Shown here: in pieces, positions 1 through 32,261 of the stretch
Layout of the letters: each line of letters opens with the position of its first letter
How positions within the stretch are numbered: position 1 is the stretch's first letter
Assembly: GCA_028873745.1 (NCBI GenBank)
Contig: JAPPNT010000168.1
Coordinates: 1 to 32,261 of the forward strand
Source of the DNA: Chloroflexota bacterium
GTDB lineage: Bacteria; Chloroflexota; Dehalococcoidia; Lucifugimonadales; UBA1127
Direction of reading: 5' to 3'
Length of the DNA: 32,261 bases
Position numbers and translations under genes: made by a program
The notes under the pieces: model-generated
The model's database searches: none
The model's input: only the letters and a program-made list of their open reading frames with translations
What the model was told of the DNA's origin: nothing

Positions 1-75
1 GGCTACGTTTGTATGACTTGCCTCGACGAGCGGGAGGCAGCCAGCGCCGCCGAAGCATCGTCCCAGGCACAGTAG
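1..75 (+). CDS. 3' end of an upstream gene (partial, last 24 codons ...GYVCMTCLDEREAASAAEASSQAQ, stop TAG 73-75)
   Basis: Frame 1 is open from the window edge to TAG at 73-75, with G/C-rich third positions. Too short to assign a family. Confidence 0.3.
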   Translation, partial: GYVCMTCLDEREAASAAEASSQAQ

Positions 76-102
76 ACGAAACTCCGTCAGGGAGGACCCC
101 CT

Positions 103-816
103 GTGATCGACCAGCCGCCTCCCAACGAGTATTCGGGCCGGATACACGACCTCCCCTCTGAGGAGCGCCCGCGGGAGCGGCTTCGCGACCAGGGACCCGG
201 CGCGCTCAGCAGCCATGAGCTCCTCGCCATTCTTCTCCGCACCGGCACCAGAGACGAGGACGTCTTCACCCTGTCGAAACGCCTCCTCGCCATGCGGCGG
301 GGACTTTCAGGGCTGGCCCAGACCAGCTTCGGCGAGCTGATGCAGCAGCACGGGCTGGGGCCGGCCAAGGCAGCCGAGGTGATGGCGGCGATGGAGCTCG
401 GCAAGCGGATCGCCTCGGTGCCCAGCGACGCCCGGACGCAGGTGAACTCGTCGGCGGACGTCGTAAACCTGCTGCTGCCGGAGATGATGTGGCTCAGCCG
501 GGAGAGCCTGCGGGTCATCCTGCTGAACACGCGGAACTACGTGTTGGGGGTCCGGGAGGTCTACAACGGCACGGTGAACTCCGCCGATGTGCGGGTAGGC
601 GAGGTGTTCCGGGACGCGGTGAGGGAGGACTGCAAGTCAGTCATCGTGGTGCACAACCACCCCTCGGGCGACCCGACGCCGAGCAACGAGGACGTGCAGG
701 TGACGGGCAAGCTGCGGGATGCAGGCAAACTGCTGGACATCGAGCTGCTCGACCACGTCATCCTGGCGCGCGACGGCCACGTGAGCCTGAAGGAGCGGCG
801 GCAGGGGTTCCCGTAG
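103..816 (+). CDS. radC: RadC-family JAB/MPN domain protein (UPF0758)
   Basis: N-terminal ERPRERL...G..ALS..ELLAILLRTG motif typical of RadC. C-terminal JAMM motif HNHPSGDPTPSNED. GTG start preceded by AGGGAGGA. Confidence 0.85.
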   Translation: MIDQPPPNEYSGRIHDLPSEERPRERLRDQGPGALSSHELLAILLRTGTRDEDVFTLSKRLLAMRRGLSGLAQTSFGELMQQHGLGPAKAAEVMAAMELGKRIASVPSDARTQVNSSADVVNLLLPEMMWLSRESLRVILLNTRNYVLGVREVYNGTVNSADVRVGEVFRDAVREDCKSVIVVHNHPSGDPTPSNEDVQVTGKLRDAGKLLDIELLDHVILARDGHVSLKERRQGFP

Positions 817-871
817 GCTCCGGCCACACAGCCGACAGCCGCCTCACGGGGCAGAAAGCAGGCATTCACCC

Positions 872-2170
872 TTGAGCACGGGACCCCACGCACGACAGCG
901 CCCACGCCGTTACTACGGCTGGGTCATTGTCTGGGTCACCGTGCTCTCAGCCATCGCGTCGGCCGTCGTCATTAACCCGACCATCGGCGTCTTCGTCAAG
1001 CCGATGGAGGAGACCTTCGACTGGAACCGCTCCGTCATCGCGGGCGCGGTGGCTATCGGCACCCTCGCGGGCGGGGTGATTGCGCTTGTGATTGGGCCGA
1101 TCATCGACCGGTTCGGAGCCAAGTGGGTGCTGTTCACCGCGTTCCTGATCGTCGGCGGCCTCTTCGTCGCATGGAGCGGCGTCACCTCGCTCTGGCAGTT
1201 CTACGCCGTCATCATCCTCGCCCGGATGCTGCTGCAGGGGATGATCAACCTCACCAACCAGACGGTGCTGGCCAAGTGGTTCGTGCGGCTGCGGGGGCGG
1301 GCGCTGGCCTACGGCAACCTGGGGCAGCGGTTCGGGCAGGGCGCGGTGCCGGTGATGACGCAGCTCATCATCACGGGGGCCGGGTGGCGATGGGCCGCTG
1401 CCTCGCTGGGCATCTTCGCGTGGACGCTGACGCTCATTCCGGTGCTGCTCTGGATGCGGCGGCAGCCGGAGGACATGGGCCTCCGCCCAGACGGCGACAC
1501 GCCCGTGCGGGAGGGGGCATCCGCAGCAGCCGACGACCGCGAACGGCGGCCACCGTCGACTGAGATCCACTTCACGCTACGCGAAGCATTGCGGACCCGG
1601 ACGTTCTATATCCTGCTGGCCGTCCTGTGCATCACGAGCTTCGTCAACACAGGCATCAACTTCAACTTCATCCCATACATGAGCGACCAGGGACTGACCG
1701 AGGGCGAAGTGGCCGTCGTCATCCTTGTGTGGTCGCTGATCGGCATTCCTGCCGCGCTGGCCGCCGGGCTGCTGGTGGAGCGGATTCCGGTGCAGGCGGT
1801 GCTGGGTGGGTTCCAACTCGGGATGGCCGTGGGGACGCTGATGCTCATCTGGCTGGTCAACCTCCCAATGGGGCTCGTGTTTGCCGTCGTACAGGGCACG
1901 GCGTTCGGCGGCAGCTTGCTTGCGCAGCAGGTCATCCTGGCCGACTACTACGGCTCACGTCACCTGGGAGCGATCCGGGGCGCGGTGCTGCCGTGGCAGA
2001 TGGCGTCGAACGCCATCGGGCCGCTGGCGGCGACTCTCGTCTTCGACACACAGGGCAGCTACACGATTGTCTTCTGGGCGTACGTCGCCATGCAGTCGCT
2101 GGTGTTTCTGGCGCTGCTGGCGGCGCGGAAGCCGCGGCACCATGCGGTTGAGGCGGCGGGCGAGGGCTAG
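872..2170 (+). CDS. MFS transporter
   Basis: 432 aa, about 12 hydrophobic segments split by a charged central loop (RRQPEDMGLRPDGD). TTG start with a weak SD, so the start is uncertain. Confidence 0.75.
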   Translation: MSTGPHARQRPRRYYGWVIVWVTVLSAIASAVVINPTIGVFVKPMEETFDWNRSVIAGAVAIGTLAGGVIALVIGPIIDRFGAKWVLFTAFLIVGGLFVAWSGVTSLWQFYAVIILARMLLQGMINLTNQTVLAKWFVRLRGRALAYGNLGQRFGQGAVPVMTQLIITGAGWRWAAASLGIFAWTLTLIPVLLWMRRQPEDMGLRPDGDTPVREGASAAADDRERRPPSTEIHFTLREALRTRTFYILLAVLCITSFVNTGINFNFIPYMSDQGLTEGEVAVVILVWSLIGIPAALAAGLLVERIPVQAVLGGFQLGMAVGTLMLIWLVNLPMGLVFAVVQGTAFGGSLLAQQVILADYYGSRHLGAIRGAVLPWQMASNAIGPLAATLVFDTQGSYTIVFWAYVAMQSLVFLALLAARKPRHHAVEAAGEG

Positions 2171-3048
2171 GCGCGCTCCTGCTCGGCAGCCTCAGCCATG
2201 GACTCAACGATGCGGCGCGCGACATCAGAGGCTGAGGGCGCGCCGTCGGTGTCGAGCTCCAGCGAGCCGAGCCACCGCATGCGCTCGTAGGCGGCGCGGT
2301 GGATGCCGCCGTCGAAACCGAGAGCGTCGAGCATCCTGGCGATCTCCGGCATCTCCTCGGCGCGGCGGTAGGCGCGCTTGGGGTTGCCGGGCACAAAGCG
2401 GTCGACGAACTGCAACACTCCCGCCATGGAGCGCGTGTACTGGGCCATGACGGTGTCGGCGACGCCGAGGGCCTCCGCGGCGAGCAGGATGTCAAGGGCG
2501 AGGGTGGAGACGCCCTTGGTCATGCCGGCGTGGCACAGCTTGGCGCCGGACGCCTGCCCGACGACGGGGCCCAGCAGCACGGTGTTGATGCCGTACTCGC
2601 GCAGGGAGGCGACCTCCTCGGCGCGGGGACCGGAGAGGTAGAAGCTGGCGGAGCCGAGGTTGCCCGGCCCGCCGACAATGCCACCGTCAACGACGTCCAT
2701 GGCGTCGGCGGCCTCGTTTGCGATGGCTTGCACGGTTACGGGGGCGATGGCGTTGAACTCGCCAAACAGGACGCGCTTCTCGACTCGGCGAGCTGCGTCG
2801 GCGACCTCGGCGGCGACGGCGGGAGCGGTGTCGGAGGCGAGGACAGAGAGGACGAGGTCCGACTGACGGACCACCTCGGCCAGGGAGCCGAGGTCTTGGA
2901 CGCCCGCGGCCTCGGCGCGTGCGCGTGTCGCATCGCTGCGGCCCTCGAGCGTCGTCACGACGCGGGTGTGGGCAGCGAGGGTGCGCGCGACGGCGCTGCC
3001 CATCTCGCCGACGCCGAGGAGGCCGATTGTGTCAAAGCTCATGCTCAT
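2167..3048 (-). CDS. NAD(P)-dependent oxidoreductase, 6-phosphogluconate / 3-hydroxyisobutyrate dehydrogenase-like
   Basis: N-terminal Rossmann motif IGLLGVGEMGSAVA. GGAGGAG lies just upstream of two ATGs at 3048 and 3042; 3042 has the better spacing. The longer ORF start at 3078 is unlikely. Confidence 0.7.
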   Translation of the reverse strand: MSMSFDTIGLLGVGEMGSAVARTLAAHTRVVTTLEGRSDATRARAEAAGVQDLGSLAEVVRQSDLVLSVLASDTAPAVAAEVADAARRVEKRVLFGEFNAIAPVTVQAIANEAADAMDVVDGGIVGGPGNLGSASFYLSGPRAEEVASLREYGINTVLLGPVVGQASGAKLCHAGMTKGVSTLALDILLAAEALGVADTVMAQYTRSMAGVLQFVDRFVPGNPKRAYRRAEEMPEIARMLDALGFDGGIHRAAYERMRWLGSLELDTDGAPSASDVARRIVESMAEAAEQERA

Positions 3049-3904
3049 CTCCTCCGGTGGGTGAAGGCGAAGGCTCACCCTTCAGGAACGCGGTGACCTC
3101 GGCGTTGAAGCGCTCGGCCTCCTCCATGTGCGGCCAGTGGCCCACGTCGGGGAAGTAGAGCAGGCGCGAGCCGGGCGCAGCCTCTGCGGCGGCGTGAGCG
3201 TGGGACGCGGGGAAGACGGGATCGAGGGCGCCCCAGACGATCATGAGGGGCATCCGCAGGTCCCGGAGCCGGTGCAGCAGCCGGTACCGGCGCTTCATGC
3301 CAAAGATGTCCACACCCTCTCGGAGCGACTTCAGCACGGCTTCCCGGCCGCCGGGAAGAGATCGCGTGCGCACGAGCTCCTGGAACAGGGCCTCGGGATA
3401 CTCGCGGCGCGGGCCGAAGACCAGCTTCATCATGGCGCGGGCGCTGCGGTGCGTCGGCCCTTCGAGCAGCTCGCCCAAGAACGGCAGCGACATAACGCGC
3501 AGGTAGCCGGCGACCTCGCGGCCGAAGCCGGCGGAGTTGATGAGGACCAAGTGCGAGACGCGCTCAGGGGTGTGCAGCGCGCCGAGCAGCGCGATGAGGC
3601 CGCCCATCGAGCTCCCGCAGAGGGCGGCGGACTGTATGCCAACGGCATCCATGAAGCCGAAAATCAGGTCGATGCCGGCTTCCGTGGTGTACTTGACGCC
3701 GATCTTCACGCTGTCGCCGTGACCGGGGATGTCGGGGGCGTAGACCGTGAAGTCCTGCGAAAGCGGCCCAATGTTGTCCTGCCAGGTGATACTCGACGCG
3801 CCAAGGCCGTGCAGGAAGATGATGGGCGGCCCTTCTCCGGCGACGGCATAGTGAATGTCCAAGCCGCCAACCAATGTGCGCTCATAGCGAACGGTGGATA
3901 CCAT
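3032..3904 (-). CDS. alpha/beta-fold hydrolase
   Basis: HGLGASS oxyanion region, nucleophile elbow GSSMGG and a C-terminal GHWPH histidine region. About 290 aa. Confidence 0.8.
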   Translation of the reverse strand: MVSTVRYERTLVGGLDIHYAVAGEGPPIIFLHGLGASSITWQDNIGPLSQDFTVYAPDIPGHGDSVKIGVKYTTEAGIDLIFGFMDAVGIQSAALCGSSMGGLIALLGALHTPERVSHLVLINSAGFGREVAGYLRVMSLPFLGELLEGPTHRSARAMMKLVFGPRREYPEALFQELVRTRSLPGGREAVLKSLREGVDIFGMKRRYRLLHRLRDLRMPLMIVWGALDPVFPASHAHAAAEAAPGSRLLYFPDVGHWPHMEEAERFNAEVTAFLKGEPSPSPTGGDEHEL

Positions 3905-3939
3905 CAGCCTCGCTCGTTCATCAGGAATGGGGGGCCGCT

Positions 3940-5274
3940 CTACCGGGGCCTGGGGGACGATGAGGGGATGGGAGGACGGCGGCAGTTATAGTATAGCAGC
4001 CCGGATGCGCCGTACATGAACATGAACGTCAGGATAACCGCGCCATAGCCCGAGACGTCGGACACCCAGCCAGCGAAGACTGGGCCAGCGGCGGCGAAGG
4101 GCGTCGTGCCCATGCTGAGCATGCCCCACAACCGCGCGTAGTGACTGTTGCCGAAGTACTCGCCGAGGATGGCCCTGTTGAGCGCGTGCGCTCCCTGCCC
4201 AAAGCCGAAGAGGACTATGAAGGCGTACACGAGCGGGAGCTCATTGAGCAGCAGCAGGAAGAGCGAGAACGACTCCAGGCCGACGATGATGCCCATCACC
4301 TTGCGCCGTTGGAAGAGGTCGCTGATGTAGCCGCCCGCAAGGGCGCCGACGACACCCATCGCGGCCAGCATGCCGACGAGGAAGCCGGCCTCGACGCCGG
4401 TGAATTCGTAGCGGTCCTGCAGCATGGGCGACATGTGCAGGACCATACCGGCCTGGCTCATCTGCCGGAGGGCGAGCGCGGCCATGAAGAACCAGAACGC
4501 GGGCGCACGGAACGCCTGCCCGACGGTGAAGTTCCGGCCAGGCGCGTCGACGAGGCCGTGAGGCTTCGGATCGGCGGGACTGCCGTCCAGCATGGCCGTC
4601 GGCGGGACGGGGGGCGCGGGAGGATCGCCGTCGGGCAGCAGGCCCATATCCTGCGGGCGGGTGCGGATGACCTTCGTCACCGGCATGACGAGCACGAAGA
4701 TTGCGATACCCGTGACGACAGCGCCGGTTTCCCAGCCCCATCGCGCGATGATGAAGGCGAGCATTGGGGCGAGGATGACGCCGCCCATGGCCTGCGACGC
4801 CATACCGATACCCATCGCGCGGCCCTTCTTGCGGTTGAACCAGTTGTTGATGGCGGCCCAGTTGGGCGCAAAGCCGCCGATGTTCGCGCCAAGGGACACC
4901 ATGAAGGTCCAAGTGACGATGAACAGGAACAGGTTGCGTGCAAAGAGGCCGAACAGGATCATGCCGAGGCCCATGAGGAACATGCCGGCGATGATGGGCG
5001 GCCTCGGCCCGAAGCGGTCAATGAAGTAGCCGATGATGGGCGCGAGGACAGTATTCTCGGCGCGGGCGAGGGCAATCGCGATGGACGTCATCGTGCGGCT
5101 GATGCCCAACGCCTGAGAGACGGGGTTGAAGAAGACCGTCGCGCCGTAGTTGGTGACGCCGGAGGAGAAGCCCATGACGAGGCAGTTGGCCGCCAGGATG
5201 AACCAACCGTGGAAGATTTCCCGGCGTCTGCCGTCGTCTCGGTCTGTGGGTTGCGGTGCGTCGCTGATTGCCAT
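3940..5274 (-). CDS. MFS transporter
   Basis: Multi-TM protein with the same charged loop (TRPQDMGLLPDGDP) as the MFS at 872-2170. Start assigned to the ATG at 5274 (MAISDAPQ...), because the upstream 37 codons of the ORF look non-coding. Confidence 0.8.
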   Translation of the reverse strand: MAISDAPQPTDRDDGRRREIFHGWFILAANCLVMGFSSGVTNYGATVFFNPVSQALGISRTMTSIAIALARAENTVLAPIIGYFIDRFGPRPPIIAGMFLMGLGMILFGLFARNLFLFIVTWTFMVSLGANIGGFAPNWAAINNWFNRKKGRAMGIGMASQAMGGVILAPMLAFIIARWGWETGAVVTGIAIFVLVMPVTKVIRTRPQDMGLLPDGDPPAPPVPPTAMLDGSPADPKPHGLVDAPGRNFTVGQAFRAPAFWFFMAALALRQMSQAGMVLHMSPMLQDRYEFTGVEAGFLVGMLAAMGVVGALAGGYISDLFQRRKVMGIIVGLESFSLFLLLLNELPLVYAFIVLFGFGQGAHALNRAILGEYFGNSHYARLWGMLSMGTTPFAAAGPVFAGWVSDVSGYGAVILTFMFMYGASGLLYYNCRRPPIPSSSPRPR

Positions 5275-5417
5275 CGTCTCATCGCCGTTGCACGTATGGG
5301 CGCAACCTTGTGAGCATACCTGCTGAGAGGCTCGCGTAGCAAGGGACGGGCTTCGGGGTGCGTACGGGCTCGATGTGGTGCACAATGAGGGTGGCGAGCA
5401 CGCTGCAGGAGAGAGCG

Positions 5418-6911
5418 ATGACGGAAGCGACGCGAGGGGCGATCTACGCGCCGGAGTTCCCGGAGGGTCTGGAGTGGCTGAACACTGACACCCCCGTCCG
5501 GCTTGAGGACCTGCGGGGCAAGCTGGTACTCCTGGACTTCTGGACCTTCTGCTGAGTCAACTGCATGCACATACTTCCGCAGTTGCGGAAGCTGGAAGAG
5601 GCCTACCCACAGGAGCTGGTGGTCATCGGCGTGCACTCCGCCAAGTTTCCGGCGGAGAAGGAGACCGACGCTCTCCGGCAGGCCATCCTCCGCTACGACA
5701 TCCGGCATCCCGTGGTGAACGACAGCAACTTCCAGGTCTGGCAACGATACGCAGCACGCGCGTGGCCCTCGTTGTACATTGTCGACCCGGAAGGCAAAGT
5801 GCTCGGCAAGCACGAGGGCGAGTACCGCTTCGAGGACCTCGATCACTTCCTCCACCCGCTCATCGAGGCTTTCGACATCAAGGGACTCATCCAGCGGAGC
5901 CCGACGGCGTGGACGCTGGAGCGAGACAAGCAGGCCGCCGAAAACGCGCTCGCATTCCCAGGCAAACTGCTCGCCGACGAGGTGGGCGGCCGCCTGTTCA
6001 TCGCGGACTCCGGACACCATCGCATAGTCGTGGCGACGATGGACGGTGAGCTGTGCGACGTCATCGGCAACGGCGAAGCCGGGTTAACGAACGGCGCGTT
6101 CGGCGACGCGCGGTTCAACGACCCGCAAGGCATGGCGCTCGACGGCGAAACGCTGTACGTGGCCGACAAGGAGAACCACGCGCTACGGAGGGTGGATCTC
6201 ACCGAGAGAACGGTGGAGACGATCTCAGGGACCGGGCAGGCAGCAATGACCTTCATGCCGCCGGGCCCGGCGAAAGGCATGCCGCTGCGCTCGCCGTGGG
6301 ACGTGACCGTCCTCAACGGCACGCTGTACATCGCGATGGCGGGGACGCACCAGCTCTGGTCGCTCGACCTGACGAGCGGAAACATCGGCCCCTTTGCGGG
6401 CAGCGGCCGCGAAGGGCTGAGCGACGGCCCGCTGAAGCAGGCGTGGCTCGCCCAGCCAACGGGCATCGACCACGACGGCGAGGGTCGGTTGTACTTCGCG
6501 GACAGCGAGACGAGCGCGGTGCGGACCGCGAGCACCGACCCTGGCGGCAGCGTAGAGACGCTCGTAGGCATCGACCTCTTCGACTTTGGCGACCGGGACG
6601 GCGTCGGGCAACGGGCGCTGCTGCAGCACGTGCAGGGGGTGTGCTATGGCGACGGCGTGCTGTACATAGCGGACACGTACAACAGCAAGATCAAGCGCAT
6701 CGACCCGCTGACAAAGGAGACGACGACGCTGTTCGGCGGAATGGAACCGGGTCTGCGGGACGGCGCGTGGAGCGACGGCCGGCTGAACGAGCCGTCGGGC
6801 GTCGACTGCGCGGGCGACCGGCTGTACATCGCGGACACCAACAATCACGCGATCCGCGTGGCGGATCTCGACACGGGCGAGGTGACGACACTGGAATTGC
6901 GTGGATTGTAA
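5418..6911 (+). CDS. thioredoxin-like domain + six NHL-repeat beta-propeller protein, predicted selenoprotein (TGA 5553-5555 read as Sec)
   Basis: ORFs 5358-5555 and 5565-6911 share one frame and are separated only by TGA. Across the junction the translation reads LLDFWTFC-[TGA]-VNCMH, matching the CCxxC redox motif of NHLRC2-like Trx-NHL proteins with the CxxC N-terminal Cys replaced. ATG at 5418 follows AGGAG. Six NHL-like repeats follow ([50 protein letters not shown]). Confidence 0.7.
5574..5591 (+). promoter_or_regulatory. SECIS-like stem-loop downstream of the in-frame UGA
   Basis: CUUCCGC-AGUU-GCGGAAG: perfect 7-bp stem and a 4-nt apical loop containing GU. The stem starts 18 nt after the UGA and the loop is 25 nt after it, which fits the spacing I recall for bacterial SECIS elements. 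Confidence 0.5.
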
Positions 6912-6930
6912 GGACTTCTTGCATAACCCC

Positions 6931-6959
6931 TTGCCAATTATAATAATGCATTGTATACT
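6931..6959 (+). promoter_or_regulatory. sigma70-like promoter for vapBC
   Basis: TTGCCA (6931-6936), 17-nt AT-rich spacer, TATACT (6954-6959), in a visibly AT-rich intergenic region upstream of the antitoxin gene. Confidence 0.45.
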
Positions 6960-7014
6960 CTGGCATGTAAGGGTAAGGGACACTTGTCATTGCTAATGAA
7001 ACAGGAGAGCACTC

Positions 7015-7248
7015 ATGCTGGAATCCGCCATCACCTCCAAAGGCCAGACCACCCTGCCCAAAGGCGTCAGGGATGCGCTAGCCGTAGAGGCTGGAGACAA
7101 AGTGAGGTACGCCATTGTGGACAATGGCGTGCTGATACTCCCTGTACGCTCCATCAAAAGGCTGTACGGAGCACTGCCGTATGACGGCCCGCCCGTGACC
7201 CTAGAAGAGATGGACGAGGCCATCGCGGCGGGAGCGGCGGGCAGGTGA
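7015..7248 (+). CDS. vapB: AbrB/SpoVT-fold antitoxin (VapB-like)
   Basis: 77 aa. N-terminal SKGQTTLPKGVRDAL swapped-hairpin motif. AGGAGAG SD. The stop overlaps the downstream PIN gene start (GTGA). Confidence 0.8.
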   Translation: MLESAITSKGQTTLPKGVRDALAVEAGDKVRYAIVDNGVLILPVRSIKRLYGALPYDGPPVTLEEMDEAIAAGAAGR

Positions 7249-7643
7249 TTAGCCTGGACACCAACGTGCTCATACGCTATCTCGTGCGGGACGACGCCGA
7301 GCAGGCAGAGGTGGCTCGGGAACTGCTGGAGGGCCTGACTGAACACAACCAGGGTTTCATATGCCGGGAAGTCACCACCGAGATGGTCTGGGTGCTTGAA
7401 CGATCATACCGGTTCACCCGGGAACAAATTGCGGACGTTCTTCTTGAGATGCTCGCCACGGATGGGCTTGCCTTTGAGAACGACAGGGACGTCACGCATG
7501 CCGTCGAAAGCTACCGCTTGGGCGGGCCCGACTTTGCGGACCAAGTGATCCTGTCAGCGGCCAACCGCAACGGGGCCATGCCGCTCTACACATTCGACCG
7601 CAAGTTCTCCCGCATGTACGGGACAGTCCTTCTGGAGAGCTAG
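7245..7643 (+). CDS. vapC: PIN-domain ribonuclease toxin (VapC)
   Basis: 132 aa. N-terminal LDTNVLIRYL with the first acidic PIN residue and further acidic residues downstream. 4-nt overlap with the antitoxin. Confidence 0.85.
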   Translation: MISLDTNVLIRYLVRDDAEQAEVARELLEGLTEHNQGFICREVTTEMVWVLERSYRFTREQIADVLLEMLATDGLAFENDRDVTHAVESYRLGGPDFADQVILSAANRNGAMPLYTFDRKFSRMYGTVLLES

Positions 7644-7668
7644 GCAACTGCCCCCGCCGGCAACGTCG

Positions 7669-7697
7669 TTGACAGCCACTAGCTTGCTGGCTACCAT
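7669..7697 (+). promoter_or_regulatory. candidate promoter for the iscA-like gene
   Basis: TTGACA (7669-7674), 17-nt spacer, TACCAT (7692-7697). Confidence 0.4.
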
Positions 7698-7738
7698 ACA
7701 GATACTGCATCAGGCTGGTCATGTTTGGAGGAGGAGAA

Positions 7739-8089
7739 ATGCCGGACGCGGTAACTCCACTGACTATCCACATCACAGAACGCGCCGCCAAGAAGGTGGC
7801 CTTCTTTGCCGAGAAGGAAGGCAAGGGCGACGAGTTCGGGCTGCGCGTCGGCGTGAAGGGTGGCGGGTGCTCCGGGCTCACGTACACCCTCTCGGTCGAG
7901 CCAGGCCCGCACGACGAGGACAAGGTCATTGAGGACCAGGGCATCCGGATTTTCGTCCCAAAGAAGAGTTTCGTCTTCCTTGCGGGAACGGAGTTGGACT
8001 TTTCAGACGGGCTGAACGGCAAGGGATTCACCTTCAGCAACCCCAACGCCAAGAGTTCTTGCGGCTGCGGGACCAGTTTCTCCGTCTAG
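7739..8089 (+). CDS. iron-sulfur cluster insertion/assembly A-type carrier (IscA/ErpA/HesB family)
   Basis: GGGCSG...CGCG(T)SF three-Cys signature. ATG at 7739 preceded by GGAGGAGGAG. Confidence 0.85.
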   Translation: MPDAVTPLTIHITERAAKKVAFFAEKEGKGDEFGLRVGVKGGGCSGLTYTLSVEPGPHDEDKVIEDQGIRIFVPKKSFVFLAGTELDFSDGLNGKGFTFSNPNAKSSCGCGTSFSV

Positions 8090-8107
8090 CGCACACTCGA
8101 CTCAGGC

Positions 8108-8144
8108 AAGGCCGCCAGTCCGCGCTCCGCTGGACGGCGGCCTT
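8108..8144 (+). terminator. hairpin after the iscA-like gene
   Basis: AAGGCCGCC(A)GTCC...GGACGGCGGCCTT stem with one bulge, followed by TGTATAT, which is only weakly U-rich. Confidence 0.4.
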
Positions 8145-8165
8145 TGTATATGCAAGGGAGAGGGA

Positions 8166-9242
8166 ATGCGGCCAACGCCACTCCATGAGTCCCAAGAAAA
8201 GCTCGGTGCACGGTTTGCAGACCTGGCCGGGTGGGCCGTTGCGAGTCGTTTCGACGACGTGAGAGACGAATACGAGGCGGCACGCACAGGCGCGGCCATC
8301 GCCGACGTTTCACATCGCGGGCGCATCGTTGCGCGGGGCAAGGACACGCTCGACCTGCTGAACCGGCTGAGCACGAACCTTGTCGACCCGCTGCCGGAGG
8401 GCGCGGGGCAGACGACCGTCATCACAACCGGCAAAGGGCGCGTCCACGACTGGATCACCGTGCTGCCCTGGGGGGAGCATTTCCTGTTGTTGACCTCGCC
8501 GGAGCGCCGGACGGAAGTCGCCGAATGGATCGACATGTTCACCTTCGAGGAGGACACGACGCTGGAGGACGTTACCGAGTCGACGGCAACGGTGTCGATT
8601 CTGGGTCCCCCCGCGGAGTCCGTGGTGGCGCAACTGCTCGACGTCCAGGTTGCCCCGCAGGCGCTCGGATGCGCCATCGCTGCGTGGCAGGGCAGCGAGG
8701 CGCTCGTCGTGCGGACTGATTCGACTGGTCAGCCCGGATTCGACATAGTCGTGCAGGCCGAGGCGGCGGAGGCGTTGTGGGACGCGGCCATCGGTTTCGG
8801 CGCGACGCCGGTGGGGCAGCAGGCGTTGGAGGCGTTGCGCATCGAGGCTCGTGTGCCGCGATGGGGCGATGAGTTCACGGACGACAACAACCCGTTGGAG
8901 GCGGGGCTGCTCGGAGAGGTCTCGTGGACCAAGGGATGCTACACGGGGCAGGAAGTTGTCGCGCGGCTGTACAATTACCACCGGATACAACGGTTCATGG
9001 TGGCCATCGAGGTGCCCTCGAACGCAGACATCATGGCGGGCACGGTCTTGATGGCCGACGGCGTGTCCGTTGGCCGGTTGACGAGCGTGTCGTCGATTGC
9101 GCACGATGGCGTGCAGGCGGCGCTGGCGTCGATCCGCTCGGGGCACGCAGCCGTAGGGACGACGCTCCACGTGGGCGAGAGCGGGCCGCCTGTCTCAATC
9201 ACCTGGGCCCCGGAGGAAGCGCAACAGGGTGCGGCGGCTTAG
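8166..9242 (+). CDS. ygfZ: YgfZ/CAF17-type folate-binding protein (GcvT-like fold)
   Basis: Aminomethyltransferase-like N-terminus (DVSHRGRIVARG) plus the YgfZ signature KGCYTGQE. Sits next to an A-type Fe-S carrier. Confidence 0.75.
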   Translation: MRPTPLHESQEKLGARFADLAGWAVASRFDDVRDEYEAARTGAAIADVSHRGRIVARGKDTLDLLNRLSTNLVDPLPEGAGQTTVITTGKGRVHDWITVLPWGEHFLLLTSPERRTEVAEWIDMFTFEEDTTLEDVTESTATVSILGPPAESVVAQLLDVQVAPQALGCAIAAWQGSEALVVRTDSTGQPGFDIVVQAEAAEALWDAAIGFGATPVGQQALEALRIEARVPRWGDEFTDDNNPLEAGLLGEVSWTKGCYTGQEVVARLYNYHRIQRFMVAIEVPSNADIMAGTVLMADGVSVGRLTSVSSIAHDGVQAALASIRSGHAAVGTTLHVGESGPPVSITWAPEEAQQGAAA

Positions 9243-9268
9243 CTTCGACATAAGTATTGGAGGCTGAC

Positions 9269-11596
9269 ATGGCAACCAACGGCAGCGGCAACGGGAACTA
9301 CTCCAACGGCTACAGCGTTGTGGGGACCCGACCCATCCGCCACGACGGCGTCGACAAGGTCACGGGCAACGCGCGGTTCAGCGCGGACGTGAACCTGCCG
9401 GGCATGCTGTACGGCAAGGTGCTGCGCAGCCCGCACAGCCATGCCGTCATCAGGTCCATCGACACGAGCCGCGCCGAGGCGTACCCCGGTGTCCGCGCCG
9501 TGATGACTGCCAATGACCTGCCGCAGCTCTCCGGCCTCGTCGAGGACCTGGTGGAGGGTTCGCTGCACAACTTCCGCTTCCTGAGCAACAACGTGATGGC
9601 GCTGGACAAGGCGCTGTACAAGGGCCACGCCATCGCAGCCGTGGCGGCCACGAGCGCCGCGGCCGCCGAACAGGCACTCGATCTCATTGACGTAGACTAC
9701 GGGGTCTTGCCGGCAGTGACCGACGCGCGGGAGGCCCTGAAGCCCGGCGCGCCCATCCTGCACCCACGGCTGATGACGATGGAAACGGCGTACGTTCGGG
9801 CCGGCGGTTATCGCGCAGAGGGCGAGGACGGACAGGAGACGAACCTCGCCAACCGGTTCGAGTTCAGCATGGGCGACCTGGAGCAGGGCTTCGCGGAGGC
9901 GGATGCGATCGTCGAGCGCGAGGTGCACACGTCGCCGGTCCACCAGGGCTATATCGAGCCGCACGCGGCCACCGCGCACTGGGGGCCGGACGGCAAGCTG
10001 ACCATCTGGTCCAGCAGCCAGGGGCAGTTCATGGTGCGCGAGCAGACCTCTCGGCTGCTGAACATCCCGATTTCCACCGTCAAGGCGATCCCGATGGAGA
10101 TTGGGGGCGGGTTCGGCGGCAAGCTGCTGGTTTACCTGGAGCCTGTGGCCGCCATCCTGTCGCGGAAGGCGGGACACCCCGTCAAGCTGCAGATGAACCG
10201 CACCGAGGTGCTGGAGGCGACGGGCCCTACGGCAGGGGCGCACATCCGCGTGAAGATGGGCGCGACCCGCGACGGCAAGATCACTGCCGCCGAGGGCCAC
10301 CTTGTGTACGAGGCGGGCGCATTCCCGGGTTCGCCGGTGTCAGGTGGGTGCCAGTGCATGTTCTCGCCTTACGTCATCCCGAACGGCTACATCGAGGGGA
10401 TCGACGTGGTGGTAAACCGGCCCAAGAGCGCCGCGTACCGGGCGCCCGGCGTGCCGGCGGCGGCATTTGCAGTCGAGACTGTGGTGGACGAGCTCTGCGA
10501 GAAGATCGGCATGGACCCGCTGCAGTTCCGGCTCATCAACGCGGCACGCGAAGGCGAGCGGCGGCTGACCGGCCCCGCATTCGGCAGCGTGGGCATGGCG
10601 GAGACGGTCGAGGCTGTGCAGGCGCACGACCACTATCGCTCGACACTGGACGGCAAGTGGCGCGGGCGCGGCGTGGCCGCGGGCTTCTGGGGCAACGGCA
10701 CGGGGCCGTCGACGGCCATCGCCGCCGTCAATCCTGACGGCACAGTGAGCCTCGTCGAGGGCTCGCCGGACATCGGAGGAACGCGGGCATCGGCAGCGAT
10801 GCACCTGGCCGAGCAGCTCGGCATCCCCGCAGAGGACGTGAAGCCGACGGTGGCCGACACGGACTCCATCGGCTACACATCGAACACGGGCGGCAGCTCC
10901 GTCACCTTCAAGACGGGCTGGGCGTGCTACACGGCCGCCGAGGACATCAAGCAACAGATGATTGCACGCGCCGCCAAGATGTGGGACGTCAGCGAGGACG
11001 ACGTGGTGTACGAGGGCGGCATCGTCAAGCACCGCTCGGACAGCGCACTGACGAGGTCGTTCAAGGAGATGGCGGCGCAGCTCAATGCGACGGGCGGCCC
11101 CATCACGGGCAAGGCGTCCGTTAACCCGCGAGGGCAGGGCGCGACCTTTGCCGTGCACGTGGTCGACGTCGAGGTCGACCCGGAGACAGGGAAGGTCGAG
11201 GTGCTGCGGTACACAGCGGCGCAGGACGTGGGGCAGCCTATCCACCCCAGCTACGTCGAGGGACAGATCCAGGGCGGCGTCGTGCAGGGCATCGGCTGGG
11301 CGCTGAACGAGGAGTACTACCTGGACGCCGAGGGCAGAATGGTCAACTCCAGCTTCCTGGACTACCGGATGCCCATCGCGCTGGACGTGCCGCTGGTAGA
11401 GACGTTGCTGGTGACCGTTCCGAGTCCGGGCCATCCGTACGGAGCGCGCGGTGTCGGCGAGGTGCCCATCGTGCCGCCGCCGGCTGCCGTTGCGAACGCC
11501 ATTTACCACGCAACCGGTGTGCGGATGATGGACCTGCCGATGTCGCCAGTGAAGGTGCAGAAGGCCATTGCTGAGAGCGGGGCGGCGGTAGGCTAG
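9269..11596 (+). CDS. xanthine dehydrogenase / aldehyde oxidase family molybdopterin-binding large subunit
   Basis: About 775 aa. N-terminal a/b-hammerhead region (VGTRPIRHDGVDKVTGNARFSADV) and a C-terminal MoCo-binding region (GVGE.P). ATG at 9269 follows GGAGG. Confidence 0.85.
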   Translation: MATNGSGNGNYSNGYSVVGTRPIRHDGVDKVTGNARFSADVNLPGMLYGKVLRSPHSHAVIRSIDTSRAEAYPGVRAVMTANDLPQLSGLVEDLVEGSLHNFRFLSNNVMALDKALYKGHAIAAVAATSAAAAEQALDLIDVDYGVLPAVTDAREALKPGAPILHPRLMTMETAYVRAGGYRAEGEDGQETNLANRFEFSMGDLEQGFAEADAIVEREVHTSPVHQGYIEPHAATAHWGPDGKLTIWSSSQGQFMVREQTSRLLNIPISTVKAIPMEIGGGFGGKLLVYLEPVAAILSRKAGHPVKLQMNRTEVLEATGPTAGAHIRVKMGATRDGKITAAEGHLVYEAGAFPGSPVSGGCQCMFSPYVIPNGYIEGIDVVVNRPKSAAYRAPGVPAAAFAVETVVDELCEKIGMDPLQFRLINAAREGERRLTGPAFGSVGMAETVEAVQAHDHYRSTLDGKWRGRGVAAGFWGNGTGPSTAIAAVNPDGTVSLVEGSPDIGGTRASAAMHLAEQLGIPAEDVKPTVADTDSIGYTSNTGGSSVTFKTGWACYTAAEDIKQQMIARAAKMWDVSEDDVVYEGGIVKHRSDSALTRSFKEMAAQLNATGGPITGKASVNPRGQGATFAVHVVDVEVDPETGKVEVLRYTAAQDVGQPIHPSYVEGQIQGGVVQGIGWALNEEYYLDAEGRMVNSSFLDYRMPIALDVPLVETLLVTVPSPGHPYGARGVGEVPIVPPPAAVANAIYHATGVRMMDLPMSPVKVQKAIAESGAAVG

Positions 11597-12363
11597 AGCG
11601 CGAGGGACATCCCACCGTCTACGACGATCACCTGGCCCCGAATCATCGCGGCGGCGTCACTGCAGAGGAAGGCTACCGCTTTGGCGAGATCCTCGGCTGT
11701 GAGGAGCTCACCGCCGGGGGTCTTGGAACGGGCCGTGGCGAGCATTTCTTCGCGGTTGGGGAAATGCTCCAAGGCGTCGGTCTGCACGTAACCGCCGGAG
11801 ACTGCGTTCACCGAGATGCCCAGCGGCGCAAGCTCAACGGCCATGTAGCGCGTCAGGGCCTCAAGGGCCGCCTTCGACACGCCCACGGACGTGTAGTTGG
11901 GGAAGACGCGGCCGGCGCCCAGGCTGCTGATGTTCACCACGCGGCCGCCCTCCTTCATCAGGGGGACGGCTTCTTTTGTGCAGAGCCATGGCGCCTTGGA
12001 GTTGATGTTCAGCGTCCAGTCCCAATGCTTCTCCTCGAGCTCCAGGCCCGGCCGGTTCACGCCCGACGCAGCGTTGTTCACGAGGATGTCGAGGCGGCCG
12101 AAGCGGTCGCGGACGCCGTCGAAGAGTTTGCGGACCTGCTCGGGCTCGGCGAGGTGGGCAGCGACGCGGAGGCACTGTACGCCGAGAGCCTCGATCTCCT
12201 GCTGCGCTGCGCGGGCCTCGGCGTGGTTGCGGAAGTAGTTGACGACGATGTCCGCGCCGAGAGTGGCGAGCTCTCGGGCGATGGCGCGCCCGATGCCGCG
12301 CGACGCGCCTGTGACGAGCGCGACGCGGCCCGCAAAGGGCTTGCCGCCGTCGGTGGTGGTCAT
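11593..12363 (-). CDS. fabL: SDR-family enoyl-ACP reductase, FabL-like
   Basis: From memory, close full-length resemblance to B. subtilis FabL (VTGASRGIG, VNY.R, NNAASGV.RP..ELEE.HWDWT.NIN.KA, Y..VGVSKAALEALTRY.AVEL, VNAVSGG...TDAL.HFPNRE, MIRGQ.I.VDGG.SL). ATG at 12363. The 387-aa ORF extension overlaps fabG and is an artefact. Confidence 0.7.
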   Translation of the reverse strand: MTTTDGGKPFAGRVALVTGASRGIGRAIARELATLGADIVVNYFRNHAEARAAQQEIEALGVQCLRVAAHLAEPEQVRKLFDGVRDRFGRLDILVNNAASGVNRPGLELEEKHWDWTLNINSKAPWLCTKEAVPLMKEGGRVVNISSLGAGRVFPNYTSVGVSKAALEALTRYMAVELAPLGISVNAVSGGYVQTDALEHFPNREEMLATARSKTPGGELLTAEDLAKAVAFLCSDAAAMIRGQVIVVDGGMSLAL

Positions 12364-12368
12364 AGCGA

Positions 12369-13115
12369 CTAGGAGATCACCAGACCGCCATCCACCGCGA
12401 TGGCCTGGCCGGTGATGTAGCTGGCGGCGTCTGAGGCGAGGAAGCCGACAATGCCGGAGATCTCTTCCGGCTGGCCGAAGCGCCCGACGGGCACCCGGTC
12501 CATGATGTACTTCTTGAGCTCCTGCGGGAGGTCCTCGACGATATCGGTCTCGACGTAGCCGGGGGCGACACAGTTGACGGTGACGTTGCGGGACGCGACT
12601 TCCTTCGCGACGCTCTGGGTGAAGCCGACGAGGCCCGCCTTCGCGGCCGCGTAGTTCGCCTGTCCCTGGTTGCCACGCAGGCCGACCACGGAGCCGATGT
12701 TGATGACCCTGCCCCAGCGTCCCCGCACCATCATGCGGATTGCCGCCCGGGTGCAAAGGAAGACACTCCGCAGGTCCAGATCGACGACGCTGTCCCAGTC
12801 CTCGTCGCTCATGCGCATGAGGAGGGAGTCCTTGATGATGCCGGCGTTGTTCACGAGGATTTCAACAGAGCCAAAGGCTTCGGCGGCCTGCGCGAACAGT
12901 CGCTCGACGTCCTCGCCCCTGGTGACGTCGGCCTGCAGCGCGACGGCCTGCGAACCGGCCTCCTCGACGCGCTTGACCACCTCGGCAGCGGCGTCGGCGT
13001 TGCTGACGTAGTTCACGACGATGCGCATGCCCTGGGATGCAAGCTGCAGCGCAATCGCCCTGCCAATCCCTCTGGACCCTCCGGTAATCAGGGCCACCCG
13101 GCCGTCTGATGCCAA
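12369..13115 (-). CDS. fabG: 3-oxoacyl-ACP reductase
   Basis: Classical SDR: TGGSRGIG, NNAG, YAAAKAG. 248 aa, directly downstream of plsX. Confidence 0.85.
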   Translation of the reverse strand: MASDGRVALITGGSRGIGRAIALQLASQGMRIVVNYVSNADAAAEVVKRVEEAGSQAVALQADVTRGEDVERLFAQAAEAFGSVEILVNNAGIIKDSLLMRMSDEDWDSVVDLDLRSVFLCTRAAIRMMVRGRWGRVINIGSVVGLRGNQGQANYAAAKAGLVGFTQSVAKEVASRNVTVNCVAPGYVETDIVEDLPQELKKYIMDRVPVGRFGQPEEISGIVGFLASDAASYITGQAIAVDGGLVIS

Positions 13116-13134
13116 GTCAGTTCTCCAGTCTCTT

Positions 13135-14163
13135 CTAGCTTGCGGTGCGCGCCCGCAGCGCGTTCAGCTCATCTTCCAGCTTGCCGATCAGGCCGGTGTC
13201 ACATAGGCGGGCCGCGGTGCTCACCGCGCGGGCTATGCCGGCGGCGCTGGAACGCCCGTGCCCGACGACGACGTTGCCCTTGATGCCGAAGAGCGGCCCG
13301 CCGCCGTTGTACTCGGTGCGGTTGAGCAGGTCGTAGAGGTCACGGCCGATGGCAGCGGCGTCCTCGCCGGATACGTGGCCGGAGAGGCGCTCCGTAACGT
13401 ACTTCGACAGGCCGTCGCCGAGGCCCTCGATTGTCTTGAGCAGGATGTTGCCGACGAAGCCGTCGCAAACGACGACGTCGGCCTTGCCAGCGCCAAGGTC
13501 GTGGCCCTCGACGTTGCCGACGAAGTTGAGGCCGCTGGCCTGGAAGAGCGGGAAGGCTTCACGGGTCTGCCTGTTGCCCTTGCTCTCCTCCTCGCCCACG
13601 CTGAGGATGCCCACGCGCGGTTCAGCGACCTCCAGGTACGTGCGGCTGAAGGCGACGCCCAACGCGGCAAAGTCGACGAGCTGAGACGGCCGGCAGTCGA
13701 TGCTGCTGCCGAGCTCCATGAGGACGGTGTTGGGCGCGTAGCCGATGATGGGGCCGCCGAGGGCCGGACGCTCAAGGCCCTCCATCATGCCGAGGAGCAG
13801 GGCACTGGCGGCCATCGTCGCGCCGGTGGAACCCATCGTGACAAAGGCATCCGCAATGCCTTCCTTCACCATACCTACGCCAACGAGGGCGGATGCCTTC
13901 GGCTTGGCTCGCAGGGCCTGCATAGGGGACTCGCTGTCGAGGATGACGCCTTCCGAGGGGATGAGTTTGATGGGAAGCCCCTGCCCGGCCTGACGCTCAA
14001 GCTCGGGCTGGACGGCCTCGGGGTCGCCGACGAGGAGCACGGCAACACGGCCGCGGGCCTCCGTGACGGCGGCGACAGCGCCGGCAACAGTTTCAGGCGG
14101 ACCGTAATCACCGCCCATAGCGTCCAGCGCAATACGCAGGGGTTGTGCGGGTGAGTTCGTCAT
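13135..14163 (-). CDS. plsX: phosphate acyltransferase PlsX
   Basis: IALDAMGGDYGP N-terminus and VVCDGFVGNILLK motif. ATG at 14163. Confidence 0.9.
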   Translation of the reverse strand: MTNSPAQPLRIALDAMGGDYGPPETVAGAVAAVTEARGRVAVLLVGDPEAVQPELERQAGQGLPIKLIPSEGVILDSESPMQALRAKPKASALVGVGMVKEGIADAFVTMGSTGATMAASALLLGMMEGLERPALGGPIIGYAPNTVLMELGSSIDCRPSQLVDFAALGVAFSRTYLEVAEPRVGILSVGEEESKGNRQTREAFPLFQASGLNFVGNVEGHDLGAGKADVVVCDGFVGNILLKTIEGLGDGLSKYVTERLSGHVSGEDAAAIGRDLYDLLNRTEYNGGGPLFGIKGNVVVGHGRSSAAGIARAVSTAARLCDTGLIGKLEDELNALRARTAS

Positions 14164-14209
14164 CGGCTCCTCGCGCAGCAGGCGGCCCTGCCAAGTCAAT
14201 GATGGGCGG

Positions 14210-14239
14210 ATTATACGAAGCCTCGGTCAGGAATGGCAA
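14210..14239 (-). promoter_or_regulatory. sigma70-like promoter for plsX-fabG-fabL
   Basis: On the minus strand: TTGCCA (14239-14234), 18-nt spacer, consensus TATAAT (14215-14210), about 45 nt upstream of the plsX start. Confidence 0.45.
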
Positions 14240-14268
14240 GAAGAGGCGAGAACAGCGGCCGCCGCAGT

Positions 14269-15552
14269 CTATGCGGAGGCGCGGTCGAGGGCTTGCTGGG
14301 TGGTGATGCCGACGATGCGGACCTGGTGGAGGAGCAGCACGGAGACCGCAACAACCGCAACCACGCCACCGCCAAGGGCGACGGCGAACTGCGGGCTCAC
14401 CCAGTCGGCGACGAGGCCCGCCTGGAGGCCACCGAGGGGCAGGAGGCTCCAGGTGAGGCTGTAGATGCTGAACACGCGGCCTCGCAGGTGGTCGGGAACG
14501 AGGGCCTGCAGTGAGGTCTGCACCATGACCATGTAGAACGTCGACGCCGCGCCTCCGACAAAGAGCGCGGCCAGCGAAAGCGGGTAGCTGGTCGAAACGG
14601 CGAAGACGACGACCGTCGCGCCGAAGGCCACCGCGCCGCTCACGAGCCAGAGGCCCTTGTTGCGGGACTTGCTCATCGCGGCGGCCACCAGCGCCATCAC
14701 GATCGCTCCAACGCCCGCGACGGCGTGCATCTGGCCGAGGCCCTCCGGCCCAACCTCCAGTATGTCCGTCGCAAAGATGGGCATGAGGATGATGAAGGAC
14801 ATGCCAAAGAAGCTGTTGAGGAAGGTCAGGCCGATGAGCACGGCGAATATCTGGTTCCTGACCACGTAGCCGATGCCCTCGATGAGGTTCTGGACCATGC
14901 TGCCGTGTGCTGCGCGGGGGATGGGCGGCACGCGGATCATCGACATTGCCACGACCATGAACGCGAAGCCGATGGATGCTAGGAAAAGGGCGGGGGCGGA
15001 GCCGACGCTCGCGATGAGGGCCCCCGCGATGAGCGGGCCGACGACGCGCGTGCCCTGCCAGACGATGGAGTTCAGGGCGACGGCGTTCATCAGGTCCTTT
15101 CGCGCGATGAGGTGCGGGTAGAGGGCCTGCCGTGCGGGGTTGTCGAACGCCTGCGCGCCGGCGATGAGGAAGGACAGCAGGAGGATGTTCCAATATGCAG
15201 CCACGTCGAGGGCAACGAGCAGGCCCATGACTGCGAGCAGCACACCGATGGTTGTGGACACCAGAAGGATGAGGAGCCGCTGGTCGAACCGGTCGGCGAT
15301 GACGCCGCCGTAGAGGTTGAGGAGGATGGTGGGGGTCGCCGTGACGAGGCCGAGAAAGGCGAGGCCCTTCGGATCGCCGGTGATGTCCCAGATCAGCCAT
15401 CCCTGGATGACAAGGAGCATCTGAAAGCCGGTGATGGAGAAGAGGAGGCCGGTGAAGTAGAGGCGGTAGTTGCGGTGGTGCAGGGCGGCGGTGAGGGTTG
15501 TGAGACGCTCTTTGAGTGTGGGCTTTCGTTCGGTCGTGGTCTGGGCTTCCAT
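14269..15552 (-). CDS. MFS transporter
   Basis: 427 aa and about 12 TM segments. The overlapping 520-aa ORF 14108-15670 is Arg/Pro-rich and judged spurious. Confidence 0.8.
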   Translation of the reverse strand: MEAQTTTERKPTLKERLTTLTAALHHRNYRLYFTGLLFSITGFQMLLVIQGWLIWDITGDPKGLAFLGLVTATPTILLNLYGGVIADRFDQRLLILLVSTTIGVLLAVMGLLVALDVAAYWNILLLSFLIAGAQAFDNPARQALYPHLIARKDLMNAVALNSIVWQGTRVVGPLIAGALIASVGSAPALFLASIGFAFMVVAMSMIRVPPIPRAAHGSMVQNLIEGIGYVVRNQIFAVLIGLTFLNSFFGMSFIILMPIFATDILEVGPEGLGQMHAVAGVGAIVMALVAAAMSKSRNKGLWLVSGAVAFGATVVVFAVSTSYPLSLAALFVGGAASTFYMVMVQTSLQALVPDHLRGRVFSIYSLTWSLLPLGGLQAGLVADWVSPQFAVALGGGVVAVVAVSVLLLHQVRIVGITTQQALDRASA

Positions 15553-15593
15553 CCGTGCTGCTTCGCGACAACGCCCAGTCGGTATAGGGCCGT

Positions 15594-16265
15594 CTAGGTT
15601 GCCGGTTCCGGCCCTGGCTGGGCGTTCCTCCCGTATACGCCATGATAGCGTTCAGGCAGGCAGGCCGCAATGCGGACCATAACGCTGTCCATGAGCTCCT
15701 TGAGCTGCTCCGGCTCCATCCTGCCCTTCACGTCCGGAAGCGTGAACGGCTCGCCGATGGTGACGGAGATGTTGCCCGTCGGGACGGCGACGCGCCAGAT
15801 GGGGCCGACGCTCTCCGACCCCGCGATGCCGACCGGCAGGATGGGCGTCTGCGTCTTGACGGCCATCAGGGCGACGCCCGGCACGCCCTCCTGCAGTCCG
15901 AGGTCCGGGTTGCGGTGGGACTCCGGGAAGACGACGACGGCACGGTCCTCACGCAGCAGCTTGCGCATCCAGAGGAGGGCCTCGATGTCCTTGCCCTGCT
16001 CCTCCGGGTTGAGGGCATAGGCGCCATACGTGCGCAGGAACCAGCCGATGACGGGCTTGAAGAGCCCTCGCTTGGCGATGAAGTTGAGGCGGCGGGGGAG
16101 GCTCGCGCCGAGGAGCGGTGGGTCGAGGTTGCTCAGGTGGTTGGCGGCGACGAGCAGCGGGCCGGACATCGGCACGTTCTCGGTGCCGGTGACCGTCCAG
16201 TTGGCGAAGAGGCGCAGGGCCCCTCGCATCATCGTGTTGGAGACGGCGTACGTCTTGTCAGGCAT
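15594..16265 (-). CDS. plsC: 1-acyl-sn-glycerol-3-phosphate acyltransferase
   Basis: Acyltransferase motifs NHLSNLDP (HX4D) and FPESHR. Start set at ATG 16265 (MPDKTY...), overlapping the cmk stop by 8 nt. The alternative start is 16292. Confidence 0.8.
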   Translation of the reverse strand: MPDKTYAVSNTMMRGALRLFANWTVTGTENVPMSGPLLVAANHLSNLDPPLLGASLPRRLNFIAKRGLFKPVIGWFLRTYGAYALNPEEQGKDIEALLWMRKLLREDRAVVVFPESHRNPDLGLQEGVPGVALMAVKTQTPILPVGIAGSESVGPIWRVAVPTGNISVTIGEPFTLPDVKGRMEPEQLKELMDSVMVRIAACLPERYHGVYGRNAQPGPEPAT

Positions 16266-16935
16266 TCCCGCTACGCTCCGCAGCCAACTCAATCACCCTC
16301 TCAACGACCTGGTCTATTGTAAGGCTGTCCGTGTCAATGACCACAGCGTCCTCCGCCGGGCGCAGTGGGGACGCCGCCCGGTGGGAGTCAATGTAGTCGC
16401 GATCCTTGAGCGCGGCCTCGACGGCCTCCAAAGAGGTCTCCTTGTCCGTTCCCGCGCGCTCCGCGTGGCGGCGCTTGGCGCGCTCCTCCACGCTTGCCAG
16501 GAGATACGCCTTCACGTCCGCGTCCGCGAGCACGACGGTGCCGATGTCGCGGCCGACCATGACGATGGGGCCATCGGCGGCGACGGCCTGCTGCTTCGCA
16601 ACAAGGACGCGGCGCACACCGGCCATGGCTGCGACGCGGGACACGACGCCCTCAACCTCAGGGTCGCGCAGGCGGTCGGTGATGTCCTCGCCGTCGAGCA
16701 GGACGCGGGTACCCTCGGGGCTGTCGCCGAGGGAAAGATCGGAGTCGGAGGCGCACGTCGTCAGCGCGTCGTCTTCGATGGGAACGCCGTTGCGGAGGGC
16801 GGAGAGGGAGACGGCACGGTACATAACACCGCTGTCCAGGAACCGGAATCCCAACGCGTCCGCGACGCGCCGTCCGACAACGGTCTTGCCTGAGGCCACG
16901 GGCCCGTCGATGGCGATGGTGGCGACCTTCGGCAC
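16258..16935 (-). CDS. cmk: cytidylate kinase
   Basis: IAIDGPVASGKTV P-loop and cytidylate-kinase-like body. GTG at 16935 preceded by GGAAGAGG. The longer ORF start at 17052 is unlikely. Confidence 0.85.
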   Translation of the reverse strand: MPKVATIAIDGPVASGKTVVGRRVADALGFRFLDSGVMYRAVSLSALRNGVPIEDDALTTCASDSDLSLGDSPEGTRVLLDGEDITDRLRDPEVEGVVSRVAAMAGVRRVLVAKQQAVAADGPIVMVGRDIGTVVLADADVKAYLLASVEERAKRRHAERAGTDKETSLEAVEAALKDRDYIDSHRAASPLRPAEDAVVIDTDSLTIDQVVERVIELAAERSGNA

Positions 16936-16976
16936 CGTACCTCTTCCGTGTGAGGGTGGGGACTGCCAGGACGCCG

Positions 16977-17279
16977 TTAACCTTCGGCGTCCTCCAACTG
17001 GGCCTTGACCTCGTTGTAATCGAGGGTGATGAGTCGAATGAAGACATTCCACGTCGCGACGGCGCTGACGCCGACGATGAAAGCGAACCAGACGGTGAGG
17101 CTCCAGCGGAGCTCGTCGCGGCCGATGTTGGCGTCGATGACGGCGGGGATGGCGCCAAAAGCGACCAGAATAGCAAGGTTAACTACGGTGAATCGAATCG
17201 GGCATCCAGGGCTGTCATGCAGCCAGCGGTGTAGCCTGTAGCGCCAGCTCACGGATCCTCCTTGCGGCTGTCTCGCCAT
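16977..17279 (-). CDS. hypothetical small membrane protein (two predicted TM helices)
   Basis: 100 aa from ATG 17279, with two hydrophobic stretches (VVNLAILVAFGAIPAVI and LTVWFAFIVGVSAVATW). No recognisable family and a weak SD. Confidence 0.4.
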   Translation of the reverse strand: MARQPQGGSVSWRYRLHRWLHDSPGCPIRFTVVNLAILVAFGAIPAVIDANIGRDELRWSLTVWFAFIVGVSAVATWNVFIRLITLDYNEVKAQLEDAEG

Positions 17280-17364
17280 GTACGGCTTGATTCCAAGGGA
17301 ACAGGATAGCGGACAGGGCGCGCACGGGCAAGGGCGATGTGTCACCAAGACGTACCATGCCGCA

Positions 17365-17394
17365 TTGACACTCCCTTTTGCCGCTCCTTACGAT
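17365..17394 (+). promoter_or_regulatory. candidate promoter for the gcv operon
   Basis: TTGACA (17365-17370), 18-nt spacer, TACGAT (17389-17394), about 28 nt upstream of the gcvT TTG start. Confidence 0.35.
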
Positions 17395-17421
17395 AAATGT
17401 ACCCATACATTGGAGTAAGCC

Positions 17422-18558
17422 TTGACCTCCGACGCTCCGCTTCTACGTACCGCCCTATATGAGAACCACGTTGCCGCCGGCGCTCGCATGGTGCCCTTTG
17501 CGGGGTGGGACATGCCCGTGCAGTACCAGGGCGTCATCGCAGAGGTGAAGGCGGTGCGGGGCGACGCGGGGATCTTCGACGTCTCGCACATGGGGAGGCT
17601 GAGCATCCACGGCGCGGGCGCGGCGTCCTTCATGGACAGCCTGGTCACGTTCAGCGTGATGACGCTGGCGACGGGGCGGGCGCGCTATGGCTTCATGCTG
17701 TCCGACAACGGCGGCATCCTTGACGACGTGATCCTGTACCACACGCAGTTCGAGGACGGGAGCGACATGCTGCGGCTGGTCTGCAACGCAGGCAACCGCG
17801 ACGCGGTGAAGGCGTGGATGGCGCAGCAATCGCAGGCGTTCCGCGGCGTCACCGTCATCGACCACACGGCGGACACCGTGCTGGTGGCGGTGCAGGGCCC
17901 GCGCGCGCTGGACATCGTCGACGGGCTCTGCCCGGACGAGCCGAAGCCCTCGGCGCTGCGGCCCTTTGGCGCGGCGCCCTTTCCGCTGACCGTCGGCGAC
18001 GGCGCGGTGGCGGAGGGCTTCATCGGCAGGACGGGCTACACGGGGGAGGACGGCGTCGAAATCGCGATGGAGGCCGCGTACGGGGGTCGACTGTGGGAGG
18101 CGCTCGCGGCGGCGGGGGCGACGCCGTGTGGGCTCGGCGCGCGGGACGTGCTGCGGCTGGAGGCCGGGCTGCGGCTTCACGGCTCCGACATGGACCTCAC
18201 GACGACGCCGCTGGAGGCCTCGCTGGAGCGCTTCGTCAACATGGACAAGGGCATCTTTCACGGGCGCGACGCGCTGGAACTGCAGGACGAGGACGGACTG
18301 CGGCGCAAGCTCGTTGGGTTCCGGATGCTCGGCGGGGGCGTGCCGCGTCACGGGTGCGATGTGCTGTACGAGGGCGAGACGATAGGCGAAATCACGAGCG
18401 GAACGTATTCGCCAATCCTTGACACTGGTATTGCCATGGGCTACGTTTCGGCCGAGCACACGGCCCCGGGCCAGCGCGTCCACATCGACCTTCGCGGGCG
18501 GCTTGTGGAGGCGGAAGTGGCCGAGCTTCCCTTCTACCGGCGCCCCAAATCCCAGTAA
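17422..18558 (+). CDS. gcvT: glycine cleavage system aminomethyltransferase (T protein)
   Basis: LYE.H...GA.MV.FAGW.MP.QY, DVSHMG and GYTGEDG.EI motifs. TTG start after GGAG. Confidence 0.9.
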   Translation: MTSDAPLLRTALYENHVAAGARMVPFAGWDMPVQYQGVIAEVKAVRGDAGIFDVSHMGRLSIHGAGAASFMDSLVTFSVMTLATGRARYGFMLSDNGGILDDVILYHTQFEDGSDMLRLVCNAGNRDAVKAWMAQQSQAFRGVTVIDHTADTVLVAVQGPRALDIVDGLCPDEPKPSALRPFGAAPFPLTVGDGAVAEGFIGRTGYTGEDGVEIAMEAAYGGRLWEALAAAGATPCGLGARDVLRLEAGLRLHGSDMDLTTTPLEASLERFVNMDKGIFHGRDALELQDEDGLRRKLVGFRMLGGGVPRHGCDVLYEGETIGEITSGTYSPILDTGIAMGYVSAEHTAPGQRVHIDLRGRLVEAEVAELPFYRRPKSQ

Positions 18559-18569
18559 CGGAGCACACC

Positions 18570-18956
18570 ATGACTGAGCACCCCCGCGAACTGCGCTACA
18601 CCATCGAACACGAGTGGGTGCGCGTTGAGGACGACGGCACGGCGACCATCGGCGTGACGTTCTTCGCGCAGGACCAGCTCGGCGACGTCGTGTACGTCGT
18701 GCTGCCGGCCGTCGGCTCGACGGTGCAGAAGGACAGCAAGATGGGCGAGATCGAATCGGTGAAGTCGGTCTCGGACCTGTTCGTGCCGGTGAGCGGCGAG
18801 GTGATCGAGACCAACCAGGACGTCATCGACCACCCGGAGCGGGTGAACGAGGACCCGCACGGGGCGGGCTGGATGGTGCGCGTCCGCATGTCCGATCCCT
18901 CGGAAGTGGACGGGCTGCTCACGAACGAGCAGTACGACAGCGCAATCGCGACGTAG
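18570..18956 (+). CDS. gcvH: glycine cleavage system H protein
   Basis: 128 aa with the lipoyl-lysine motif ESVKSVSD. Confidence 0.9.
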   Translation: MTEHPRELRYTIEHEWVRVEDDGTATIGVTFFAQDQLGDVVYVVLPAVGSTVQKDSKMGEIESVKSVSDLFVPVSGEVIETNQDVIDHPERVNEDPHGAGWMVRVRMSDPSEVDGLLTNEQYDSAIAT

Positions 18957-18969
18957 GGTGCAGGCGCAT

Positions 18970-20304
18970 ATGACCGACCCCTTTCCGCACTCCTACCTCC
19001 CGCACACCGAGGCCGAGCGCCAAGAAATGCTGGCCGTCATCGGCGTGGGGTCCGTGGATGAGCTCTTTGCCGACATCCCCGACGCGTTCCGCAATCCGGC
19101 GCTCTCGCTGCCGCCGGCGCTGACGGAGCTGGAGCTTTTCCGCGAGATTGGCGGGCTGGCCAAGCGGAACGCAGTCCCAGGCGACTACCCATGCTTCGTC
19201 GGCGGGGGCGTGTACCGCCATTTCATCCCGAGCGTCGTGGGCGCGATGATCTCTCGGGGCGAGTTTCTCACGTCGTACACGCCGTACCAGCCGGAGGTGA
19301 GCCAGGGCACGCTCCAGGCCACCTACGAGTACCAGAGCATGATTTCCGAGATCACCGGCATGGAGGCGGCCAACGCGGGCATGTACGACGGCGCGAGCTC
19401 CTTGGCGGAGGCGGCGCTCATGGCCTGTCGCGTCACAGGGCGACACAGCGTCATCGTCCATGACACGGTGAACCCTCGCTACCGGGCCGTCGTCGACACG
19501 TACCTGCTGCCGCAGGGCGTCGAGATAGCGACGTGCGCGCCGGGGAGCGAGGCTTTCTCGGACGCGACGGCGTGCGTGCTGGCGCAGTACCCGGACTACT
19601 ACGGCGTGGTGCGCGACCTGACGCCGCTGGCCGACAGGGCGCACGAGGCAGGCGCGCTGCTGGCCGTGAGCGCGGACCCGGTGGCGCTGGGCATGTTCCG
19701 CGCGCCGGGCGACATGGGCGCGGACATCGTCACGGGCGAAACGCAGCCCATCGGCGTCAACATGAGCTTCGGCGGGCCGTACGTCGGCTACTTTGCGTGC
19801 AAAATGGCGTACATCCGGCAGATGCCGGGGCGCATCGCCGGGCGCACCGTCGACCACGAGGGACGCATCGGGTACGCGCTGACGCTGCAGACGCGGGAGC
19901 AGCACATCCGGCGAGAGCGGGCGACGTCCAACATCTGCACGTCGGAAGCGCTCATCGCGACGGGGACCGCCGTTGCGCTCGCCGCGCTGGGGCCGGGCGG
20001 ACTGCGGCAGATGGCGGAGTTGAGCTACCAGAAGGCGCACTACGCGGCGTCGGAGATCGGCGCGCTGGATGGGTATGAGGTGATCGACAACGGGGCGTGG
20101 TTCAACGAGTTCGTCGTGCGGTGCCCGCTGATGGGCTCTCAGATGAACGCCAGCTTGTGGCGGCGGGGCATCATCGGCGGCATCGACGTGGGGGAGGCGG
20201 TCGAGAACGGGCTGCTGCTGAGCGTCACGGAGATGAACACGCGCGAGGAGATCGACGCGCTCGTCGGGGCGCTGCGGGAGATTGCGGAAGGGGGCGCGCG
20301 GTGA
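18970..20304 (+). CDS. gcvPA: glycine dehydrogenase (decarboxylating) subunit 1
   Basis: N-terminus YLPHTEAERQEML and TPYQPE.SQG motif. ATG at 18970; an upstream GTG at 18958 is possible. Confidence 0.9.
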   Translation: MTDPFPHSYLPHTEAERQEMLAVIGVGSVDELFADIPDAFRNPALSLPPALTELELFREIGGLAKRNAVPGDYPCFVGGGVYRHFIPSVVGAMISRGEFLTSYTPYQPEVSQGTLQATYEYQSMISEITGMEAANAGMYDGASSLAEAALMACRVTGRHSVIVHDTVNPRYRAVVDTYLLPQGVEIATCAPGSEAFSDATACVLAQYPDYYGVVRDLTPLADRAHEAGALLAVSADPVALGMFRAPGDMGADIVTGETQPIGVNMSFGGPYVGYFACKMAYIRQMPGRIAGRTVDHEGRIGYALTLQTREQHIRRERATSNICTSEALIATGTAVALAALGPGGLRQMAELSYQKAHYAASEIGALDGYEVIDNGAWFNEFVVRCPLMGSQMNASLWRRGIIGGIDVGEAVENGLLLSVTEMNTREEIDALVGALREIAEGGAR

Positions 20305-21776
20305 CGATGGAAGCCGCGTCCACCCAGCGGACGCACCAGTCGCTCTGGGACGTGGCCCGGCCGGGGCGCTCGGGCATTCGCCTGCCGGAGTCGGACGTGC
20401 CGGCGCAGGCGATGCCGGAGGCGTCGCTGCTGCGGGACGAGCTGCGGCTGCCGGAGGTCTCGGAGCTGGACGTGGTGCGGCACTTCACGCGGCTGTCGCA
20501 GATGAACTTCGCGGTGGACACCAACTTCTACCCGCTAGGCTCCTGCACGATGAAGTACAACCCCAAGATCAACGACGTCGTGGCGTCGCAAGCAGGGTTC
20601 TCGGGGATCCACCCGCTGCAGCCGGAGGAGACGGTGCAGGGGGCGCTGGAGCTGATGCACCGGCTGCAGGAGGACCTGCAGGCAGTCACAGGCATGCCAG
20701 CGAGCTCGCTGGCGCCGCTCGCAGGGGCGCACGGCGAGCTGGCGGGCGTGCTGATGATCAAGGCGTACCACGATGCGCGCGGGGAGTCCGACCGCAAGGT
20801 CATGCTCATCCCGGACAGCGCCCACGGCACGAACCCGGCATCAGCGGCGATGGGCGGTTTCGAGGTGGTCTCGGTGCCCTCGGACGAGATGGGCCGCGTG
20901 GACCTAGCGGCGGTGGAGGCGGCGTGCGACGACAGGCTCGCGGGGCTGATGATCACCATCCCCAACACGCTGGGGCTGTTCAACCCGTACATTGCGCGGG
21001 TGTGCGAGCTGGTGCACGGCGCGGGCGGGCTGGTCTACGGCGACGGCGCGAACATGAACGCGCTGCTGGGCCGGGCGCGGCCATACGACCTGGGCTTCGA
21101 CGTGGTGCACCTGAACCTGCACAAGACGATGAGCACGCCGCACGGCGGCGGCGGGCCGGGCGCCGGCCCGGTGTGCGTCGGCGAGCGGCTGGAGCCCTAC
21201 CTACCATCGCCCGTGGTGGAGCGCGTGGATGCGGACGGCGGCGCGCGGTACCGCTTCGCGACGCCGACGCAGTCCATCGGTGCGATGTCGGCGGGGCACG
21301 GCAACTTCGGCGTGCTGGTGCGGGCGTACACGTACCTGCGAGCGCTGGGGGCCGACGGCCTTCGGCAGGCGAGCGGCGACGCGGTACTGAACGCCAACTA
21401 CCTGCGCCGCAAGCTGGAGCACGTCTACCGCGTCGCCGTCGACCGGACATGCATGCACGAAGTCGTCTTCTCCTGCCGACCGCAGCGGGACAAGGGCGTC
21501 AAGGCGCTCGACATATCCAAGCGGATGATCGACTACGGCGTACACCCGCCGACGATGTACTTCCCGCTCATCGTAGACGAGGCGCTGATGGTGGAGCCGA
21601 CGGAAACGGAGAGCAAAGAGACGCTCGACGCGTTCATCGCCGTCATGGAGGCCATCGCGCGCGAGGTGGAGGAGTCGCCGGACGTGCTGCTCGAAGCGCC
21701 GCACTTCACGCCCGTCGGCCGCCTCGACGAGGCGCGTGCGGCGCGGCAACCTGACCTGCGCTGGCAGGCGCCGTAG
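20301..21776 (+). CDS. gcvPB: glycine dehydrogenase (decarboxylating) subunit 2
   Basis: PLGSCTMKYNP and PLP-lysine region NLHKT.S.PHGGGGPG. GTG at 20301 overlaps the gcvPA stop (GTGA). ATG at 20307 is the alternative start. Confidence 0.9.
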   Translation: MTMEAASTQRTHQSLWDVARPGRSGIRLPESDVPAQAMPEASLLRDELRLPEVSELDVVRHFTRLSQMNFAVDTNFYPLGSCTMKYNPKINDVVASQAGFSGIHPLQPEETVQGALELMHRLQEDLQAVTGMPASSLAPLAGAHGELAGVLMIKAYHDARGESDRKVMLIPDSAHGTNPASAAMGGFEVVSVPSDEMGRVDLAAVEAACDDRLAGLMITIPNTLGLFNPYIARVCELVHGAGGLVYGDGANMNALLGRARPYDLGFDVVHLNLHKTMSTPHGGGGPGAGPVCVGERLEPYLPSPVVERVDADGGARYRFATPTQSIGAMSAGHGNFGVLVRAYTYLRALGADGLRQASGDAVLNANYLRRKLEHVYRVAVDRTCMHEVVFSCRPQRDKGVKALDISKRMIDYGVHPPTMYFPLIVDEALMVEPTETESKETLDAFIAVMEAIAREVEESPDVLLEAPHFTPVGRLDEARAARQPDLRWQAP

Positions 21777-21791
21777 ACGGCCTCGCATTCA

Positions 21792-21821
21792 TTGACACCC
21801 CGAGAAGAGGCCCCCTAGAAT
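21792..21821 (+). promoter_or_regulatory. promoter for tRNA-Gly
   Basis: TTGACA (21792-21797), 18-nt spacer, TAGAAT (21816-21821). The mature tRNA 5' end lies about 10 nt downstream. Confidence 0.45.
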
Positions 21822-21830
21822 TACAGTCCG

Positions 21831-21906
21831 GCGCGGCGTAGCTCAGTGGTAGAGCCCTTGCTTCCCAAGCAAGTTGTCGTGGGTTCGACTCCCATCGCCC
21901 GCTCCA
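21831..21906 (+). tRNA. tRNA-Gly (anticodon CCC) with encoded CCA and an extra nucleotide in the 5' acceptor strand
   Basis: Cloverleaf read by hand: D arm GCTC/GAGC, anticodon arm CTTGC-TTCCCAA-GCAAG, T arm GTGGG-TTCGACT-CCCAT, 3' acceptor CGCCCGC-T-CCA. From memory it resembles E. coli tRNA-Gly(CCC). The 5' strand is GCGCGGCG (8 nt) where GCGGGCG is expected. Confidence 0.75.
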
Positions 21907-21940
21907 ACTCCCTCTAAAGCACGCCCGACTCGCATGACGT

Positions 21941-21974
21941 GAAAGGACCCCGCATGTGCTTGCGGGGTCCTTTC
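21941..21974. terminator. perfect 14-bp hairpin between the convergent tRNA-Gly and cysH
   Basis: GAAAGGACCCCGCA-TGTGCT-TGCGGGGTCCTTTC. Only a short T run on either side, so it is a terminator-like or processing hairpin usable from both directions. Confidence 0.5.
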
Positions 21975-21996
21975 AGTGGTGGCGGTTGAACGGCCT

Positions 21997-22785
21997 CTAG
22001 CCGCCGGGCACCAGGTTGCGCAGGATGCTGAAGATGCCGTGGCCCTTAGAGTCGGCAGCGGGGGCGTCGAAGTGGAGGCCGCACTCGGTCTTGTCGAAGC
22101 CGGCCCAGCGGCCCGCCCGGGGGTCCTCGCCGATCTGGACAGGGCGCGTGCAGTGCGTGCAGCCGAGGCTGGGGTAACCCTGGTCGTTCAGCGGGTTGTA
22201 GGGGACATCGTGCTGGGCCAAGTAGGCGCGAGTCTGGGCCTCGTCCCACGCAGCCAGCGCGTTGACCTTGATGAGGCCGAACTTGGCGTCCCACTCGACG
22301 ATGGCGACTTCCTTGCGCGTGGAGGACTGGTCGCGGCGGATGCCGGTGATCCACGCGTCGAAGCCCTCGAGGGCGCGGGCAGTCGGCTCGACCTTCCGGA
22401 GGTCGCAGCAGAGGTTGGGGTCGCGGAGCCAGAGGGCCTCGCCGTACTGCGTGGCCTGCTCGAGGGGCGTCAAGGCCGACTTGTAGGCGCGGGGCTCGAT
22501 GCCGTAGCGCTCGGCGACCAGATCACGGAGCTCGTAGGTCTCCGGGAAGAGGAAGTCCGTGTCAGCGTAGAAGACGGGGACCCTCGGGTCCAGTTTGAGG
22601 GTCATGTCCAGCAGGACCATGCCGCTCACTCCGCCGAAGCTACATGCGAGCGTGACCTTGCCCGGGAACTGCTCGATCGCCCAGGCCAGGATCTCCTCGG
22701 GCGACGCGCCCTCCAGCCGCCGGTTGACGGCCGCGAGTTCCTCGTCGGTCCACTGCCTGCTCTTCTCGACTGCCGTGTTCTGCAA
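21997..22785 (-). CDS. cysH: adenylyl-sulfate (APS) / PAPS reductase, Fe-S-cluster type
   Basis: C-terminal ECGLH catalytic motif plus the CC (NLCCDLRK) and CxxC (GCTHCT) pairs typical of APS reductases. Start placed at TTG 22785, behind GAAGGAGAAGG. The ORF's TTG at 22821 sits inside the terminator U-tract. Confidence 0.85.
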   Translation of the reverse strand: MQNTAVEKSRQWTDEELAAVNRRLEGASPEEILAWAIEQFPGKVTLACSFGGVSGMVLLDMTLKLDPRVPVFYADTDFLFPETYELRDLVAERYGIEPRAYKSALTPLEQATQYGEALWLRDPNLCCDLRKVEPTARALEGFDAWITGIRRDQSSTRKEVAIVEWDAKFGLIKVNALAAWDEAQTRAYLAQHDVPYNPLNDQGYPSLGCTHCTRPVQIGEDPRAGRWAGFDKTECGLHFDAPAADSKGHGIFSILRNLVPGG

Positions 22786-22819
22786 GGGTCCTTCTCCTTC
22801 TCCCCCGTGGTTGGTGCAC

Positions 22820-22852
22820 AAAAAAATCGCCCTGGCTCATCCGCCGGGCGAT
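22820..22852 (-). terminator. intrinsic terminator (attenuator) in the cysH leader
   Basis: Minus strand: AUCGCCC-GGC-GGAUGA-GCC-A-GGGCGAU followed by UUUUUU, 35 nt upstream of the cysH start. Confidence 0.6.
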
Positions 22853-22883
22853 TGCGTGGTGTCTGCGCGCTTCTTGCGTAGTC

Positions 22884-22982
22884 CTAGCCGCTCAGAACCT
22901 CCGACCCGGCGGATGCGGGCATACAACAGCAACAACACACGCAGCTGCTTGCCATGACCACTGTCTGCCGGTTCCGGTACAT
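22884..22982 (-). CDS. Cys-rich leader peptide MYRNRQTVVMASSCVCCCCCMPASAGSEVLSG (alternative start ATG 22955 gives 23 aa)
   Basis: Small ORF between the candidate promoter and the attenuator terminator. Six Cys codons fall within seven codons (22943-22923). AGGAGG lies 13 nt upstream of ATG 22982. The ORF is below the size cutoff of the supplied ORF track. Confidence 0.5.
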   Translation of the reverse strand: MYRNRQTVVMASSCVCCCCCMPASAGSEVLSG

Positions 22983-23013
22983 AACTTGACTATTTCCTCC
23001 TGACTCGTGAAGG

Positions 23014-23042
23014 ATGGTACAAGCCTTATCAAGGTCTGTCAA
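23014..23042 (-). promoter_or_regulatory. candidate promoter for the cysH leader
   Basis: Minus strand: TTGACA (23042-23037), 17-nt spacer, TACCAT (23019-23014). Confidence 0.4.
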
Positions 23043-23068
23043 TACCCTGTGGCAGAATTGGCATTTCC

Positions 23069-23097
23069 TTGCCCGGCCGGGCGCTCGCGCAGATAAT
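23069..23097 (+). promoter_or_regulatory. candidate divergent promoter for the 97-aa hypothetical gene
   Basis: TTGCCC (23069-23074), 17-nt spacer, GATAAT (23092-23097). Confidence 0.35.
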
Positions 23098-23125
23098 GGC
23101 GGCGCACCCGAGGGAGGCGCAAACC

Positions 23126-23419
23126 ATGCTTGCGGTGATACAGCGGCACGAGCTTGGCGGGGACGAGCACGTCCTGCCCCTGCTGCTCGATGCGTACCCG
23201 GTCGACACGGTGGGCCAGTTGCACTACTTCCTCGTGTTCTGGTGCCAGGCGGGGCGCGAGGCCATGGTGGGCGCGATGGGCGAGGAGCTCGTCGGGGACA
23301 TGCTGGCGTTGCTCAGCGAGTACGGCGTCGACCCGGACCAGTGCCGGCTGGAGGAGTCGGACGGCGACGAGGACCCGAGCATCGGCCCGCCGCCCGATTG
23401 GTTTCGGCGGAGGGAGTAG
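23126..23419 (+). CDS. hypothetical acidic protein, 97 aa
   Basis: GGGAGG SD 8 nt upstream of ATG 23126. Nearly all third codon positions are G/C, consistent with coding in this genome. No recognisable domain. Confidence 0.55.
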   Translation: MLAVIQRHELGGDEHVLPLLLDAYPVDTVGQLHYFLVFWCQAGREAMVGAMGEELVGDMLALLSEYGVDPDQCRLEESDGDEDPSIGPPPDWFRRRE

Positions 23420-23445
23420 CGGTCGCGCGGTCCGTGCTTTGCACG

Positions 23446-23517
23446 CCCTTCGACAGGCTCAGGGCGAGCGGGCTGGGGCGCGGGGTTTCTGGATACCGGC
23501 TTGCGCCGGTAAAACGG
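23446..23517. repeat. REP-like hairpin repeat modules (copy 1)
   Basis: Module a, CCCTTCGACAGGCTCAGGGC (23446-23465), recurs identically at 32011-32030. Module b, ACCGGCTTGCGCCGGTAAAACGG (23495-23517), recurs at 31947-31969 with 22 of 23 nt identical. Each contains a short GC hairpin. Confidence 0.55.
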
Positions 23518-23521
23518 GGCA

Positions 23522-24007
23522 TTATGACTCGCCCGCAAAGCTGGCGATCTCGATGAACGTGCGGGCCTCTTCCGACCAGTCGAACAGCTTCGCTTCCACG
23601 ACGCGCTCCGCGTCTATGCCCACCACGAGCTGCTGCACGGGGAACATCTTGCCGTCGCCCCAGGGGTCAGTCGCGTTCTCAATGTCCACGTTGGACAGGT
23701 ACGAACGGCCGTTGGGGTGCGAGTGGTAGATGATGAGCGGCGGCTCGTCGGAATCGAACCCCTGATTGAACGCGAGCACGTCCTCCTTGCTGAAGACGTA
23801 CGCGGTCTCCTCGCCTCGCATCGCCGCCGTGGGGTGGATGCCCTGCGACTGGGCGTTTCGGCATGGACGCGTGGTCGTCACAGCGTCACCGCCGCGCGGG
23901 CCAGCGAGCCAACCGCAGCACTCGGCGGGGAAGGCCTCGCGAGCGTGGGCGTAGATCGTCTGAAGAATGGCGGGTGGGACGTGCAGGGGAGCTGGGGTGT
24001 CGGCCAT
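23522..24007 (-). CDS. JAB/MPN (Mov34) family metallopeptidase
   Basis: JAMM elements: E in PAECCGWL, then HSHPNGRSYLSNVD. 161 aa. AAGGAGG SD. Confidence 0.8.
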   Translation of the reverse strand: MADTPAPLHVPPAILQTIYAHAREAFPAECCGWLAGPRGGDAVTTTRPCRNAQSQGIHPTAAMRGEETAYVFSKEDVLAFNQGFDSDEPPLIIYHSHPNGRSYLSNVDIENATDPWGDGKMFPVQQLVVGIDAERVVEAKLFDWSEEARTFIEIASFAGES

Positions 24008-24176
24008 GTTCGGCGCCTCCTTCGTGTCACAACCAACATAGGAGTTACGGGACAGACACGCAAGGGAACCGCGTCAGTTTTCCGCCTCCGAGCTAACCCT
24101 GACGGCGCGCGCTCCGTTCAATTCCTTGAACGCGTTCGCAAACGGATTCGGATGAGAAGTCGACCGGGGGGAGAAC

Positions 24177-25487
24177 ATGAAGCGATTTTTCTTGATAGGG
24201 GCCCTGGTGCTCGCCATGGCCCTCATCGTGCCCGCCGTCTTGCTTGCTTTCGCGTCGCAGCAAGACACGCAGCACAGCACGAGCGTTTTGGCCAACGAGA
24301 GCGAGGGCGTGTCTGAGACGACCACAGATGCAGAAGCGTCCGCCGGGGATCAAAAGCCGTGGGTGGGACTGTACGTCATGGAGGTGTCCGATCGGCTTGC
24401 GGAGAAGCTGGACATCGACGCCGAGGATGGCGTAGCCGTGGTGAAGGTCATTGAGGAAGGCCCTGCCGACGACGCGGGCATCGAGCGGGGCGACGTCATC
24501 GTGTCCATCGGCGACAGCGAGATCTCGACGGTGTCCGACGTGCGCGACGCCGTGGGCGCGGCGTCCGTGGACGACACGTTGTCGTTCACCATCGAGCGCG
24601 CCGGAAGTGAGTCCACTTACAACGTGACGGTCGGCGAACGGTCTGAGTCCAACAAGCGTCGAGGCTCGGGACACATGGGCAAGTCCGGCGCGATGGGGGC
24701 CTCCGGCATCGGCGCGACCATCGCATCGCTCAACGCCGACTTGGCGGAGAAGCTGGATATCGAGACGGAAGAGGGCGTGGTGGTGGTCCGCGTCGCCGAC
24801 GGCAGTCCCGCGGAGGATGCAGGACTGCAGAAGGGCGACGTCATCGTGTCGGTGGACGGCACGGATGCCGACTCGGTGTCGGCCGTGGCAACCGCGGTGC
24901 GCGAGGCCGAGGTGGGCGACACGCTCTCGATCGTCGTCGACCGGGAGGGCGAGAGCGCGAACCTCACGCTCAGCGTGACCGTCGAGGAGGGGTACGGGTT
25001 CCGGAGCCTGGGCCTGAACTTCAGGGGACTCGTCAACCTCCAGGGTGTCCTCTCCGGTGACGAGGAGGGTCCCGTCAGCATCACGGTCAGCAAGGTGACC
25101 GTCTCAGCCATTGGCGACGGCTCCCTGACGCTGACGCCGACGGAGGAGGGCAACGACGACATCGAGGCGACGGTGACGGACAGCTCCTTCATCTTCAAGA
25201 ACGGAGGGAAGGCTGAACTCGGCGACCTGGCCGTAGACGACGAGGGCTTTGCGGCGATAATCGACGGGGAGCTTTCCGTGCTCATCATCGGCTCACTGGA
25301 AGACATCGGGCGCAACCGGGAGCGATTCGGGCGCTTCGGCGGCAACGGGGACGGCGACGGGGCAAGCTCGCGCCGGTTCCGGGGCGGCGCACTCACGCTG
25401 CCGCCGGGCTTCGAGGGGCGGGACTTCCTCGGGCCACTGAACGGCTTCGGCGGGACACTGGAGGCCCCGCAGGACGAGACGACCTAG
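24177..25487 (+). CDS. exported or membrane-anchored tandem-PDZ domain protein
   Basis: N-terminal hydrophobic signal or anchor (FFLIGALVLAMALIVPAVLLAFA). Two similar PDZ units (LAEKLDI..E.GV.VV.V..G.PA.DAG...GDVIVS..). No trypsin-like protease domain. Confidence 0.8.
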   Translation: MKRFFLIGALVLAMALIVPAVLLAFASQQDTQHSTSVLANESEGVSETTTDAEASAGDQKPWVGLYVMEVSDRLAEKLDIDAEDGVAVVKVIEEGPADDAGIERGDVIVSIGDSEISTVSDVRDAVGAASVDDTLSFTIERAGSESTYNVTVGERSESNKRRGSGHMGKSGAMGASGIGATIASLNADLAEKLDIETEEGVVVVRVADGSPAEDAGLQKGDVIVSVDGTDADSVSAVATAVREAEVGDTLSIVVDREGESANLTLSVTVEEGYGFRSLGLNFRGLVNLQGVLSGDEEGPVSITVSKVTVSAIGDGSLTLTPTEEGNDDIEATVTDSSFIFKNGGKAELGDLAVDDEGFAAIIDGELSVLIIGSLEDIGRNRERFGRFGGNGDGDGASSRRFRGGALTLPPGFEGRDFLGPLNGFGGTLEAPQDETT

Positions 25488-25523
25488 TCATTCCGCCTCC
25501 AAGAGCAAGGCCTCTCCGCACAA

Positions 25524-25559
25524 AGGAGGCCGGCAGTTGCCGGCCTCCTGCCTTTTGCC
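25524..25559 (+). terminator. intrinsic terminator after the PDZ gene
   Basis: AGGAGGCCGGCA-GT-TGCCGGCCTCCT palindrome followed by GCCTTTTGCC. Confidence 0.55.
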
Positions 25560-25816
25560 CCGAACCTGTCCACATTGGGACATTCTCACCTGCAAAGTTG
25601 CCTGTAAGTGATGGAACCAAATGGCCGGAGCGCGCGTCTAATGTCGTCAACTGGCGTTCTACGTTACGCGAGGCCAACAGCTCAGCGGCATTAGCCCACT
25701 CGGCCGGGTTGCTGACGAATGCGCATTGCATAACGTACAATTGCTGGCTAGGAGTTGGACGTACGGACTCCTAACGGCCGCGTCCACCCGAAGGCACAAT
25801 ATTACAGGAGGAGTCA

Positions 25817-27619
25817 ATGACCAGTATGCGTGTGTTCCTAATCCTTGCCGCGTTGCTGTTGTCGCTCGCGGCCATCGCTGCCTGTGGCGGCGATGACGAG
25901 GAGACGACGACCGCCGAGCCCGCGGCCGCACCGACCGCGCCAGCCGTAACGGGCCAGGAGCCCACGGGCGGCGCGATCTCGTCGGACACCTCGACCGCTA
26001 TGGCTGAGCCGACGGCCGCGCCCGCGATGACCGACTCGGGATCGGGAGACGCGATGGCGATGGTCGAGCCTAAGGTGGACCGGGTGGTGTTTGCACAGCG
26101 GACGCCGGGCACCGAGGGGTGGGACCCGAACTTCGACTTCAGCTCTCCGCCCAGCGTCCAGGTTCGGGCGCTCTACGACTACCTCGTCGAGATCAACCCG
26201 ACGACGGGCGCCTTCGAGCCAATGCTCGCAACCGAGTGGAGCATCGAACCCAACGGGCTGGGCATCCGGTACAAGCTGCGCGAGGGCGTGCAGTTCCACT
26301 ACGACTGGGGCGAGTTCACCGCCAAGGACGTGGAGCACACACTCTGGAGCATGTCCCGGGAGGACTCCCTCCACAGCTCGTCCGGCATGTTCCGCACGGT
26401 CGTGGAGAACCTCGAAATCGTCAACGACCATGAGGTCGTCTTCCATCTGGCTTCGGCCAACCCGAACATCCCCAACGCCATCAGCCAACTCCAGGGCGGA
26501 TGGGAGATCAGCAGCAAGGACCATTACGACAGCGCCGGCCAGCCCACGCTGGACGAGCCGCCAACCGCCGGCACCGGCCCTTACCAGTACCAGTCCCGCG
26601 AGCAAGGCCTGCAGGCGGTCTATGAGCGCGTCCCCTTCGACCACTGGCGCATCAACGTCGACTTCCCGGAGCTTGAGCTGCGGTGGATGGACGAGGCTTC
26701 CACCCGGCTGGCGTCCCTGATCGCGGGTGAGGTGCACATCGCGCCGATCACCGCAGACCAGGAGGCTACCGCCATCTCCAACGGCATGCGCATGGTCCAG
26801 GGCAACGTGCCCGGCTTCCGCACCTTCTTCAACTTCCAGGGTTCATGGTGGACGGAGCACCGCAACCCGGAGAGCGGCCGCAAGTTCCCGGACAGCCCGC
26901 TGCTGGACCAGAACGTCCGGGCCGCCCTCAGCAAGGCCATCAACCGCGAGGAGCTGAATACGGCCTTCTTCGGCGGTGAAGCCCAGAAGGCCCACTCCGC
27001 CCACTTCCACCCCACGCGTCTCGGCTGGAACGAGGCCTGGGAGCAGAACTTCGGTGACAAGTACGACTTCGACCCGGCGGCCGCCCGCGACCTGCTGGCC
27101 GCTTCCGGGTACAACGAGAACAACCCGCTGGAGACCAACCTGCACCTGATCAACCTCACCACCTATGCAGGGTCAGAGGACCTCATCGAGTCGGTGCAGG
27201 GCTACTACCAGGACATCGGCGTGAAGGCCAACCTGGTCGTCCTTGACGCTGCGACGCGCAGCGCGCAGGCCCGGGCGCACGAATTCGACAACCACATCGG
27301 TCTCGTGTCCACGTCCTCGGACCTGCTGCTGGCGGGCCGCGTGTACATGTCCTCGCAGCACCCGACGGCGGGCAACTTCCAGGACCCGCGGATCAACGCC
27401 GAGTACGAGAAGGCGGCTTCCACCCTCGACCCGGTCGAGCAGGACACAGCCATGCGGACGATGGGAGACCTGGTCTATGAAGTCAACCAGTCAATCCCGC
27501 TGTTCTGGGTGCCCACCAAGATCGCCATCAACCCGGACATCGTCAGCGGCTACGTCTTCTCAGGGAACATCTCGGGCAACTGGACCCACTACTACAACAT
27601 CACAGCCACGCCCAAGTAG
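25817..27619 (+). CDS. ABC transporter substrate-binding lipoprotein, family 5 (peptide/nickel type)
   Basis: Lipobox LAAIAAC after a signal peptide, then an acidic low-complexity linker and a roughly 500-aa SBP_bac_5-like body. AGGAGGAG SD. Confidence 0.85.
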   Translation: MTSMRVFLILAALLLSLAAIAACGGDDEETTTAEPAAAPTAPAVTGQEPTGGAISSDTSTAMAEPTAAPAMTDSGSGDAMAMVEPKVDRVVFAQRTPGTEGWDPNFDFSSPPSVQVRALYDYLVEINPTTGAFEPMLATEWSIEPNGLGIRYKLREGVQFHYDWGEFTAKDVEHTLWSMSREDSLHSSSGMFRTVVENLEIVNDHEVVFHLASANPNIPNAISQLQGGWEISSKDHYDSAGQPTLDEPPTAGTGPYQYQSREQGLQAVYERVPFDHWRINVDFPELELRWMDEASTRLASLIAGEVHIAPITADQEATAISNGMRMVQGNVPGFRTFFNFQGSWWTEHRNPESGRKFPDSPLLDQNVRAALSKAINREELNTAFFGGEAQKAHSAHFHPTRLGWNEAWEQNFGDKYDFDPAAARDLLAASGYNENNPLETNLHLINLTTYAGSEDLIESVQGYYQDIGVKANLVVLDAATRSAQARAHEFDNHIGLVSTSSDLLLAGRVYMSSQHPTAGNFQDPRINAEYEKAASTLDPVEQDTAMRTMGDLVYEVNQSIPLFWVPTKIAINPDIVSGYVFSGNISGNWTHYYNITATPK

Positions 27620-27640
27620 ACGCTGAGATTCGGTAACTTG

Positions 27641-27677
27641 AACGCCCCCGAGGGTACGCCTCCGGGGGCGTTTCTTT
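27641..27677 (+). terminator. intrinsic terminator after the SBP gene
   Basis: AACGCCCCCG...CGGGGGCGTT 10-bp stem followed by TCTTTG. Confidence 0.55.
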
Positions 27678-27809
27678 GCGCCGTTGGCGGGCTATTCGGC
27701 GCGGAGACGCCAAGAGCCCTCGCCTCAAATTGACTGGCCTCCCCTTGCGCGTGTATGCTCGCGCGTAATTGGACGCTCAACGCGAACAGCGAACACGGAG
27801 GGGAACGCG

Positions 27810-29075
27810 ATGCTTACCAAGGAAGAAAACCGGTACATGACGGAGACCAGCCCCGGCACGCCCATGGGCGACTTCATGCGGCGCTTCTGGCACCCCGTGC
27901 TCTTGTCTGAGGAGCTGCCGGAACCGGACTGCCCGCCGAAGCGGACGAAGATCCTGAGCGAGGAACTCATCGCGTTTCGCGACACCAATGGCAATGTGGG
28001 CCTCATCGACAACTACTGCCCGCACAGGCGAGCAAGCCTGTTCTTCGGCCGGAACGAGGAAGCCGGTCTTCGCTGCGTGTACCACGGATGGAAGTTCAAC
28101 GTGAACGGGGACTGCGTCGACATGCCGTCGGAGCCGGCGGAGTCCAACTTCAAGGACAAGGTCAGAATCAAGGCGTACCCCTGCCGCGAGGGCGCCGGTA
28201 TGGTCTGGGCCTACATGGGGCCGCCGGAACTGCAGCCGGACATGCCCAAGCTCGAGTACCTGGACATGCCGGAGGACCAGTACGTTTCCACCAAGGTCAT
28301 GTACGAGTCCAACTACGTGCAGGTCATCGAGGGCGAGATCGACACGGTGCACGCGTCCATCCTGCACAGCAACCTGGACTCGCTGTCCAAATCGGACACG
28401 GCGACGACCATCGGTGGGCGCTACTCGTACCGAGACAGGCCCGCGCGTTTCTTCGTCGAGGACACGGACAGCGGCATCCTCATCGGCGCGCGTCGGAACG
28501 CGGAAGAGGACAGCTACTACTGGCGCATCTCCCGATTTCTCTACCCATACATCACCATGATCCCGCGTGAGCCCCGGGGTTCGGCGCGCTCCGGCCTCAT
28601 CGTGCCGATCGACGACGAGAACTGCTGGTTCTTCTGGGTGCGGTGGAACCCATTCCGCCCGCTGGAGGAAGAGGAAGTCCGCACCTATGAGCTCATGAAG
28701 GCCAGCCTCGCCCCCGTGACGTACCTTGGGCAGGCAAACAAGCGCAACGACTACATGATCGACCGCGAGATGCAGCGGAACGTCAACTACACGGGCATCC
28801 CGCAGAACAACGCCCGGGCGCAGGACGCCGCGATGACCGACAGCATGGGCGTCATCGTGGACCGCTCGCAAGAGCACCTCGGCACGACGGACATGGCGAT
28901 CATCCGCATGCGGCGCCGGCTGGTGCAGGGCGCGCGCGAGCTGGAGGAGGGCATCGAGCCGTACGCGGCGACCCACCCCGAGGTGTTCGCGGTGCGTTCG
29001 GGCGGCGCTGTGCTGCCTCGCGACGTGTACTTCACGGAGGACCCGTCAGTACAGGCGGACATCTTCGTGCAGTAG
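27810..29075 (+). CDS. Rieske [2Fe-2S] non-heme-iron oxygenase, alpha subunit (phthalate-family-like)
   Basis: Rieske motif CPHRRASL...CVYHGWKF and mononuclear-iron motif EGEIDTVHASILH. ATG at 27810 after ACGGAGGGG. A candidate promoter precedes it: TTGACT 27730-27735 and TATGCT 27754-27759. Confidence 0.85.
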   Translation: MLTKEENRYMTETSPGTPMGDFMRRFWHPVLLSEELPEPDCPPKRTKILSEELIAFRDTNGNVGLIDNYCPHRRASLFFGRNEEAGLRCVYHGWKFNVNGDCVDMPSEPAESNFKDKVRIKAYPCREGAGMVWAYMGPPELQPDMPKLEYLDMPEDQYVSTKVMYESNYVQVIEGEIDTVHASILHSNLDSLSKSDTATTIGGRYSYRDRPARFFVEDTDSGILIGARRNAEEDSYYWRISRFLYPYITMIPREPRGSARSGLIVPIDDENCWFFWVRWNPFRPLEEEEVRTYELMKASLAPVTYLGQANKRNDYMIDREMQRNVNYTGIPQNNARAQDAAMTDSMGVIVDRSQEHLGTTDMAIIRMRRRLVQGARELEEGIEPYAATHPEVFAVRSGGAVLPRDVYFTEDPSVQADIFVQ

Positions 29076-29098
29076 ACGCTCGGTCGACTGGAACGGGC

Positions 29099-29134
29099 GA
29101 GGCCCCGGCGTCTGTGTGGCGCCGGGGCCTCTTT
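29099..29134. terminator. hairpin terminator between the convergent Rieske gene and brnA
   Basis: GAGGCCCCGGCG-(9 nt)-CGCCGGGGCCTC, perfect 12-bp stem, followed by TTTGTG on the plus strand. Confidence 0.55.
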
Positions 29135-29168
29135 GTGTCAGCATGCTCTAACGCGCGATGCAGGATCC

Positions 29169-29558
29169 CTAGCCGGGCGGAGTGCCCTTCGTCCGCTTTC
29201 TCGAAGGGCGTGGCGACTTCTGGCGAGGTGAAGAGACCGCCTGATATTCGGCATCTTTGGAGTGAATCGCGCTTGCGGATGCCAACTGCCGGGCAACATG
29301 GTCTCTAAGGGTGGTGTTGATGGCGGTCTGGTAGCCTCGGTCCGCGGACGCATTGGCCCTGAACCATGCGACTACATCCGCGTCCAGCCGCAGGGTGATT
29401 TGTTGCTTGACCGGCCGGTAGAAGACACCACGACGCGCCCCCGACCAATCCAGCACTTCAGGGATGTCCGCCGTGTCTATCTTGTCCTCTGGCATGTTTG
29501 CCAGGGCCGCCAACTCCCGTTGAACCCTGGGCGGCAACTCAGAGGGTGCCTTCTTCAT
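29169..29558 (-). CDS. brnA: BrnA-family antitoxin
   Basis: Core ITLRLDADVVAWFRA...GYQTAINTTLRDHV is typical of BrnA. Overlaps the end of brnT. Start is ATG 29558 or 29573. Carries a roughly 40-aa basic Ser/Pro-rich C-terminal tail. Confidence 0.75.
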   Translation of the reverse strand: MKKAPSELPPRVQRELAALANMPEDKIDTADIPEVLDWSGARRGVFYRPVKQQITLRLDADVVAWFRANASADRGYQTAINTTLRDHVARQLASASAIHSKDAEYQAVSSPRQKSPRPSRKRTKGTPPG

Positions 29559-29829
29559 ACGCTCTTCTCTCATGGCTAGTGGCCTTTCTCGCGGAGATGA
29601 TTCTGCCTGTCTCCTCCTCAGCAATTGGGGAATACGCCGACCATGTGTGCACGACCAAAATCACAGCGCCGCCAATAGCTCCCAACGTATGCCAGCGGTC
29701 TTCACCATGCCGCAAGTCCTGCACTGAGAGAGCCAGTGGGTCTTCGAATACAAGTGAGGCAGACTCAAAGCTGATTCTGTGCTTTCGAAGATTGCTCCGG
29801 TTCTTGGCATCATCCCATTCCCAGCGCAA
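29539..29829 (-). CDS. brnT: BrnT-family (DUF497) toxin
   Basis: WEWDDAKNRSNLRKHRISFE N-terminus is characteristic of BrnT. TTG start after AAGGAA. Confidence 0.85.
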   Translation of the reverse strand: MRWEWDDAKNRSNLRKHRISFESASLVFEDPLALSVQDLRHGEDRWHTLGAIGGAVILVVHTWSAYSPIAEEETGRIISARKATSHERRAYEEGTL

Positions 29830-29854
29830 GGCGTGTTCCTTGTGTCACTACTAA

Positions 29855-29883
29855 AGTGTAGTTACATTTCTGTAATGTGTCAA
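29855..29883 (-). promoter_or_regulatory. candidate brnTA promoter
   Basis: Minus strand: TTGACA (29883-29878), 17-nt spacer, TACACT (29860-29855). Short inverted repeats (TTACA/TGTAA and ACTAC/GTAGT) overlap the region. Confidence 0.4.
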
Positions 29884-29967
29884 CCCTGTAAAGGAGTAAT
29901 ATCCGGGTTCTCCAGCAGATCTGGACCCTTCCATTCAATATCAAGGCATTGCCAAGAAACCGCGTTC

Positions 29968-31578
<1,611 letters not shown>

Positions 31579-31620
31579 TCCGCTAACCCCCTTGGCCGAA
31601 CTGCCTTCGGCCGGTTGCTG

Positions 31621-31883
31621 CAAACAACAAAAGACCCGCCCCAACAAGGGACGGGCTTGGAAACCCGCGGTACCACCCTTTTTCCACCGCCGGCACCTTC
31701 GCCGGGGTGACGCTCTGCAGGGCGCCATCACGCCCCTTCCCGGTAACGGCGGGAGGCCGTCGCGCCTACTGGGTGTTTCAGCGCGATGCTCAGGAGGGAT
31801 TTTCACCGGGCGCCCGCCTGTCCGCTCTCACCGTACCGGACTCGCTGGAGGCTGCCTTCCCGGCTACTCGTCTCCGTCAACGC
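31621..31883 (-). promoter_or_regulatory. T-box leader, specifier AUC (Ile), with terminator/antiterminator
   Basis: Minus strand elements:
- GA/K-turn region, with the GAGUA (AGUA) element in the specifier loop.
- AG bulge AGCGA and distal loop GGUGAGAG.
- Specifier loop UGAAA-AUC-C (AUC at 31800-31798).
- F-box CCGUUA.
- T-box AAAGGGUGGUACCGCGGG (UGGU at 31675-31672).
- Terminator GCCCGUCCC-UUGUU-GGGGCGGGU followed by CUUUUGUUGUUU (31656-31621). Confidence 0.8.
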
Positions 31884-31946
31884 ACGGTACAGGCTAGCAT
31901 GGCGGCGCGGGGAGGGTCAAGACGGCGGGGGATGGGGGGCCTAGGC

Positions 31947-32030
31947 ACCGGCTTGCGCCGGTGAAACGGAGGGGCGGGTTGGGTTTGTCGGGGTTCCTGC
32001 CTGCGCAGGACCCTTCGACAGGCTCAGGGC
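31947..32030. repeat. REP-like hairpin repeat modules (copy 2, opposite module order)
   Basis: ACCGGCTTGCGCCGGTGAAACGG (31947-31969), a further hairpin CCTGCCTGCGCAGG (about 31996-32009), and CCCTTCGACAGGCTCAGGGC (32011-32030). Confidence 0.55.
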
Positions 32031-32062
32031 AATCGGGGGGGAGGGGAGGGGCGACGGGGGCT

Positions 32063-32260
32063 CTAGTCATTGGGGCGTGCGGTGCGGGTGTGGGACCAGC
32101 CGCTCCAGCCGTTGGCGTTCTTGGCCCGGACTTCAATTTCGTACAGCGTGCCACCGGTGAGGTTAGTTCTCGTGTAACTCCTGGGATTCTCGCAACTATT
32201 GATTCCGCAGATGAACCGGGTTGCGCGCGGGAAGAGCTCGGAGCTCTCAGTCCAGGCGGT
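32063..32260 (-). CDS. 3' end of a fibronectin type III domain protein (partial, runs off the window)
   Basis: Minus-strand frame is open from the window edge to TAG (32065-32063). The translation ...NLTGGTLYEIEVRAKNANGWSGWSHTRTARPND has the FN3 C-terminal strand pattern. It is absent from the ORF track because no start codon lies in the window. Confidence 0.6.
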   Translation of the reverse strand, partial: TAWTESSELFPRATRFICGINSCENPRSYTRTNLTGGTLYEIEVRAKNANGWSGWSHTRTARPND

Positions 32261-32261
32261 G

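Follow-up and report, generated by a model that had tools for sequence, protein, structure and literature searches.

NHLRC2 is essential in mammals and is mutated in FINCA disease, and to our knowledge no enzymatic activity has been defined for the human protein. It fails an insulin reduction assay (PMC6107167). NHLRC2 and the related SOQ1 carry an N-terminal TlpA/DipZ-type thioredoxin-like (Trx-like) domain with a CC(I/V)NC motif where helix alpha-1 begins, an NHL beta-propeller that follows it directly, and a C-terminal beta-stranded domain with a second pair of cysteines. In SOQ1, the Trx-like domain passes electrons to the C-terminal domain, which has the Msr activity (10.1101/2024.11.01.621559). 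This domain is poorly conserved and is absent from many bacterial homologs (PMC6107167), and thus is not strictly family-defining. Selenocysteine (Sec) occurs in other proteins with the thioredoxin fold, the long-known UxxC families, which include a Prx-like thiol:disulfide oxidoreductase family (PF00578), Redoxin (PF08534) and a thiol-disulfide isomerase-like or TlpA-like family (cd02966) (PMC13188914 Table 1, PMC2398784 Table 2).

Here, we analyzed a gene with an in-frame TGA in a 32,261-nt stretch of Chloroflexota DNA, referred to as the window. The original prediction, made from the letters of the window, was that two adjacent open reading frames constitute one 497-codon selenoprotein gene. 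This proposal is now supported by a Sec/Cys pair among homologs, a conserved TGA, a hairpin found in the TGA forms only, and flanks that behave as coding sequence. We conclude with high confidence that the predicted gene is a single unit encoding a 497-residue selenoprotein, in which the UGA is read as Sec. Its features are collected in Table 1.

Table 1. Features of the predicted selenoprotein gene, in window coordinates.
Feature	Position	Strand	Remarks
Possible extended -10 promoter element, TGTGGTGCACAAT	5374..5386	+	Some 30 nt ahead of the ribosome-binding site; putative promoter role
Shine-Dalgarno-like AGGAGAG	5407..5413	+	4 nt before ATG 5418; plausible ribosome-binding site, read from the sequence
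Selenoprotein CDS (predicted)	5418..6911	+	497 codons including one Sec, plus TAA stop (6909-6911); Trx-like domain, then NHL beta-propeller
Thioredoxin-like (TlpA/DipZ/redoxin-type) domain, aa 22-136	5481..5825	+	Pfam; PDB DipZ and ResA also match here
Active-site motif C-U-V-N-C	5550..5564	+	TGC TGA GTC AAC TGC; matches CC(I/V)NC of NHLRC2 and SOQ1
Sec-encoding UGA (predicted)	5553..5555	+	Takes the place of the first Cys in the redox CxxC; aligned codon is TGA at 52 loci and TGC/TGT at 27 loci
SECIS hairpin (predicted)	5574..5591	+	Arms 5574-5580 CUUCCGC and 5585-5591 GCGGAAG; loop 5581-5584 AGUU
NHL beta-propeller, aa ~174-496	5937..6905	+	Pfam NHL, E = 3.8e-30; six blades expected from the NHLRC2 structure

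The read-through protein matches the lumenal region of SOQ1 (7DJJ) continuously over residues 8-496 (E = 1.8e-127) and human NHLRC2 (6GC1) continuously over residues 10-492 (E = 9.5e-115). Its N-terminal domain is recognized by Pfam as Thioredoxin_8 (residues 22-136, 55.2 bits), AhpC-TSA (PF00578; 44.9 bits, cut-off 26) and Redoxin (PF08534; 26.9 bits, cut-off 26.6), and no NCBIfam model reaches its cut-off on the protein. The NHL propeller lies directly after the Trx-like domain, in the same linear order as in the solved structures: residues 174-496 align to the NHL-containing SOQ1 construct 7DJM, and residues 177-492 to NHLRC2 6G7W. Both NHLRC2 and SOQ1 also share with the window protein the motif context DFWT[YF]C-x-[IV]NCMH and a candidate cis-Pro context, AWP. 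Judged from these alignments, the predicted protein is homologous to SOQ1 and NHLRC2 over its full length and belongs to a bacterial NHLRC2/SOQ1 type. It differs from them in ending at the propeller, lacking both the beta-stranded domain at the C-terminus and its second Cys pair, and in having neither a HAD domain nor a transmembrane helix. Truncation of this kind is general among the predicted Sec forms, since all 52 have 447-464 residues after the U, compared with 523-611 in 21 long Cys forms. No clear signal peptide was recognized in the window protein, which is therefore probably cytoplasmic.

The principal difference from NHLRC2 and SOQ1 lies in the motif itself, where the second Cys is replaced by UGA (predicted Sec) and an in-frame hairpin follows. 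The C-U-V-N-C region aligns residue by residue with SOQ1 'LDFWTYCCINCMH', and the motif is retained in 79 of 79 scored homologous loci. The in-frame stop codon thus sits, as had been proposed, at the N-terminal position of a thioredoxin-fold CxxC, giving UxxC. The position corresponds to SOQ1 C431 and human NHLRC2 Cys-90 (numbering from 10.1101/2024.11.01.621559 and PMC6107167). The aligned codon is TGA, in the context FWT[YF]C-TGA-[VI]NC, in 52 of the scored loci, which comprise 50 GTDB species-representative genomes and two extra assemblies of the clade to which the window belongs. The other 27 loci have TGC or TGT, such that Cys is the sole alternative residue, as it is in the second Cys of the SOQ1 motif CCINC. 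The presence of Sec/Cys pairs is well established as a sign that a cysteine has a catalytic redox role.

Downstream of the UGA, we recovered the perfect 7-bp hairpin with GU in its loop that had been noted originally, beginning 18 nt past the codon. Like the E. coli fdhF-type SECIS (the bSECISearch consensus), it is a hairpin within the coding sequence that lies shortly past the UGA and has a small loop with a G and then a U. The fdhF SECIS has a bulged U and starts about 11 nt past the UGA, whereas the window element starts further downstream, is a simple stem with no bulged U, and has a core, CCGCAGUUGCGG, that is specific to its own gene family. A published model of bacterial SECIS elements specifies a loop of 3-9 nt with G in the first two loop positions, an upper stem of 4-16 bp, a UGA-to-loop distance of 16-37 nt and an MFE of -7.5 kcal/mol or lower (PMC13188914, Fig. 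2A). The window hairpin falls within all four constraints, having a 4-nt loop with G at position 2 and then U, a 7-bp stem, a UGA-to-loop distance of 25 nt and an MFE of -11.5 kcal/mol; its spacing and stability are likewise inside the ranges of the bSECISearch consensus.

Taken by itself, the hairpin is unremarkable. By a rough estimate, a perfect 7-bp hairpin would arise by chance in the allowed interval after a given TGA in about 1% of cases. The single-sequence fold of 81 nt showed no excess stability against shuffles (z = -0.09), and Rfam, searched at permissive E-values over region 5400-5750, returned no SECIS-family match. We regard the comparative sequence evidence, namely the TGA and hairpin shared by 52 of the 79 loci together with covariation in the stem, as decisive. 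Among the loci compared, the hairpin is confined to the TGA forms, with a mean MFE of -10.2 kcal/mol in Sec forms versus -2.8 kcal/mol in Cys forms (p = 3.6e-12). Across 49 distinct sequences, the stem is paired in 98.5% of cells, and compensatory changes are seen at 4 of the 7 pairs: UA<->CG in 12 sequences, UA<->GC in 3, GC<->CG in 1 and CG<->GU in 1. Controls slid along the alignment pair in 31-72% of cells, and the observed stem values were reached by 0 of 500 shuffles, counts that do not amount to probabilities because the sequences tested are related. An alternative helix between CAACUGC (5558-5564) and GCAGUUG (5579-5585) is kept equally well, at 98.3%, with no double changes, and the Asn and Cys codons of the motif dictate the sequence of its 5' arm. 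The SECIS hairpin is written within codons for L-P-Q-L-R-K, where the Cys forms read P-D-L-K-K. Third-codon entropy at this site is ~0-0.46 bits in Sec forms compared to 0.95-1.86 bits in Cys forms, and synonymous sites at +23 to +35 are frozen in the Sec forms only.

The machinery for Sec decoding was sought in the window and in the homologous loci. No tRNA-Sec, selA, selB or selD was found within the 32-kb window, and ARAGORN reported no tRNA-Sec on 50 TGA-form loci. When E. coli SelA, SelB and SelD were used as tblastn queries on the window and on every locus, there was a single clear match, a selA gene in a TGA-form MAG (L011), located 8 kb upstream of the TGA-form gene. A weak SelB-like match was obtained in a Cys-form locus (L064; 27% identity over 173 residues, E = 4e-7). 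SelA is widespread among Dehalococcoidia assemblies, and the TGA-form relative L028, Dehalococcoidia bacterium UBA1141, has 49 selenoprotein genes in BSepDB (PMC13326102, Table 2). Among further SelA matches, obtained with the L011 protein as query, none could be tied to a contig bearing the Trx-NHL gene. Two candidates were considered and set aside: P0237 was rejected as machinery of the window lineage, since it belongs to a marine TARA lineage, and P0205, although its sample also yielded the 1.89-Mb contig that bears P0005 (ERZ26167216:ctg495568), lies on a separate contig with a coverage of 3.81x versus 16.85x.

The lack of Sec-decoding genes within the window would also suit a scheme in which the UGA is read through without being decoded as Sec, by near-cognate Trp or Cys insertion, by Cys insertion via the Sec machinery, or through lineage-wide reassignment, the hairpin being a general stimulator of read-through. 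TGA is moreover a rare stop in the window, ending 2 of 25 heuristic genes as against 20 of 25 for TAG, which could hint at weak UGA termination. We nevertheless consider such decoding improbable. When the window was scanned for further TGAs lying in frame between coding-like flanks, no second candidate appeared in a thiol-oxidoreductase-like context, and TGA does end other genes there, including one at an ATGA start/stop overlap; together, these observations make genome-wide reassignment unlikely. Furthermore, the codon stands at the nucleophilic Cys of the CxxC, a classic Sec site, where only Cys replaces it, and the hairpin fits the model of a SelB-type SECIS. The selA gene of L011 and the catalogued Sec usage of L028 also favor decoding of the UGA as Sec in this gene family.

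A second alternative, which we hold to be less probable still, is that the locus contains two real genes, one for a 45-aa peptide ending at the TGA and one for a separate 448-aa NHL protein starting at ATG 5565. Exactly this split is produced by every gene caller, as the original prediction had anticipated. Shortened forms were present in all GenBank, RefSeq, IMG and ENA-derived entries that we examined, as well as in metagenome gene calls, the usual miscall consisting of the 45-aa ORF and a truncated 'NHL / YncE / thioredoxin-like domain' protein. One such truncated protein in RefSeq, WP_326522700.1, belongs to Fervidibacter sacchari PD1, a cultured organism with a complete genome (NZ_CP130454.1). 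The sequence around the TGA speaks against two genes. On re-reading, the upstream ORF (from 5358, or from its ATG at 5418, to 5555) and the downstream ORF (5565-6911) proved to be in one frame and parted solely by the TGA. The downstream ORF has no start signal of its own, in agreement with the earlier proposal: no ribosome-binding site precedes ATG 5565, and several TGA-form homologs have Leu, Ala or Val where the window protein has this Met, indicating that it is not a conserved start. Upstream, GGAGAG is kept ahead of the equivalent of ATG 5418 in L001 and L002, and the TGTGGTGCACAAT motif is found at the same offset, identical or nearly so, in L001, L002, L003 and L065 and is absent from the other loci. 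Two separate products would also divide the thioredoxin fold midway through its CxxC, whereas the Cys-form homologs, SOQ1 and NHLRC2 all run continuously across the point of the TGA.

The pattern of substitution likewise favors one selenoprotein gene. Relative to L001-L003, of which L003 lies on the closest complete chromosome (OZ244559.1, 84% identity), the window shows 0-1 differences in the 45 nt from the TGA and 18-23 codon differences, mostly synonymous, in the 45 codons on each side (11-17 synonymous versus 6-8 non-synonymous upstream; 12-14 versus 6-8 downstream). By this comparative measure, the sequence on either side of the TGA evolves as coding, in one frame. Third codon positions change while the encoded residues are retained. 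Homologs that consistently end at the TGA, an outcome that would have told against the original prediction, were not seen, and the 45 codons 5' of it are kept as coding sequence in the same frame. The idea that the TGA arose through faulty sequencing or assembly, or through a recent nonsense mutation in a pseudogene, is hardly credible. It is a lone in-frame stop in an otherwise intact gene, and the upstream frame is indeed broken at one related locus (L039). The same TGA is, however, shared by 52 loci that span several phyla and come from independent assemblies, and it recurs in three assemblies of the window's sample (being identical in an ENA scaffold and a Logan contig); purifying selection persists on both halves, and a dedicated hairpin co-varies with the TGA.

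The TGA form was found in 50 of 80 species-representative genomes sampled, mostly Dehalococcoidia. Its hosts extend to Thermomicrobia, Chloroflexia, Rokubacteria, Fervidibacter and Gemmataceae, with protein identity down to ~52%. In a neighbor-joining tree, the Sec forms are monophyletic and constitute one clade of short proteins that have no C-terminal domain, within which a single nested locus (L072) has reverted to Cys, its hairpin decayed. In this sampling, the predicted Sec clade occurs commonly in Dehalococcoidia, with scattered members in other phyla.

With the known Trx-fold UxxC families, the window protein shares the fold class, a UxxC read from the sequence, Sec at the attacking position and a SECIS just past the UGA, and its Trx-like domain passes the PF00578 and PF08534 cut-offs. 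It differs from them in the fusion of this domain to an NHL propeller and in its CUxxC motif. Members of those families, for example HEU0032618.1 and MGB1650493.1, are described by a Trx/Prx-like domain alone, and it is by these descriptions that we set them apart. The original prediction knew of no Sec-containing member of the Trx-NHL family, and the literature that we searched agrees, containing no paper that ties NHLRC2 or SOQ1 to selenocysteine. A 2026 review contains neither 'NHL' nor 'propeller', and 'NHL' is likewise missing from the BSepDB main text, the deep-Sep paper, the GOS paper and Peng et al. 2016. In databases, the gene may already have been absorbed into the generic Trx-fold UxxC selenoprotein families. 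It is an even call whether this large clade, without the C-terminal domain, is the first recognized selenocysteine-containing clade of the NHLRC2/SOQ1 orthologous family.

In the mechanism that we propose, the UGA would be decoded as selenocysteine in translation, with the hairpin serving as a bacterial SECIS that, following the canonical mechanism, would bring SelB with Sec-tRNA(Sec) to the ribosome. The Sec would occupy the N-terminal, attacking position of the CxxC pair in C-U-V-N-C. Its selenolate would then attack an oxidized sulfur of a client held by the propeller; this sulfur could belong to a disulfide or a sulfenate or, possibly, to an intermediate derived from methionine sulfoxide, as in SOQ1. 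The selenenylsulfide so formed would be resolved by the downstream Cys.

The gene is widespread and is systematically mis-called in metagenome gene calls, in NCBI-sourced entries and in RefSeq. The putative SECIS within its L-P-Q-L-R-K codons would provide a clean case of an RNA element constraining protein sequence, and the Sec form, as a naturally hyper-reactive ortholog, could be used for substrate trapping. If the assignment of Sec is true, it would indicate that no C-terminal domain is needed for the Trx-like domain and propeller to act as a redox enzyme. The presence of Sec where human NHLRC2 has Cys-90 and SOQ1 has C431 would then be evidence from evolution that the residue serves as a catalytic redox nucleophile. 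The natural occurrence of Sec at the second Cys of CC(I/V)NC thus argues for real redox catalysis by the NHLRC2/SOQ1 family at that residue.

The TGA at 5553-5555 is the sole break between an upstream ORF and the ORF at 5565-6911, and the two share one frame. The upstream ORF has its best start at ATG 5418, preceded by AGGAGAG (5407-5413), and no ribosome-binding site was found before ATG 5565. The read-through product consists of 497 residues, begins MTEATRG and ends at TAA 6909-6911. Pfam assigns to it a thioredoxin-like domain (aa 22-136; Thioredoxin_8, AhpC-TSA, Redoxin) followed by NHL repeats. Frame, hairpin location and the bare ATG were thus exactly as described in the original prediction of an unannotated selenoprotein, and re-reading of the sequence confirmed the hairpin and its distance from the UGA. 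Two other assemblies made from this sample, the ENA scaffold and the Logan contig, have the same TGA. An upstream motif, TGTGGTGCACAAT, is conserved only in the window's clade and in one further homologous locus (L065), and judged by sequence is a candidate for an extended -10 promoter or for an operator.

We searched for homologs using the read-through protein with the stop replaced by Cys, and examined the best 120 matches. Among these, all matches above ~61% identity, plus several at 59-60%, were truncated proteins of roughly 443-453 aa, one truncated match being a 390-aa fragment; full-length matches (497-712 aa) appeared from ~60% identity to the query. The truncated homologs start at the Met of NCMH, and on the relatives' contigs a called 45-aa ORF precedes each truncated gene, ending 9 nt upstream. 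Gene callers do therefore split the gene, as had been anticipated. A survey of one genome per GTDB species yielded 80 loci; once earlier loci were included, the aligned codon was scorable in 79. FWT[YF]C-TGA-[VI]NC was found in 52 of the 79, mostly from Dehalococcoidia, but also from Thermomicrobia, Chloroflexia, Rokubacteria, Gemmataceae, SAR202 and the cultured Fervidibacter sacchari PD1. TGC or TGT occupied the codon in 27/79, placing Cys at the predicted Sec position in homologs that include Blastocatellia, Latescibacterota, Brocadiaceae, Binatia and Armatimonadota.

The closest representative to the window's Dehalococcoidia bacterium is OZ244559.1 (84% identity). Compared with its three nearest relatives, the window differs at 0-1 positions over the 45 nt from the TGA, and shows 18-23 codon differences, mostly synonymous, in the 45 codons on either side. 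A neighbour-joining tree placed all Sec forms in one clade. The only Cys form nested within it, from a Thermobaculum sp. MAG (L072; TGC codon at position ~9989), retains the peptide LPHLRKLEEKY, while its hairpin no longer pairs. This degraded hairpin is consistent with a Sec form that reverted to Cys and whose SECIS then decayed. In a Chloroflexia MAG (L039), only 18 codons are open before the TGA and the frame is broken upstream of 9989, reflecting a genuine pseudogene or else an indel that arose in assembly.

By itself the hairpin does not stand out statistically (81-nt fold, z = -0.09). It occurs only in TGA forms, and across 49 distinct TGA-form sequences 98.5% of the cells of the stem (alignment columns 28-34 with 39-45) pair. 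Compensatory double changes are seen in four of the seven stem pairs (UA<->CG in 12 sequences, UA<->GC in 3, GC<->CG in 1 and CG<->GU in 1). None of 500 shuffles reached the observed stem values, and sliding the partner by 1-3 columns lowered pairing to 31-72%. The 33-nt hairpin segment folds at -10.2 kcal/mol on average in Sec forms versus -2.8 in Cys forms, for which p = 3.6e-12 is indicative only, since the sequences are related. At third codon positions between +23 and +35, entropy amounts to 0-0.46 bits in Sec forms versus 0.95-1.86 bits in Cys forms, and the flanking codons are equally variable in both. The hairpin overlaps the codons L-P-Q-L-R-K, where Cys forms have P-D-L-K-K. In L039 the 3' arm is displaced by one base, giving a 5-nt loop (AGUUG) and the peptide LPQLAEVE; this suggests selection on the RNA and not the peptide, although we do not lean on it, as the upstream frame of this locus is broken. 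An alternative helix, 5558-5564 with 5579-5585, is equally well kept and carries no informative substitutions. The published bacterial SECIS model specifies a loop of 3-9 nt with G in its first two positions, a stem of 4-16 bp, a spacing of 16-37 nt and an MFE <= -7.5 kcal/mol (PMC13188914, Fig. 2A). The window element lies within all four constraints (loop AGUU, stem 7 bp, spacing 25 nt, MFE -11.5 kcal/mol). With the TGA conserved in 52 loci, a covarying hairpin and coding continuity across the UGA, the selenoprotein reading is supported, and the window gene very probably encodes Sec.

We also considered genome-wide reassignment of UGA. A scan of the window for TGAs flanked on both sides by coding-like sequence gave no second candidate in a thiol-oxidoreductase-like context, and TGA ends other window genes, including one with an ATGA start/stop overlap; together these argue against reassignment. 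TGA is usually the commonest stop codon in high-GC bacteria. In the window (66% G+C), the stops of 25 heuristic genes are TAG in 20, TAA in 3 and TGA in 2. The TAG bias recurs in two of the nearest loci, L001 (12/17) and L003 (11/17); TAG is merely a plurality in the third, L002 (9/19), and more distant TGA forms (L004, L028, L041) lack the bias. It might reflect UGA avoidance in a Sec-using lineage, or release-factor usage.

No tRNA-Sec, selA, selB or selD was found within the 32-kb window; a tRNA at 21833-21903 has the anticodon CCC (Gly; loop read by eye) and is not tRNA-Sec. In one Dehalococcoidia MAG with the TGA form (L011), selA lies ~8 kb upstream of the Trx-NHL gene; the sister locus L007 does not share this linkage. 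SelA homologs are plentiful in seemingly Dehalococcoidia-related assemblies, and the few matches that carry a name are labelled Dehalococcoidia; no SelA could be placed on the contigs of the window's closest relatives. Another TGA form (L028) belongs to Dehalococcoidia bacterium UBA1141, which is among the ten most selenoprotein-rich bacteria in BSepDB, with 49 genes (PMC13326102, Table 2). The Sec trait is thus established for the family, and we infer it for the window's organism because TGA and hairpin are strictly conserved in its own clade. The search with the L011 SelA also returned a Dehalococcoidia-like SelA (P0239, 65% identical) labelled 'MAG: ... [Stenotrophomonas maltophilia]' at NCBI, a record that is probably contaminated or mis-binned.

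Coordinates of features in the window and, where stated, in a related locus
Feature	Position	Strand	Remarks
Conserved motif TGTGGTGCACAAT	5374-5386	+	~30 nt 5' of the selenoprotein gene's ribosome-binding site; same offset in L001, L002, L003, L065
Hairpin CUUCCGC-AGUU-GCGGAAG	5574-5591	+	18 nt after UGA
PrlF/MazE-type antitoxin + PIN toxin pair	7015-7643	+	Between selenoprotein gene and HesB-like gene
Second GcvT-like gene	8166-9242	+	Adjoins HesB-like gene and molybdenum hydroxylase (xanthine/aldehyde dehydrogenase family)
Glycine cleavage operon gcvT, gcvH, gcvPA, gcvPB	17422-21776	+	Complete
tRNA, 71 nt	21833-21903	+	Rfam 55.9 bits; missed by ARAGORN
2-isopropylmalate synthase-like gene	29968-31806	-	HMGL-like + LeuA_dimer domains
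T-box leader	31644-31889	-	96.1 bits; upstream of 2-isopropylmalate synthase-like gene
selA (L-seryl-tRNA(Sec) selenium transferase)	L011 664-2037	-	44% identical to E. coli SelA

Although the HesB-like family is one of the known selenoprotein families, the window's member is a Cys form. The toxin-antitoxin module looks from its sequence context like an insertion into a conserved neighbourhood; syntenic L001 lacks the pair, and in L002 (11459-12516) its antitoxin gene is duplicated. The T-box is presumably Leu-responsive. Gene coordinates in the ENA scaffold are shifted by 15 nt relative to the window beyond ~14.2 kb (about 14150-14260), so the two assemblies must differ by a small indel.

Searched by sequence against the PDB, the protein aligns collinearly over its full length with the SOQ1 lumenal region of Arabidopsis (7DJJ, E = 1.8e-127) and with human NHLRC2 (6GC1, E = 9.5e-115); DipZ, ResA and TlpA match more weakly and only over the Trx-like domain. 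U aligns with the second Cys of CCINC, corresponding to Cys-90 of NHLRC2 and to C431 of the SOQ1 redox pair C431-C434 (10.1101/2024.11.01.621559). The crystal structure of NHLRC2 shows the motif at the N-terminal end of helix alpha-1, within the conserved cleft that Trx-like domain and propeller form between them (PMC6107167). SOQ1 has a C-terminal domain (CTD) downstream of the propeller, whereas all Sec forms are short, end at the propeller and lack it. Their N-termini contain no obvious signal peptide; Fervidibacter (L041) has a hydrophobic stretch in the upstream frame, its true start being uncertain. An extra C-terminal domain is present in 21 of the 27 Cys forms, most of these 21 having hydrophobic N-termini.

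Three features of the gene are shown directly: its UGA is conserved at the nucleophilic position of the CxxC, a SECIS-type hairpin with covariation follows at the right distance, and the sequence continues as coding through the UGA. By the canonical bacterial pathway, SelB with Sec-tRNA(Sec) would bind the hairpin and decode the UGA. From knowledge of the family, the propeller would hold an oxidised client for attack by the selenolate, and the Cys at 5562-5564 would resolve the selenenylsulfide. In SOQ1, the Trx-like domain hands electrons to the CTD, which has methionine sulfoxide reductase activity (10.1101/2024.11.01.621559). Because the Sec clade lacks a CTD, its acceptor may be a separate protein, or the Trx-propeller cleft may act on the substrate directly.

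The recoding mechanism is textbook and not new, because UxxC selenoproteins of the Trx fold that have a SECIS downstream form a classic and populous kind, with the Prx-like, redoxin and TlpA-like families as examples (PMC13188914, Table 1; PMC2398784, Table 2). As far as we found, a 2026 review of >110 families does not refer to any selenoprotein with an NHL or propeller domain, and the term 'NHL' does not occur in the main text on BSepDB, in the deep-Sep and GOS papers or in Peng et al. 2016. A literature search found no paper tying NHLRC2 to selenocysteine or selenoproteins. No NCBIfam model covers the Trx-NHL selenoprotein gene, and its NCBI-sourced and RefSeq entries are truncated. Homology-based catalogues of the BSepDB type may already list these genes as generic Trx-like entries, and we put the chances that the link of NHLRC2/SOQ1 to Sec is truly undescribed at about even. 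The family is the ortholog group of an essential human protein, and its Sec clade is large and uniformly mis-annotated.

Follow-up and report, generated by a model that had tools for sequence, protein, structure and literature searches.

What regulates cysH in a Dehalococcoidia genome where a short ORF with a run of Cys codons, followed by a strong hairpin, stands between promoter and gene? The locus lies on the minus strand of the window, by which we mean the whole 32,261-nt stretch of contig JAPPNT010000168.1. Textbook cases of transcription attenuation by a leader peptide concern Trp, His, Leu, Thr, Phe and Ile/Val, and a preliminary description of this DNA had proposed a Cys-sensing "translational attenuator". 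We favor a ribosome-mediated transcription attenuator that senses Cys-tRNA(Cys) and controls cysH, a reading to which we assign a probability of roughly 85%. The attenuation part of the earlier proposal is thus supported, while "translational" in the strict sense does not; what we describe is transcriptional attenuation read by translation.

A Cys-codon leader ORF precedes cysH

The 5' half of the element and the gene itself are laid out as follows.

23014–23042, minus strand: predicted sigma-70-type promoter, with -35 TTGACA (23042-23037), a 17-nt spacer and -10 TACCAT (23019-23014)
22996–23001, minus strand: leader Shine-Dalgarno (SD) site AGGAGG, 13 nt 5' of the ATG
22884–22982, minus strand: leader ORF, 32 codons plus UAG (22886-22884), MYRNRQTVVMASSCVCCCCCMPASAGSEVLSG
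22923–22943, minus strand: putative regulatory Cys run, TGC GTG TGT TGT TGC TGT TGT, six Cys in seven codons (codons 14-20)
21997–22800, minus strand: cysH and its SD, the SD GGAGAAGGAG at about 22800-22791, the TTG start at 22785 and the stop at 21997

The downstream gene product matches PF01507 (E 4e-47) and NF002537 (274 bits) and is a phosphoadenylyl-/adenylyl-sulfate reductase with CC...CxxC and ECGLH motifs, which secures the gene identity given in the preliminary description; the SD and TTG start at 22785 were likewise verified. The gene is monocistronic, no further sulfur genes are found around it within the window, and the adjoining features, a tRNA-Gly and the end of gcvPB, both lie on the opposite strand. 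ARAGORN reports no tRNA in the window, whereas Rfam detects this tRNA-Gly, which ARAGORN misses because of a 1-nt deletion.

The promoter described earlier, TTGACA and TACCAT separated by 17 nt, is found at the same minus-strand coordinates by an independent scan, with a score of 10/12, compared to an average of 0.1 promoter-like sites when the region is shuffled. In an alignment of 14 sequences (family A: the window and 13 syntenic Dehalococcoidia loci from distinct MAGs and metagenomes), the -35 is TTGACA in 13, and the T/A positions of the -10 are kept. These elements predict a transcription start near 23007 and about 25 nt of 5' UTR before the leader ATG; since the -10 box ends 31 nt 5' of this ATG, with the SD between them, the window ORF is predicted not to be leaderless.

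Both AGGAGG and the small ORF at 22982-22884 are confirmed base by base, and the start codon, which the preliminary description had left as either 22982 or 22955, is settled by the relatives: ATG 22982 aligns with the ATG and SD of L001, L002, L003 and L006, while ATG 22955 is ATC in L001 and GTG in L003. An AGGAGG or AAGGAGG lies 11-13 nt from the aligned ATG in these four loci, and the L004/L005/L037/L080 subgroup has GCAGG(C)AGG instead, nearer its start. The 13-nt spacing in the window exceeds the optimum; spacings of 11-13 nt are kept among close relatives. The frame is open between the aligned start and the aligned stop in 14/14 family-A sequences. Public assemblies carry no gene call for the ORF, and its upstream-extended 52-aa frame matches no candidate in a collection of 5.8 billion proteins, so that we regard the leader peptide as not annotated anywhere.

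The Cys run is exceptional for this DNA. TGYTGYTGYTGYTGY, the pattern of six Cys in seven codons, is found a single time in the window and in none of 100 shuffles, and Cys accounts for 0.9% of codons across the window's genes. Codon counts bear out the earlier remark that four of the six Cys codons are TGT in a setting that prefers TGC: TGT makes up 12/79 Cys codons in the window's genes vs 4/6 in the leader (binomial P = 0.006), and TGT:TGC is 59:27 (69% TGT) in 15 leaders vs 12:67 (15%) in those genes. Every family-A member carries a run of 4-7 Cys, and indels within it are multiples of 3 nt. Four leader families aside (family A and three described below), the window and all 153 loci scanned hold poly-Cys only as out-of-frame CCC triplets inside genes.

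The leader RNA is predicted to form an antiterminator or a terminator

The RNA segments that follow from the ORF start to the U-tract are these.

22901–22977, minus strand: hairpin 1:2 (RNAfold), 5' strand 22977-22953 paired with 22923-22901
22905–22915, minus strand: segment 2, predicted antiterminator 5' arm, CAUCCGCCGGG, within the ORF, 8 nt after the last Cys codon
22858–22899, minus strand: nested hairpin across the leader stop codon, inside the antiterminator loop, GGUUCUG...CAGAcACC
22838–22848, minus strand: segment 3, predicted antiterminator 3' arm, CCCGGCGGAUG, part of the terminator 5' arm and loop
22820–22852, minus strand: predicted intrinsic terminator, AUCGCCCGGC-GGAUGA-GCCAGGGCGAU (22852-22826), then U6 (22825-22820)

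The terminator hairpin is GC-rich, with 10 bp, one bulged A and an energy of -16.5 to -17.9 kcal/mol (RNAfold), and is followed by a T-tract of seven consecutive T if a paired one is counted. A simple terminator scan returns nothing at 22852-22826 because the stem has a bulged A. The overlap of this terminator with segment 3 and the U6 tract were both pointed out in the preliminary description and hold up on re-examination, as does the perfect 11/11 complementarity between CAUCCGCCGGG and CCCGGCGGAUG, the former 8 nt past the run. When the 30 nt that follow the Cys run are paired with the 5' half of the terminator, the duplex energy is -27.7 kcal/mol, a value matched or beaten by 0.05% of 9210 30-mers from the GC-rich window (empirical P 0.0005).

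Hairpin 1:2, as predicted for the window, would complete the set, with an energy of -34.5 kcal/mol (RNAfold, 22982-22896). The Cys codons occupy its apical part and its 3' strand includes segment 2; the minimum-energy fold of the untranslated leader contains hairpin 1:2 and the terminator together. These folding predictions make hairpin 1:2 the putative anti-antiterminator and, possibly, a pause hairpin as well. By sequestering segment 2, it would give the window's leader the full four-segment design of the trp/his type.

The same region could be read differently, in that stalling might expose the cysH ribosome-binding site, as in mycobacterial translational attenuation, with the hairpin and U-tract not acting mainly as a terminator. 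The Ms5788 locus of M. smegmatis is a case of poly-Cys leader ORFs acting in this manner (bioRxiv 10.1101/834739), and one of the full-length folds shows weak pairing of the cysH SD region with the released 3' arm of the terminator and the U-tract. This pairing, however, falls in the read-through state, which is the wrong sign for regulation. The SD stands within the 34 nt between the U-tract and the cysH start, 20-30 nt past the terminator hairpin, outside its stem and in poorly conserved sequence; the hairpin itself is conserved and leads into a U-tract, of U6-7 in family A and of 3-8 U in the other families, the signature of an intrinsic terminator. We consider exposure of the SD an improbable account of the main switch, although some translational component may operate in addition to transcription attenuation.

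Conservation follows the RNA pairing segments

The 13 syntenic loci encode CysH proteins 62-94% identical to that of the window, with L153, probably a decaying locus, at 47%. The leader ORF, Cys run, antiterminator segment and terminator are all retained across these loci, the comparison that the preliminary description had called for. Conservation is regional: in distant members, identity to the window is 85-97% in the terminator (88-100% over 22852-22820) and 72-83% from the Cys run through segment 2, compared to 32-40% in the N-terminal part of the ORF, 36-41% in the spacer and 66-69% (nucleotide) in cysH itself. Many other Dehalococcoidia cysH loci lack the leader element.

RNAalifold on the family-A alignment returns the antiterminator helix independently. 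The 9-bp antiterminator core UCCGCCGGG is paired in 91% of alignment cells and the terminator in 98.6%. Hairpin 1:2 is paired in 74%, its conservation being partly shown; upstream ORF sequence takes up segment 2 in the terminator state, strongly in the window, L002, L004, L005 and L080 and weakly in L007 and L081. One pair in the nested hairpin at 22858–22899 carries a two-sided change (GC in four sequences, UA in four). The terminator and antiterminator helices of family A are nearly invariant, with no two-sided compensatory changes and uninformative shuffle controls; support for the structure therefore rests on region-selective conservation and on the independent families described below.

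A conserved reading frame also raises the question of whether the ORF is a gene in its own right that encodes a functional Cys-rich peptide (metal- or redox-active, or a modified-peptide precursor), has its own terminator and neighbors cysH by chance. The ORF is kept in frame in family A, with a conserved C-terminal half (…CCCCMPASAG.E.LSG), and the mycobacterial study allows a function of their own for some such peptides (bioRxiv 10.1101/834739). The conserved half, however, coincides with the RNA pairing segments and is conserved at synonymous positions too, while the N-terminal part of the ORF varies freely. L153 aside, the 9-bp core is substituted solely by C to U, each time with a G-U pair preserved; one such substitution (L004, L006) converts Ala to Val, and in L081 the peptide changes from MPAS to TPTS with the core unaltered. 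Because core changes keep pairing even when non-synonymous, and the L081 peptide change spares the core, we conclude that the constraint is on the RNA and not on the peptide. In addition, a promoter scan finds no separate cysH promoter in the 34 nt after the terminator, so a fully efficient terminator serving the ORF only would silence cysH.

Three further leader families share the logic but not the sequence

Three further leader families, with sequences unrelated to family A, are found upstream of cysH or of a sulfate permease-cysH operon: family B (L020, L022, L024, L038), family C (L018, L019), which precedes the sulfate permease-cysH operon, and family D (L118). All three have the same order of promoter, Cys-run ORF, terminator-arm complement, terminator and sulfur gene. 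The segment complementary to the terminator 5' arm lies 2-12 nt past the Cys run, the RNA 3' of a run-stalled ribosome folds with the terminator 5' arm occupied, and the U-tracts comprise 3-8 U, some interrupted. Other predicted sequestering hairpins take the place of the window's hairpin 1:2. In L038 of family B, the UCGG part of the terminator is lost and pairing occurs in a shifted register, GGGGUUCG with CGAACCCC. Relative to genomic 30-mers, the antiterminator duplexes give P values of 0.006 and 0.005 in family B, 0.05 in family C and 0.23 in family D. The leaders of families C and D may be nearly leaderless.

The in-frame Cys run is kept across all four families, with a negligible probability of arising by chance, and in families B, C and D the run is common while the peptide otherwise is not. 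The leader element precedes sulfate-assimilation genes in every case found. Both observations run counter to a free-standing peptide gene beside cysH, an explanation that we regard as very improbable. We lean slightly towards the view that Dehalococcoidia independently evolved a terminator-based "cysteine ribulon" several times, with at least four unrelated UGU-rich poly-Cys attenuators of cysH or the sulfate permease-cysH operon.

The four families also bear on whether a metabolite riboswitch, or a protein- or tRNA-dependent antiterminator, works on the same hairpins with the Cys codons incidental. The genome does use T-boxes, as Rfam places one upstream of leuA at 31644-31889, and S-box riboswitches and Cys T-boxes control sulfur and cysteine genes in other phyla (Grundy and Henkin 1998, as cited in PMC1262725). 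Across 22700-23200, however, no Rfam model, T-box and SAM families included, gives a relevant match at E up to 10, the leader hits being ar14 at 18.9 bits (cut-off 58.8) and mir-602; nor does Rfam match any of 20 related loci. RNAalifold on the family-A alignment finds no conserved aptamer-like multi-stem structure, and what the four families have in common is solely the in-frame Cys run and the terminator logic. A riboswitch covariance match, named in the preliminary description as evidence that would count against attenuation, was thus looked for and not found, and we give direct sensing by the RNA very little credence. Transcription attenuation, in turn, draws support from the conserved parts, from the unrelated families alike and from this lack of an Rfam match.

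A lead ribosome would choose between the two folds

The attenuation model builds on the sequence elements, their complementarity, the folding energies and selective conservation across species and four families. In this model, transcription would start about 25 nt 5' of the 32-codon leader ORF, and the RNA could then adopt either of two folds. In the first, segment 2 (22915-22905) would pair back to the ORF start (1:2), segments 3 and 4 would form the terminator, and transcription would end at about 22820. In the second, segment 2 would pair with segment 3 (22848-22838), the terminator would be blocked and RNA polymerase would read into cysH.

The choice would fall to the lead ribosome, presuming that the leader ORF is translated and that ribosome and polymerase are coupled in this phylum. 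When Cys-tRNA(Cys) is scarce, the ribosome would stall with its A site on one of the first five Cys codons (22943-22926), splitting hairpin 1:2 and leaving segment 2 exposed to capture segment 3 once transcribed, so that cysH would be expressed. When Cys-tRNA(Cys) is plentiful, the ribosome would pass segment 2 and reach the UAG at 22886-22884, with segment 2 either inside the ribosome or re-paired with segment 1 behind it; the 2:3 helix would need to close around the ribosome, and the presumed termination event would follow, turning cysH off in a cysteine-dependent manner. The preliminary description had cautioned that a ribosome at the UAG would end about 4 nt short of segment 2. This kinetic objection loses its force with hairpin 1:2, which is predicted to sequester segment 2, and also because the terminating ribosome would stand in the way of a 2:3 helix, which could form only by closing around it. 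If the leader were not translated at all, 1:2 and 3:4 would form and transcription would terminate, as in trp "superattenuation".

The calculated energies are consistent with this scheme. The untranslated leader prefers hairpin 1:2 plus terminator in 15/15 representatives (ddG +0.3 to +25 kcal/mol). With the ribosome modeled as a barrier around which helices cannot close, the window antiterminator is favored by 2.5-6.9 kcal/mol when the A site is on codons 14-19 and is impossible from codon 20 onward. In most relatives, even a stalled ribosome leaves the terminator with a thermodynamic advantage over the antiterminator, and the switch must therefore be kinetic. The terminator of the E. coli trp leader is likewise more stable than its antiterminator, as judged from published stem energies.

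Relation to known attenuators

A cysteine precedent is found in mycobacteria, where experiments have established leaderless polycysteine ORFs as translational attenuators (Canestrari et al. 2020, bioRxiv 10.1101/834739; Mol Microbiol 114:93). At the dissected locus, the SD of the next gene is unmasked, and the authors left the mechanism at other loci undetermined (bioRxiv 10.1101/834739). Like the leaders described here, these ORFs are unannotated, carry consecutive Cys codons and lie 5' of cysteine or sulfur genes, and stalling on the Cys tract lifts repression, as we propose for cysH. Each lineage has several independently evolved loci, and the M. smegmatis set includes the Ms4527 operon, which we take to be the sirA-cysH operon. 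The mycobacterial ORFs are leaderless, whereas about 25 nt of predicted 5' UTR, with an SD, precede the window ORF; the possibly near-leaderless families C and D would be a further parallel. The switch differs as well, an SD-sequestering duplex in mycobacteria as opposed to a U-tract terminator here, with the cysH SD outside the hairpin.

A second precedent is the uORFC-8-2 motif 5' of cysS in Rhodobacterales, a predicted ribosome-mediated attenuator (Brewer et al. 2021, PMC8632094). Compared by description only, its Cys codons fall within the first stem and a U run comes after the terminal stem. The tandem Cys are at peptide positions of about 14-15, and our run likewise begins at codon 14; the motif differs in having two Cys codons, mostly UGC, upstream of cysS in Alphaproteobacteria, where the window has six upstream of cysH. 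In Actinobacteria, candidate Cys-run leader ORFs lie 5' of cys operons (Mycobacterium, P. acnes) and of cbs (B. longum) (Seliverstov et al. 2005, PMC1262725). These have no conserved terminator hairpin and their authors proposed Rho-dependent termination (PMC1262725), in contrast to the complete terminator and antiterminator set seen here. The Cys T-box and S-box (SAM) leaders of Firmicutes also choose between terminator and antiterminator 5' of sulfur or cysteine genes, but there uncharged tRNA or SAM binds the RNA directly, with no leader translation, and their Rfam models are unmatched here.

With the mycobacterial and cysS precedents taken into account, the earlier judgment that Cys-codon attenuation is "at best rarely documented" is about right. 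In the literature that could be searched, the cysteine attenuation on record is solely translational (mycobacterial) or purely predicted (cysS), and we found no Chloroflexota case and no terminator-type cysH leader. If the ribulon view is correct, classical leader-peptide transcription attenuation would be new to Chloroflexota, no cysteine-biosynthesis pathway would have had a terminator-type cysteine attenuator before, and tight coupling of ribosome and RNA polymerase would be implied for the phylum of the Dehalococcoidia. The cysH leader would also fill a gap in the attenuation repertoire, with cysteine joining the known amino acids, through what appear to be four independently evolved solutions within one class of mostly uncultured bacteria. 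It suggests, too, that Dehalococcoidia couple transcription and translation, as attenuation of this kind requires. The succession of promoter, Cys-run ORF, terminator-arm complement and terminator offers a search signature for regulatory ORFs missed by gene callers, and metabolic models of these MAGs would mark cysH as cysteine-repressed.

The cysH leader opens no new category of regulation. It shares with the enterobacterial trp, his, leu, thr, pheA and ilv attenuators a short leader ORF in which codons for the pathway end product are clustered, the alternative pairings, here as predicted, 1:2, 2:3 (antiterminator) and 3:4 (intrinsic terminator plus U-tract), a leader stop codon 5' of the terminator, and an untranslated RNA that prefers the terminator state. 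The differences lie in the amino acid sensed, cysteine, in the single gene controlled, cysH, and in the Dehalococcoidia (Chloroflexota) host; there is neither sequence similarity nor an Rfam match to the Trp, His, Leu or Thr leaders, and the Cys codons sit apically in hairpin 1:2, whereas the enterobacterial codon runs are on its 5' strand only. Rare synonymous codons in the run of the leu leader are common ground with the TGT-rich Cys leaders.

Anatomy of the cysH leader

Re-reading positions 22700-23200 of the minus strand recovers, in place, every element from which the preliminary description had proposed a Cys-sensing attenuator upstream of cysH. These elements and the neighboring genes are listed here.

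Features of the leader region, with the basis of each assignment
23042-23037, minus: promoter -35 box, TTGACA (read from sequence)
23019-23014, minus: promoter -10 box, TACCAT, 17 nt after the -35 box (read from sequence)
23001-22996, minus: Shine-Dalgarno site of the leader ORF, AGGAGG (read from sequence)
22982-22884, minus: leader ORF, 32 codons, product MYRNRQTVVMASSCVCCCCCMPASAGSEVLSG (read from sequence)
22943-22923, minus: Cys run, TGC GTG TGT TGT TGC TGT TGT (read from sequence)
22915-22905, minus: segment 2, CAUCCGCCGGG (perfect complement of segment 3)
22848-22838, minus: segment 3, CCCGGCGGAUG (perfect complement of segment 2)
22852-22826, minus: predicted terminator hairpin, AUCGCCCGGC/GCCAGGGCGAU, then six more U (sequence and RNAfold)
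22785, minus: TTG start of cysH (read from sequence)
23069-23419, plus: conserved 97-aa protein gene, divergent from the cysH leader, ATG at 23126 (conservation)
23522-24007, minus: JAB/desampylase-like gene, syntenic with the 97-aa gene (domain match)

An independent consensus scan recovers the leader promoter with 10 of 12 matches, against a mean of 0.1 promoter-like sites in shuffles of the leader region. One bulged A in the terminator stem hides this hairpin from the scan, and RNAfold assigns it -16.5 to -17.9 kcal/mol. The gene that follows is cysH (PF01507, E = 4e-47; NF002537, 274 bits), with the CC...CxxC and ECGLH motifs, and it is monocistronic, since the next features, a tRNA-Gly gene and then the end of gcvPB, are on the opposite strand; no further sulfur-assimilation gene was found within the window. 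The leader occupies a 340-nt divergent intergenic region in which public gene calls on identical contigs annotate nothing, and its peptide is absent from the protein collection when queried as the 52-aa upstream-extended frame. The divergent 97-aa gene has its own promoter (TTGCCC-17-GATAAT) and its own Shine-Dalgarno site, and its product matches no Pfam or NCBIfam family.

The window has a single run of five consecutive TGY codons and none of 100 shuffles has one; Cys accounts for 0.9% of codons in the 23 confident window genes. Pairing of the 30 nt that follow the Cys run with the terminator 5′ half reaches -27.7 kcal/mol in its best duplex, a value equaled or exceeded by only 0.05% of 9210 30-mers drawn from the window itself (66% GC). 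Regulatory Cys runs, at 22923-22943 and in 15 representative leaders, also strongly favor the rare codon TGT, which makes up four of six Cys codons in the window leader against 12 of 79 in the 23 genes (binomial P = 0.006), and TGT:TGC is 59:27 over the 15 leaders versus 12:67 in window genes. This bias could tune decoding speed via G-U wobble reading by a single tRNA-Cys(GCA), or could keep the Cys run weakly structured.

Folding and proposed mechanism

The untranslated window leader folds into a long hairpin (22977-22901, -34.5 kcal/mol), the 3′ strand of which includes segment 2, plus the terminator; in terms of the trp model, this predicted fold is the 1:2 / 3:4 state (1:2, upstream hairpin; 3:4, terminator). 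In folds that still lack the terminator 3′ arm, segment 2 takes segment 3 as its partner, forming the antiterminator. We then used a barrier model in which the ribosome occupies positions -12 to +15 relative to the first P-site base and no helix spans it, and find that for Cys codons 14-19 in the A site the antiterminator is favored downstream by 2.5-6.9 kcal/mol, in line with the exclusive structures proposed earlier, and that segment 2 is covered by the ribosome from codon 20 on. The preliminary description had cautioned that a ribosome parked at the stop codon ends about 4 nt short of segment 2. With the ribosome at that position, segment 2 lies behind it and the 1:2 hairpin re-forms (-31 kcal/mol), so that only the terminator can form downstream, which removes this objection.

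Naked RNA prefers the terminator state in all 15 representatives, and in many relatives the terminator keeps its stability advantage with the ribosome stalled, which means that the choice must be kinetic, as it is in classical attenuators: the antiterminator would win as segment 3 emerges before segment 4. Anatomy, energetics and selective conservation are thus demonstrated, and from them we infer that the leader is translated, with coupling, termination and a response to cysteine.

Conservation among syntenic cysH loci

The source organism belongs to the Dehalococcoidia (Chloroflexota), as do the metagenome-assembled genomes that provide its top CysH matches in the genome collection. Among cysH loci gathered from 185,579 species genomes and from metagenomes, 13 (L001-L007, L037, L080-L082, L114 and L153) share the window order of JAB-domain gene, 97-aa gene, leader and cysH, visible only in part in L080 and L082, which are cut short upstream. 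At every locus of this set, family A, with enough contig on that side, the 97-aa gene is syntenic with a JAB/desampylase-like gene (55-94% identity); the CysH proteins share 62-94% identity with that of the window (L153: 47%). All 13 carry the same kind of leader, with peptides such as MSRNRQIATMANSCVCCCCCMPASAGMEGLSG, MPLARQAQTIPNSAVIDSCVCCCCMPASAGVEVLSG and MSSISLQVIKSDAETSGRCICCCCCCMPASAGVEVLNA. In the family-A alignment 13 of 14 sequences have an identical -35 box, leader start and stop codons align, and Cys-run lengths differ by multiples of 3 nt.

Conservation is selective. In distant members, where cysH nucleotide identity is 66-69% as measured in L007, L081 and L082, identity to the window is 72-83% from the Cys run through segment 2 and 85-97% in the terminator, but 32-35% in the N-terminal part of the leader ORF and 36-41% in the spacer. 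Leaving out L153, the sole changes in the 9-bp core of segment 2 are C-to-U and keep a G-U pair, one of them making Ala into Val (L004, L006), and in L081 the peptide is altered (MPAS to TPTS) with the core intact, which argues that the sequence after the Cys run is constrained as RNA, not as peptide; reading frame and Cys run are nevertheless kept. The conserved U-tract on the switched hairpin, together with a cysH Shine-Dalgarno site that lies outside this hairpin, makes purely translational attenuation of the mycobacterial kind unlikely.

RNAalifold, given the family-A alignment, returns the antiterminator helix unprompted. The preliminary description had asked for a test of covarying arms; the family-A terminator and antiterminator helices show no two-sided covariation because they are almost invariant, the sole two-sided exception in the family being one pair of a hairpin nested in the antiterminator loop. 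L153 (740-1170) has mismatches in both terminator and antiterminator, a shortened U-tract and an in-frame stop near the start of cysH; these features suggest decay of the locus or a poor assembly, and attenuator and cysH seem to degrade together.

Independent leader families

Three further leader types share the window layout with unrelated sequences; the Cys-run ORF, terminator and antiterminator arms, which the preliminary description had proposed to look for in relatives, recur in the syntenic loci and in families B, C and D. Family B (L020, L022, L024, L038) has the peptide MISRTPCCCCCCIPEGASRPLGECAREITDR, the terminator CCCCCUCGGC...GCCGAGGGGG plus U5, and CCGAGGGGG 2-4 nt after the Cys run. 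Family C (L018, L019; MQMCACACCCRHSSEEVG) precedes a sulfate permease-cysH operon, and family D is L118 (MVAQMQMFSCCCATCPGGPIGSA). The peptides of families C and D both begin or continue with MQM, and their ATG lies just 7-9 nt past the -10 box, a spacing that may make these transcripts leaderless or almost leaderless, like the mycobacterial ones.

Promoter-to-start regions in families C and D, from sequence
L018, 1060-1240: family C, TACCAT...ATG
L118, 2290-2410: family D, TATGGT...ATG

With a stalled ribosome placed on the second codon of the Cys stretch, we folded the RNA on its 3′ side as far as the terminator loop in each of the 15 representatives. Every family has the terminator 5′ arm occupied, and except in L019 the pairing segment begins 2-12 nt beyond the Cys run. 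L038, in family B, has lost the UCGG part of the terminator and pairs GGGGUUCG with CGAACCCC in a shifted register, so pairing is maintained there by a different solution. Against genomic background, duplex significance is 0.006 and 0.005 for family B, 0.05 for C and 0.23 for D.

Three points make an independent Cys-rich peptide gene unlikely: the leader families have the Cys run alone in common, peptide conservation falls on the pairing segments, and no separate cysH promoter follows the terminator. No Rfam family matches the leader (gathering score or E up to 10) or 20 related loci, and all four families share just one feature, the in-frame Cys run, which makes a riboswitch or T-box likewise improbable; a match to a known metabolite riboswitch was an outcome that the preliminary description had named as counting against the attenuator.

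A poly-Cys leader was not found at other Dehalococcoidia cysH loci (L008, L009, L011-L013; L010, L014-L017). In L008, L009 and L011-L013 a promoter-like block (CTTGAC...ACTTTATCCAC) is conserved some 60 nt ahead of cysH, the 5′ UTR is very short, and a protein regulator may use this block as its operator; at other loci without the element, cysH lies directly behind a sulfite reductase gene (sir-cysH operons).

Relation to known attenuators

Candidate cys leader peptides of Actinobacteria were described with no terminators found (Seliverstov et al. 2005, PMC1262725). In M. smegmatis, leaderless poly-Cys ORFs are cysteine-responsive attenuators that act by unmasking a Shine-Dalgarno site, the authors leaving the mechanism at other loci open (Canestrari et al. 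2020, bioRxiv 10.1101/834739). The window element is not strictly of this class, since it is neither leaderless nor Shine-Dalgarno-sequestering, nor is it the Rhodobacterales motif that Brewer et al. (2021, PMC8632094) predicted ahead of cysS, which combines an intrinsic terminator with a uORF containing two Cys codons. Apart from the 1:2 hairpin, whose conservation is only partly shown, it has every sequence-level defining feature of trp/his-type attenuators that was tested. Strong comparative evidence supports the attenuator reading, and the sequence data support a cysH leader that would work like a trp/his-type attenuator. Classical attenuation would here serve cysteine and sulfate assimilation, in a phylum without an earlier report in the literature searched, which held nothing relevant on a leader-peptide attenuator in Chloroflexi or at cysH. 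The data also support the view that Cys-leader attenuation evolved several times. We consider the finding real, neat for specialists and not deeply surprising.

Other RNA elements in the window

A tRNA-Gly(CCC) gene (21833-21903, plus; Rfam 55.9 bits, ARAGORN negative) adjoins cysH, and its acceptor-stem G-run is one G short (GCGGGCG to GC-GGCG) relative to the orthologues in L001, L004 and L006; either the tRNA gene is defective or the window carries a homopolymer error from sequencing or assembly. A full-length T-box leader (31644-31889, minus; RF00230, 96.1 bits) precedes a leuA-type 2-isopropylmalate synthase gene (29968 to about 31640), and the genome therefore uses tRNA-sensing and, apparently, ribosome-sensing attenuation.
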